From: Picochlorum sp. SENEW3
Lineage: Eukaryota
NCBI GenBank assembly: GCA_034226945.1
Contig: CP120456.1
Coordinates: forward strand, 806,001 to 870,000
DNA: 64,000 nt
Direction: 5' to 3'
How positions within the stretch are numbered: position 1 is the first letter of the stretch; every line of letters begins with the position of its first letter. The notes under the pieces were generated by a model that saw only the letters and a list, made by a program, of their open reading frames with translations, was not told where the DNA came from and ran no database searches. The position numbers and the translations under genes are program-made. Below are positions 1 through 64,000 of this stretch, one piece after another.

Positions 1-57
1 AGTCTCCACCACCGCCACCACCACCAGATTTATTATAATGGTGTAAAACAGATGACA

Positions 58-1059
58 TTATACACTGGACACGCGATGAATCTCGAGGGCATCAGCCTCT
101 GCAGACTGCCCTGCGACAGGAGAATACAAAACAGTGTGCTCCTCATCTCCTTCGTGCAACGCGGTTTTCGCATTCCCTGTCCTCGAGTATAGAACTATTC
201 CAGAGCAAACAAAACCAAACGACACAGCAAAGATGACAACCTCGGTCATGGTGACTTCAAACAAGAGTATTCGAATCAACAGAATATACAAGTCTGACGA
301 CAACAGCCCTATATTCAACAGGGTCGATCCCCCTTGCTGTAGTACAAAAGGAATTGTAGAGTAAAAGATAAACATGGCCAAAGCAAAGCCCACAATATAC
401 GCAACGAGAATTGCACTCCAATGAGAAGAGATAACAATCTTTAGCTCCAAAGCAAGAAATTGAATCCCACTGATCAACGAGCCCCACAAGCCAAGATTTC
501 CCAGCAACGTCTTCCAATGAATATCTCTCAAGAATGATTCCTGTAGCACATTGGCAGCACCATACAGAGAAGCTCCAATCAACACAAGGCAATCCCCAAA
601 CAAGGAATGTTCATGAGATGCTGCTTCTCCATTCGAATCAGAAATTATCAACAAGCTTAAACCTCCGATACAGAGACAAACTCCAATCCCATGCCCAATT
701 TTGTACGTTGCCAATCCCAATACTTTGGTAAGAATCACAGCAACTGGAATGGAAAACTGATCTAGCAGTGCCACACTTGTCATACTCGTCTTTTGAAACG
801 CCATCACAACGAGGTAATTTGCTTCAACATCCATCAATGCAAGAATAGCATACTTCCACCACTCGTAGGATGATTCTTCATTCGACGTGTCGGTAACGAA
901 GAATTTGTAGACAACAAACAGGAGCAGATATGTACAGCAAGACAAAAGAGCTGGGCAGTACACCGACGAACTCGACAAGATTGCAGCACATGTTGATGTG
1001 ACAGCAATCAATATACTCAATAATTGAGATAGAAGGATGGCTCTGACCTGCGCTGACAT
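58..1059 (-). CDS. SLC35F1/F2-like (DUF914) drug/metabolite transporter
   Basis: Multi-TM ORF with WWKYAILALMDVEANYLVVMAFQ.TS.TSVALLD and GDCLVLIGASLYGAANVLQE motifs; start codon uncertain. Confidence 0.85.
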   Translation of the reverse strand: MSAQVRAILLSQLLSILIAVTSTCAAILSSSSVYCPALLSCCTYLLLFVVYKFFVTDTSNEESSYEWWKYAILALMDVEANYLVVMAFQKTSMTSVALLDQFSIPVAVILTKVLGLATYKIGHGIGVCLCIGGLSLLIISDSNGEAASHEHSLFGDCLVLIGASLYGAANVLQESFLRDIHWKTLLGNLGLWGSLISGIQFLALELKIVISSHWSAILVAYIVGFALAMFIFYSTIPFVLQQGGSTLLNIGLLSSDLYILLIRILLFEVTMTEVVIFAVSFGFVCSGIVLYSRTGNAKTALHEGDEEHTVLYSPVAGQSAEADALEIHRVSSV

Positions 1060-1392
1060 GTCCGTTGCATGTCCCTTAGTGGGTACCCACCAAACACTTC
1101 TATAGAACGATAAGAGATTCCAGTTCACCCATTGCTAGTAATAAGACTGGGAAGTTTAAAATAAGTAGATACAATATATATAGCAACTGCAATGACGATG
1201 AAAAAGCTCAAGAGACATGTCCTGGCAGCGTCCTCCTCTCCGTAAATAAACATTTGAAACAGTCAAAGGGTGTATCGCAGGTATCCAATTCGGGCCATTC
1301 TGATGAAAAATTGTGATAATTATCACAAATATATTGATGCATACATAGAACCCTTGGAAATTTTGGGATTCTGAGGAAAACGAGGTATCGTC

Positions 1393-3264
1393 ATGGGGGG
1401 AAAACCCGTCTGGCCAGAAGGAGACGATGGCGTTCTTCTTAACGACATTTTGATCGAAAAAAGTATTCAAGATGTATTTATTATGATACATGGTGGATTG
1501 ACAGAGTATAGGAAGCATCTTGAGGACCTCTGCAAGCACGAGAACTTTTGCTTTTATGGGTGGAAGGCAAGTGAGGAAGAGCTGGAGTCTGCAGCACCTT
1601 GCGCCACTGTTGTGCAAAGTCTTTCTGAAGTGAAGCAAGGTATGGTGGCGAAAAAATCATTCGATGCGCCTGGGGGTATGGGTCAAAAGTACAAGACCGT
1701 TGAGAGGATGGCTATTATGGAGTTGGATCCTGGTAAAAAGGTTTTGATTGAATCATGTGTGTCCACCAAGGCGCCGTATGGAGACAAGTTCAATGTTCTC
1801 TTAAGGCATTGTTTTGAGTCTCAGGATAAGAGTCTAGTTCAAATGACGGTTCGATGCGTGATTGTATACCATGCCAAGATTAATGGGATGATCAAGGGCA
1901 TGATTGAAAAGGGGAGCAAGGAAGGGATGCAGAAGAGTCAGGAGAAGGCGGCATTGGTGTTGAAGAAATTTGTTCCGATTCGAAAGTCTACAAAAGAAGA
2001 GCCAGAGAAGAAGAAACCAGTGGCGCCGTTGATCATGAGGAATCATATGGAGGTGCTTTTTGGAAAGACTCTCATTGCCAGGTTGGAGCCCTGGGCGTAC
2101 CTTGCCCATGCATTCTTGGAGCAGGTGCCATTCATGTCGTGCTCCACACCAACCAGAATCATGTTGGTTTGCTTAACAATGCTGTCGGTGTATATGACGC
2201 ATATATTGATTAGTATTTTAGGCACGCTGAAAAGGGGATCTGAGAATCCAAGTGATCCCCTAGCAACGATACTGCATTCTTTTTTCAGCGTATTCTATGT
2301 TCCGAGTTGTACACACGAAGTCGTGTGTTCTTTTCTGCTACTCTATCTGATAAGATCTGTTTTAGGGCTCTTTGCAAAAGTCTTGCCTCAAACAGGAGCC
2401 TGCCAAGCCAATGCAGAAGAATGCTCCGTGTATGGTGTCAAGTATGATGGGTACAGGAAGGCAATGCAAAATGCCACACCACAATATGTTGGAATTGATG
2501 CTAGATCTGAATTTGCTTTGGCTCAGATTGGAAAAGGGCTGGATTTTGTTGCAAAAGGATTGAAGAAGAACCACAAGGTGCAACAGAAGACAATAAAAAA
2601 CTTGGCCAAAAAGGCAACTAAAGGACATGTGTTGGGGAAAAAAGAGCACAAAGCCAAATGTCACAAAGAAATGGCTGCAGAAATAATCGAGGAGCATCCA
2701 CCATCGAGCAGCCCCATAACAGAGGAGGAACAGTCAGACACCACTCCCCCACCTGAGGAATCCGATGTCGCCCTTGATCCAACAAAGTATACTCCACCAG
2801 ATCTACCACATAGTATAATGGAGGGAGCTGTGGTTGAGGAAGTTTTCGAGAACGAGCGACACCAGCCATTCAGAGGATTTGGAAGTACATGGCCTGGCCA
2901 CTTTCTTCCAACAGACAAGGTTCATAGGTGGACGGTACGGAAAGCCAATCCCTCAGGCATCTACAGCAGCCAGACAATGACGAAAGTCGTGCCGCATTTG
3001 CCCCAAGGTTGGGTATGGATAGAACCGGCATGGTCGATTGACCTGTCAGGATTATCATCCCACTCCACAGATGATCAGGGCTGGTCCTATGGTCTCGATT
3101 TCCCAAAATCCATCACATACCCTTTTCCTCCAGGGACAGGGAAAAAGAAAATGTCTGATTTTGTCCGAACACGTCGATGGCTGCGCACACGAATCGAAGC
3201 ATCCAAGATAGCAGATGCTTCTCCTTCTCATGCTGACGAGATTCAACCAGAGAATCGTCAATAA
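1393..3264 (+). CDS. VASt (StART-like) lipid-transfer domain + TM segments + C-terminal DysF (dysferlin/Pex24-type) domain protein
   Basis: APYGDKFNVLLR..IKGMIEKG (VASt-like); EVFENERHQPFRGF, LPQGWVW..WSID, DDQGWSYG.DF, FVRTRRWLRTR (DysF). Confidence 0.75.
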   Translation: MGGKPVWPEGDDGVLLNDILIEKSIQDVFIMIHGGLTEYRKHLEDLCKHENFCFYGWKASEEELESAAPCATVVQSLSEVKQGMVAKKSFDAPGGMGQKYKTVERMAIMELDPGKKVLIESCVSTKAPYGDKFNVLLRHCFESQDKSLVQMTVRCVIVYHAKINGMIKGMIEKGSKEGMQKSQEKAALVLKKFVPIRKSTKEEPEKKKPVAPLIMRNHMEVLFGKTLIARLEPWAYLAHAFLEQVPFMSCSTPTRIMLVCLTMLSVYMTHILISILGTLKRGSENPSDPLATILHSFFSVFYVPSCTHEVVCSFLLLYLIRSVLGLFAKVLPQTGACQANAEECSVYGVKYDGYRKAMQNATPQYVGIDARSEFALAQIGKGLDFVAKGLKKNHKVQQKTIKNLAKKATKGHVLGKKEHKAKCHKEMAAEIIEEHPPSSSPITEEEQSDTTPPPEESDVALDPTKYTPPDLPHSIMEGAVVEEVFENERHQPFRGFGSTWPGHFLPTDKVHRWTVRKANPSGIYSSQTMTKVVPHLPQGWVWIEPAWSIDLSGLSSHSTDDQGWSYGLDFPKSITYPFPPGTGKKKMSDFVRTRRWLRTRIEASKIADASPSHADEIQPENRQ

Positions 3265-3376
3265 GTACATGGAACATTTACATTGAACATTAAAAAGCAC
3301 CCAAAGATAATTTGTTGTACACTGAGAATAATAATAAGATCTAGTCCGTGCGATGCAAAAAGTAAAACGTCTTCAT

Positions 3377-4229
3377 CTATTTGTCATCCTTCTTCATACC
3401 CTGATTGGTAGGATTCTGGTTGTTATTGTCACCCAGATCATCGTCTTCATCCCTTGGCGAAATATCTCTGGACGATAACATGGCAAGCTGCTCATCTAAA
3501 GCAGCGTTCGTCAAACTGCTTCGACCCGTCAATGGGGCACCACCCCTATTCAAATCCCCAAGGTTATCCAACAGTGGAATACCCTCTTCTGCTTCTCTTT
3601 GACTGGGGCTCGCTTTTCCAACCGACTCTTTCTCCTCCGTCCACTTCTTTGCCTCCAATGCTTTGGAACTGAAATGCTCAATGCACGTCATCAGCATTAC
3701 ATTTTCCCTCTGCAATGCATCCACCGTCTCAGAAAGCTCTCTCATCCGAGCTTGCTTCTTCTGTCTGCTCCTCCTCGCTGCTTCTTTATTCCTCAATCTC
3801 CTACAAACATCATACATATATAGTGAAATCAAAACGATGACGCACACGTCAAGCATACCCAACACAAATACATACTTCAATGCCTTCTCCCGCTCTTTTG
3901 CTGGCAATGCCTCCAACAATGCCTTCTCATCCAGAGAGTCTGAATTCCCACCATCTTCTTCTCCTTTTGCCGACTCTGACTTCTACACACCACATAATCA
4001 ACAATAGATTCACGTCATCCCAACGGAATCAACCCTCATCTATGAGAGCAGAATCAAATACAACCCAAAGAAAATACAGCACAACACACACCTTGCCCAT
4101 CCCCAATTGCAATCGCTCTATATCCCCCTCCGCCTCCACCAACTTTTCTCTCGATAAAGTTAGAATCTTTTCCAATTGATTATGCTCTTCATCCCCACCA
4201 TACCCTTCACCGTGTGCCAAATCTTCCAT
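3377..4229 (-). CDS. bZIP transcription factor (exons 4229-4092, 3982-3876, 3800-3377)
   Basis: Spliced basic region KALKRLRNKEAARRSRQKKQ followed by a leucine zipper; GT-AG introns preserve the frame. Confidence 0.85.
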
Positions 4230-4931
4230 CCCCAGATTGACGACAATCTAGTCGAGAAAACCCTTGTGATGTACCAGATACTCTCTATACTAGACTATGT
4301 ACATGTATATAATTTTAAATATTTTTATGGATGTAGAGCAGCAATAATACGGCATCGCATAGAACATCACATGTTGTCGAGGGCGCCCTTCTAGTGGAAT
4401 CCATATTCACTGAATGGAATGCTCTTGTTGTTGCATAGGATCTGATCAGTGTTGAGCTGCTGGATTATTATTCCCACGCAACCAATGAATGAATACTCAT
4501 CTATACGTTCGCATGCTGTCAGATTACACAATATGGTCATGGTATTATTATGATTATGAGATGATTCTTGCACCAATGCTCGCAAGAGAAAGAAAGAAAC
4601 ATAAATAAAAACAGCTTGATATGAACAGCAGCACAGCAACATCCTTCTACTCGTCTTATGTATACATTGTCTCTGGAACATGGAATACGAGAGAGACTGC
4701 ATATATGTATGTATGTACCGCTGCCTCGTGTTTTTTTTTTTAACCAAAGACAAGGCCACCGAGAGAATTCTGTGTTCGAACACAAGGGAGAAAAAAAACA
4801 GTAAAATAAATAGCAGCATGCTGTGTCACGTATGAACAATCTTGTTGTTGAGAAGAAACAGGTAAAAAGAAAGAAACATGCGTGGAGCTCCGAATCCTAT
4901 ACTCATGGCCACGACACTACTCGTGGCACTC

Positions 4932-5644
4932 TTACGTAGGTATCTCTGAAGAAGAAGGTTCTGGTGCAGGAGGTATCCCTACAATACCAGTGGTATTTGT
5001 GTCTCGCCCCGGCGATATTCCATCGCACGGTACACACACAATATCCATATAGAGTTCTGCAAAGACAACATACGGACATACATTTTCCCACTCGCACACA
5101 CACCCCACAAGCTGATCTGGAGGTGAGCATCCCTGCCCATCACCGTAGGGTGTGATTGCCGTCCCAGGAGGAGCAAATGGACTCAGTTCCTGGACCATGG
5201 CTTTATTCTTCAACTTTAAGCAATTATCTGAGGATGTAGAACACGCGCAGTGTTCTGATAGGGTAAACACAACCTGTCTAGGACACAACTCTTGCAGTGA
5301 TGTCACAGAACCAGACAGGACATTGGCTATAACAACATCGTCTTCTGGAGGTATCGTTGGAAAGCCATCGTATTCATATTCACCATACAATCCTTCATCG
5401 TAAGTAGGGTCATCATCACGTATGTATGTAGGGTAGTACGATCGCTGATCCACCTCCCTTGTCGTATCAGAGAGTAAGGAACGTGCCACACCTGCCCGTC
5501 GAGATTGATGATGAACCACACCATCCTCCTTCCGATACATGTCCCTCATAAATCTACTTATACTCACTGTAAGAATAAAAATACATCATAAAATGAATGA
5601 AAAAGATAAGAAAGACGTGAGCAACCGTCGGTCAACGCACCCAT
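4932..5644 (-). CDS. Cys-rich hypothetical protein (possible 4-nt first exon 5644-5641, intron 5640-5567)
   Basis: 211-aa ORF; ATGG|gtgcgt...ttacag| restores a Met start in frame; no recognised family. Confidence 0.5.
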
Positions 5645-5880
5645 GACAATGACACACGTCACGAGGGAATACACCACCGTTTTCATACTAGTCTAGACAT
5701 CATGTTGTCAATATATAGTTTTTATTAGACCAGTATAGTACATGTAAAATATTAGATGAAGAGGTCCATGGTGGCCATGACTGGATCGATCCCTGGACAT
5801 GGTCGAATCGATCCTGACGAGGCCTCGTTCGACACAGTCATGGCGGCATGTCTTTGGTATGATGAGCATGTGTTTTACAA

Positions 5881-8158
5881 TCATCCATGGTTTCCGATAC
5901 CGAGATGGAAACGTCTATGTTTCATATCATTCATGGCGTATTCAAATCGGAGTGGTCCAATGGGGGTGTCTACTCTGACACCTGCTCCGATACCACCCCC
6001 CTTGCCTGGCTTTTGTCTGCAGCCAGCGGGGTCGCCTGGGATGGTGGCTCCACTGCCGAGGTCGGTTCCGTAGTCGGCAAAGACCGTGCCTCCGAGTGGG
6101 GCCACGATTGGGAATCTTATTTCTGCTGTTCCTGCGACGTAGTTTCGCGCTGATCCGACGCTGCCCTCACCATAGCCTCGGATGGAGTTTGTGCCTCCAA
6201 GAGGGAAGGATTCATAGGGGGGCAAGTCTCCCACAATGGCACCGCCCTTGGCTGATGCCCAGAATTTGAGTGGTCCCAGGCCAATACCTTTGTCTGCTCG
6301 CATGGAAAAGCGATTAAAGTTCAACCAGTCTCTGTGGAGAGGGAGGGCCTGTTCCATGGATGCCAAGAGCTCTGTGTCGCCCTTTGGGGCCCTGCAGAGA
6401 AGCAAGAGAGAAATACATGAGACATGGCGCGCAGCTGTACAAAAACATTGTAATACACATATGGCAATGATATCGTACGTATATGCTATTCGTATGGATG
6501 TGAGTGCCATCGTATCACGGCCGTGTCCGCCGCGGTTGATGATGACTGGGCCTCCATACACATCATGCAGGATGGGGTCGTTGTGATCATTCAGACATTT
6601 TGCTCTCTGCCAATTCAAGCCAAGGCTTCCCTGCCATCCTACCCCAAGGGGTCTTCCGTATTCTATACTTCCAAGCATTCGAGATACAAAGACGCCGTCC
6701 CTCTCAACGCCGGGAGACGATGAATCAACCGTGTCATCTGCTGCTCTGGCATGAATGGGGGCAACCCCCACCTTGGTGCTCTGCGCTAAAATTGTTCTGG
6801 ACGTTCTGAACGCATCACCTCGAACCCATGGGTCTGTATGTGATATTCTGAATGTAGAATCAGCTTGGCCCACTTCAGCTGCTGCGGAGAGGCTCTGGCC
6901 GAGTCCAAAGAGATTTCGTTGTGAATAGGACACTGTGCCCACAAAGCCAGGGAGGGATCCTTCGGCTGCACCTGCAGCAGAGATTCCCCCGCCTGCAGCT
7001 AATCCACCTGTTTTCTTTCTTTCTTTCACTTCCAACGTCAAATCAACGAGAGGATTTTCCACAGTCGATCCCTCAGCGGGTTGAGGTCGAATAGACACGT
7101 CTTCAAACAGCCCCATGGAGTAGACGGCTTCTACATCAGTCTTTGATTGTTTCAGACTATGCACCTGTCCAGGTCTGGTAGAAAGCTGCCGTAAAATAAT
7201 ATCAGGTTTTGTTTTGCCTTCTTCTCGGGACTCGCCAGTCTCTGGATCAATATACCGAAGGGATACTCGATTGACAGTCGCCTCCCCCACTTTGATCCGA
7301 GCAATATCATCCGATCCCATTTGCACATCAACCACCTGGCCCAACACACCATTCTTTTCATACCATGCATTCAAAGAAGATACACCATTCCGCAAGGAAT
7401 TCAAATTCAACACCTTTCCTCGCATCCCATCAAACCCATCCTGAATAACCTTTTGAGGAAGCCTTGTGGCCCCAGTCACCACAGTCCCCCTCAACTCTGG
7501 GTTTGGCGTCACTTCAATCGTCAGCTTGACCCCATCCCTCGTATCCTCAGCTTTTGGACGACACGATGAGAAATATCCAGTCTCGAAAACCCGTCTCACA
7601 TCATCCCGCACCTCATCAATTGTATATGCAAAATTGGGTTTTGTTTTCAATGCCTCCACCGCAGCTTGTTTCAACTCCCCATCAACCCCAGCAATATCAA
7701 CCTACAGATATGAATATATACATGCTATGAATACGTACCATCATCGTGATTATTAGGGATGAGATGGATGAGATGTAGTGCCATACCTCACTAATAACAA
7801 TTCGCTCATCGTCAGTTGAATTTTCCTTCGTCTCAGACGCATTCTGCATGATGCTATCCATCAAAAACCGACCATCTAATGATCTACCTTTAGAAGGCAG
7901 GACTGCCTTTTGATCCTCCGTGGAGGAGGATACAGAAGCCAGCAACAACCCGGAACAGTTGTTGCTCAAACCATTCGTTGATTTCAGAAACGTCTCTGTA
8001 CACTTCTCCACTGTATTAACAATGGTATGTACATGTGTTTGAACATGTTTCGCCAAGGATCTGGCCCAATCGCAGGGTATCTGTTTCTCGGATGTCTCTA
8101 CAGCAGCAGAGGACACTTGCCTCCTCCGTCTTCGAAGCCGACAACCAGCAGAAATCAT
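5881..8158 (-). CDS. OEP80: Chloroplast outer envelope Omp85 family protein OEP80/Toc75-V (introns ~7787-7702 and 6478-6392)
   Basis: POTRA-like region (ETGYFSSCRP..DTRDGV), beta-barrel motifs LGGTNSIRGY and DTPIGPLRFEYA. Confidence 0.9.
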
Positions 8159-8199
8159 GAGAGTCGTAGTAACCTAAAAAAAGAAATAAGAAAATACTA

Positions 8200-9858
8200 T
8201 CAAGACAAATGATGGTTGAGGTCCTCGCTTTTCAAGAGAGCCGCTCTCAAAAGATCCAAATCCTGTGGAGTCAATGAGCGATCAATCTTGGCCAATTCTC
8301 TGTAAAAGGGGTCTTCGGAGAAGGACATACTCAGGACATGGTTCTGGTCAGAGAATGATTTGTGTACCTGGATGGCAGCGGACTGAACATCGGCAATCTT
8401 GCTGGAATCCCAGTTGTGTTGAAGGCTTTCCAAGGACTTGTTCAGTTTGGGGAGGAAGGCGTCAATGGACTGATGTGAAATCTGTTCCTTGCTCTCAAGA
8501 GCCTCTGGGCTCATCATGCTCAGTATGGCATCCGAGTTTGTCACGGATTGGGCAACGTGCTTTTTTGGACGCGATTGTCTGCGAATCTCTACTGGCATGG
8601 CATTCATGTGTGCCTGTTCTTTCCTCTTTTGCTGCTCAATCTTCTTTCTGGTGGCTTCATTTCTGGCCAGTGCTGCCTTGGTCATCCTTGGTGGGTGCGA
8701 AGGAGCTTTTAATGGGCTTGCAGCAGTTCGAGTCTTTGTATTGGAGACGAATGACTTGGTGGGGCTTGATGCTCTCGAGCTTGGAGCTGACACTGGTCCA
8801 TGATGCGTTTTTGCCGTCTTTTCTGGGGAACATGGGGCACTGTTAATCTCACTAGGTCTTCTACCATGATGAATGACATGATACTGTCTCGAAGGCCTCT
8901 GCGCAGTCACCAGGTCAGAGACTGCCAGTGCTGTCTTTTTGACCTCTTCATGCTCCTGCGCCACTGGGCATCGTGGTATTTTAGATGCCATGACAGGGGT
9001 ATTCTCTGCATCGCTCACTTCGGCTACCAATGATTCAAAGGACTCTTGTCGCACCAATGGCAGTGTAAGCGCTTCCTGCTCTTCCTCTCGTTTTACTTCA
9101 TACACTGGAGCAAGGGCTTCATACATGGGATCCTCCTGCACCACCACATCCATTGTCTTCTTCTTGGCCGTCGCATCGCTCATGTTCAGACTCGCACGAA
9201 GAGGTGCTACCTGGCTTTCAAGAGTCAATGTGGGTGGAATCAACCCCGCACTGGATGGGCGTGGCCTTGGACTCGTCACTCGAGGGGGCGAGTACACGGA
9301 TGGGGTTTGAAAGCATGAGAGCAATCTTCTCAGAATACCCTTCTTCTGATTGTTCTTTGGATATGGGATATCAAATCCAGGCTCATCCATTTCACAATGC
9401 ATTGCCCTTCTCTTTGATGTCAAAAACGCTGGGCTCTCCATGACAATGGTGTGCTCTCTCTGGTGCTGTGATTCCATGGCCATCTCCATGTTTCGTGCCA
9501 CAGATGCATCAACAATCCTACCGAATGTATCCTGGGATTCTTCCAGAGAAGAATCGTTATCCTCATGCTTTTGCTGTTCCTGCTGGGAGACAGGTCTGTA
9601 TGCAGGAATAATACCCTCAGCAGGGGCAGCAGCAGTTGCCTCTGCCAAAACGTTGACAGCAGGTACCTTGTCTTCCTCCATACTCTTGACAGGAGGAGGG
9701 GCGTGGGTCGGTTTCTTTGCCATATTCTCTTTATGAGTTTTCTTCACAGGTGACACCGCTACTTGGTGAATAATCTTTCGATGCTCTTCGCGGAGATGTC
9801 TCTGATGCTCGTACGCTTCCTGGAGCTCTCTCTGCAACTGGACCGACTGTCGAGTCAT
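8200..9858 (-). CDS. Low-complexity/coiled-coil hypothetical protein; probably has extra 5' exons up to ~10184
   Basis: 552-aa ORF, Ser/Pro/Lys-rich, no recognised domain. Confidence 0.65.
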   Translation of the reverse strand: MTRQSVQLQRELQEAYEHQRHLREEHRKIIHQVAVSPVKKTHKENMAKKPTHAPPPVKSMEEDKVPAVNVLAEATAAAPAEGIIPAYRPVSQQEQQKHEDNDSSLEESQDTFGRIVDASVARNMEMAMESQHQREHTIVMESPAFLTSKRRAMHCEMDEPGFDIPYPKNNQKKGILRRLLSCFQTPSVYSPPRVTSPRPRPSSAGLIPPTLTLESQVAPLRASLNMSDATAKKKTMDVVVQEDPMYEALAPVYEVKREEEQEALTLPLVRQESFESLVAEVSDAENTPVMASKIPRCPVAQEHEEVKKTALAVSDLVTAQRPSRQYHVIHHGRRPSEINSAPCSPEKTAKTHHGPVSAPSSRASSPTKSFVSNTKTRTAASPLKAPSHPPRMTKAALARNEATRKKIEQQKRKEQAHMNAMPVEIRRQSRPKKHVAQSVTNSDAILSMMSPEALESKEQISHQSIDAFLPKLNKSLESLQHNWDSSKIADVQSAAIQVHKSFSDQNHVLSMSFSEDPFYRELAKIDRSLTPQDLDLLRAALLKSEDLNHHLS

Positions 9859-10311
9859 TGATGATCGTTGTTACTCTCCTCTATTCTACAAAACACAACA
9901 TGGGTTATACTTCATGATATATATATAGTACTATATTGGACCAATACGAGCGCGTGTCATGACAGGAGACCAACCTACACTGTGATGACTGTTGCGAGGT
10001 GGTTGATTCGATCTTCTAATACTCTCTCGGATAGACGCGTGATTCTCCTCTATTAGTTACTCCTGAGATACCTTTGATAGTAATTATACATAGAAACAGG
10101 TGGGGAGAATATCGCAGATGAAGCATCACAAAGAGGTGGTGCTCGAGGCGCCTCAACCGTCTCGCTCGGGGATTTTTCGGCCATCCTATGGGTCAAAGTA
10201 ATTCGGCAATTTCCCGAATTCTGTGTCCAAAAGGCGAGAACAAACGCCCCTGTATGCCCTTCAAACAAGGTATTACCTTTATATAGTAGAGTATATCAAT
10301 AGAATAACACA

Positions 10312-11020
10312 ATGGGAAAGTGTGGAAAGGGAACTGGAAGTTTTGGTGCGTTATCAGAGACGAGTTTGTTTCGGCTGCTCAGGCAGCATTGGCGGCAGAG
10401 ACTGCAATGGGAAAGGCCACGGTCGGGTACAGAGAGGCAGACGATCCAATATGTAGAATTTATATTTTGAATGATGTATTGATTCTACAAGGAGGATGGG
10501 AAGGGGAGAAGATCACGTGGGGACTGTTGCGTCGCCGCAGTCTGAGCAGTTTTCTTCTGCCTCTCCTTCTTCTGTCGATTGCACGGTCAGAACGGTTGAT
10601 AGTAATAGTACATGTCAAAAAAAATGCCTGCAATCATCGTAGATGCCCGACTGTCTTCTTTTTCTTCCGTCTCTTGTTTCCCTCAGTGCTTGCTTGGACA
10701 TCACAAGTATCATGAATGAATAACACAGCGTGTATATGTGCCATCGACTGACTGTATTACTGTTTTACAATGTAGGTCTTCGCCATATCAAATCTCACAC
10801 AATCTGTAGAAGATGTGGAAAGAGATCCTTCCATAAGCAAAAAGCCACATGTGCATCCTGTGGATACCCAGCATCAAAGATCAGAAAGTATAACTGGAGT
10901 GTTAAGGCTATTCGTAGAAAGACAACAGGTACTGGACGTATGAGATATTTGAAGGTTGTGCAGCGCCGTGCTAAGAATGGTTTCCTCTCTGGACAAGCCC
11001 CAAAGAATATCTCTCTCTAG
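10312..11020 (+). CDS. RPL37: 60S ribosomal protein L37/eL37 (exons 10312-10345, 10776-11020)
   Basis: [43 protein letters not shown]...[26 protein letters not shown] just after the stop. Confidence 0.97.
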
Positions 11021-11083
11021 TTAATTGATTGACTTCTTGTAATAGTAGTACACAGCCCTCCTCCGTACTTTTTGTTTTACTAT

Positions 11084-11836
11084 CTACGTATGCGATTGTG
11101 TTTTGGGATTTTCTTTCTTCTTCACAGAATCCATCGCATGAAGGATCATCCTGTCATAATTACACTGCAGAGTGGAGTGGCTGCTGTGTTCTGGGTGTGT
11201 CACTCCATCTGTACCTCTGATGCATTCCTTCTCCTCCTCCTCCTCCTCATCGGCACCAGTGCATGTGCTAATGCAATCATCCCAGTGCGAGTGCGCACCA
11301 TAGCCGCTCTTTTTCGTGATATGCGATGGCATCAAGGTATTCCTTGATGCAGCATCCTCACCCAACCCATCAATACTCTTCACAGTATACTGTTGCCTCT
11401 GCTTCCTCTTCTCCTCCGCCTCAACCTCTTCACTCCTCATTTCCTCCTCCTCTTTCATCAACCTGTTCCTCCTCGCCGTCATCCTCTTCTCTTCCATCCT
11501 CTTTTTCTTCTCCTCCTCCTCCAACTTGAGCTGGTCAACCACCTCTGACAATGGACAACGCAGAAACTTTGGCTCCTCATCATCACCATGCACATCATCC
11601 CTACATACTATATTATTATTCTGCAAGGTACCAGTACGCCCTTTAGTGTGATGCTGATGCTGTTGAGATCCCTTCTCCTCCCACTGAATCCGCTCCACGG
11701 CATCCTGTGTCATCTTCACCCGCTCCATCATGGACCCAATATCATGTTCCCTCTTCCTCTCTTTCATAATCCTCACCAACCCTTCAGGCTGCTTCTTCCT
11801 CATTATATATCTCGTACGGCGTGCCACGTAGTTCAC
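11084..11836 (-). CDS. Charged coiled-coil hypothetical protein (5' exon(s) possibly up to 12065)
   Basis: 250-aa Glu/Lys/Arg-rich ORF; start unresolved. Confidence 0.5.
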   Translation of the reverse strand: MNYVARRTRYIMRKKQPEGLVRIMKERKREHDIGSMMERVKMTQDAVERIQWEEKGSQQHQHHTKGRTGTLQNNNIVCRDDVHGDDEEPKFLRCPLSEVVDQLKLEEEEKKKRMEEKRMTARRNRLMKEEEEMRSEEVEAEEKRKQRQQYTVKSIDGLGEDAASRNTLMPSHITKKSGYGAHSHWDDCISTCTGADEEEEEEKECIRGTDGVTHPEHSSHSTLQCNYDRMILHAMDSVKKKENPKTQSHT

Positions 11837-12162
11837 CGCCCAACCTGTCCATCAATCAATATCACACCACCACCTGTATTGCCCCTGGTATGGTTTCTTT
11901 CACGTGGGCTACTACTGAATATTTTAATACAAGATATGTATCAATACATGTACATCTAATACACGTGTCTTCATCGTACCATGTATTATTAAAAAAATGG
12001 CCAGTGCCCCTTGCTGACCAATCATCATGATGCCCATCTCTCTTGCAAGAGTCAAATGACTTCATTGTTCTTCTCTTCTCGGCATCACTGCAGCATGTTT
12101 TACAACATTATTGTTTAAAATAATATTCAGAGAAGCAAAAAAAGCACAAGGGATTAGAAAGC

Positions 12163-12491
12163 ATGACAGCGTTGCAGAAATTCGGCACATTTGGAATTTT
12201 AACCTGTGGGTTCTACATGGCCATCTCCAGGGGACTGCATTCCTTCTTTTACGATTTAGATGAAGCGTACGTGTATATATATCATGAAAAACCCCTCGTA
12301 TTCCTATTTGTTGGAATACAAAAAAGGGCTTCTGTCTCTTTTTCTCAAAAGACCATGAACATGTATATTACGAACAGCACGCCTGATCTTCATCTATATC
12401 CTGATGCAGGAGACCGAAAAGACTGCAGCAAGTGGAGATGGATCGACAGATTCAGCAAGCTATGCGCTCTGCAGCACTGAACGAGTCGTGA
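12163..12491 (+). CDS. Small 61-aa single-TM protein (exons 12163-12266, 12410-12491)
   Basis: GC|gtacgt...tgcag|G splice gives MTALQKFGTFGILTCGFYMAISRGLHSFFYDLDEARPKRLQQVEMDRQIQQAMRSAALNES*. Confidence 0.6.
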
Positions 12492-12628
12492 ATACGTTTT
12501 TAATGTTTTAATCAAGATATTTTGGGGGCCTTTTTTTGTTCTTTTTTACAGACATTGTTGTGATTCGGTGGACGCAATGCCATCATTATTCGTAATATTA
12601 GTATAGTATGTAAAAGGTTGATGGTAGG

Positions 12629-13411
12629 ATGATGATTTTGGCGAGATGTCGTCAACAGAGCGAGGCACTCTGTGTGCTGTCGAGTCGAGTGTCTAGGTTG
12701 CAATCCAGTGTCACGGAGCCTTTGTATGGGAGTATATATCGTCACGATGGTGACGATGATATCCATCATGGTGCCAGTAGCAGCGGTAGTCGTGGTCGTT
12801 GTAGCAGTGGGATGAACGGTGGTTCCCATGGAATTCGTCAAGCATTGCAGGGTGGTTCTCTCAGGCAGATGTCTTCGTTTCAGTTGCCAGGGTGGGGGTC
12901 TGATGATCGTTCGACAGGAGGTGATGATGGGGATGGTGTGTATTATCATGAGCGCAAGCTGCTCATGGGGGTGTCTCAAGAGGACATGTATTCTGTTGTT
13001 ACAAATGTGGATGAGTACGAGTTTTTTGTTCCTTGGTGTCAAAAGTCTGTTGTGAAGAAGAAGAATGATGGATACATGGAAGCGGAACTTGAAGTAGGTT
13101 TTCAGATGTTTGTGGAGCGGTATGTGAGCAAGATTCAGTTTGATTTTCCTCATCAGGTTAAGGCACAGACTGGTGATTCAAGTCTTTTTTCTCATTTGGA
13201 TAGTTGCTGGAAACTAGAGCCTGGTCCGACGAAAAAGTCTGTATGGGTGGATTTTGAGATTGACTTTGCGTTCAAATCAGCATTGTATAGGCAGGTGGCA
13301 AATGTATTTCTGGATGAGGTGGTGAAGAAGATGATGGGGGCGTTTGAGGAGCGGTGTCGGGAGAAATTCGGAACGACGATGCGGCATCGTGAACATGAGA
13401 GAAATGTATAA
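12629..13411 (+). CDS. COQ10: Coenzyme Q-binding protein COQ10 (START/polyketide cyclase fold), mitochondrial
   Basis: MYSVVTNVDEYEFFVPWC, AELEVGFQMFVERYVS, LFSHLDSCW, FEIDFAFKS; Arg/Ser-rich presequence. Confidence 0.92.
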   Translation: MMILARCRQQSEALCVLSSRVSRLQSSVTEPLYGSIYRHDGDDDIHHGASSSGSRGRCSSGMNGGSHGIRQALQGGSLRQMSSFQLPGWGSDDRSTGGDDGDGVYYHERKLLMGVSQEDMYSVVTNVDEYEFFVPWCQKSVVKKKNDGYMEAELEVGFQMFVERYVSKIQFDFPHQVKAQTGDSSLFSHLDSCWKLEPGPTKKSVWVDFEIDFAFKSALYRQVANVFLDEVVKKMMGAFEERCREKFGTTMRHREHERNV

Positions 13412-13412
13412 T

Positions 13413-15806
13413 TTATTCGTCATCAGATTTTTTATATACAACAGCAGTCCTGCTGGGAGCCAATACTTGCATGGACTGGTCTCTATCGCAATAGTCTCCT
13501 GGTTCTGTAAAATGATCAACATCGTGCCCTACTCGGCCCATGCCTCCGACGTGCAGGGCATCGCTGTCCAAAATTACTCTGTATTTTCCTGGTTCAGGGA
13601 CAGGTATACGCAACCCTTCGAATGTTTCGAATGGGTTGAAATTGAATACAAAGAGGAGTTGCCCTCTCTCTGCTACAATGACCTGTCGTTCGTTGTCAAT
13701 CATCGTCACCCATTGGATTGGGGAGGCAATGAACGGGTATTTTGAATCCATTTTGAGGCAGTCCTGATCCCATGCATTGAGATGAGAATATCTCAGGTGA
13801 CCAGAGTCAACAAGGTCCCATTGCCTGCGGCAATGCTTGTAGCTCCAATCATTTCCCTCTCTGGGGAAATCTATCCATTCTGGATGCCCAAACTCATTGC
13901 CCATAAAGTTTAGGTATGCTTCTCCTCCTAGAGCCATGGTGATCAGGCGGATCATTTTGTGCAGAGCAATGCCACGGGCAATGACATCAGAGGCTGGTTG
14001 AAGTGAACTCATGCCATCATACATCTCGGCGCCCATGAGACGGAAGGCGATGGTTTGGTCCCCGACAAGCGCTTGATCATGTGATTCGGCGTATCCTACG
14101 GTTTTTTCAGTATATCGTCGATTGCACAGGGTTGATACGAGTTCTGACATGCTCCAATCTTCATCACGGACATGCTTTAGCATTTTGATCCAAAAGTCTG
14201 GTAATCCCATGCCAAGGCGGTAGTCAAATCCAACACCTCCTTCTGATACTTTACGACAGAGTCCTGGCATGCCTGACACATCTTCTGCAATGGTAATGGC
14301 TGATGGAACTAGTTCATGAGTGAGTTTGTTTGCCAGCATGAGATAGACAATGGCATCAATGTTGGTCGACATGGAGAAATATTCATTGTAATCTCCTGAA
14401 AATCCGACATCGATACCATGATGGTGGTATAACATTGAAGAGACGCCATCAAAGCGGAAGCCATCAAAATTGTACTCGTCCAACCAAAATCTGACATTGG
14501 ATAAGAGATATCTGAGAGTTTCATAACACCCATAGTCCAACAATTTCGAATCCCATTGTCTATGGTACCCTGCATCTCCTTGAAGGAAATAATTTTGCCC
14601 CAGTCCTTGTCCTACATCGAACCCTGCCAGACCGTCGTCCGCATTGCTGGAGATATGGGAGTGGACAATATCCAAGAGCACATGGACGCCATGTTTGTGA
14701 GCTGTGTCAACAAGGTACTTCAAATCTTCCGGAGTTCCTGATCGTGAACTGACAGCAAATGGATTGGTGATATGATAACCAAAAGATGCATAATAGGCGT
14801 GCTCTTGAATGGCCATCAGCTGTACGGCATTGTACCCGAGATCCTTGATTCGAGGAATCACCCTGTCTGCAAAGTATCGGTAGGATGCCACCTCTTCCTT
14901 GTCCGAGGACATGCCAACATGAGACTCATATATTCTCAACGATTCATTTTTTTCAAATGTCGGCCGTGAATATTTAAACGTAGAATACTTTTCTTCATCT
15001 GGTGGGTTCCAAAAGATTCCATCATACTTGGCACCCATCTTTCCAGGCTCCACTGTTGCCCACGTAATCCATGCTGGAATCCTGTCCAACCACCAACCAC
15101 CTGGATGCTGCAATCTGATTTTCACTCTACTTTTATGTGAAATCGCTGGCTTCCCATCCACTGCAATCATCCACAAAAAAATCAGCAAATGATGTTGGTT
15201 GTGAGACATGCCTCTCACACATCAAGAATACATGTATAGTCACATACCATCAGGAATCTCGACACTCCACACACCGAAATCATCTCTCGTCATGGTCATA
15301 CCATTCCAACCATTAAAATCTCCAATCAATTCGGCAGCCAGCGCACCAGGTGCCCACTCTCTATAGACAGTGCATCCATCCCCCCTTGTGAATCCAAACC
15401 TCTCAAATCCCTTTGAAAACTCCTCCAAACTGTCTTCATACATTTCAATACTCATCAGAGTCTTTTTATATTGCTCCAACCTAAAGTCGAAATGCTCTGC
15501 ATACTCGGCCATTTGAGTATCAGACTCGAACAACTTCCTTGGATCAGGGAAATGGGAGTGTGTACTGCCAGATCCTGCCACAGGTGTTGAAGAATGAGCC
15601 TGAATCCCATCCCTGCCGCATGGCATCCTCATATGATGACGATGGTGCCCACTCCTACCTCTCTGAACTGAGATAGATCTATCCCAAGACGATCGACGAC
15701 GTGTGCTGTCTCTCGAACAGAATAACACTGCACCTGGCCTGGTGTGATTCTGACAGAATGTGAACAATTGAGCTCTGTTCTGAACCTCAGCAAACCCTCC
15801 CGGCAT
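13413..15806 (-). CDS. SBE: Starch branching enzyme (GH13), plastid (exons 15806-15248, 15160-13413)
   Basis: YREWAPGA, IYESHVGMS, AIQEHAYYASFGYH, DGFRFDGVSSM, AEDVSGMP, YAESHDQALVGD, FMGNEFGHPEW. Confidence 0.97.
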
Positions 15807-16020
15807 TATGTGTACCCAATAAATATAATATGTATCAATTATAGTGTCATATGAATCGATCAGATTTTCATACAAGCCACAGCACGTGGTATCGTTGAGT
15901 TTTCTGGGTTCACTGAAACTCCGTAATAAGACGCTTTAAAGACGAACGAACTCATCATCCATGATGCCTCCAGAGTGACGGCACATTCAGCTGATTCTCA
16001 TTCCAGTATCACAATCGATC

Positions 16021-17088
16021 ATGTCTCGTTTCGTTGTGACCCCCAAACCAGCCATGGGACGATGTGACCACCATGCTGTGCTTTCCACATGTCCTGGAGC
16101 TCCATGGAGCAACGTCCAAATTGACAATGTATGCAGTCTGTGGAAAGGATATGGTCATGTATATCACATTGAAGCAAATGATTGCGACAATGTGCGTCGC
16201 CATGTCATTATCAAGCATGTTGACATTCCTACAACCTCAGCTTCAGTTGAATCATTGTCTGAGGATCATGTGAGAAAGGTACATTCATATGCCGTTGAAT
16301 CCGTGTTTTATAAGGAGTTGTCAGAGTCTATGATTCAATTTGGGGTGAATGTCCCCAGCAAGTATCATGTGGAAGGAGAGATTGGACGGCAAGGTGGGAC
16401 CATGAGCATTGCCATGAGTGATCTGCAAGACCTTGGTCCATATTATCAACGGAAAGCGAATGTGTTGGATATGGAAGAGGGAAAAGCGTTACTCGAGTGG
16501 TTGGCTCGGTTCCATGCTGTGAACTGGAAAGCTGCACCGATCGAAGGAGGGACGATGGGACTGTGGAATGAGGGTTCTTTTTGGCAGTTGGGATCTCGTA
16601 CAACAGAATTTGGGCAAATAGAGGATGACTGGCGGATACTGCACGAGATTGGAGAGTACGTCCATGAGCAATTGCAACATAGCTCCTTTAGAACCGTGAT
16701 ACATGGCGATGCCAAGTCGGCGAATTTCTTCTTTTATGAGACTGGTGGTGGTGAAGAGAGAGGCTTGAGCATTGCAGGATACGATTTTCAATACTGCGGT
16801 TTTGCAGACGGCATGCGCGACGTAGCATATGTTCTTTGCTGTAGTATACGGCCAGACCTTGTCGAAAGACATGAGAAAACACTGTTGATGCACTATCACC
16901 AAGCATTATTGGCTCATCTTGAACAACACCATGCCAACGAGTATACATATGATGAGCTCCAGAAACACTTTGATCTGTGTGTTGTGGATCTAGCACGATT
17001 CATGTCTGGCTCTCGATGGTGGGGAAACATAGACTATATTCACAGAAAAACAAAAGAATGGATATCATGTCACAACAGTAGGATCTGA
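16021..17088 (+). CDS. Choline/ecdysteroid kinase-like (APH/CHK fold) phosphotransferase
   Basis: SYAVESVFY, LARFHA, IHGDAKSANF, YDFQYCG..DGMRDVAY. Confidence 0.85.
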   Translation: MSRFVVTPKPAMGRCDHHAVLSTCPGAPWSNVQIDNVCSLWKGYGHVYHIEANDCDNVRRHVIIKHVDIPTTSASVESLSEDHVRKVHSYAVESVFYKELSESMIQFGVNVPSKYHVEGEIGRQGGTMSIAMSDLQDLGPYYQRKANVLDMEEGKALLEWLARFHAVNWKAAPIEGGTMGLWNEGSFWQLGSRTTEFGQIEDDWRILHEIGEYVHEQLQHSSFRTVIHGDAKSANFFFYETGGGEERGLSIAGYDFQYCGFADGMRDVAYVLCCSIRPDLVERHEKTLLMHYHQALLAHLEQHHANEYTYDELQKHFDLCVVDLARFMSGSRWWGNIDYIHRKTKEWISCHNSRI

Positions 17089-18693
17089 TTACGATAAAAA
17101 GAGGGTTTTAACGACTCCCACGACACTCATGATGACACCCAGGACGACGCAAACACCTCCCAAAATATTATCCTTCATGCCAGAGCCATGAACACTCAAG
17201 ATGAGAGCGCCTGGTAAAATATACGAGACGTAGACGGCAGCTGTGGCACCTGTCAAGCTCATTGCTTTCCACACATTGGGGAACAAAATGGACACCAGGT
17301 ATTCAACAAAGACAATCGCGTAACTTTTCCACAGAAACCCATTTCCTTGGAGCATACGAACTCCGAAAATCAGATTTGTGAGCGTTTCTCTGAGAGCCCA
17401 ATTCAGCATGGCAAACGTAGACTGCAGCAACATGAAACACGAATGATGAGGATGACAGATACCAGTACAAGTCAGCACACAAGATGAAATATCATACCAT
17501 GAGACAAACACAGTACGCTAATCTAATTGCAAAACAAAGGAGAGACGCAGCGACAGGAGAAATGTATTCTTCTACAGCCTCTGGCCGTAAATTGAGAAGA
17601 ATATTGGCCTCTGTTGAGGACCCGAACAAAAGCACACCAGATACAGCCAGAACCGAGAACAACACAGTGCAAATACTCAATGCCCGTCTGATAACCATTG
17701 ATATACGACGCTCTGTAAACCGCTCCAAATTATTGGCCTGCATAGCATTGTAAATCGTTAGTATGTGTCACAATGCTCCATGATTCACATACACGTACCA
17801 CTGGAAGTAAATTGTAATGACACACGAAACTCATGGTAATCACCGGAAGAATAGATAAAAGAGTAATAACAATCTCCGACACAGTATCGCCCAATAAAGC
17901 TTTGTTTGGCAGCCAGTTGAAATCTCCCAACTTGCCTTCAAATCCAGCAGCACCCGCAAGCAAGGCAACAGATGATACCAAACAACCAGCAACAATCACC
18001 GCCACTGTTGACATTGGCCCCAGCATTTTTAAATTACGCAATGACACCAAAGGTCCCAAGAATGCGACACAAACAATGGCCATCTACAGAACTCATGTGT
18101 AGTCAGGACATGTACACAACACACAATAAGAAAGAAAGAACACCTACCACAAACGGTCGAGATACCCACCACACATCCCCACTGTGTATTCCAAATAAAT
18201 TTGTAATAATACCACTGTAATGCGGTGGTGCTCCAACCAACACATCCCCCATAATGATGAGATAAATAATCATACTCCCACTGTTGTTGGCAATAATTGC
18301 AAAGTCCAAAGATCGAGCCCCAACTTTGCCAAACTGTGAGTTTGCTAGCTCATCATACGTCCAACATTCGGCACTTGTTGCAGCACGAATCAACGCAGAC
18401 AGTGAAAACATGGCCAACCCAAAAATCACCATGAAAATAGCCATCCCAGGAATCAGTCCAAGGGCTGCAAACGCTCTGGGAAGGGCAACAATGCCTGCAC
18501 CCACAATAGTCGCAGCCAATGCAGCAGTAGAATGATTCAATCTCACATTTCCATTCGATGGCCCGTTCTGAATCTCCTGTCGATAGTATTCAGCAGCTTC
18601 CCCAACAGCGTCCTCATAGTCGCTATCGTCGTAGTTGTAGTGGTCTTCTGGTTCCAACAAATGGGACTCTACGTCCTTTTTAGATTGCGTCAT
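17089..18693 (-). CDS. Amino acid transporter, AAAP/SLC38 (AVT6-like), multi-exon
   Basis: LAATIVGAGIVALPRAF, IIYLIIMGDVL, SFVCHYNLLP, LTGATAAVYVSYILPG distributed over several ORF pieces separated by GT-AG introns. Confidence 0.9.
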
Positions 18694-18959
18694 TGCATTA
18701 AAATATTACATTCTGTATGTCGAAATGGATGGAGGACCAATGTGCTAAAACCCTTGCGAATGATTAAAAAAAAACATTGCAAGGCGCCTTGTCATCACAG
18801 CCAGCTTGTGCAGGACCCACATATAATGTGGGTTAATTTACATGTTTACAGATTCATTTTGCCTCAATATTGTTTTGGAGACCACCTCAATCATAAACAC
18901 ATACATATACCTGCGAAGAATTGGTTCTTGAATTGAACTACAAACCATGTCTGAATGTA

Positions 18960-20555
18960 TTACACATCAATAACCGATCCATCACTAAGGTTGATTCGTT
19001 GATCTTCAAATGGCTTCATGTTGGGTGCCAGGAGACGCGTGTATCGATCAAAGTACAATACTTGCTTGATCAAGAGGGCAAACTCTCTAGGGAATTTGAC
19101 ACCATTCTCCTCACCTACGCGGACAATATCAATCAGGAACCTGTTGACGGCCTCATTGTCTGCAGCTATTGTGGCAGCTGTTGCTCCATCTTCAACAGAG
19201 ACGATCACTTCTGTATCTATTTGCTGCAGGCTTTCCGCAAGAATTTTGAGATCTCTTGCAAATTTATCAATATCTACTTCCTTCTCGGCAGCCCCAATGG
19301 TCACGAGCGCTTTTGCCATGGTGACATAATCCCCTGTGGTGGTGGCACGCAGCAAGGCTTCCACAGCCCTCCATGTCGTTTGTGAAATCTTCCCAACGAT
19401 ACCAAAGTCAATAAAACCTACCCGTCCGTCGGGAAGTATTAATAAATTTCCTGCGTGGACATCCGCATGGAATGATTCTGCTCCGAGCAGAGACCCCAAC
19501 CAAACATTCAGGGCATTGACAAGAACAAGCTCAGAATCCACCTTGTTTGATGTTTGTCGAATAGCTTCCAAGTCCACGAGCGGCGCACCGTTCAACTTTT
19601 CCATCACCATGACTTTTTCAGTACAATATTGTTTATATAAATCTGGGCAGGTGGCGATCCCCCGGAGACCATTTGTGTCTAAATATCGTGCAAACTGCTC
19701 TACATGCATGGCCTCCTTTCGAAAGTCTACTTCATCCATCATTGACGATCGAATATCGCCAACGATATCCGCCAACGATATGCGAGACAGATCTGGCGAC
19801 AATATCTCTAAAGACTTGGACGCAATATACAAAAAGTTCAAATCTGTAATCAGTGTGTCCTCCACACCAGGCTTGCACACCTTGATTACCACCTCCTTTC
19901 CACTTCCCCGAAGCACAGCGGCATGCACTTGTGCGATTGATGCCGTCGCAAGAGGTTCAGGATCAACCGACTCAAAAATATCTTCCACCGGAACGCCCAA
20001 CTCCTTCTCAATAATCTTCCGTATCGTCGTAAATGGCACTGGGGGAGTTTCATCCAGACACTTTTGAAACTCCATCACATACTCTTCTGGAAATATCGTC
20101 GGAGATGAGGCGATGAATTGCCCTAATTTAATATACGTCGCCCCAAGCTTTTCAAAGAGTTTTCGTAAGATGACCTCGGGGCGATCCGCCGTCTGAGTGC
20201 GCTGCAATCGTTCCAATTGCTCCCTTCCAACAGAGATGAAAGCCTGAGCAGCCTGGGCACCTCGGCGAAGCCCTTGAGGTCCACTCTGAATCGCCAGACT
20301 CAATGCCTCTTGCGACAGTTTTTGAAGCTCCATAATCTGTTTACTAATTCTCTCGAAATCCGCCCGACTGGACGTTGACGTCGAGCTTGTGGTTGAGGCA
20401 GAGGACCCAGCTGATCGACACAGAATCACCGCAGAATGCCCTTGTTGGAATCCATGCGCCTTTCTTCTATGTATTATGGTATTTTTTGATCGAACAAGGG
20501 CAGCAGTACTGCTATACTGCGACAGACGACGCAACAGCAAGGTACCTCTGACCAT
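18960..20555 (-). CDS. ABC1/UbiB atypical kinase (ABC1K family), organellar
   Basis: LGATYIKLGQF, PLATASIAQVH, VVIKV, FHADVHAGN, FIDFGIVG. Confidence 0.95.
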   Translation of the reverse strand: MVRGTLLLRRLSQYSSTAALVRSKNTIIHRRKAHGFQQGHSAVILCRSAGSSASTTSSTSTSSRADFERISKQIMELQKLSQEALSLAIQSGPQGLRRGAQAAQAFISVGREQLERLQRTQTADRPEVILRKLFEKLGATYIKLGQFIASSPTIFPEEYVMEFQKCLDETPPVPFTTIRKIIEKELGVPVEDIFESVDPEPLATASIAQVHAAVLRGSGKEVVIKVCKPGVEDTLITDLNFLYIASKSLEILSPDLSRISLADIVGDIRSSMMDEVDFRKEAMHVEQFARYLDTNGLRGIATCPDLYKQYCTEKVMVMEKLNGAPLVDLEAIRQTSNKVDSELVLVNALNVWLGSLLGAESFHADVHAGNLLILPDGRVGFIDFGIVGKISQTTWRAVEALLRATTTGDYVTMAKALVTIGAAEKEVDIDKFARDLKILAESLQQIDTEVIVSVEDGATAATIAADNEAVNRFLIDIVRVGEENGVKFPREFALLIKQVLYFDRYTRLLAPNMKPFEDQRINLSDGSVIDV

Positions 20556-20730
20556 GATTCGTTTCTCCTTCTTCTTCTGGAAGAATTCGCGTAATACTCT
20601 AGGGAAAACAGTAAATAATAATAATAACCAGTAGTTTTTTCGTCTACCCTTCTTACAATTATTACGAATACCGGTAATTAAGAAATACCCAGAGCATACG
20701 ACTGACGGAATCAACATTCAATTCCTGTAC

Positions 20731-21446
20731 CTAGACCGTATATCTTTCCTTGGCCCTCTTATCAGCTCGCTTTGCATCGGCATGCACTAAATATCCCAAC
20801 CTGGCATTTTCTGGCATCCCAAAAATCTCCTTGAGCTGCTTTCCGATGCTAATCTGCGCAGCCTCATTGCTAGCTGTCTTTGTCCATACAGCAATTCTGT
20901 TGTTCTTTGGTCTGACATTCACAACAATACCACAAATCTCATCCCCCTCATCGAATTGCTCCCCAATGCATGCCAACACAGCATGAAGCCAATTCGTATC
21001 CAAAAGCTGCGAATTACCCTTTGGCAAAATCGCCGTCCACTTGCCTCCATGCTCACAGGCAGGGTCTTCCCACTTTGGCTCCACCCCTTCCTTGAACAAA
21101 TGCAGGTCACTCATGTTGGCCAATCTACTCGGAGGAATGATATTATTATACAAGCACCAAAAGTCCTCTACAGTGTCAAATGTATAGACAGCTCTGAGCG
21201 TCTGCCCCCACTGGGACTGGGACTGCTTCTGCTTTCCATCTGGATTGTCAAACCACAGGGTCCACTTGGACTCCAGAGGGTGCTTCTCGGAGAAATCTGG
21301 TTCACCTATACGAATAAAGTATTGATAATGTTAGAATATACGACACAGGCGTCAATTCGAAGAAACCACAATGCAGCCGACCAACCTTGAGCAGACTCTT
21401 CCACTGGTGCCTCAGCCACGGGCTTTGCTGCTTCAGTAGCTGACAT
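20731..21446 (-). CDS. EIF4E: Translation initiation factor eIF4E (one intron ~21385-21306)
   Basis: HPLESKWTLWFD, FWCLYNNI, LFKEGVEPKWEDP, IGEQFDEGDEICG. Confidence 0.96.
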
Positions 21447-21875
21447 CTTCTGATTCAAGAACAACAAAGTACTGCTATTCTAGTACAATAGTCTCGTTCG
21501 TGCGGACGACGAAGACGGAAGGTCCGAGTGACACGTCGCGACGCTCTTCTCCCTTCTCACGCGTTGATGCTCGATTCTGTGTAGCAGAAATACGATGATA
21601 AATGTTTGGATTATTTTAAACACCCACACAAGATGTGGTTGTGTAGGATTCAAACAGGCCATGGGTGGGCCACCACCGCCACTAATTCTTGCGACGTTGG
21701 TATTTCTTTCCCATTGACTAGATCGTCTCATGGGAAGATACATGGCACAGATGCATGCAGCATGTTGTTTCATCTCATGATGCCCTGCAGGGCTCATCAG
21801 TGTACTGATACGACGATCTTTATAGCTCTAGTACGATGATTTCACACGAATATTAAATACATGAAGATGGATTAC

Positions 21876-22669
21876 TTAATCAGTCTTATCTGTATGCGTT
21901 ACTTGGGTTTCCTCAGACACCCTGCATGTCACACATGACCAACCAAAGTAATATTCTTTCTATCAATGTGTACAGATTCAAAAAACAACAAACGTACGCT
22001 GGGGCTGATGAGACATATGAGGTGTAATAGTTCCACCCAGCTCCCATCCACAGCGATGATATTGATGCAACAACCATTGGTTGGATGGCACTCTTAACAG
22101 ATACAGTCTTGTACACAAACACTTCGATGGAAAAATGGAGCAATGCGATGAGAAAAGATCCTAAGGTTGCAGCTGCAATGAAATAAGATGTACGATTCAG
22201 AAGCGGTATAGGGTATGTGCAGGCTAGAAAGAAGGAGAAAAATACGAGGGAAGCACGTACAGTATATTGGGACAACAGATGGATTGCGTGCACACAAAAG
22301 ACACAACATACAGGATGTCAACGTCCATGTCGCAAAAGTCCTGGCTTGCAACTCACTCACTGCATCATATACATATATATGCACACGTAGTGACAAGTTG
22401 TATCGAATCATACTATCTGAGAGAGAAAAACAAAAACCAAAGCAAGAAGAAGGAGTACAATTCAAACCCACCTTGCGCCGAATCTCCATTGTACAGATTG
22501 GCAGCCAGAGTGTCTGGATAAAAATATCCCAAAACAACTGTATATGTAGGTAAGACTGATGTGAAGAAGGGCGCATGAGACATCGTCTGTTTCATTCAAA
22601 CGTACCTGAAAACACCCGAAGGATGGCTACAAACTGAAGCCAACGACTCAGTGCACTCACCGATGGCAT
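21876..22669 (-). CDS. ERG28: Sterol biosynthesis scaffold ERG28, multi-exon
   Basis: SELQARTFATWTLTSC.LC, ATLGSFLIALLHF.IEVFVYKT, PMVVASISSLWM. Confidence 0.9.
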
Positions 22670-22862
22670 ATTTCTTCTTATCACGTTATAATTTTCTATA
22701 TACTGTTGTTCTATACTTTGGATTGGGCGTGGAGATGGCATACCATCTTGCCCTTTGTGAAGAGAGATTCTAAATGCGTCTGATCGGAATTATGTATATC
22801 GAATTCTTTACAGTCGCTCACACACAAGCCACTGGAGCATCCATAATTTTCTACAATTGATC

Positions 22863-23723
22863 ATGGTGTTGTCATCCTCTGCCTTGACGCACCAATCGAT
22901 GGGGCTGTCACCCTCAGCGGCGACGACAAGGTCTCGTTCTCAGTTCCACCACCACACCCACAACTCGGGCACTGTTTTGACTCGAGCGATGCATTCGATG
23001 CATGCAGATGGGGACAGGAATGATGTCGACAGTAGTCGAAGGCAAGCTCTCCTGGCATTGTCGTCGAGCATGCTTGTCCTTCCGGGACTGGTGGGAAATG
23101 GATTGGCTGAAGAGCCTGTCAAGAGTGCGTACGATTTCGAGCTTCAATATCGCGGAGATCCCTTTCCCTTGAGTCAATACAAAAACAAGGTGACTGTATT
23201 TGTGAATGTGGCGTCAGAATGACCCTTATCAAACGTAAACTACCCTGGGCTACGGTACTTGTTGGAGAAATACCACAAGGACGGTTTTGAGGTGGTTTGC
23301 GTGCCTTGTAATCAGTTTGGTGGTCAAGCGCCTGGAACATCTGAAGAAGAGAGGCAAGATGCTTTGCGAAAGTTCGGTACGAGTGATATCACGGTGGTTG
23401 ATAAAGTTCTTGTGAATGGCCCAGATGCCCATCCTTTGTACAAGTATCTGAAAGCAGAGCAGCCCGTGTCGCTTCCAAATGCTGCTGGAAAGACAGCTGC
23501 GGCCATGTTATCCAAAGATCAGGGTGCAATTGAATGGAACTACACAAAGTTCTTGTGCAATTCTGCCGGGATTCCTGTGAAGCGGTTCAAATCTGGTTAT
23601 GATCCAGCAGAATTTGAGGGCGATCTGAGACTGCTCTTGGCCGGGAAGGATCCCTTGCCTGCAGAATGCGCCATGCATCCTGGAAGAATTGTGTGCAAGG
23701 TTGATCGATTGTTGGAAGGGTGA
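22863..23723 (+). CDS. GPX: Selenocysteine-containing glutathione/thioredoxin peroxidase (UGA at 23220-23222 read as Sec) with bipartite plastid/Tat signal
   Basis: ORFs 22857-23222 and 23259-23723 share one frame: VNVASE-UGA-PLSNVNY...PCNQFGGQ...IEWNYTKFL; the UGA sits exactly at the catalytic Cys/Sec position. Confidence 0.9.
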
Positions 23724-23751
23724 AAGAAGAAACTACATGGAGTGTGACTAT

Positions 23752-23817
23752 GGAGTCAGGCACATGGACATTATGACGGAGGATTCAACCTCTTGAGACT
23801 TCTGTGCATGCTTCTCC
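23752..23817 (+). promoter_or_regulatory. Candidate SECIS-like hairpin in the GPX 3' UTR
   Basis: AUGA-N10-AA spacing at 23773; UGAC/UGAG quartet closing GGAGG/CCUCU; lower helices GCACA/UGUGC and GGAG/CUCC; upstream of TGTAA at 23881; upper helix shorter than canonical. Confidence 0.45.
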
Positions 23818-24049
23818 TTAGAACTCTCTTTTCTTTCTCTCTCTAAATTTCTCTAAATGAAAGATCCATGTTTGCCAAGATGTAACACACAATTCATTGT
23901 GACACATTCCGGTCAATCTGGCCATCTGATGGGACAGGCGCACATGGCTACAAGACCCATTCCAGTTTGAGCGTACCAATACCCCGATCTGGTTCCCAAT
24001 CTCGAGTAATATTAAGTCATATACTTTTAATATTGTTAGAAATACCAAG

Positions 24050-24853
24050 ATGCCTTTCAAGCGCACCGTCGAAATTGGCCGTGTCGTCATGGTGACCTAC
24101 GGCGCAGACTATGGCAAGCTCTACGTCATTAGCGACGTTGTAGACCTCAATAAGGTATGATAATGCTTCCTTGAATCACTTTTATCGTTGATACTGCGCA
24201 CAGTGGAGGGATGGGTGGCATTCGTTGTCTTTGTGGGGTCTCTGTACTGGTGACGGCGACAATTCCTGCCAGACTGAAAGTCTGGATAGAGGGCTGTAAG
24301 AGTCATGTCACGTCTTATGATGGCATATCTGATTCTTCATCCCTGACAGGATGGTCCAAGAAGGGCATGTTGCCGAGGTTGTCGCGGCGGCAGCAATGAC
24401 AGCAGCAGAAAGAATCTTTTGCACGTTCGAGAAAGACACAGTGACTGGGATGTCATTAAAATAACAGATTGTCAATGGATTGTTCATCTAGGGGGAAATG
24501 CACATGGCAGAAGGAGAGGCACTACTAACACGCACCACCTTGTTCTTGTTTGTCTGCAGGCTTTGGTCGATCGTCCAGATGAGGTCCGTCGCACAATGAA
24601 TTTCAAGAGGATGGTAATGACTGATTTCAAGGTGGATATTCCACGCTTAGCGAAGAAGGCAGTGCTGAAGAAGGCACTGGAGGAATCTGATGTGTTTGCC
24701 AAGTTTGCTGCATCAACGTGGGGACAGAAGATGGCCAAGAGGGAGGCCAAGGCTAACTTGAACGACTTTGAGAGACACATGGCTGCTGTTAACAAGATGA
24801 AGCGCAGTGCCAAGGTTCGTCGTGCTTTCAACAAGCTCAAGAAGTCTGCATAG
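24050..24853 (+). CDS. RPL14: 60S ribosomal protein L14/eL14 (exons 24050-24154, 24560-24853)
   Basis: [41 protein letters not shown]...LNDFERH; TGTAA after the stop. Confidence 0.96.
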
Positions 24854-24981
24854 ATAGAATTATTTACACATACATGTAAAGACATCATAATGTTGTTTAT
24901 GTATTCAAAACCTCGTGTACTCAAAAAGAGGAAGAAAAATATCTCTAGAATATTACTATTTATTTCCAATATGGTGTATTC

Positions 24982-26688
24982 TCAGTCGACTGTTGGCATC
25001 GCGAGCCGAGAGTCTTGACTCGGCACGATGGCTCGTTCAAAATCCCAACCATGGTTGGTAGCAGTTTGTTCAAAATATTCAAAAGTCTCTCTCATACTCT
25101 CAAAACTGGACCGCAATAGGGTCTGTGTATCATTTATTGATTGTTTGTGGGCATCGATCCAACAGGCTTGCAGCATGGCCCTCATGGTATCTCTCCCTTG
25201 AGCATCAACCCACAGGATGACATGAATCACATCCTCCTGGATCACCAAGATGTATTTTTCACTCTCATACATTCGCGCGACGTCTATTGCTTCGAGGTTG
25301 GGCAAAGTCCATGTACGTGTAATGTCAGACCAAGAACTCCCGAAAATACAATCGGTTCCGTGCGGTAATGTGGTGGGGGATTCAAACATCTTTTCCAAAG
25401 CTGAGGCTTCGTTCACATCCAGTATGTCCCCACTCGTGATAAAATGCGATGCTATAATGGACCCCCGTTTGAAATTGGGCCACGGAAAACTCAATACTGT
25501 GAGAGAATAATACCGAAAGGCCACATGTGCGGCCTGTACAGCGAACCATGCTGGGACCACAGCCTCTGGGGTCCCCAGAGTCTCCAACCCACTGAGAAGA
25601 GCAACACTTGCCGCAATCCCTACAAGTTGAGCCGACGTCTCCCACACCTCTTCTTTTGCAGACACATCTCCAATGTTATTGGCAAGTGCAAAATGAGTCT
25701 GAATGACTCTGAAACAAGGCCTCCCAATTCCATGACCCAGCGCTTTGGCCACAGTACCACCCCCCGCGAGGATTACAAAATTGCTTGGGGAAACCTGTGT
25801 CGCAATCTCCAATGATAGTCCTAGAGTCGTGAATGCTTCAGCAATCATTCTCCATCGTTTTGGATCCTCATCAAACATAAAGCCTAATTTTCCACCGACA
25901 AATAATCGACCAGCTGCTCCAATCCCATCTTTTGTCACCCATTTTATTGCTGCAGAAAGCCCCACAGAATCAACAGGTCCACTCCCAACACTGCATTATT
26001 ATTGCAATATTATGTGATATAGAAATAGAGATAATGTCATTATTTATTATTATTACTACTCGTGTGTGTAGTAAGTACTGCCTTCAATATCAAAAGAAAA
26101 AAAAAACGAAACATACCCAAGAGCCTTCAACATACTTGAACCAGCCAGAGCTGCACACAGTATATATATATATATATTGAGAACGAGTCATGACGCATAC
26201 TCACCCCGACAACACTAAAAAAAATATATTAAAAACGTACAATGACTCATCCAACCAAAAATATGAGAGGGAAACGTCCATAATTGATATCGGAGATAAT
26301 CTTCAGTCACACTCTCTGGCCACCCTCGTGGCACAAACAATGTCTGAATCTCTCTCACAACCTGCCTCACCCCGAACGATGGCGTACTCGGGTACATTAC
26401 ATCACCATCTTCATTACTTTCGCTGCTCCCTCCGAGGCAAATCTCATCGGCCATGGACACATGGCGGGTGTCGTGCGCCTCGTCCAACCTTGGAACCACC
26501 TCGGAACCCCCCTCGTCCACAAACATCCCAGCCGTATTCTTGGCTTCATTATCATTAATTATGGAATATAATCGCATAGATGTCTTCCCATTGGATAATG
26601 GAGCACGGAACACACCAGGGTTGGTCGCATTGTTTGTTGCGAATAACGGATTTCTTTTCACCACCGACTGCCAGTGCAGTATCTCCAT
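24982..26688 (-). CDS. ROOT UVB SENSITIVE (DUF647) family protein, multi-exon
   Basis: LFVPRGWPESVTEDYLRYQLW, AAIKWVTKDGIG, FDEDPKRWRM, HFALANNIGDVSAKEE. Confidence 0.9.
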
Positions 26689-26920
26689 CGTTTCTCAATT
26701 CTGCTACAATCTGTCTTTCAAAAGACTTTTAGAATTTGAAATTGCACATCTGAACTACAGTTTGTTCGGTCTCGTTAAAAAAAAAAAAAGCATTCCCCAT
26801 AATCCTGCAAAAACCCTGCCAGGGCCATGGAGATGGATGCAGTGCATCCAGTCAGCATTCTGTGTATGATACACGATGACATGCCCATGTCCACATCGAT
26901 GGAAAAACAAAATCAACAGT

Positions 26921-29900
26921 ATGACGATGCAATCGTTACAAGGGAGGAAAATAGCCATTGTGGGGTCTGGGGTATCGGGTCTCTCTGCAGCATGGTTGCT
27001 TCACAGGTGGGTTATGATGTGTGCTAGATGCATCATCTTTATAGTACATTGTGTATAATAATGGTATGTAATGCATAGGAATGGGGCCATTGTGACTCTG
27101 TATGAATCTGAAGGGGCTTGTGGTGGCCATACCCTGACTGACTCCACGTCTGGATACCCGATCGATTTGGGATTCCAGGTGTTTAATCTGACAACATATC
27201 CACATTTGGAGGGCATGTTTGAAGAGCTTGGTGTGGATAGTGAGCCATCTGAGATGTCCTTCTCCCTGTCCGTTGACTCTGGTAGGGTGGAGTGGGCCAG
27301 TCATGGGTTGGGGACTGTGTTTGCGCAGAAGAAGAATGCTGTGTCACCCTCTTTTCTCAAGATGCTGTATGATGTGCTGAGATTTGGAAGGGAAGCTCCT
27401 CGTGTGCTAGAAGCAGCCAATGAGCACATATACAAGGATATGACCTTGGGGCAGTATTTGAAACGGCATGGATATTCTGAGAGTTTTCAGAGAAACTATG
27501 TACTGCCCATGTGTGCTGCTGTATGGAGTGTGCCTGCAAAACGCGTGTTGGAATTTCCTATATGCATGCTGATTCGATTCTGGGTGAATCATCACTTGCT
27601 TGATATAACAAATAGACCGTGCTGGAGAGTGGTCAAGGGTAGAAGCAGGACGTATGTGCAGCGAATAGTGGAAGAATTGCCTGATGTTCGTGTTCATAGT
27701 CGAGTCGTCAAGGTTGAGCGTGACGACAAAGTGTCACGAGTGGCTGTGACGTGTGAGACGAAACAAGGGTTGGAGGTGGAACTATTTGATTCTGTTGTTT
27801 TGGCAACGCATTCAGATATTTCGTTAAGCATGCTTCAGAGCGATACGAAAGAGCAGGAAGAGTTGAGGGACATCCTGAAGAAGATTCCATACTCGTATAA
27901 CGATGTGTATCTTCACCAGGATGAATCCCTGATGCCAAAGAATCGGGATGCATGGGCCTCTTGGAATTGCATTGAATCGAGAGAAGGGGTGGATAATCCA
28001 TTGGAAGTACCAGTATGTGTGACGTACTGGGCGAATCGATTGCAGGACTTGGGGAAAGAGGCTCCTGATTATTTTGTGACACTCAACCCAGTTCATACTC
28101 CTGCAGAGGACAAGGTTGTCAGGAAAATGGTCCTGTCCCATCCAATTTTTGGAAAGGAGTCTGTTGCTGCACAGAACATGGTGAAGAATGTTCAGGGAAA
28201 AGGAGGTATCTATCTATGTGGAGCGTGGTGCGGCTACGGGTTCCATGAGGATGGGATGCGGTCTGCAATTCATGTCGTGGAGTCCATGGGAGGCAGTATT
28301 CCATGGACTCCACGGACGTGCTCCCCAAAGATACCCATGATTGATTCTATTGCCATGAAGATGTTTGATTCTTTTGCAAAGATGGCAATCTTGAAGGGAA
28401 AGCTTCGCCTCATTCTGCCAAATGGCGAGGAATTGGTGTATGGGACTCCTGAGCCTCCGGTTGGGGGAGATGCAGAGGCATGGAGGAAGAGGCCACCGTT
28501 GAATGCGACTGTTCGAATTTACAATTGCGCCTTCTTCAGAAAGATTATTTCGCGCCACGATACAGGATTGGGAGAATCGTACATGGACGGCGATTTTGAA
28601 GTGATTGAGGGTTTGGGTGGCAGTGGAGATTTGGGGTCTTTAATGGCAGTGATTACTGCCAATGCGTACTCTGTGGAGGCGAATAGAGGCATTTTGGGAA
28701 TTTTCAACAAGATTGGCGACAAAATTTTGACTTGGTCTCATATTCAACGAAGTAATACTGCTTTGGGTAGTAGGAAGAATATTGAAGAGCATTATGATGC
28801 AGGCAATGACATGTACAAGACATTCTTGGATGAGACCATGACATATTCCTGTGGTATGTGGAAGAATGGTGAGACCGAATCTTTGAAAGAATCTCAATTG
28901 AACAAGATAGATTCTTTGATAGAAAAAGCCGATCTTCAACCTGGTCATAAAGTGTTAGAGATTGGATGTGGATGGGGTTCTTTTGCCATCAGGGCAGCCC
29001 AAACACGACAGTGCCACATTGTCGGTCTCACTCTCAGCAAAGAGCAATTGGCTGAAACCACAGAAAGAGTTAAACAAGCTGGTGTTGATCATCTTGTGAC
29101 ACTTTTGTATTGTGACTATAGAGATACGCCGAATTTGGGGACGTATGACAGGGTGGTGAGTTGTGAGATGATTGAAGCTGTGGGTCATGAACACCTCCCC
29201 GCGTATTTTGCAACGATTGGAGCCGCCCTGAAACCTGGAGGTAAAGCTGCTCTCCAAGTGATTGCCGCACCAGATGAAAGATATGAAGCGTACTGCAAAT
29301 CATCTGACTTCATTCGTGAGCACATATTCCCAGGTGGGCATCTGCCATCCATGGGGGCCTGTGTTGAGGCTGCGAGAGGTACAGGACTCTCAATCCACAA
29401 ACTCCTAGACATAGGAGAAGACTATGCAGTAACATTACGAAGATGGCGACTAGCGTGGGAGGCAAAGAAAAATGAGATTTTACAGCTTGGATACAGTGAA
29501 AAGTTTTGGAGGAAATACAGATTTTATTTTGTGTACTGTGAGGGTGGTTTTGATGCCAAGTATATTCACACATACCAGGTTACATGGATCAAAGATGGAG
29601 AATTCACGCTGAGTGATCAAGATTTGCGCAGAGCATTACAAATGAGTAAAGGCGAGGTCCCTGACAAGAAATCAACAGGATACAGCATACATCCAAGCAT
29701 GGCTACTCAGTTCCTCATCTGCCTGTACTTCTTCTTGGCTGGTATGGCAGTTGCAAAAAGCCCGGTGCTGTGGCTGTCCCCAGCAATATCGTTTGCTTCT
29801 GCCGGAGTATACCTATTGGTGTCTCTTCTTTCCTCTGCATTCCCCTTTTACAAAAGAATGAGTGGTTTGGAATCATCCATGTGGAGCATTTATGCAACGC

Positions 29901-30460
29901 ATATTGTATACTCCATCACCACGCTTTGCTTTTTGGGAATGTATATGGTCATGTATCCACTTCATGGTGCCATAGATGCACCATCAGAGTCTCTTGCGAC
30001 ATTTGCACGATCGCTCATCGCTGGTTCCGCAGGATTTTTTGGCTTCCTTCTCATGGTCGAAGTGAATTGCAAACTGTACACCAAAAGCCACTGGGCATTT
30101 GCACATCACACTCTGATGCTCATTTTGTTTAGTGCAGCAGCCTACAAGGATATCAATACACACCTCATGTGTGTGGGACTGCTTTCTGAAGCACATTCTA
30201 TCATTCACTATCTCTTCAAAATGCTCACTATGGCTGGTAGCAGAATACCTGGTGCGCGGATTTCAAAGTCCTTAGAGCTGATGGTCTTCATTTGCTTTAA
30301 ACTGCTGCTTCATTTTGCTCTGGGCATCCTCGTTGTATGCAAACCTTCTTTGTTTCCAAACGCAGCATCTCATGCCATTGCATCTGCTGGCATGCTCTAT
30401 GTCAATGGTTTAAACATGAAGCACGCAGTGGCCTCGCCAACAAAATTGCACATTGAGTAA
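26921..30460 (+). CDS. FAD-dependent oxidoreductase + cyclopropane fatty-acyl-phospholipid synthase (CMAS) + C-terminal TLC-like membrane domain (exons 26921-27006, 27079-30460)
   Basis: IAIVGSGVSGL (Rossmann), DLGFQVFN.TTYP, GAWCGYGFHEDG; NIEEHYDAGND, VLEIGCGWG, SCEMIEAVGHE, IFPGGHLPS; multi-TM tail with HH and LLSE. Confidence 0.9.
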
Positions 30461-30558
30461 TAATAGCGTGATTCTTTTTTCATACATGTATTTTGATTCA
30501 TTCATTCTTGTATACCGACTCATCATTGGTAATTCAATTCATTGGAAATCCAGCAGTA

Positions 30559-31272
30559 CTACTTGCGCCCCCGTGCTCCCTGAGAATACGCTGCAGCCTT
30601 GGCCTGCGCAGCTGCCACAGCCGCAGAAACCGCCCCCTTTCTGAATTCTATTTTCCTGCCTTTCTGCTGTTCTCTACTTTCTTGCTGCATTCTTGCCACA
30701 TCTCTTGCATGCACTGCACCCAATCTCCTCATTTCCTCTAGATGAATGTCTCCTTCACTCCCACTGGCAGCTTTCAGAAATGTCCCTCCTTCTTCAATAT
30801 TGAATTTATCCATCATTATCATCATCAAATCAGGAGACTTGAACAAAGTCCGACTCCGCAACTCATCCACAATGGAAAACCCCTTGTCATTCCTCACAGA
30901 AATCCACAAGTCCACCTTTTTCTGAATCCTTTCGTCTACAGGCGTCGGTATCTCATTCTTCTCTTCCTCATCCCCAAGAATCGGAAATCTGCTCACAAGA
31001 TATTCATATTCGTCCATATCATCCAGACTATGACCATTCAAAGTCCCAGCGGCGGGCTCCTCTGTGTCACGTTGCTCCTCAAGTCTCACCCCTCCAGCAC
31101 TCGTCTCAAGAGCAGCCGAAGGCTCTGCTTCACGCTGCTCAACACCATTAGTTTTACCAGAAACACCTTCGTGGTCGTCTTGTGGGGTCTCGTGTGACAA
31201 ATCCTCTGACGCAGACCCATACGCTCCGAGCAATTCATTCAACACGAGACCTTCTGTGTTCTCCTCCGCCAT
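30559..31272 (-). CDS. SAP30-binding protein (HCNGP-like)
   Basis: LLGAYGS N-terminal motif; LRSRTLFKSPDLM..MMDKFNIEEGGT; RKIEF. Confidence 0.7.
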   Translation of the reverse strand: MAEENTEGLVLNELLGAYGSASEDLSHETPQDDHEGVSGKTNGVEQREAEPSAALETSAGGVRLEEQRDTEEPAAGTLNGHSLDDMDEYEYLVSRFPILGDEEEKNEIPTPVDERIQKKVDLWISVRNDKGFSIVDELRSRTLFKSPDLMMIMMDKFNIEEGGTFLKAASGSEGDIHLEEMRRLGAVHARDVARMQQESREQQKGRKIEFRKGAVSAAVAAAQAKAAAYSQGARGRK

Positions 31273-31715
31273 GGCAATGTGTGTATCTCCTACTACTAGG
31301 ATATTCCTTACAAATAAATAATGACATCAGGGTCAGACTGGTGCCTTGTCTTCATGCCCCCTTCGAATTGCCCCTCCATGATGGAGGGACCTTAAGGTCC
31401 TTTTGAAAAAAGAAAACCAGCCATGCATCGAAATCGATGTCGCTCTTACATACTGCTACTATGTAAGAGATGTACTTCTGCTGCCTTGTATTCCAAAGAT
31501 CCGATGGATGACGCAACGATGTAAACGGTGGATTTTTAACTGGAAGAAAAATAATAGTCTTGTGTGTGAAATCTGCTTGAGAAGAGATTTGAATCTCTTC
31601 TAGAGTACCCACATCCATCCCATGCTCACAAATCCAATTATTTCTCTAGAACTGTCTCGATCGATTCAAGTAGTAGAATTTGTCAGTATACATAACAGAT
31701 AGTAGGTGGGGTAGA

Positions 31716-32317
31716 ATGTCACGACGGAGACAGCGACTAGACTTGACAACGACAGCACAGCCAACTGGCCTTGATGAGGTATGCTATCGTTCTGTACAGC
31801 CTCCATTCTGCGCTTTTTAATACAAGAAAAATATCATCGGAATATGAACATGATGTAGAGTCGGTATATAGAACATCTCGACCATATTGTAGAATGCCCT
31901 CTGTTTCAGTACCTGGAGCAGGAGCCAAAAATCGTCAGTCATAGCTCACCCCCTGGGACCCATGGTTGGAAAAAAGTGTCTTTGGGGCCTGAGATGGAAT
32001 ACTACTGGCATGTTGAGTCTGGAAAGGTGTCACGTGAGTGTCCTGGCGATGAGGAAGGGCATGGTATCAAAGGGGGTAATGAGTATAGAGAGCTGGTGGA
32101 GTCACTTCAACATGATGCTGTTCGGCTAGCTCAGAAGCAGGATGATCCAACGCAACTAGCTGTTCAGGCTGCGGTTGTGTCTCGAATTGCAGATGGGATG
32201 CTACGGGCGTACGACACCATGTCGTCTGCTGACAGCTCTGTGGAGGAAGTATGGTCTGCTGTGTTTCGAGTAATGTCTGATGAGCGAGATGCATTTCGCG
32301 TCATGGACGAATCTTGA
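31716..32317 (+). CDS. WW-domain protein (exons 31716-31778, 31910-32317)
   Basis: GWKKV....EYYWHVESGKVSRECP WW signature; phase-0 GT-AG intron. Confidence 0.7.
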
Positions 32318-32397
32318 TCGAAGACGGCTGCTATCAGTATCACAAAACAAGTAACATAATAATATGGTATATATGCATGAAATATGGTACTATGGAA

Positions 32398-33366
32398 TCA
32401 AATTCTTGGTAGTCTTGAAAATGATACATCCTGATGCGCCAGAACATCATCTGAAATCCCTAAAAACCTGGCCAAATCTCTCAATACTGTCTCATTTTTA
32501 GCTGGGTCAAACATGTCTTCGTAATAGACGAAATGAACTTGTTTTTTTCCGTGTGCCTGAGCATACCGGTGCATCCATCTAATATTTCTTTCCAACAGTT
32601 TGCCTCGTCCCCTGTAAAATCCCTGTCCAGCTGTCAAATTATATTGACGCCTCAGATTGAAAATGATCTTCGAATCCGTGCAGAGGCTTTTAAAGAAATC
32701 AATGTACACATCGTATGTCTTATATCTTGTGCCATTTCGATATCGAAGAGTCCACGGCGAGGCAAACTTGACATCCAATAAACTGTTCAGATTTGTATTG
32801 TGGCGAATTTCTTTGAATCCAACAGTATAGTCTTGGAAATCCCCATAGCCAAACAATCTCTTAAAGTACGAGGTTTTGGCACATTCTGCTACACCAGGCT
32901 CAAAATTTGAATACCACGCGGGTTTGTTCCTCGCCTTTACAAACTCATGGTACCGTGTCTTTTCTGCCTCTGCTCCGGTAGGGTCTCCCCGCCGAGGAAA
33001 CTTTCTTGTCAATTGAGATCCTGTTTGGTCCAGATTGAACAGGTATTTAAACATGCCATGGTTCTCTCCTCGAATAAAAACTCCTGGAAGCTGATTCATA
33101 GCATCCTGAAGAGCTGTCGAGCCAGAGCGGCCCATGGCCATGAGGAAGACGCATTTTTTCTGCTTTTCACAAGCGAACCTCTCCCAAGTCTCTGGACCAA
33201 CCATACGCACCATGTGCCGCGTCATTGCTGTTCGGAGTAGCACCGACCTATGCTCTTGATCCATATAGATGTACAGAAAGAGCATCAGTACGATGACGCT
33301 GCTGAAAACGCCGATGCAAGACATCCAACCAACACCAAACGAGCAGGCCTTCTTGTTGAAATACAT
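32398..33366 (-). CDS. Type II membrane sulfotransferase-like protein
   Basis: N-terminal TM helix; MGRSGSTAL PAPS-binding loop; GFKEIR, IIFNLR, VYYED. Confidence 0.75.
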   Translation of the reverse strand: MYFNKKACSFGVGWMSCIGVFSSVIVLMLFLYIYMDQEHRSVLLRTAMTRHMVRMVGPETWERFACEKQKKCVFLMAMGRSGSTALQDAMNQLPGVFIRGENHGMFKYLFNLDQTGSQLTRKFPRRGDPTGAEAEKTRYHEFVKARNKPAWYSNFEPGVAECAKTSYFKRLFGYGDFQDYTVGFKEIRHNTNLNSLLDVKFASPWTLRYRNGTRYKTYDVYIDFFKSLCTDSKIIFNLRRQYNLTAGQGFYRGRGKLLERNIRWMHRYAQAHGKKQVHFVYYEDMFDPAKNETVLRDLARFLGISDDVLAHQDVSFSRLPRI

Positions 33367-33933
33367 GGCTCTCCGTGCGGCTACTATCTGGATCGAAATG
33401 GTTCTACAAGCATACCGTGTGCATTCAATTCAATACTGCGTTATATATAATCTCACAACGACTCTCTACACGCTGGCACGCGAGTGTTGCTCTTTAAGCA
33501 ACAAGGATACACGAGGTCAAAGGGTGGCCCGTTGACCACTGCCACACCCGATGGCGAGGATTCCGTATTCTCAGTACAATTATAAGATACTGAAACATTC
33601 ATTTAATGGTATAGTACCTGCGAGATTGTCGCTGATGCATCCACATGAATGTGTGACGAGGCATTTTATTATTACCGTAATACGGAACTTTGCGCTGGAT
33701 CTGCATGACCATTTCTGCTCAGAGAGAAATCCTAATTCACTGAATAGTTCTTCAATTAAAGAAAAAAGCACTAAAAGCAGTTGTGATGCGTCATATCTGA
33801 CGACGCCTGGGGTGCAGGCAGTCTGAAAAAATAAAGGCACAATTTTGTCATTTTTCTTCATCATAGCGTTCAACGAGCGTGGAAAGTAGTTTACGTAGTA
33901 CATAACAATAGATATTTATACTAGAATAGAAGT

Positions 33934-36318
33934 ATGAAGAGTACGTGCGCTTGTTCTTGTCTTTGTCTTGACATGCTAGAAGAAGAAACGTGATTCTTTC
34001 TTCTGGGAGCTCTTCTAACTCTTAATCACTACTGTGTTGCAGTTTTAATAAAAGGTGGTGTTTGGAAAAACACAGAGGATGAGATTCTCAAGGCGGCTGT
34101 GATGAAATATGGGTTGAACCAGTGGGCTCGAATTTCATCTCTTCTGACTCGAAAGTCTGCCAAGCAGTGTAAAGCTCGCTGGTATGAATGGCTGGATCCT
34201 GCTATAAAGAAGACTGAGTGGACTCGAGAGGAGGATGAGAAATTGCTTCATTTAGCCAAGTTGATGCCAACGCAGTGGAGGACGATTGCGCCGATTGTGG
34301 GAAGGACTCCAACGCAGTGTTTAGAGCGGTATGAGAAGCTGTTGGATATGGCGTCTGGGAGGGAGGAAGGATATGAAGCGAAAGATGATCCCCGAAGGCT
34401 TCGACCTGGAGAGATTGATCCTCATCCAGAGACAAAGCCTGCAAGGCCTGATCCGGTGGATATGGATGATGATGAGAAGGAAATGTTGTCTGAGGCGAGG
34501 GCGAGATTGGCGAATACGCGCGGGAAGAAGGCAAAGAGAAAAGCGAGAGAGAAGCAGTTGGAAGAGGCCAGGCGGTTGGCTGCATTGCAGAAGAAGCGTG
34601 AGTTGAAGGCTGCAGGCATTGACGTGAGGGAAAAGGCAAAGAAGGGGCGTGGGATCGATTATGCACATGAGGTGCCGTTTGAGCGGCGTCCTGCTCCTGG
34701 GTTTTATGATGTTGCTGAAGAGAATGAGATGACACGGGCGATGCGAGAGGAGTTTCGTCCGGTGACAAAGGATGAGTTGGAAGGGCGGAAGAGGAAGGAT
34801 ATTGAAAAGGAGCTGATCAAGCAGGATGTTGCAAAGAGGAAGATTGCTGAGAGAAAGGATGCTCCAAATATGATAGCACAACAATTAGCGGCTCAAGAAG
34901 CGTTGCAATCTACGAGGAGGGGGAAAATGATGCTTCCTGCGCCACAGGTGACCGATGCAGAGTTGGAGGCACTTGCGAGGGATGCTTCAATGGAAGGGAC
35001 ATTGGCCTCAGAGACTGGGAGTCAAGCGACGAGGGCATTATTAGGAGATTATTCGACCCCTGCACCATTTGCCACACCAATGGCAACTCCTGCTGCAGGT
35101 GCGTCTGGGATGAACAAGGTAATGCAGGAAGCACAGGCTTTGGCAAGACTGCGTGAGGGTCAAACGCCCTTGTTGGGAGGAGAAAACCCTGATATTGCAG
35201 GGAGCGATTTTAGTGGGATTGCTCCTCAGCGAACCGTGGGAGCGACACCTAATCCATTGGCTACTGCAGCTGCTGCAAAAATTGGCGCCACACCAGCAAC
35301 TGCCCGAGGAGGAATGCAGTTGGACAAGAAACCAGCAACAGTACAGCCCACTCCTGTCCGGCGCGACGAATTAAAGTTGAATGCAGAAAATGGACTTGGT
35401 GAAGATTCAAATCATATTGCATCAGCCCTCTCCAATCTGCCGGCTCCGAAGGGAGGGTATCAACTCGCTCCGCCAGAAATGCTAGATGAGGAAGAGGATG
35501 GTGCTGTGCCCATGGAGGAAGATGCAGCAGATGCAGAGGCCCTCATTGCCGCTGAAAAAGCAAGACAATTAGAAGAAGAGAAAAAACTTCGGTCTCATGT
35601 CGTGCAGAGGAATCTGCCCAGGCCGTTAAGCCTCGACCTCGTTCCCAAACCTGCAACAGAGGCTGCCATTGCAGCCATGTCAGACGAGGGCGAAGCAGCT
35701 AGGCACATGATATTACAAGAACTTGTGCAGATTCTCAACGAGGATGCCAAAGCATTTCCAGCAAACATGCCTATTACCGACTCCATGAGCCATATTGATC
35801 ATGGATTCTCCGTGTCAGAATTGGAAGCCGCTGCAAAACTCATAGATGATGAAGTACCAATTGTCAAGAAGGACCTTGGACACGATGGGGCAACCCTGAG
35901 CGAATATTCTGCGGTATGGGACAGCATGCGACCAAATATCATGTACTCTGTAGAACTTCAAAGGTATAGTCTGAAATCAAAAATGTCAGAGAAGGATATC
36001 CTTGCATCCTTGAAGCATGAGTATGAAACAGTCAGAAAAGAAATGTCCAAATGCGCCAAGAGAGCTGGCAAAGTTGAGCAAAAAGTAGGCATCGTACTGG
36101 GAGGTTTACAAAAGCGCAGCAAGTCATTGACGACAGAAATTAATGAAAAGACGAATAAAGCAAATATAAGCAAGATTGAGAAGACGTGCTATCGCCAGTT
36201 ACAAGACCAAGAGAGGCTCGCTGCATCTGCTCGGCTTGAGCACCTCAAAGAGCTTGTCGAAGCTCAGGAAAGTCGAGAACGTACCTTGCAAGAAAAGTAC
36301 AAGTCCCTACAATCATAA
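33934..36318 (+). CDS. CDC5: Pre-mRNA splicing factor CDC5/CEF1 (exons 33934-33940, 34043-36318)
   Basis: [37 protein letters not shown], two Myb repeats, EARARLANTRGKKAKRKAREK. Confidence 0.98.
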
Positions 36319-36515
36319 GTTCATATTCTATGAGATATGTAAACGACCCAACCGACCACATGTAAATGTGGACCTCATGGCAAGCCAAGTGTCCTTGTCA
36401 GACTGTCACACTCCCCAAAGTGAATTTGTTCAAAAATTGTTCACAGAGCAGCGCTTTGCTTTGTTTGTTTCAATCATTTTAAAGAACGTAGTTATACATT
36501 CGAAAGAAACTAGCC

Positions 36516-38573
36516 ATGGCTCCAACCAAGCCAGCGGCAGAGGGTCGCCCAAAAGTACCCCCCAAAAAAATTATAGACACTATCCGCGAGGCAACTGGAG
36601 CAAGTGATGAAGATATAAAATCTGTACTAGAGGAGTGCAACAATGACGTGAACGAAGCCACCGCTCGTTTGATTGACAGTACGTTTTTGTTTGTTCGGCG
36701 ATTGGATTGCTGTGACACCTTTGGCCCTAAACGCGTGCATGGGGGCACATTGCTGGGATATATATGATTCATATGACTTGGTGTTGGGTTTGGGAGGGTG
36801 AAAAAGGGGTTGTATCCGCATTTTTTGCTTTCGAGATAGTTTGATCCCCTGCGGCAGCGGCGGTAGTAGAAGATGGTTTGTATTCCCTGCCTAGGGGTGT
36901 CACTGATGGGTATTAATCAATACTATTACAATTTAAAGGATAATGGTTGGGTCAAAGGAGCTAAACGATGGTGTATTGTGTGCAGATCCCTTTTCGAAAG
37001 TAGTGAGCAAGAAGGACAAGAGGAAGGAGGTGCGTTGGATTTTATTACTGTGTCTCTTCTTTAAATAAGACGGGTTTGGAGTGTTACGAGATGGAGACGT
37101 GGGTGTTTCGACCTGTGTCGGTGAACCTCTTGTTGCTACTTGCACTGACTGTATGAGTGACCGAGTCTTTTTGGCATACAGAGGGAAATACAGATCAAGA
37201 AGGAAAAGGCAGCCGAAGCAAAACGCAACTACTCGAACAGAGGAGGTCGCGGAGGGGGCAAGGCTGGAGGACGAGGAGGTGGACGTGGTACTGGGCCCAG
37301 AAAGCCTGCTGAGGCTCCAAAGCCTGTGCAGAAGAAAGAGCCTGTTGTCGCAGCTCCAGAGAGTGCCGCTCCAAAGACTCAGGAGAATGGTATTGAACCT
37401 GCTCCAATTCCTCAGCCTACTCGGACCGGGGGAACAATGGCTGATTTGTTCAAAAAGCCTGCCCCTGTGCCGGAGAAGAAACAGCCTGCACGGCCTGCGC
37501 CTCAAAGCCAGCGTCCAACAAATGGACATACGACAGATCAAGCAAGGGTGCCAGCTCAGGCTGCACAGCCATCAGGTGCATGGGGTAAAAGTGCAGACGT
37601 GCAGCAAGAGGCACCCAGGCCACAGCCACCATCTGTGCCACCTACTGGCCTGGCAACCTCTTTGATGTCTGCTCTCGGCGCAGGAAACCCTCCAAAAAGT
37701 GTTCAGAGTGCACAGACTAGCCTTCCACAAGAGACCCAACCAAGTGCTGGGCAGGGTCAACTTGCGGAGAGTGAACAGAGAGGGCAGCCAGGAAGCACAT
37801 CAGCTGATGATGTCGGTTTGAATTTGCAGTTTGGCAATTTCGGTCTTGGTACCGGTAATGAATTTGGAGCTGGCTTTGGATCCACGTTTGAAAATCAGCC
37901 CGCGCAGGGAGGTGCTCAGACACAGAATGCCTCTCGGTATAATGAGCCTCAGGCTGGCGGGGGCCAAGGAAAGCAATCTCAAGCAGCATTCTCATCTTTC
38001 CAGCAAAGTCAGGGAGATGTATCTGTATCAAGAAATCAAAATGCAGATTCACAACAGCAGCAGCAGCAACAACACATGCAGCATATGCAGCAGCCTCAGT
38101 ATGGCTACTCTGCATCGTATGGACAGACTGCAGCCTACTGGCCTCAGCAGCAGGCTCCAAGACAGCAACAGCAAGCACCGCCACAACAGCAACAAACGAT
38201 GAAGCCTGGCAAAGCAGAGGCACCAGCACCACCACCTCAGCAGCAGCAACAGCAGCAAGCTACTATGATGGCATATGGTGCTCCTGGCATGGGTGCCATG
38301 GCAGGACAGTATGCAACACAATACCCAGGATATCAGTATCCATACCAGTACGCTCAATATCCAGGATATTATCCACCACAGTATTATGCACCTCCCCAGG
38401 GATCGCAATATCCACCTCAACCCCCTGCTACTGCCCAAGGCGCTCGCACTGCAGGAGGGAACAGTTTCGGTGCAGGTCTGTACGATCAGCAGGATGTGAA
38501 TTATCAGCAACCACCAGCAACAGGAAACTATCAAGGACAGCCTGCATACAACTATGGTCAGTATGGACGTTAA
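36516..38573 (+). CDS. UBA-like (DUF1296/GIP1-N) UBAP2-type protein with RGG boxes and Q/Y/P-rich tail (introns 36679-36985, ~37030-37181)
   Basis: LEECNNDVNEATARLID|NPFSKVVSKKDKRKE, RGGRGGG repeats, LQFGNFG, poly-Q. Confidence 0.85.
38053..38258 (+). repeat. CAG/CAA trinucleotide runs encoding poly-Gln
   Basis: Several (CAG/CAA)n tracts in the coding frame. Confidence 0.8.
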
Positions 38574-38819
38574 ATTGTCCCAGTTGAAACAGCATATACC
38601 ATTGTTGGCGACATGTCATTTTCTTTTTCAAAGACGTTGTCATAATTGTAAGTCTGCTGGTAATTGCAGAAGCATATAGTCGCAATCCAACCTCGATGGG
38701 ACAGTAGTATTATTAGTACACAACTCCCATCCTCGTGTCATATCACCATCTCATATTACACATGGAAAAAAAGGGGACACGTGCATTCAACAAAAATTCT
38801 TTTCTCTTTCACCACAATA

Positions 38820-39983
38820 TTACCAGTTGACAGCATCACATTCTTCTTCATCATCCACACAGTGCTCCACACCAGCATCTGTCAAAGAAACACGCCTCAT
38901 TGCTGTCAAAGTGCCACTCAATGGAATTCTATACTTGGCCAATATCTTGTAGAAAATATCAACCACTTTGTCTACTATAGGCAATGCCATCAATGACGCA
39001 ATCCATCCCCACCCAACAGCAGAGTACAACTGCTGCAGTGCATCAGGTCCAGTGAAAATAGTACCATCCCGGGAAATCGCATGAATCGTTTCCATCGCAT
39101 CCTCATACGTCACTCCCTCATGCTCTGTCGAATCATACGTCAAATTTGCAATATTCACAAACTTGATTCTTCCCTGTCCCCCATCTCGTTCCTTCAATGT
39201 GCTCATGAGCTGATTGCACATGTCACAGTCACCATCATAGAGGTACTTCACCTTCCAATTATTCTCCGTGCGCTGGCAATCCGGATCCTGATCGAAAGAC
39301 TTTTGTAACGCATCTTTCAGTATCTCGCGATCTTTCACATCCTCGAGATGCTGCTCCACAGACAATGCCTGATACACATCCTCTGCCCTATTCAACAAGG
39401 GCTTGAAGATATCCGTTCGAGACACAATCCCAATCAGTTTCCCTTCATTATCAACAACAGGAAGTCTGTGGATATTCCTTGCAAGCATTAATGCTGCCGC
39501 CTCACCCACCTTGGCCTTCTCCTTCACCACAATAGGAGGCTTGGACATGTGCTTCTCCACAGGCTCTGTCAAAGGCACATCCTGCTTCCTCAACCGATTA
39601 ATATCCTTGATACTGATAACACCCACAACAACATTCTCATCATCTACAACAGCAAGACCAGATACTTTATCCAGCTTGCTGGCAGCAGACGATAAAGGCT
39701 GCCCCGGAGTTGCACACCGAAGACCATTGACAGTCATAAAATCCCCAACAACCCCAAATGGGTCATCCAACTGAAGACTATCCACATCCAAATTATCCAC
39801 ATCGAATGTCCCATCAGGCCTGACGTTTGATCTCACAATGACCCTCTGTGAACGAGGCTGTGCGTGCACGAGAGGCCTGCTAGAGGAAGGAGTGACTCGG
39901 CTCTGCCGTACAACACATCTTTGGCAGCGACCAACCACACGTGGGCATCCTATCAATGCATGAGAACTTTGAGTAACAAACAT
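38820..39983 (-). CDS. Plastid-targeted CBS-pair + DCC1-like (DUF393) thiol-disulfide oxidoreductase fusion
   Basis: Transit peptide; VSGLAVVD..VVGVIS, IHRLPVVDNEGKLIGIVSRTD (CBS); YLYDGDCDMC and AMETIHAI..DG.IFTG (DCC). Confidence 0.85.
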   Translation of the reverse strand: MFVTQSSHALIGCPRVVGRCQRCVVRQSRVTPSSSRPLVHAQPRSQRVIVRSNVRPDGTFDVDNLDVDSLQLDDPFGVVGDFMTVNGLRCATPGQPLSSAASKLDKVSGLAVVDDENVVVGVISIKDINRLRKQDVPLTEPVEKHMSKPPIVVKEKAKVGEAAALMLARNIHRLPVVDNEGKLIGIVSRTDIFKPLLNRAEDVYQALSVEQHLEDVKDREILKDALQKSFDQDPDCQRTENNWKVKYLYDGDCDMCNQLMSTLKERDGGQGRIKFVNIANLTYDSTEHEGVTYEDAMETIHAISRDGTIFTGPDALQQLYSAVGWGWIASLMALPIVDKVVDIFYKILAKYRIPLSGTLTAMRRVSLTDAGVEHCVDDEEECDAVNW

Positions 39984-40495
39984 GGTCAAATATCTACAGG
40001 TCAGTCACAAGAACGCTGTCAGTAAACATGTATGCGTCAACGCTTGAACGATCGGGTAGGATTGAAAAAATTCACAAAACTCGGACAAATACGCACCTCT
40101 TGTCTAAAACCTCAACTGGTTGTGTAAAAATGCTATGGTAAAGAAGCTAAAATGGGATATTGACGTGTATGCTCTGTAATGCTATGCTTTTCTGCCTCGG
40201 ACGTAGAAAACGCACTCGTGTTTCTCGTCTGTGATACTCACACGTCCGTGTACACTATTCAAAATTGTATCAATATATAAATCTTACAAAAGAGCGTCAA
40301 AAGGAGACTGTAAATATACAGTAGTCGCAGAAACCGCAGAGGATCTTGTCTGAATTCTTCTTTTATAGAATGTACATGTACATTCATTGCATCTTCTCCT
40401 GCTTCGAAGGAATTCCACCCTGTGTGTACTATATTGTATAGGTATTCGTCTTCATGGTACCGAATCACTAGTATATATAGTGATTCAATGCCGTC

Positions 40496-41592
40496 TTACG
40501 CAGGGCCAACATGGAATGCAGCTCCAATTCCATAAGAGATGCCGAGGGCAAGCCAACCACCAATGAGAACACGTGTGGCTCCTTTGATCAGCCCTGCTCC
40601 ACCCAAGTGCGCCCCCAACAGTCCAAACAACACCCTACACACAAAGAAAATCACCACCATATTAATAAACAGCATTGGTTTATGGTACATGAAGATGAAG
40701 AATATCCGTACAGTCCAGCAGTGGTTGCCAGTGAAATAGAAATCAATCGAGACGTCTGATCTGCCAGGAATGCTCCAGCGAGGAGAGGAATCGCTGCACC
40801 TGCTGAGAAACAAATGGCAGATACGATTGACGCTTGCCATGGATTTGCCAAATCATCCAGGTCAATGCCCAATTCATCCCGGGCATGTGCCCGGATGACA
40901 TCAGTTTCTGTCAAATGCTCTGCCACTTGCCGAGCCAAGTGGTATGGAATACCTCGAGATTCATAGATCTGGGTTAGCTCCTCTAACTCTCTAGCCTGTG
41001 CTGCAGGTCCTTTCAATTGTTCCTGAATTTCCTTGTGAATATCCGCCTTTTCAGCATCTCGCTGAGATGACACTGAAACATACTCCCCAGCAGCCATGGA
41101 CAGAGCTCCCGCAATCAACCCTGCAACGCCAGATAATCTCATGAATCTGAGACTATCATCTCCAGCAGACACACCCATGAGCAAGGCAGCAACTGACACG
41201 AGCCCATCGTTCGCTCCCAAAACCATGGCCCGTAGCCAAGGTGCTCTATTGCTGTGATGAACATGTTCGCAGTGCTCTTCAGGATCAACATGACCAGAAT
41301 TTCCGTAACTTGGGACAATATTTGCGTCTGTATGAAGGCTATTAGGTGGTGAATCTATGGGCAATTCTCCCCCTTGCTCGAGATGACTCAAGTCTGGTTG
41401 CTGTTCAACCACAGTTGTTGTTTCTGGTGCATTCTGCGCTGTCGCTTCCTACAATCCACATCACATAATTTAAATACTATTAGTCGTGTTACAAATAGAG
41501 CAGTATCATATAGTATTCAACCAACCCACCTGAGGTGGCCTTTGTTTCGACTGGGTGGAAGCCTGGCTCTTTTTCTTCTTATTCTTACCCAT
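40496..41592 (-). CDS. Vacuolar iron/manganese transporter VIT1/CCC1 family (3 exons)
   Basis: WLRAMVLGANDGLVS, AGALSMAAGEYVSVSSQ, HARDELG, NPWQASIVSA. Confidence 0.93.
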
Positions 41593-41888
41593 AATATGGA
41601 TTTCGGCGCACTTACAAGTACTATTGGAGGAATGGAGGAAATAGTTGTGTTGATGAGGCATGACAGGGCTCGCAGATGAACGACTGGTCCTGGGTGTCGG
41701 CATTCCTTATTTAATGACCGGCACGCGTCTCCATTTGAATGTGAATGACACACACGTCATTTATGCACGACAGAGGCCGCCCACGGTAGGGTGTACGCAT
41801 GCCACGATACATCTGAACACATGATGGCGTATATATGTTTTCTATTGTGTGATTACACAGTGTGAATCATCTATATAAAATACTATAA

Positions 41889-42950
41889 TTATGCAACGAG
41901 CTGCACTGCTCCCCCAACCTCTTTGATTTTCTTCTCAGCAAGCTTGCTAACAAACTTGGCTCTCACAACAAGTGGCTGCTGTGGCAGCTGTCCCTTTCCG
42001 AGAACCTTGAAGTAACCGTGGTTGGTCACGTCAATGACTGGGGCGGTCGATGTGTCCTTGGCAGCTTCAGCACGAGCATCGCTTCCTACGAGTGTCCAAA
42101 TCTTGTCCAAATTAATCACTGGGCAGTGGTACTTGTTCTTGTTCAAATGGAAGTAGCGCATTCCGACCTTTCCGAAGTATCCAGGATGGTACTTATCCAT
42201 GAGGATTCTGTGGTGGTGCTGTCCTCCAGCATTACCGCGACCAGAAGGATGCTTTCTATGCTTTCCAATACGACCGTGTCCTGCGGACACGTGTCCTCTC
42301 TTCTTTCTATTCTTTCTGAGGCCTGTATAGCGAAAAAGTAAATGATGTTAGAACATACATACACGATGTGGATTGATTGTCAATTGATACGAAAAACTCT
42401 ACAGAAACAGAGAGAAGAGGAAGAACAAGTGCTGCTGATGGTCACGCGAGTCGTGGCTGCAGCGATACTCTCTCCCCTGGTGCACGTTGCTGATTATGTA
42501 GTGAATAAAATTCCATCCCTCCTTCTTCACGGGTCACGAAATGGCAGAGAGACGCGAGAAGGACAGCCGCCGCACGTGCAGACGAAAGCAGTTTATACAC
42601 TCCACATCACCGATTGGTACTCATTGATGGCATTAATCCACCATTATAATACGTCATCGGTGTAACGAGTGAACAAACTGCCGCTATACGTATGCATGCT
42701 GTCATATCGGGCTCATGGCGGACCCACCATCGCATCACCATTCCAAACCAGGGGTGGGCTTGATATACCCGCATCCCATAGATATAGAAGGATGATTGAT
42801 AAATTTTGTTTATCGTGCTGTCCATTTGCAGGATTCTTTCCTCCAAAACTGGATGTTTGCCATGGCCGTCGCCGAATTCCTTCCAGCACTCTTCCTCTCT
42901 CTCTGATTCTGTACGCATCAATCAAGTGCATAAAACTCACGAGTAGTCAT
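41889..42950 (-). CDS. RPL27A: 60S ribosomal protein L27a/uL15 (exons 42950-42941, 42322-41889)
   Basis: ATGACTACTC|gtgagt...atacag|GC gives [29 protein letters not shown]. Confidence 0.97.
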
Positions 42951-43316
42951 ATTGTCCTATATTCCCTGTATTAAATACACGTAATGAGGGCGTCGTGGGA
43001 GGGAGTGGGCTATGAGTGTGGAAACGTTTTGGAGGCGGTGGACAGAGTACTTCGGGAGAATGGTATTCCCGAATTACTTGTCCATTTGAATGTTGAGTTC
43101 TGTGCTTATTTTGCATGGCAAATCCGCACGTGATAATCTTCTATTGGGACTAAATTTGAATACCAGTTCGATAAATTGATGTGGATCGTACCATCTGTCG
43201 AAAAATTGAGGAAATAGTGAGGAGAAAAATCTTCCTGGGCATTAATTTTGGCACACACTAGTACATTGAACGGATTTCTCAGTGATTTAGTTTTTCAGCA
43301 TATATATGAATACGAT

Positions 43317-43752
43317 ATGAAGCGTAGCGGAGTATGTCTGGCTAAAAATGGTGCGTGGTCCATTATTATTCAGACACCTAAACAGCTTTTGTTTTGGAGT
43401 GTACTACTGATAATATGTTTGCTTCTTTATAGTGTATGAGATATTAAGTAAGCTTCCAAAGCATGGTGTTGGATCTCGTATTCAGCGGAAGACGTGGAAG
43501 GATGATTCGTTTTGGGATGTCTCTCAGGTGAAGATGCATGTGTCTGGGAAGGCAGGCAAGGCATATGGCATGTTGACATGGAGGGGCGAACAAGTTCATG
43601 AGGTACCGAAGCAGATACCTGGTACGCTGAAAAAGGTTTGGAGGATGGTTTCTAGTTCATCGGAGGGGCCTGGTGTGATGTGGCCATCTCTGGATAAAGC
43701 GTTGCTGGACTCTGTTGGTCAGTCACAGGAGGAGGCATCGTCGTCGTCATGA
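43317..43752 (+). CDS. MRPS34: Mitochondrial ribosomal protein mS34 (exons 43317-43350, 43433-43752)
   Basis: LSKLPKHGVGSRIQRKTW..SFWDVSQVK...GKAYGMLTWRG. Confidence 0.75.
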
Positions 43753-43844
43753 CACTCGCTGTAATGGCGTTTATACGAGTGTTTGTAAGAAATGTAAAAC
43801 TAGATCACACATATAAAAAGCAGCGCGTAGTATATCTGCAATTT

Positions 43845-46454
43845 TCACTTTTTGTCTTTTCTGGAGGTGACTCTTGATTCATAAAACTTGAGGAGAGGAA
43901 GCAGACAATTCTGCTTTGCGTGCAGCTCCTCCGAATCATAAAGATACCTGCATTCCTTCTCAGGGAATATTATGGTAAGAACAACCTTACTGTTCCTCGT
44001 TGTGGCAATGTGTATACGTGGCTTCATGCTTGCGTCATTTTGTTCCCTCCAATAGTATGGTTTGAGCATGGATAACCTTTTCCGTTCAGCAGGATCTGTC
44101 ACCCCTGCGAGCTCCACATCCTCATCGCTCTCGCTAATATGTGGCTCTTCGTATGTATATCTCTTTCCACTTTTGATCATGGACAGGAACTCGCGTGCCT
44201 TTGCTTGCATTTCAAGAGCTTTTTGTACGGCATCACCTCCCTTCTCCTGTCGCTCCTTCTCAACGGCCTTAAATCTCTCCACTTGCTCCCTGAGTGATTT
44301 GATTTCATCCGCTGTACCACTCAATGCTGTTTGATACTGCTTCATAGCCTCGTCTGCTCCCTGTTTTAAGGCCAAAATGAACTGGACAACTGTCTGAATG
44401 TCGCCTTCCTGAGTCTCAACTGCTTTTGAAAGCTGTTGAGTTAATTTCTTTGCTTCTTGGGGGTCTGCAGTAAAAATAGATTTGAGTTGTGCAAGGCTAC
44501 TGCGCAACCCATAGCTCTTCTCTTTATTTTCTTTTGTGTTTTGCTCAATTGCCTCCTTCATCTCATTTATCCTGGACTGGAGTGAATCAATCTCTAAAGT
44601 TTTCTTCTCTAATTGTGCAGAATATTTCTTCTTAGCCTCCTCCTGCTTTTTGAGATTATCTTCCAGTGTTATTGTCTTGGAGAAGAGATTCTTAAGCTCT
44701 TGTGCTTTCTTCTTTCCTTCCTCAAAATGCTTCTGATTACTCTCCCTCTGCTTTTGGAGAGATGTTTCGAGCTTTTTAGTGCTGTTAGTGAGCGATTCAA
44801 TCTTCTTTGCCGTTTTCTCTGATTCCAACAAAGCCTTGTCCCGTTCAGTTTGTGTGTCAGTAAGCTGGTTCTTAAGGGACTCAATTTCTGCTGCCAGCAA
44901 TGATTTCTCCTCCTGAGATTGAGATAGATTTTTCTTCTCAGTTTCATATTTGGAACGATATTCCTCCAGACTAGCTGTCGTTTTCTGCAGCTGAGACGCA
45001 ACCATTTGATCAACCTGATACATGATCCTCTCCTCCTCTTCCTCCTGTCTATCTGGACCCTTTTCCCGAAGGATCTCCTGAAGATATTGATTTCTCGCTT
45101 GCTCTTCCTCCAGAGCCTCACAAAGCCTTTTCTCATTAGAAATAACCTTTGATAAAAGTTCCATAGCAACTGATGCGGTATCAGTCCTTGAGCTGGAAAT
45201 ATACGGTCTCTCAGGGCCACCATCATATGCGTTGTCTCCTACACTAAACCTGGTCCGTTTTGGTGGAGGAGCCGACTTGGGCTCCAGAAGTCCAGCATGC
45301 TTTGAAGAAGAAACCTTTTTCTGAAGAAGCCCTCGCCCAAGGTCAAAATCAGGACTGCTTTTATGATGCCCGGCAGGTTCAGAGGGTCTCTTTTTCATGC
45401 CAGCATGACCCCCTTGATAGGGTATGGTGGCCTCAAGCCTCTGCGAGTAAATCTTCTGTGTGGGGGGAGTAGGCAAAACCTCATCCACCTTTTCCATTGT
45501 ATCGGCACGTCCCTTCTCCACACCGTGGAAGGGCTTCTTGTTTGGCACGTCTTTAACCTCATCAGGTATTCCTCCTCCCTCTCCGTGGCCTTCTGCTTGC
45601 TGTCCCTTTACTGCATTCATGTCCATGGCTGCTTTTTTCTCATCGGTACTTCCCACTATTGTACTACCTTGATGAATATCTTCCTCTTTCCTTGGGAGTT
45701 TCGCAGTCTCTTGGCGATTCTCCTCCTCCTGAACTCTCTTCCCTTCCTCAGAGTCCTGTGCAATACTTGTTGTTCTTTGCTCACCATCATCCTTTGCGGC
45801 TTCCTTCGCTTCATTACCTTGATCCAAATTCTTTTCCTTGTACGCTTGAAGCATATTCGCATATGTTTCTGGGTACTTCTTTTTCAACTGATACTTACCC
45901 AACCACATCTCCTTGCCCTGGTCCAAAACCTTGTAATGCATCGTATTGCCGGGCTTGCGCCGCTTGTGATCGAAAATGATTGGCTCCTGAGGCTCTTCTG
46001 GCTCTTCATCGCTATCCATCTCCTGGAAAACAATTCTGCGTCGCAGTATTCTTTCCAAACCCACCCAGTTGGGGTCTCCTCCAGAAAGGTGCTCCTCCAT
46101 AGCACGCATAGTCAACACCAGCGCTTGTCGCATCTTCCGACGAAGCTTCATAGGTTCTCCTTCCAAGTCGAATGCTTCCACGAGAAGCCCATATCCATCC
46201 CAGTCGTCCGTGGGAACCCGGAGTCGTGGCGTAATTTCAAAATACTTCGAACCCTCATCCAAAGGACACAACCTCTTTGCCTCTTCGAATGCATCCTGTA
46301 CATGAGGTTTTTCATTAAAAATGCAAAGGACAGGCTTTGGACATGAAGCACGTATTCTGTGACCTCGCAGACAATGTCCACAATCACAAGTCAAACGCTA
46401 AAGGCCAAGACTCACCTGCAATAAGTTGGTCATATACAAACTTTCATCATCCAT
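43845..46454 (-). CDS. Large coiled-coil protein with chromo-like N-terminal part and chromo-shadow-like C-terminus (exons 46454-46416, 46295-43845)
   Basis: Long heptad region; C-terminal VVLTIIF....LYDSEELH....LLPLLKFYESRV resembles a chromo shadow domain. Confidence 0.7.
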
Positions 46455-47273
46455 TGTTATGGTCTACTGATTCTGCTTGGGTCAAGCTATCCCTGCCTCT
46501 GTAACGTGGCAATCTCGAGCTGAAAGGAATGTTGCAACCCGAAAGACACCGGCGCAAGCGTATCACACGCTTCACGTTATGAATTGAACAAAAATCTATA
46601 AACTAATTGACAATGGGTTCGTTGGGGCAATAGTCGCACTGTATGACTGTGTTTCCTCATGCAGACAAGTCATGTTTGGGAATATGGATTCAGCACCAGA
46701 ATGGGTCTCGAAATATGGATTCCGCTGATTGTTATGGAAAAAAATCTCTTCATGGATGAGCAGGAAAAAGAGTGATACGTGTTTCAGAAAGATATGCACA
46801 TCTGTTTAAAGATTAAGGGAAAAAATTCATTCTTTTGGTCACCGTTGCCTGACCATGATAATAATAGCCAGGGAATGGATATTCAGTTCTACAAAAGGGC
46901 ATCCATCTGTTACGTTTTTTTTCTGAAACACGTGTTGACAGTTCAATGCATCATGAGAGCACCACATTCATTTACCATACACACATACATACATCCCCTG
47001 TGGGACCATGCATGTAGCTTTCATTCTTCGTAATCTGAGTTCGTTAGACATCTCACTTATTAGGGCGCCACAAAACGAGGGTAAAAAGGTTTCCTCATTG
47101 GGCATCCACAAACGAGCGTTCTTCGACATCATCATTCCTAAAGCATTTCATGAAACAATTAAACCTCTGATAATCCATCAAATCATCCGATTGGACTCAA
47201 ATGGCTTTTTGACAATACCCCATTGAGACTCTTTCACAATACCTCCAAGTTCATTCACACTCCATGATTGATT

Positions 47274-47985
47274 CTACAGCATTGGAGAACGCTTCGGCAG
47301 ACCTTTCCTGCGCTTCTGTAACATAGACTCGCCTTGATAGTCGCTTTCGCTCCCAGAAGAATACTGCATAAATTGCCTCATGCCGCTGTGTGCCAGTGGC
47401 GTGCCAGGCATGCCATTCCTGCTTGATGTCGTATACTGACCATCCTTCAACACCACTCCACTGTCACCATCCATCTTGCACTGTAAAGAACAGTACAAGT
47501 TGACGTCCTGCAAATGTCTTGAGCAGACAGCACACTGAGAGGCCCCAACAGCCCCCTTTGGTGGTCTTGGCTGTGGTCGCCGCCTGAGGAATAATACCTT
47601 GGATCCATTGATCACATACGACTGAATGTGAGAAATGTCTGCCATTCTGACAATATCGGCCACCTTGACGACATCATGATACGATGATCGACGAACCTAT
47701 AACAACAATGATTCTCATGTTCAGAATTCCGTAAAAAGAAAAGTGGATGAGAAAATATCTCGAGTGAATCTGGCCTCGACCAAGCCCGCCAAAACGCACC
47801 TGTAGGACATTTTCCCTTGGCTCCTTTTGAAGGCAAATGCTGCATAGTTCCTCTTTTGTATCAATATCCCAATAGTTTAGAGATGATTCTCGGGCAGAAT
47901 GGCAATCTGAGCACTTTGAACACGGCGTGAAGAATCTGTTATTGCTCACGAGGGCGGGTAGCCACCCTTCGACGGATACGCTCAT
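47274..47985 (-). CDS. PLATZ transcription factor (exons 47985-47800, 47696-47274)
   Basis: WLPAL..NRFFTPC, LQ|VRRSSYHDVVKV, IQSYVINGSKVLFL, CAVCSRHLQD..YCSLQCK, KRRKGLPKRSP. Confidence 0.93.
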
Positions 47986-48631
47986 TGCACGCACACCCCT
48001 TTTTTTAATGTTAATATAGTAAATAATTGATTCGTTATGAATAGGTTTTGGGGGGTGTGAGAGGTTTAGGTTGGGATTGGGTTGATCATTGTCAGCACGC
48101 GCGGGAATCGTGTCAGATCTCATGATAGAGTGGAGCACACTCTGGGGTCAATGCTGTTGTATTTGGGTGAGGATTCAATCCCCGATGGACGATTTTGAAC
48201 CTATGAGTGGAATGTGTGGGATTGGAGAGGCAATATGATTGAAATCGAGGTGAAAACTTTAGGGTTATTCTTCCAACTATGGGAGGGAAAGGTTGCTGTC
48301 ACGTAGGAGATGTAGACGATAATGCAACATTGGCGCATGCGGGCCCGCATATAGTGATAATATTGTTATTGATTCATATATATGACGATATATGGGTGGA
48401 TGAATGCCTTTTCGTGATACATTTTCGAACAGCGAGCATTCTGTTCCTTTGTCCGGGGTCAAAAAGAATATCTATCGTATCTTGCAAGATTGGCTGTGCC
48501 CTAGTCTTTGTCCCTGTTGTTTCTAAGCCTTTCCTCATGATGGAGACAGCAGTGCTAGGCATCGCGTGCATTCTTACATTCTACTAACCAGTACTACTAC
48601 AATTGATATTATCCGTCCAACTGGTCATAGT

Positions 48632-49927
48632 CTATCGGCTGGGCCTGTCCTTTTTGGTGGTAGGAGAGCTGAAGAACATATCTTGGACTGCCAAGCTTTT
48701 TGCTTGTGCCTGCAACTTCTCAAGCATCTCCTCGAGAGACTCTCCTGCTAATAGGAATGTTGTGTCTAAATCACCATGGATGGAGTAGGATATTCTATGG
48801 TCTGTCACTCGTCCCTGAGGGATGTTGTATGTTCGTACCCGAGCAGACCGATCACCAGACCCAATCTGCTGCCTTCTTGCATCACTTTTCGACGCTGCTG
48901 CCTTTTGATTCTCGGCATCTAATATCCTCGCTCGAAGAACAGATAATGCTTTTGCTTTATTTTTATGCTGAGAGCGCTCATCTTGGATCGCGACAGATGT
49001 CCCTGTAGGAATGTGTGTCACTCGAACAGCACTGTTTGTTGTGTTCACGTGCTGTCCTCCAGCTCCCGAGGATCTATACGTATCTATCCGAATATCCTCA
49101 TCTCGAATATCTATATCTAATGGATCTGCTTCAGGGAGAATAGTAACTGATGCTGCACTTGTGTGAATACGTCCTCCTGATTCTGTTGCAGGAACTCGTT
49201 GCACCCGATGTACACCTGATTCAAATTTGAGAAGTGCATAGGGTGCAGGCTGCTCAGAATATTTTGGACATGACACAGTCGCAATAGCAACTTTACAGCC
49301 TCCAAGTTCGCTCTGAGATTGCTCCACAATATCATACGTCCAACCTTTAAACTGACAAAATCGTTGGTACATGGAGAACAAGTCCTTTGCAAACAAGCAT
49401 GCCTCTTCACCTCCAGTGCCAGCACGAACTTCTACAACACATCCTTTTGAATCTACATCCTCTTTTAGAAGCAAGGAATCGACGACGGAATCCAACAGGG
49501 ACTGATACTTGCTTTTCAAATCCTGCAGCTCTTCCTGTGCAAGATCACGCAATTCCCTCGAATCCTCACTGTCCTCTTCAATCAGTTCTTGTATACCAAG
49601 CATCTCAGATCGTGTCGCATCCATCTCATGTTTTGCTTGAATCACTCGTGACAGATCTGCTATTTCTTTTGTAACAGCAGTCATTTCCTCTTGAGGCACG
49701 TGTGGCTGAGCTAATTTCTCCACGAGTGCATCATGATGACTTTGCAACGACTCCAAATGATTCTGAACCGCAGATTCCAAAGCCTCTGTGTCTGCCATAG
49801 ACACTGAAGTTCGAAGTGACGACATGTGAATGCTCGCAAAGGTCGCTTCAAACTCCCACAAGGAGCCTGATCGCGCGAATAGACCACAGCGACGAGCAAT
49901 ACTGTGTCTCAAAGACATCATCGTCAT
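48632..49927 (-). CDS. prfA: Organellar (probably mitochondrial) peptide chain release factor 1
   Basis: EVRAGTGGEEA, FESGVHRVQRVPATE (PxT), SGAGGQHVN, GDRSARVRTYN. Confidence 0.93.
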   Translation of the reverse strand: MTMMSLRHSIARRCGLFARSGSLWEFEATFASIHMSSLRTSVSMADTEALESAVQNHLESLQSHHDALVEKLAQPHVPQEEMTAVTKEIADLSRVIQAKHEMDATRSEMLGIQELIEEDSEDSRELRDLAQEELQDLKSKYQSLLDSVVDSLLLKEDVDSKGCVVEVRAGTGGEEACLFAKDLFSMYQRFCQFKGWTYDIVEQSQSELGGCKVAIATVSCPKYSEQPAPYALLKFESGVHRVQRVPATESGGRIHTSAASVTILPEADPLDIDIRDEDIRIDTYRSSGAGGQHVNTTNSAVRVTHIPTGTSVAIQDERSQHKNKAKALSVLRARILDAENQKAAASKSDARRQQIGSGDRSARVRTYNIPQGRVTDHRISYSIHGDLDTTFLLAGESLEEMLEKLQAQAKSLAVQDMFFSSPTTKKDRPSR

Positions 49928-50250
49928 GAATTGTATTATTGATCAGCGAGGTACAAGGACAAGGACAGACATGCCATGTTCTCTAGAACGGAACCATGCT
50001 CTATTGTGGTCCTCTTGTCGTTTGAAGCATTGTCTCCTTCTCATCCCTAGTGTGATAACAAACGAATCGTTTCATTTTTTTCACACGAGCATCGTATGCC
50101 GATGCATCAGGTATTCAATAGACTTTGCCAGATCTCTTGATAGATCTCTAGAGAAAATTCCTGTCGAGCCCCAAAGACTCGGACATTCAAATTCAGACAC
50201 TCGCTTATTTTGTCAAATTCTAGATATTTTTACAGAATTACATTCATCTG

Positions 50251-50862
50251 ATGGCGAAATCAGGAGATAAGAAGCGAATTCAAGCAAATCAGACATTCTT
50301 GAAACATTTCAGACTCGGCATTGGCGTATCAAATGTGCGTTTTCTCTCCCTGTATCCAATCATGTGGCATGAATTCATCCTAAATATACATATGTGTTTA
50401 CATCAGGTGATTTTTATCATCATACGGCTTCTACTGAAGAGGCAGACAGTCAGCACCTGGCATGTCGTTGGCTACGTGCTTGCTCTGGGTGCCATGTTTG
50501 TCTCACATTCGGGACTGACATCAGCACTCACACCTGCATATAGCGCTACCGGAGATGTGATATTCGCTGGTGCAGATCTATCCATGGGAGGGATGTTGGA
50601 ATACTATCAGGATGTAGCATATCTGTGCATGTTTGCCCTCACAGTTGGCGCATTCACAGATTGGGCATGGCTCGTCTTCCTGTCCATCCCACTGTTTTGT
50701 GTACACCTCGTCTGGAAGTACGTGATAGGCCCGTGGTTAAATGCACCAAGCCAGTCTGAAGCAATGCAGGAGCTACAGGAAGACGATGCCACAAAGAAAC
50801 GGCGAGAGAAAAAGGAGAGGCAGGCTGCACGGCGTGAAAAATTCAGCACTCGGCGAATGTAA
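50251..50862 (+). CDS. TMEM208: TMEM208/SND2 (DUF788) ER targeting protein (intron 50335-50406)
   Basis: MAKSGDKKR..AN, G.VIFAGADLSMGGMLEYYQD.AY, basic C-tail KKRREKKER. Confidence 0.85.
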   Translation: MAKSGDKKRIQANQTFLKHFRLGIGVSNVRFLSLYPIMWHEFILNIHMCLHQVIFIIIRLLLKRQTVSTWHVVGYVLALGAMFVSHSGLTSALTPAYSATGDVIFAGADLSMGGMLEYYQDVAYLCMFALTVGAFTDWAWLVFLSIPLFCVHLVWKYVIGPWLNAPSQSEAMQELQEDDATKKRREKKERQAARREKFSTRRM

Positions 50863-50935
50863 AATAAGAAATACGTAAGGAAACAAATATAGTACGGTGG
50901 TGTACCAAGGGGCGATGATCAAAGATTGATATTGC

Positions 50936-52506
50936 CTACTGGGCCTCCACCTTTTTGATTGTGATTGTCTCATGCATATCTGCATACTGCCAGGGATCAA
51001 AGCCTTCACCTTGAACATCGTCGGGCTTGGCCGCTTCTTTGGCTGAGAGTTTGCGATATTCTCCATTGAATTCAAACTGTGGGCACGCCTCGTTGTCAGG
51101 CTCGTGCTCATGCACCTGTGCATCGGCTGGCAGAGGTGTAAACCATCTCGGTTTCCAACCATCTCCCTCGGCTTCTCTCCTCTTCTTCTCTGCTCGTTGT
51201 ATTTCCTCCAGAGCATGTTTTGCGACAGCCGCTTCCCCACTTCGTCCAAGCTCAAGAAGAGCTCTATCCGGACGTCTTCTTGAATCAGAAGGCAGTGGGT
51301 TCACTCCCTCACATGAGTTCAAGATGTGAGCAAACTTTGTAAACTGATATGGATCTTTTTCAGGCTTTGGCTCACATGTCCACAATCGCTCTGGCTCGGC
51401 ATCAGGAATAGGATTGCCCTCATCATCACATGGCATACAATCCAGGTGAGAGTTCCATTTTCCTTCCAAGTAGAGTTTTGGGACACCCTCTGGATCATAC
51501 ACGTGACCTGATATCTCATACCGACCAGCAGAAAACCATCCACATTCAGTAAACGTCAGTATAACCTTTGCCCCAGTCACAACATTAATCAACTTGTACT
51601 CCCCATGTGTATCAATCCAGGTTGATCCAATAATCACATTATGCGCCTTTGTTGGGGGAGGAATCAACGTATACACATCTCCAGTTCCTTTTAATTTAAT
51701 TCGTGTTCGTCCAACAGGGTACACTTCCACACTGTTTCCCAAAAACTTTGTCTTTGGTGCAGACACCAGGTCATACTCCCACAAGTCATTCTCAGCATGT
51801 GATGCTCCAATTGGAGGATGGTGGCTCACCTGCTCCGCAAGATACTTAATACCTTTATCACTCTTTCCAAACTCAAATGTCTCCCCAAGAATGGGATTGA
51901 AAGGCTTCCACGCCCTCTCAACAGCAGCAAATGGACCCATGGTGTAGGCAACAACATGGGCCATTCTCTTGTACGGATCCTCTGTCACCGCAGCCGTGTC
52001 CAAACAATCAGTATACTCCATAATCTCTGCCATATTCTGAAGCATCGTAAATGGCTGCATGATCCACACGGGAAGAATCACAAGACTCGTAATATCCTTG
52101 CCCAGATACTTTTTGTAGTCGGTAAAAGCCTTTTGACGTTGCTGCATTGCAGTAGTATACATATACAATAAGGATGCCACCACCAGGAACAGACACGCAT
52201 TGATCGATCGATCGATCACTCGATCGTAGACACACACGTACATCGCTCATATCCGTTTCAGCCTTGACTGGCTTCCCAGTCGTTGGGTCAATCACATTCA
52301 GTTCCTCATAGCCCATGAAACTACACCATCATCCCATACTGTGATTACATATACATATATATGAATCCATGTGTGTATAGAACGTACCTACTAACGGTCT
52401 GTGACGCATAATTCCACGCAGCCGCGCCCATGTTCCATGCGGAAGACAAGAGACCTCCCTGCTCTGCCTCAGGAGCATTATTCGCTGTATTTGTATCATC
52501 AACCAT
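50936..52506 (-). CDS. Short oxysterol-binding protein-related protein (ORP3-like), multi-exon
   Basis: KPFNPILGETF, EQVSHHPP signature, LPSDSRRRPDR. Confidence 0.95.
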
Positions 52507-52881
52507 TATTAAATGCTATCCAGTGTCCTATAGAGCGATTGATTGATGAAAAATTCGCAGTCTGAGTTGACGGATACCGTTGACACACACAGTGGACGGT
52601 AACGCAATCCCTTTCCTCGTCGTTTTCGTTTCTAATCCCAATATGTCACTATAAAAATAACTCTTTGTATCCAATATGGATGAATAATGAATGATACTGG
52701 TGCTGTGAATCCATGCATTACATTCGGCTTCATCTGCTGCTCTTCATGGAGCCAATTCATTCATAATATTGGAGCAGCATTCAAGAGACGGAGAAGAAAT
52801 ACAAAGAGCAGAAAAATACACGGTACATTCGTTCGTAAGAACTTTAAACATCATATGTGTGTGAGCATCTCTTTCTGCCTC

Positions 52882-53545
52882 TCAGGTGCTCCTCTTTTTC
52901 ATGGATATGGCCTGCTGCTGTTGGCTTGTTTCTCGAACAATGCGCTGCCATGTGATCAAGGTGGTGCAGGCAATTTCCAGTAAATGTTCATTCTGTTTCA
53001 TCAGTTGCTCACGCTTGGACTCTAACTCTTGGATTGTCTCCTGCAGTACATAGACGTTGCTGAGGACGTGTCATCGTACTCGGAGGGAGTCATCCACGTA
53101 CCTCTCTTCGTTGACGAATCCGTCGGGCACACTCCCTGTTTGAGTGTCTCCTGCATCACATACATGGTAGACAGCCGTATGGAATGATGAGACAGAAACC
53201 ATCAAATTGAAATGTCAATATTTTGATGACGTACCTGAGCTCTCGTCGATGCGATCGTGGCGACAGTGTGGTTCCTTTGCCCTGCATTGCCACAAGGCCA
53301 TTGTCCATGAGATCCTCCCCAGCAGAGTAGTAGGCATCGCTGTCATGAGGATTGCCGTCCTCTGGTAGTTTCAGAGCATCCTTTTCTTCTTCTGAATCAT
53401 CACTGACGTCATCGAAATCTGTGTATTTGACTCGTTTCCCTCGGAGGCTGTATTTGTTGGACTCTTCAGAGGTATCAGGGTTTCCAGCGTGGCGGTGGGA
53501 TGGAGGATTTCGAATGACTCCATCAGCCTCGATATCTCCTTGCAT
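52882..53545 (-). CDS. Second bZIP transcription factor (exons 53545-53235, 53150-53102, 53040-52882)
   Basis: Spliced product RRELRRHSNRECARRIRQRREETIQELESKREQLMKQNEHL; exon phases sum to a whole ORF. Confidence 0.8.
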
Positions 53546-53909
53546 TAGTCTACTATCTATCTTATTAATTTTATTGCTTTGTTTTGTACCCAAACGCACC
53601 TGAATCAAGGGTTCAGGAGAAGGTTTGGGTTGTTGGAAATTTCAAAATGTGAGACTCGGAAACTTGGGCGATTCCATTCGCTTGCTTCTCATTTCCCCTC
53701 AATTCATACTATATGAATGTAATTAGGTATGAAAGATTTGGACTTGCGGTATTGAACGTGCGGTGGCAGGTATGAGGGTAGAACGGCATGGGTGGGTTTT
53801 AAATTCTTTATTTTCGGCATTTATGCCGACAGCACTCTGTGTAGACTCGTCTACATAAACGTACTCCTTTTGTATTACATACGAGAGATAAAATTCTCAT
53901 CTGATGACA

Positions 53910-56281
53910 TCATGTAAAGCATAGGAGAATCAGACGAGCACACAGGAGCAACGCTGTGAAATAATACTCCACATACTCCATAAATTTCTTCTCCAAGGGT
54001 TCTTCGATTTCCTTGACATTGACCAGTGTCTTTGCCCACGAGACAGATGATTGCCTGGGCAGTGGATGGCTGCTAAGAGATCGACGGGGTGATTGTTGAC
54101 CAATGTCGGTATCAGAATTGTCTCGGCGAAGGCTTGGCTTTGCAGGACTAGCCTGCTTCTGTGACATGCATGGCATTGACTGCCTACTTCCTCGCAGGGG
54201 GAGCTCAATCAGGCCACCTTTGATGGCATCCCTCGGTGACTCTATGCTGCAGAAACTCGTCTCTCTACTAAATCCTATATCTGAGTACAGAGTTGGGCTT
54301 ATCGCTATCTTGCTCTTGAGCTGTTTTGGAGTTTGCCAGAGGAAGGCAAGAATAAAATCCAGCCCACTCCATGGGTACATGCTCAGGTGGGATGCAAGGT
54401 CAAGCGAGTCAATTGAACTTGCCATGCTAAATAATCTTCCTCGCTGGTGTAATGGTGTCGGCTGCAAAGCATAGCTATCAATCTTGGGATCAGACGTTTC
54501 TGGCGAGTCTTCTTCTTGCCTGAGACCTTGTCCAACATGTGGGGTATGGTACTGCTCTTCCTCGCCCTCTGTTGCCTTTGATGCTTCGGCATCTTCGTCC
54601 TCTGATTCCTGAGGATTACTTGTGGCCATACTTGGATCACTCATTCGAGATGATAGGCCTGCAGCAAATGAGCGGGATTTCTGTAGGGTTGCAAGAGTGA
54701 CTGGCAGAGACTCATCAGAACTTGTTGTTTGAACAACCTTCTTCCTTGTTGTTGCATCTATTGAGGAAAGCACGGACGAGAGGATCATTCTTGACGTCAG
54801 AGATACATCTACGATAAATGCCTTCTCGAGCCTCTCCGGATAATGGGTTGCCATGAATGCTGTGACTGATTTTGCTAATGAAGTGATTTGCCTTGAATTG
54901 GAAATAGCATCCCATGTAGTGATTTCTCTACAATCCACAACAACCACAACTCTACCGTACGGACTATCCTTTGCAACTTTAGTTTCAATCCCTTTCTCCA
55001 TCTGAGACTTGATCGCTTCAGCGAATTTCGTCAATTGCTCTCCTCTTGTGCACAATTGAAGAGCTCTGCCCAAGCGCACCACGAGAACAGGATTTCCATT
55101 TGAATCTACACCACGCCACGAAACAAGCCGTTCCCATCGTTTCAATCGCTCTTCCGGAAGTTTCTCGAAACTTGTCAAAGCATCGACAGTCTGTATGACT
55201 CGCCGAATCGATTTCTCTACGACGGCTGCTCTCTCATCTGCATCCTTAGTCTCCAAGATACCACATGCTGCAGCAAACCTGAAGAATTCCTCTCCACCAA
55301 ACCTCTCGGGCAATGAAATATCACAAGAATCCAAAATTCGTTTCATTTCTTTCACTTCGGGGTTGTATACAAGCGAAAACTCCTTCGTGCTCTCAGGATC
55401 CCTGCCTAACTCTGCCCTCTCTGAGGACTTTAACTTTCTCATATCCACGTGAGATCGAATCCTATCTTCTATATCCCGTCTTCTCCGCATAACCCACTTG
55501 GTAGCTTCAAATAAAACTATAGACTTGGCCATCTCATCCACCTGTTCCATGACAACTCCCTGATGAGCCACTGAAAGCAACATACCAATGGAGAACAATC
55601 CTCCAGTTAGTCCCTCCACGATGCGAATCGGCAGCGGATGAATCTTCTTCTCTACAATAGCTAACAAAACAGCCCGTGATATAACCGGAACGGTTAAAAA
55701 GGGATTGTTCGAAAACAACATGCCAGCAACTCTGGACAAGAATCCTCCCCCACCCCTACTGTGTGACTGGCCATCCTCTTCTTCTTCCTCTCCCTCCCCA
55801 GTCTTTGCTTTCTCTCTCTCCTTGGCAACAGTACCATCCGCTTTAATATCTAAAGAGTCTATTCCAGGGAGCAAATGCGTCCTCACTTGCTCAAAATGTG
55901 GTTCCACATCTGAATCACTATCAGAATAGGCCACCACCCTCACTTTTGCTGCCTTCCCCTCCTCATCCCCATCGTCTTCCTTCCTCAACTGCCCTAATAT
56001 CGCACCCAAACCTTTCTTCTCCTTGCCCTCCTCATTTTGTTCTTTCCCAGCATCCTTTTTCTGGTCCAGCTTGTCGTTCTGCTGCTGACTATACCGTTTC
56101 ACAGCCCTGCACACAAACCCGAACAACCATGAACGTCCTACTCTTACATTGAGACATACAATTAAAAACGATACGGCGCTGTCGCAGCGGCCCAGATGCC
56201 ATGAGAAAGCGCCTCAAAGCCGTTCAGTCTTGGAACTCTACACGTACAATGTGTTCCCGGCATCATCCCCTCTACCACCAT
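53910..56281 (-). CDS. CRAL-TRIO/Sec14-like lipid-binding domain protein (5' exon inferred)
   Basis: WRGVDSNGNPVLVVRLG, VVVVDC, HYPERLEKAFIVD, IDATTRKKV; C-terminal TM. Confidence 0.8.
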
Positions 56282-56628
56282 CCATGCTATCAATCTATTC
56301 TAAAAACTGATGACAGTATGCTCAAGCCATATACTTTACGTGTGAAAATAAAATCCTTGCAAAACTCTCACTACCACCAGTTCCCACACGCCAGTCTCTC
56401 TGGACACACCACACTGCGCTGTCTATCTCCCCCTCTCTCTTTAAAAGGTTTCAATTTCAACTCTACAGAGTCTGTCCATGCTTGCCAAGGACGTCCGTGT
56501 ATGAGCATGTAAGGCAATTTCACAAGGACGCCTTCCTTGTTTAAGGAGATTAGATACCCTGCTCATGGCCATGGGTGGATTGCCACACCCATTCCTCCAC
56601 AAAGAATTCCAACTATTCTTTAAGAATC

Positions 56629-57486
56629 ATGTCATTTGCTACCTGCTCACGCATGCAGACAGCCTCGTGCTGCTCAACCTCGTCGTGTGGTGCTGGAGGT
56701 GGAGCAGCCAGATACTACGACAATCACCACAGACACAGCCAAAGAGTAGCATTTATTGGTAAAAATATCAGTACTGTGTCGTATATGGGAAGAGCCAGTA
56801 CAGGAAGGAGAGACCCAGTGACCAGACTGGTGACATGCATGGCGCACCCGAGACGAATGGCGCGAGTGTCGAAGCAGATTGAGAGGGAAATAGGTGCATT
56901 GTTCGTTTCTGATAAGGTTGTTCAAGAAGCAATTTGTCCAGAGAGGAAGCGTGGGATTGATGACGGTTTGTCGGCGTTGGCGTCGGTGACGGAGGTGGAG
57001 GTGTCCAATGACTTGCAAGTCGCCAAGGTCTACCTCTCCATCTATAGCGATGCGGCGGGTAAAGCAATGGCGTTGCGTGGGTTACAGAGATTGGAAGGAT
57101 ATGTTCGAAAGCATATTGGGAGGCAGATACGACTCAGATTGACCCCTGAGATTAGGTTCATTCTGGATGACTCTATTGAACGGAGTGAGCGGGTGCTGAG
57201 CTTGTTGAAGCAGGTTGAGAGGATCAAGTCTGGGAATGAACCCCCTCCTCCCTTGGTGTTGCCCTATGATGAGGAAGAAGACGATATTATTCTTCACCAA
57301 GAGGCTCCTATTTCTGGGGTTGACTTGGGATTTTATGATGATGATGATGAGCAAGAGGCTGTGGAAGACAAAAAGGGTGATGTGTCCCTGTCTGATTCTG
57401 ATGTGCAAGAAATGCTCATGTTTTTCAAACAGGATGCTTCAGAACGAACATCTTCTCGGAGTAAAAAATATAGAAAGAAGAATTAG
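56629..57486 (+). CDS. rbfA: Plastid ribosome-binding factor A
   Basis: MAHPRRMARVSKQIEREI, VTEVEVSNDLQVAKVYLS, IRLRLTPEIRF..DDSIER; transit peptide. Confidence 0.95.
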   Translation: MSFATCSRMQTASCCSTSSCGAGGGAARYYDNHHRHSQRVAFIGKNISTVSYMGRASTGRRDPVTRLVTCMAHPRRMARVSKQIEREIGALFVSDKVVQEAICPERKRGIDDGLSALASVTEVEVSNDLQVAKVYLSIYSDAAGKAMALRGLQRLEGYVRKHIGRQIRLRLTPEIRFILDDSIERSERVLSLLKQVERIKSGNEPPPPLVLPYDEEEDDIILHQEAPISGVDLGFYDDDDEQEAVEDKKGDVSLSDSDVQEMLMFFKQDASERTSSRSKKYRKKN

Positions 57487-57577
57487 ATAGATGTGTGCCT
57501 GAGAGCAGTGGGGAAAATTTTGCCCAAGATGTGTACTGTACAGCACGCATTCGTTCATTCATTTGCTTGTTCATGTA

Positions 57578-58012
57578 TTATTCTTCCATATCAGTCGTAG
57601 ATTGCATTTTATGCTCCTGATACCGTCCCTTCACCGCCGTTTTGAATCCCTGTGATGCTTTAAATGAAACAGATGCAGTTTCTGGGATGAACATGGCCTC
57701 CCCTGTTGCAGGGTTCCTGCCCTGTCGAGCACGCCGAACAGTTCTCTCGAACGATCCAAACCCAGCCACGGATACTTTATCTCCATTACTAACAGCCGCC
57801 ATGATGGAATCAAACATTGAATCCACAACGATTTTCGACGTTTCCTTTGTCAGCTGACACTTTTGAGAGACTATATTGACCAAATCCTGCTTTCCTAAAT
57901 CAGCCCGAACTGATACCTGAGAATATCTTCTAATTATTACTCGACCCATCCGTCCCATCTTTGAATGAAACAACACCCTGTGTGGGCGAATTCGAGAGAC
58001 AAGACTGGTCAT
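57578..58012 (-). CDS. Bacterial-type histone-like HU protein, plastid nucleoid
   Basis: GDKVSVAGFGSFE...RARQGRNPATGE.M.IP....FKAS; N-terminal transit peptide. Confidence 0.93.
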   Translation of the reverse strand: MTSLVSRIRPHRVLFHSKMGRMGRVIIRRYSQVSVRADLGKQDLVNIVSQKCQLTKETSKIVVDSMFDSIMAAVSNGDKVSVAGFGSFERTVRRARQGRNPATGEAMFIPETASVSFKASQGFKTAVKGRYQEHKMQSTTDMEE

Positions 58013-58112
58013 GGAAATTGTCTTTTCCTTTTTCGAATGCTTTTCCGTATTCTTTACACAAGACGTTTTCGCAACAACACTATATAATAATCGATATGTA
58101 TGTATGTATGTA

Positions 58113-60077
58113 TTAAAAAGAAGCGAGAGCAAGGTTGGCTCTTGGGATATTCATTGATGAATAGCATTGGTTCCAGCTATTTGTTCTGATGGAATACCAA
58201 AACATTCGATTCGTTTCAGATCCATCATACCCTACTCTCCCCCCGGCAATGAATGCAGACTCATTGTTCAACACGCATGATGCTGCACTGCTGATTGTCT
58301 CTGGAAGAGATTCGAATTGCCTCCATTTCCCTGCACGAGGATCATACGCTTCTACTGTACATAGCCTTGTTCTATTACCATCCAAGCCTCCAATCACAAT
58401 GATGTTTCCCCTGATTGTCGTCACAGTAGCATATTTCCTCGGTACAGACATCCGTGAGCTCGATACAAACCATGCATCTCGTTCTGGTTCGTACCATTCC
58501 ATGGTATCATGTGTCTGGCGAAGGCTCTGTCCTCCAATACACCAGATTCTTCCGTATACAGCGCATGCATCCAGCGAAGCCCGATAATGATTCATTGGAG
58601 CAAGTTTCTTCCAAGTACCCGTTGAAGATTTAAAGCATTCGTTCAAATTCCCTGGATGTCTATCCTTTCCTTGAGTGGCTCGTCCACCCAACACAAACAC
58701 ATCATTTCCAAGAGAGACACACGCAGAGTTTACTCTTGGAGTGTATGAAGAATCATTCTGATGTACATGCCATTGGCTTTCTTCCGGCATATACTGCAGG
58801 AGAGACGCGCCAGCAAACTTGCCTGCAATGTATATTTGGCCATTGGCACATTTGCATGCATGCCCAAAAGAGCATTCAAGAGGCATATCTGGGCCTCGTG
58901 ACCATGTTTCTGATACAACATCATAAATCTCAGTTGATCGTAATGACTGCCATGCATTGCAAATGCCGCCAGATGCAATCAATTGGGTCTCCCCCCAATA
59001 TTCACGATGAATCTGGCCATTTTCATCTTCATGCATTCCATACACACGTTTATACGAGTATGTCATGCTAGGGACAGACGATGACACAAGAGACCCTTGG
59101 ATATACTGCCGAACGTGTTCAATGAGTTCATCTTGGACGAGCGGCTCTTTTCCTTCTTCCTGCGTTTTCAGGTCTTTCAGCAATTGACATGCCATGTCAA
59201 GCTCATCAGAGTAAAACACGATTTCACTCCGATCAAGTAAGTACACAACATCATCTTTTTTATCCATAGAATCTCTTGCCCAGAGAATCGCAGCAGACAA
59301 CACATCTGCTTCTCTATACAGGCAGGATGATCCAGCCCGAACTGACAAGGCATCCAGCATGAAATCCCTCGACAACACACACAACGACCTCGCCCCTTCT
59401 ACTGATCTCAACAAACTGCCCAAATTATCCTTTAAAAACATTTTCGCGGATATATATACATCGACGCAGTCATATCGCTCCGCCAACAGGAGAATGTCAA
59501 TGACATTCCCTACATGCATCTTGGCTCGCAGATAGTCAGATGACACCTCCATAACAGTCTGAACTGATAAATACGACGCCGCCCCAAGAAGCTTTGGTAC
59601 TTTGGTAGCTGCATCCTTTTGAATAATGTTCTCCTCCAAAAACGCACACCGCGCCGCACTCGTATCAGGCAGCCTACTGTACACAATCTTTAAAAGCATG
59701 CGCAGGGTTGCTCCATCCACATGTTCAACATGCACACAAGACCGTGCATTCTCAATCATATTTGAGCTCGCCCCAGCAAACATGGCTCTAAAATATGGAC
59801 TATGCGCTGCCAATACCACCTTGTGTGCCGAGATGCACGTCCCATCACTCGTAAGCAGGTCTACATCCACCAGAGACTGACTCTCAAAGAGGTCCATAAA
59901 CCCCAAAGATTCATCATGCCGCTCAGACACAGTATGGCAGGGTTCTTCACATTTCATAACATCTTCTGAATACGTCATGGTATCCGTTGCAGAAGCCATG
60001 CGCTGTTCTCCCTCCAGTGCCACTGATTCCCGTGGAAGAAAATCACGAGACGACACCGAACCAAACCTTTGCTCCAT
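58113..60077 (-). CDS. BTB-BACK-Kelch (KLHL-like) Cullin3 adaptor
   Basis: AHKVVLAAHSPYFRAMF (BTB); repeated GG..Y.P....W Kelch blades. Confidence 0.92.
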   Translation of the reverse strand: MEQRFGSVSSRDFLPRESVALEGEQRMASATDTMTYSEDVMKCEEPCHTVSERHDESLGFMDLFESQSLVDVDLLTSDGTCISAHKVVLAAHSPYFRAMFAGASSNMIENARSCVHVEHVDGATLRMLLKIVYSRLPDTSAARCAFLEENIIQKDAATKVPKLLGAASYLSVQTVMEVSSDYLRAKMHVGNVIDILLLAERYDCVDVYISAKMFLKDNLGSLLRSVEGARSLCVLSRDFMLDALSVRAGSSCLYREADVLSAAILWARDSMDKKDDVVYLLDRSEIVFYSDELDMACQLLKDLKTQEEGKEPLVQDELIEHVRQYIQGSLVSSSVPSMTYSYKRVYGMHEDENGQIHREYWGETQLIASGGICNAWQSLRSTEIYDVVSETWSRGPDMPLECSFGHACKCANGQIYIAGKFAGASLLQYMPEESQWHVHQNDSSYTPRVNSACVSLGNDVFVLGGRATQGKDRHPGNLNECFKSSTGTWKKLAPMNHYRASLDACAVYGRIWCIGGQSLRQTHDTMEWYEPERDAWFVSSSRMSVPRKYATVTTIRGNIIVIGGLDGNRTRLCTVEAYDPRAGKWRQFESLPETISSAASCVLNNESAFIAGGRVGYDGSETNRMFWYSIRTNSWNQCYSSMNIPRANLALASF

Positions 60078-60682
60078 CCCTATACTGCTGCTATGGAATT
60101 TGTTTATACATATCTATCTTAAAAATAACAGAGTTTGTTGTAAAGAAGATGGATGGATGGAATCCAACCCATTTCAAATTCTCCAACACAGATCAACGCA
60201 TTCAACAATGCCCGCCTGAGTACTAGAAGGCGCCCTCCATCCAGAGAGATCTCTCTAGAGAGGTGGATTTACCATGCAGTCCAGGTATCTATGTCTTTCT
60301 ATACTATACAACGTCAGGGATCTTCTTCTTTATTAGTTCTTGGCAATGCTGATGAATGCATCAGCCTCGCTCTTCTTCTTCTTCTCCGTCTTCTCTGGGG
60401 AGGCGGTTGATGGGTCAACTATGATAATAAGATCCTCGGAGTTTCCAAGAATGCCGCTCCGAGAATATGATTCCGAGAATACCACTGATATCTTCTTCTT
60501 GGATGTCGTCGTCTCGGTATGGCCTCATACATGCATTCAAAACTCTTGGAATCTTGTACATTGTGAGTACAGGGTACCCACACGGTCCCAGCATGTGGGT
60601 TCATGCACAGAGAAGAGAAACACGTTTACAGCTTGGTTGAAACCGTACTTTGTTAGACTGGGTCGCCATCATATATACAACA

Positions 60683-61951
60683 ATGCGTGTACTATTGTTC
60701 TTGTTGTGCATGCTATATGTAGCAAGGTGTCATACGATGCATTTCCGGGATGATGGGTCTTTCACGCTTGTGGTGTTTTCTGACTTGCATTATGGGGAAG
60801 GTGCTGACCTGGATGCAAAGAATGATGCATTGCAAAAGGCTGTATTGGATTCGGAACGGCCTGATTTGATTATCTATTTGGGGGATCTTGTCAGTGGATG
60901 GCGCGGAGGATCGGATGGGTGGATGGAAGGGATGATGGAGAGGATTCTTGCATACCCAAACTCCCAAGGATACTCGCACGCCATGTTGTTGGGGAATCAT
61001 GATGATGAAGCGGATTTATCGAGGCGAGAAATTTTGAATATGGATGTACTTCTGAGTGGAGATTTGTCGTTTACTCGGAGTGGGCCCTTTGATATTACGG
61101 GAGCAAGCAACTACCACGTGGATGTGCTTTCCAGCATAGGAGATGGCTCCGTGGTGAGCAGACTATGGTTCTTTGACAGCATGAATAGGGGGTGTGAGGG
61201 GAATGGCGCGTCATGGGGATGTGTCGGAAAGGATACTGTAGAATGGATGGATAGAACATCGCGTGAGTTGGATCCAGTGGATCAGTCTGTTGCATTTCTC
61301 CATATCCCACTGCCAGAGCACCGGCTGGCCTGGGGCGATCGTCGAACTGTTGGAGTACGGCAAGAAGACTCTGCGTGCCCAGTTGTCAACACAGGACTCA
61401 CGAAACAGCTTTTGAAATCCAATATATCAATGGTTGTCAGCGGACATGACCACCAAAACGACTTTTTGGGTAATATATACCTCAGTGCTGAAGCCATACA
61501 GTCCCAAATTGATAATACCAGCTCTACGGGTGATTTCCAACCAGGTGCAGGATCTCCCGGGTATGGAGATGTACCGATGATGATGGCATACTCACGAAAA
61601 AGCGGATATGGATCATATGGGCCGGGAGATATCACTCGAGGAGCTCGTGTCATACGATTGTGGGATGAGAATGCCCCAGCGTCGATACAGAAGGAGAGCA
61701 GAATGGCATCTGGCATATACCCCTTCTTGTCATGGGGATATCCTCCCCAGTACCTTCACAATGGCCCTATTCGGTTAATGGAGACGTGGATAACAAATGC
61801 TGTCGGAAACAGAGAAGTGCAAACAAGGCCATATCAAAAGTACCAGGTTCAACCCGAGTGCTACAATGCAGCACCTGGAAAGGAAGTATGGATTGGTCTG
61901 AGCATCCTTGTGTACTGTCTATGCATGCATACTGAAACATTTAGGTTTTGA
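60683..61951 (+). CDS. Secreted metallophosphoesterase (Dcr2/PAP14-16-28-29-like)
   Basis: Signal peptide; SDLHYG, LGDLVSG, LGNHDDE, FLHIPLPE, SGHDHQNDF, GYGSYG. Confidence 0.9.
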   Translation: MRVLLFLLCMLYVARCHTMHFRDDGSFTLVVFSDLHYGEGADLDAKNDALQKAVLDSERPDLIIYLGDLVSGWRGGSDGWMEGMMERILAYPNSQGYSHAMLLGNHDDEADLSRREILNMDVLLSGDLSFTRSGPFDITGASNYHVDVLSSIGDGSVVSRLWFFDSMNRGCEGNGASWGCVGKDTVEWMDRTSRELDPVDQSVAFLHIPLPEHRLAWGDRRTVGVRQEDSACPVVNTGLTKQLLKSNISMVVSGHDHQNDFLGNIYLSAEAIQSQIDNTSSTGDFQPGAGSPGYGDVPMMMAYSRKSGYGSYGPGDITRGARVIRLWDENAPASIQKESRMASGIYPFLSWGYPPQYLHNGPIRLMETWITNAVGNREVQTRPYQKYQVQPECYNAAPGKEVWIGLSILVYCLCMHTETFRF

Positions 61952-61988
61952 ATATTTTTAAATTTAATACAGATTCTGATTCGATCCT

Positions 61989-63311
61989 ATGGTGTCTCAG
62001 GAAGTTGAAGAAAACATGTCACATGGCATGCCCGAGACCAATGTCGATGGATCGACACAACCAGAGGAAAAACCTCACCAGGGCTCTGAGGATGACGCAA
62101 ATAAGGATGAGAAAAATCTGAAAAAGAAGAGAAAGGTGGCCATATTTTTATCCTATGTGGGTCATGGGTATCAAGGAATGCAGCGTAATCCTGGCTGTAA
62201 GACGATTGAGGACGATTTGTTCGAAGCATTGCATAAATCTGGAGCAATATCAGATGCCAACGCGGACGATTCAGGGTTTCAGAAGATACATTGGGCTAGA
62301 GCGGCAAGGACTGATAAGGGAGTGTCAGCCATGTGTCAGGTGGTTTCTTTGATGATGATCCCGTATCCTGATGATCTCATTGAGAGAATAAACAGCAACT
62401 TGCCTGATGTGATACATGTATTAGGGTATCAGAGGGTGGTGAGGGGTTTTGATGCGAGAAAAACATGTGATCAACGGCGCTATGAGTATATTTTCCCTGC
62501 ATGGGTGTTTGATCCATCTGTGCAATCTGTGAGCCAAGGTGGTGAGCCATCTGTAGCTGATGAGAAGGATGAATCTCTCACAAATAGTAAACGACGTCGT
62601 GTTTTGACGGAGAGGGATCCTAATTTTGTGTTTGATGAGGCGTGTGCTGCAAAGATGACATCCATTTTACAGCAATTTGAAGGGACGCATAATTTTCACA
62701 ACTATACGGTGAAAATGGATCCCAATTCACCGCAAGCAAAGCGATTCATGCTGAAGTTTGAATGCAACGGTACATTTGAGATTGATGGAGAGCCTTGGGT
62801 GAGAATGACTGTGTTGGGTCAGTCGTTTATACTCCATCAGATTAGGAAAATGGTCGGGATGGCGATCGCAGAGTATAAAGGAATAGCTCCAGAGGGAAGT
62901 TTGAAATACGCATTGAAAGCCAGGCAGCGCATAGTTGTTCCAATGGCCCCAGACCTTGGTTTGTTCTTGGATGAGTGCATATTCAAAGCATACAATGACA
63001 GGTGGAAAGATCTGCATGGGCCGCTCTCATTCGATGTGTATCGGGATGAAGTTGAAAAGTTCAAAATGGCAAAGTTGTACCCTAGTCTAGCACGCCGTGA
63101 TAGAGAAGAGAACGTGAATGCATCGTGGTTGCAAGGAATACATGAGGATGCATTTAAATTTAGCACATGGAAATCTGGCAAACCCACGGGCGCATTAGTT
63201 GGATCGAAAAAGAGAAAAAATGAACAAAAACAAACTGAGAAGGCTTTGAATAAAAAGATGCAAGCTCCCCCGAGCCTTATGGCGCATTTGTCGGCAGAAT
63301 ATTCTGATTGA
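61989..63311 (+). CDS. PUS1: tRNA pseudouridine synthase Pus1 (TruA family)
   Basis: KRKVAIFLSYVGHGYQGMQRN, AARTDKGVSA, GTHNFHNYT, GQSFILHQIRKMVG. Confidence 0.95.
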   Translation: MVSQEVEENMSHGMPETNVDGSTQPEEKPHQGSEDDANKDEKNLKKKRKVAIFLSYVGHGYQGMQRNPGCKTIEDDLFEALHKSGAISDANADDSGFQKIHWARAARTDKGVSAMCQVVSLMMIPYPDDLIERINSNLPDVIHVLGYQRVVRGFDARKTCDQRRYEYIFPAWVFDPSVQSVSQGGEPSVADEKDESLTNSKRRRVLTERDPNFVFDEACAAKMTSILQQFEGTHNFHNYTVKMDPNSPQAKRFMLKFECNGTFEIDGEPWVRMTVLGQSFILHQIRKMVGMAIAEYKGIAPEGSLKYALKARQRIVVPMAPDLGLFLDECIFKAYNDRWKDLHGPLSFDVYRDEVEKFKMAKLYPSLARRDREENVNASWLQGIHEDAFKFSTWKSGKPTGALVGSKKRKNEQKQTEKALNKKMQAPPSLMAHLSAEYSD

Positions 63312-63404
63312 ACACTTGAATCTTCTTCTTCTTTTTGTTGTTCTTGTTGACAAATCTATTCATGTATCACATCCTCATGTACATTTGTCAGATTTCTTTT
63401 ATTT

Positions 63405-64000
63405 CTAACATTCTATAGAATACCACAAGCGGTGCAATAGTATCGATTCTGCTGTTCTAGAGTCATCTAGAGATGGAATGTGACAAAAACGTATTGCATC
63501 AGTAGCGTGTGCATGTTCACTCAAATCCTCGATGCAAAGATGGGGTTCCACTTTGACAGCATTCAAGAATTTTTCTAGGGTTGTGTCTGATCGCCGTCTA
63601 GTGGACAAGTACACATATGATGGATTTGTACTCTCATCACCATGACGAAGCTGATACATGTACTCCAATATTTCGGCAATCAACGGAACAATGGTGGGTA
63701 TTATTTCTGGATCGTACAAAATATCTGCCCCAAGCACACACAATGGTGCACTCGTGTTGGTATGATTGTTCAATGCTTCCTGCAGCATCTCATCTTGTAC
63801 CAACGAATGCCAACCATGTTCCCATTGAAAGCACTTCATCATAACAGGACGACACGTATGCTCCTGCTGCTCATATCCATGACAAGACCCAATGTTGATA
63901 CCATTCCTCTTCATATTGGATGCACAGTTTTGCAATGTCTCTTCATTCCCATCTGTTGCCAGGACTGGACTATTCCCACACAGTCTGGACAATACGATCG
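63405..64000 (-). CDS. Seven-beta-strand protein-lysine methyltransferase (Methyltransf_16/FAM86-like), 5'-truncated by the window
   Basis: VLATDG, FQW, VLGADILYDP motifs. Confidence 0.8.
   Translation of the reverse strand, partial: IVLSRLCGNSPVLATDGNEETLQNCASNMKRNGINIGSCHGYEQQEHTCRPVMMKCFQWEHGWHSLVQDEMLQEALNNHTNTSAPLCVLGADILYDPEIIPTIVPLIAEILEYMYQLRHGDESTNPSYVYLSTRRRSDTTLEKFLNAVKVEPHLCIEDLSEHAHATDAIRFCHIPSLDDSRTAESILLHRLWYSIEC

Follow-up and report, generated by a model that had tools for sequence, protein, structure and literature searches.

A GPX2-type selenoprotein glutathione peroxidase of Picochlorum sp. SENEW3 with a predicted thylakoid-lumen address and a candidate short SECIS

The gene at positions 22863 to 23723 of the window, by which is meant the whole stretch of 64,000 nucleotides analysed here, is by sequence the GPX2 orthologue in a green alga of the Picochlorum type. 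The best explanation of the locus as a whole, which we regard as likely, is that it encodes a selenocysteine (Sec) glutathione peroxidase (GPx) whose UGA would be decoded through a short SECIS element, and whose product would be imported by the Tat route to act as a lumen peroxidase carrying a structural disulfide. The selenoprotein part is not new, since the gene is the orthologue of the known Chlamydomonas selenoprotein GPX2, through which its status is already known. The features of the locus are the following, all on the forward strand.

22863..23723, forward strand: intronless coding sequence of a GPX2-type selenoprotein precursor of 286 residues, with the stop TGA at 23721-23723 (frame translation, tree, contigs crossing it without joints)
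22863..23030, forward strand: predicted stroma-targeting part of the transit peptide, rich in Ser, Thr, His and Arg, with acidic residues only near its end and a presumed start ATG and cleavage site
23031..23108, forward strand: predicted thylakoid-transfer signal with SSRRQALL, 16 uncharged residues of mean hydropathy 2.0 and a GLA cleavage site (hand-made Tat rule with controls)
23109..23720, forward strand: mature GPx-fold domain of 204 residues (Pfam, alignment to structures, AlphaFold model, Foldseek)
23196..23315, forward strand: in-frame GT..AG stretch, the false intron of database model P0002 (crossed unspliced by the contigs of 4/4 runs)
23220..23222, forward strand: in-frame UGA, very probably read as Sec (alignment with the peroxidatic Cys of 3e0u and 2vup, conservation, contigs)
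23667..23696, forward strand: C269-x8-C278 pair of the C-terminal extension, a putative disulfide (conservation in the family, AlphaFold tail)
23760..23807, forward strand: candidate short SECIS (core common to L014, L015, L016, L021 and L023)
24050..24855, forward strand: downstream ribosomal-protein gene with an intron at 24155-24559 (splicing control for runs X7 and X8)

Translation gives a single frame of 286 residues that is interrupted only by the TGA at 23220-23222 (residue 120, in the context VNVASE-U-PL) and closed by the terminal TGA. This agrees with the earlier note, whose coordinates all proved correct, including RR at 23037-23042 and the GLA/EE site at 23100-23114; the motifs NQFGGQ and WNYTKFL are unbroken, and the tail contains ECAMHPGRIVC. 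The idea that the terminal UGA, too, might be read through is ruled out by the TAA or TAG found there in relatives: the stop is TAA in run X8 and in the metagenome locus L021, and TAG in L015. The downstream gene, which we take to be eL14/RPL14, also adjoins the 3' side of GPX2 in L015, L016, L021 and L023, relatives of 43-62% GC. On the other side lies a divergent, Erg28-like gene (22094-22669, minus strand), whose intron at 22538-22605 appears as a joint in the contigs of runs X4 and X7.

The protein is a member of the GPx family. The Pfam domain GSHPx (PF00255) covers residues 95-197 with E=1e-24 and 86.5 bits against a cut-off of 27, and the catalytic tetrad consists of U120, Q155 (23325) and W225/N226 (23535-23540), of which Q, W and N do not vary across 44 rows. 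For the mature part, AlphaFold gives a model, built on the 44-row alignment, with a pLDDT of 88.9, and its top Foldseek matches are all GPx (TMq 0.68-0.72, with 0.71 to 2vup). In a tree of 34 rows the protein and Cre08.g358525 fall in a clade of 27 rows (support 100/98), outside of which lie the other GPx paralogues of the same genome (L003 and L002). Within it, a subclade of the window protein, L014, L015, L016, L021, L023 and P0005 (100/99) adjoins 'Nannochloris desiccata'. The available text of PMC9404770 gives Cre08.g358525 as GPX2, a known Chlamydomonas selenoprotein, and the accessible part of PMC3095285 lists GPX2 (CrGPxB) as a predicted chloroplast GPx. A Picochlorum genome paper (PMC11092101) counts two GPx among 11 selenoprotein matches, and the portions available of its main text make no SECIS or lumen statement on them. 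With Chlamydomonas reinhardtii GPX2 the gene shares the orthogroup, the Sec site, a presequence of the form RR-hydrophobic-A-x-A and the C-x8-C tail, but here it is intronless and followed by a short 3' element. Monomeric GPx4/PHGPx and the thioredoxin-dependent plant and trypanosome GPx (2vup, 2p5q, 3e0u) have the same fold and the same U/C-Q-W-N tetrad, whereas the active residue is followed as U-P-L here and as C-G-x in them, and QAP replaces QEP.

The statement of the earlier note that no intron signals lie nearby was wrong, as the TGA lies within a stretch of 120 nt (23196-23315) that begins with GT, ends with AG and keeps the frame. The best database match, P0002 from Picochlorum sp. SENEW3 itself, equals the read-through protein minus exactly the 40 residues of this stretch. 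All the named database models that were compared skip the TGA site; the stretches skipped differ between models, and the catalytic loop is lost. Splicing or a sequencing error had been named as what might undo the Sec reading, and the contigs of all four runs examined, out of 19, run without a joint across 23220-23222 and the entire GT..AG stretch. No other letter stands at the TGA among the 40 differences listed, 10 further differences lying outside that list. The RNA nature of the runs is deduced from splicing: in X7 and X8 the contigs show the neighbouring intron 24155-24559 spliced out, with no cover within it, and thus appear to be RNA-derived, while run X1 is probably DNA. Since contigs lose rare forms, minor splicing of 23196-23315 would stay hidden in them and may occur.

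In the alignment to the solved GPx structures 3e0u and 2vup, the TGA falls on their peroxidatic Cys, which bears out the assignment of this position to the catalytic Cys/Sec. Among translated metagenome loci (12 retrieved, less L019 and L022, which duplicate L018 and L021), TGA followed by Pro stands at the same site in 10/10 distinct loci, and both flanks are conserved. Among 119 proteins carrying the family signature, Cys occupies the site in none, and Trp in two, which owe the residue to a gene caller reading through TGA.

The genome also holds the required machinery. The components whose absence would have spoken against the earlier proposal, tRNA-Sec, eEFSec and SBP2, are all present, and with SepSecS and SPS they make up 5/6 of the list (PSTK lay outside the search). 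There are two identical tRNA-Sec genes on different contigs (L005:1501-1588 and L006:1501-1588). The eEFSec, with its domains 3 and 4, was identified by Pfam domains; the matches of a first TIGR selB search were other GTPases and were discarded. Two SBP2-like genes were found against human SBP2 (7zjw_B), L043 (G000:C6:159721-159987, E=1e-18) and L045 (G000:C4:282288-282539, E=2e-11). Taken together, conservation, RNA-derived contigs and Sec machinery make it highly probable that the UGA is read as Sec.

Besides this gene, four others in the genome carry a TGA at a Sec site, namely a second GPx, SelT, SelK and SelU. No Sec-type thioredoxin reductase was found among four matches (L032-L035), the three MsrA all have Cys (L036-L038), and SelO (L047) ends in CSS with no TGA, which makes for fewer Sec forms than BLAST-based lists suggest. 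A GPx-like gene, L004 (G000:C11:658438-658941), has His at the catalytic position (NVASHS) and an N-terminal stretch resembling a membrane anchor. In the ESM Atlas, the top feature match of P0038 (0.95) is an unnamed diatom cluster of 361 residues with 55 members and no Pfam family, which may represent mis-modelled Sec-GPx of diatoms.

The candidate SECIS is built of a helix I of 8 pairs (23760-23768/23800-23807), the sequences AUGAC (23773-23777) and UGAG (23794-23797), and a helix II of 5 bp (23778-23782/23789-23793, GGAGG with CCUCU) closed by a loop of 6 nt, which leaves 16 nt between the quartets. It is the sole SECIS core, by eye and by script, in the 326 nt up to the next gene, and contigs of X4 and X7 cover it. 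A kink-turn scan found an AUGAC..UGA(C/G) core 44-55 nt past the stop in five sequences, and such a core also occurs in L023. In L014 the helix is kept, with a G-U pair turned into A-U, and the loop is altered with respect to the window. Helix II has 5 bp in the window and L014 and 7 bp in L016, L021 and L023, and the distance between quartets increases to 20 nt in L016 and L021, 25 in L023 and 29 in L015. The distant loci L017, L018, L024 and L025 have canonical elements, in which AAA follows the core by 11-12 nt and the quartets are 32, 37 or 40 nt apart (L025 is cut). About 140 nt past its first core, the 3' region of GPX2 in L023 holds a second ATG-CGAC..TGAG hairpin, perhaps a duplicated element.

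Compared with canonical type I/II SECIS (Rfam RF00031; PMC2647825), the element has the same AUGA/GA core between two helices, the same helix I under the internal loop, the same 3'-UTR site, and a G opening the helix opposite a pyrimidine. It differs in its 5-bp helix II, half the published minimum (the range being 11-16 bp, PMC2647825), its 6-nt loop and its 16 nt between quartets. According to the accessible text of PMC2375036, the canonical AA follows the quartet by 10-13 nt and precedes the GA by 15-39 nt; in the window an AA follows AUGA by 10 nt and precedes GA by only 6 nt. Conservation of the apical AA is likewise lacking (it is absent in L014, L015, L016 and L021); L015 (with CC) and L023 narrowly pass the positional limits. 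Lineage variants have precedents, as the parts available of two papers describe a long mini-stem in Ostreococcus (PMC2375036) and a 9-bp stem in Loki (PMC4989117), and some algal selenoprotein genes are given without a predicted SECIS in the consulted portion of PMC6627142.

None of 7 pattern matches in the 3' region, nor of 18 in the coding sequence, is a canonical element; Rfam SECIS_1 has no match over the genome, and an Rfam scan of the 3' region returned only an unrelated lncRNA (E=0.62). SECIS_1 finds even canonical elements weakly (2/7 loci, at 25.4 and 20.6 bits, below gathering), and its silence is therefore weak evidence. In free folding of four UTR stretches the short element folds no better than shuffles (z of 0.23 and -1.07). 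The loose kink-turn scan matched 16/60 shuffles and 2/11 non-Sec UTRs and is thus not discriminating, and it missed the cores of L023, L024, L025, SelU and L003; MAFFT, for its part, left the 3' arms of the elements out of register. Scanning 498 kb for a strict form of the motif gave two occurrences. A genome-wide pattern search gave 41 matches against 27 in a reversed control, and of the 30 examined only two lie outside long ORFs with a closed helix, behind the two Sec-GPx genes, a recovery that is circular given that the pattern was built from these two GPx elements.

The other Sec genes of the genome show a wide spread of forms. SelT has a near-canonical element, the second Sec-GPx a short core with 20 nt between quartets (L003:2011-2039), SelK an irregular one with 56 nt (L048, minus strand, 1907-1971), and SelU a SECIS-like core around about 130 nt (L049:2013-2152) that forms one long pyrimidine/purine hairpin of -40.7 kcal/mol, the opposite extreme to the GPX2 element. 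This suggests that constraint above the SECIS core is relaxed in this genome. It is also a genome of 13.9 Mb with two SBP2-like genes, of which L045 is the more diverged and could serve the irregular forms.

The strongest rival accepts Sec insertion and takes the hairpin at 23760-23807 for a relic or a product of chance, with recoding either weak or directed by a distant UTR or coding-region element. The absence of a folding signal over shuffles, the many shuffles matched by the loose scan, the short helix II, the AA-to-GA distance and a longer alternative pairing in L016 and L021, which does fit the published pattern, all speak for it. Against it, nothing in the 3' region is conserved besides the core, which is placed where L017, L018, L024 and L025 have canonical elements, the region before the next gene is only 326 nt long and free of any canonical element, and the other Sec elements of the genome are similarly short (the second Sec-GPx), near-canonical (SelT) or long and irregular (SelK and SelU). 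This rival is considered rather unlikely, and the short element is probably a working SECIS. In the literature found, from which subscription papers were largely absent, there is no report of a short SECIS in the Picochlorum lineage.

The second part of the proposal concerns the compartment. Presequences were judged by a hand-made Tat rule, distinct from TargetP and set by eye after the sequences had been viewed: RR, then 16 residues with a mean hydropathy of at least 0.8 and at most one charge, then small-x-Ala. The window protein and all nine loci with an N-terminus pass it (L017 is cut by a contig end), the stretch before RR being 41-66 residues long, one length class, in nine loci. Passing are also 7/13 named database models, 9/11 PsbP-family proteins of this genome (with looser position limits) and 2/184 background ORFs, one of which is itself a PsbP-family gene. 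As for the failing models, P0037 has RR and a hydrophobic region with a different cleavage class, P0021, P0030 and P0048 appear to be without the region, and in P0031 and P0034 RR is missing next to a hydrophobic region and A-x-A, which may reflect faulty models or a real loss.

Proteins of the PsbP family are lumenal Tat substrates, and their signals in this genome are alike in form (SRRQIVML and SSRRDALL, for example); TatC is present as well. The genome's Cys-GPx has a plain transit peptide with no Tat-type signal, the second Sec-GPx, starting MGGYFSS, is likewise without one, and in a protein that we presume to be PrxQ-like from a motif the presequence is short and lacks a hydrophobic core, which leaves GPX2 as a candidate lumen peroxidase. 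The diverged MsrA-like L038 (G000:C4:330085-330471) has KRR, a hydrophobic stretch and ALA/E before its domain, and is possibly another lumen redox enzyme.

The alternative is a Sec-GPx of the stroma, of the stromal face of the thylakoid or of mitochondria, in which RR and the hydrophobic stretch would anchor the protein in a membrane or belong to a plain transit peptide. We know of no lumen reductant for a GPx, which counts in favour of this alternative, as does the failure of 6/13 named models. The literature, too, goes no further than 'organellar/chloroplast' in the text available of PMC3095285 and PMC8234872; for the former, GPX2 is simply chloroplast-targeted, and the GPx of plants are stromal. 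On the other hand, RR, the hydrophobic region and small-x-Ala follow in the same order in 10/10 N-termini derived from DNA, among otherwise unalignable residues, the signal has the form of the genome's own PsbP-family signals, and few background ORFs pass. A location outside the lumen is accordingly judged improbable. The Tat reading of the earlier note gains support from a signal kept across the orthogroup, and location of GPX2 in the thylakoid lumen, as predicted from sequence comparison, is held with good confidence.

The job proposed has a counterpart in seed plants. In the accessible part of PMC3095285, Arabidopsis PrxQ is lumen-targeted, Chlamydomonas PrxQ is without a lumen address, and the authors consider that lumenal PrxQ may be streptophyte-specific. 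GPX2 would thus share compartment and job with Arabidopsis PrxQ, which belongs to a different family and uses Cys chemistry. The literature found, with subscription papers largely outside it, places neither GPX2 nor any selenoprotein in the lumen of the thylakoid. It does not extend to Dayer et al. 2008, where GPx targeting in Chlamydomonas is chiefly treated, so that the lumen prediction may already be in print. The portions available of PMC7539508, PMC6627142, PMC7230881, PMC8234872, PMC4989117 and PMC3753652 contain neither a lumen selenoprotein or lumenal GPX2 nor a short SECIS of the Picochlorum lineage.

Contrary to thioredoxin-dependent 2-Cys GPx, the protein is missing the resolving Cys of helix alpha2, which only 1/119 fetched proteins has, that one from outside the family, and it carries an extra C-terminal Cys pair. 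This pair, also reported in the earlier note as a possible disulfide, is present as C-x8-C in 94/100 family proteins that reach the tail, and three of the six proteins missing it run into introns. The tail with C269 and C278 is modelled by AlphaFold at a pLDDT of 87-91. L024 and L025 have another Cys pair instead, and belong to a GPX2 subgroup (L024:284-904, L025:971-1609) with a lumen-type signal, QFGCQAP and a Cys in an inserted loop. The genome encodes a VKOR-thioredoxin protein, presumably of the LTO1 type. A structural disulfide between C269 and C278 is compatible with this conservation and is slightly favoured.

The following course of events is proposed. Cytosolic ribosomes would read the UGA as Sec, with eEFSec delivering Sec-tRNA and SBP2 binding the AUGA/GA kink-turn of the short 3'-UTR element, 551 nt downstream. 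The precursor would then enter the chloroplast, lose its stromal part, cross the thylakoid membrane by the Tat route and be cut after GLA82, and the resulting enzyme of 204 residues would reduce H2O2 or lipid hydroperoxides in the lumen. From the pKa values of the two residues, Sec would be expected to remain ionised in the acidic lumen of illuminated thylakoids, and a Cys in its place to be protonated for the most part. C269-C278 would most likely be a structural disulfide made by the lumen LTO1 system, and electrons would more likely be supplied by a trans-thylakoid thiol relay than by glutathione.

That the UGA is instead a true stop or is spliced out to give a Sec-free or dead product, as the database models imply, is very improbable: every named model compared skips the site, a usable GT..AG pair exists, and selenoproteins are few in Picochlorum (MsrA and SelO being here without Sec), but the models skip differing stretches and remove the catalytic loop, and the TGA is conserved with both flanks in 10/10 loci and kept in spliced, RNA-type contigs of an organism with the machinery.

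In its broadest form, with about even chances of being right, the proposal is that GPX2 is a lumen selenoenzyme throughout chlorophytes, doing the job of PrxQ in seed plants with a Sec that remains active at low pH, and that its SECIS has come close to a bare kink-turn in Picochlorum. If true, the 11-bp helix and the apical adenines, so far taken to be necessary, would be dispensable, and standard SECIS searches would miss such genes. The 16-nt element, if working, would be a natural minimal SECIS, and its graded relatives, with 16, 20, 25, 29 and 32-40 nt between quartets, could test the roles of helix II and of the apical adenines. A compartment is proposed for a selenoprotein known but so far unstudied, every database model of which is defective at the active site. 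A candidate is thereby named for the removal of peroxide in the algal thylakoid lumen, beside the water-splitting complex, along with a testable reason why algae may keep selenium at this site.
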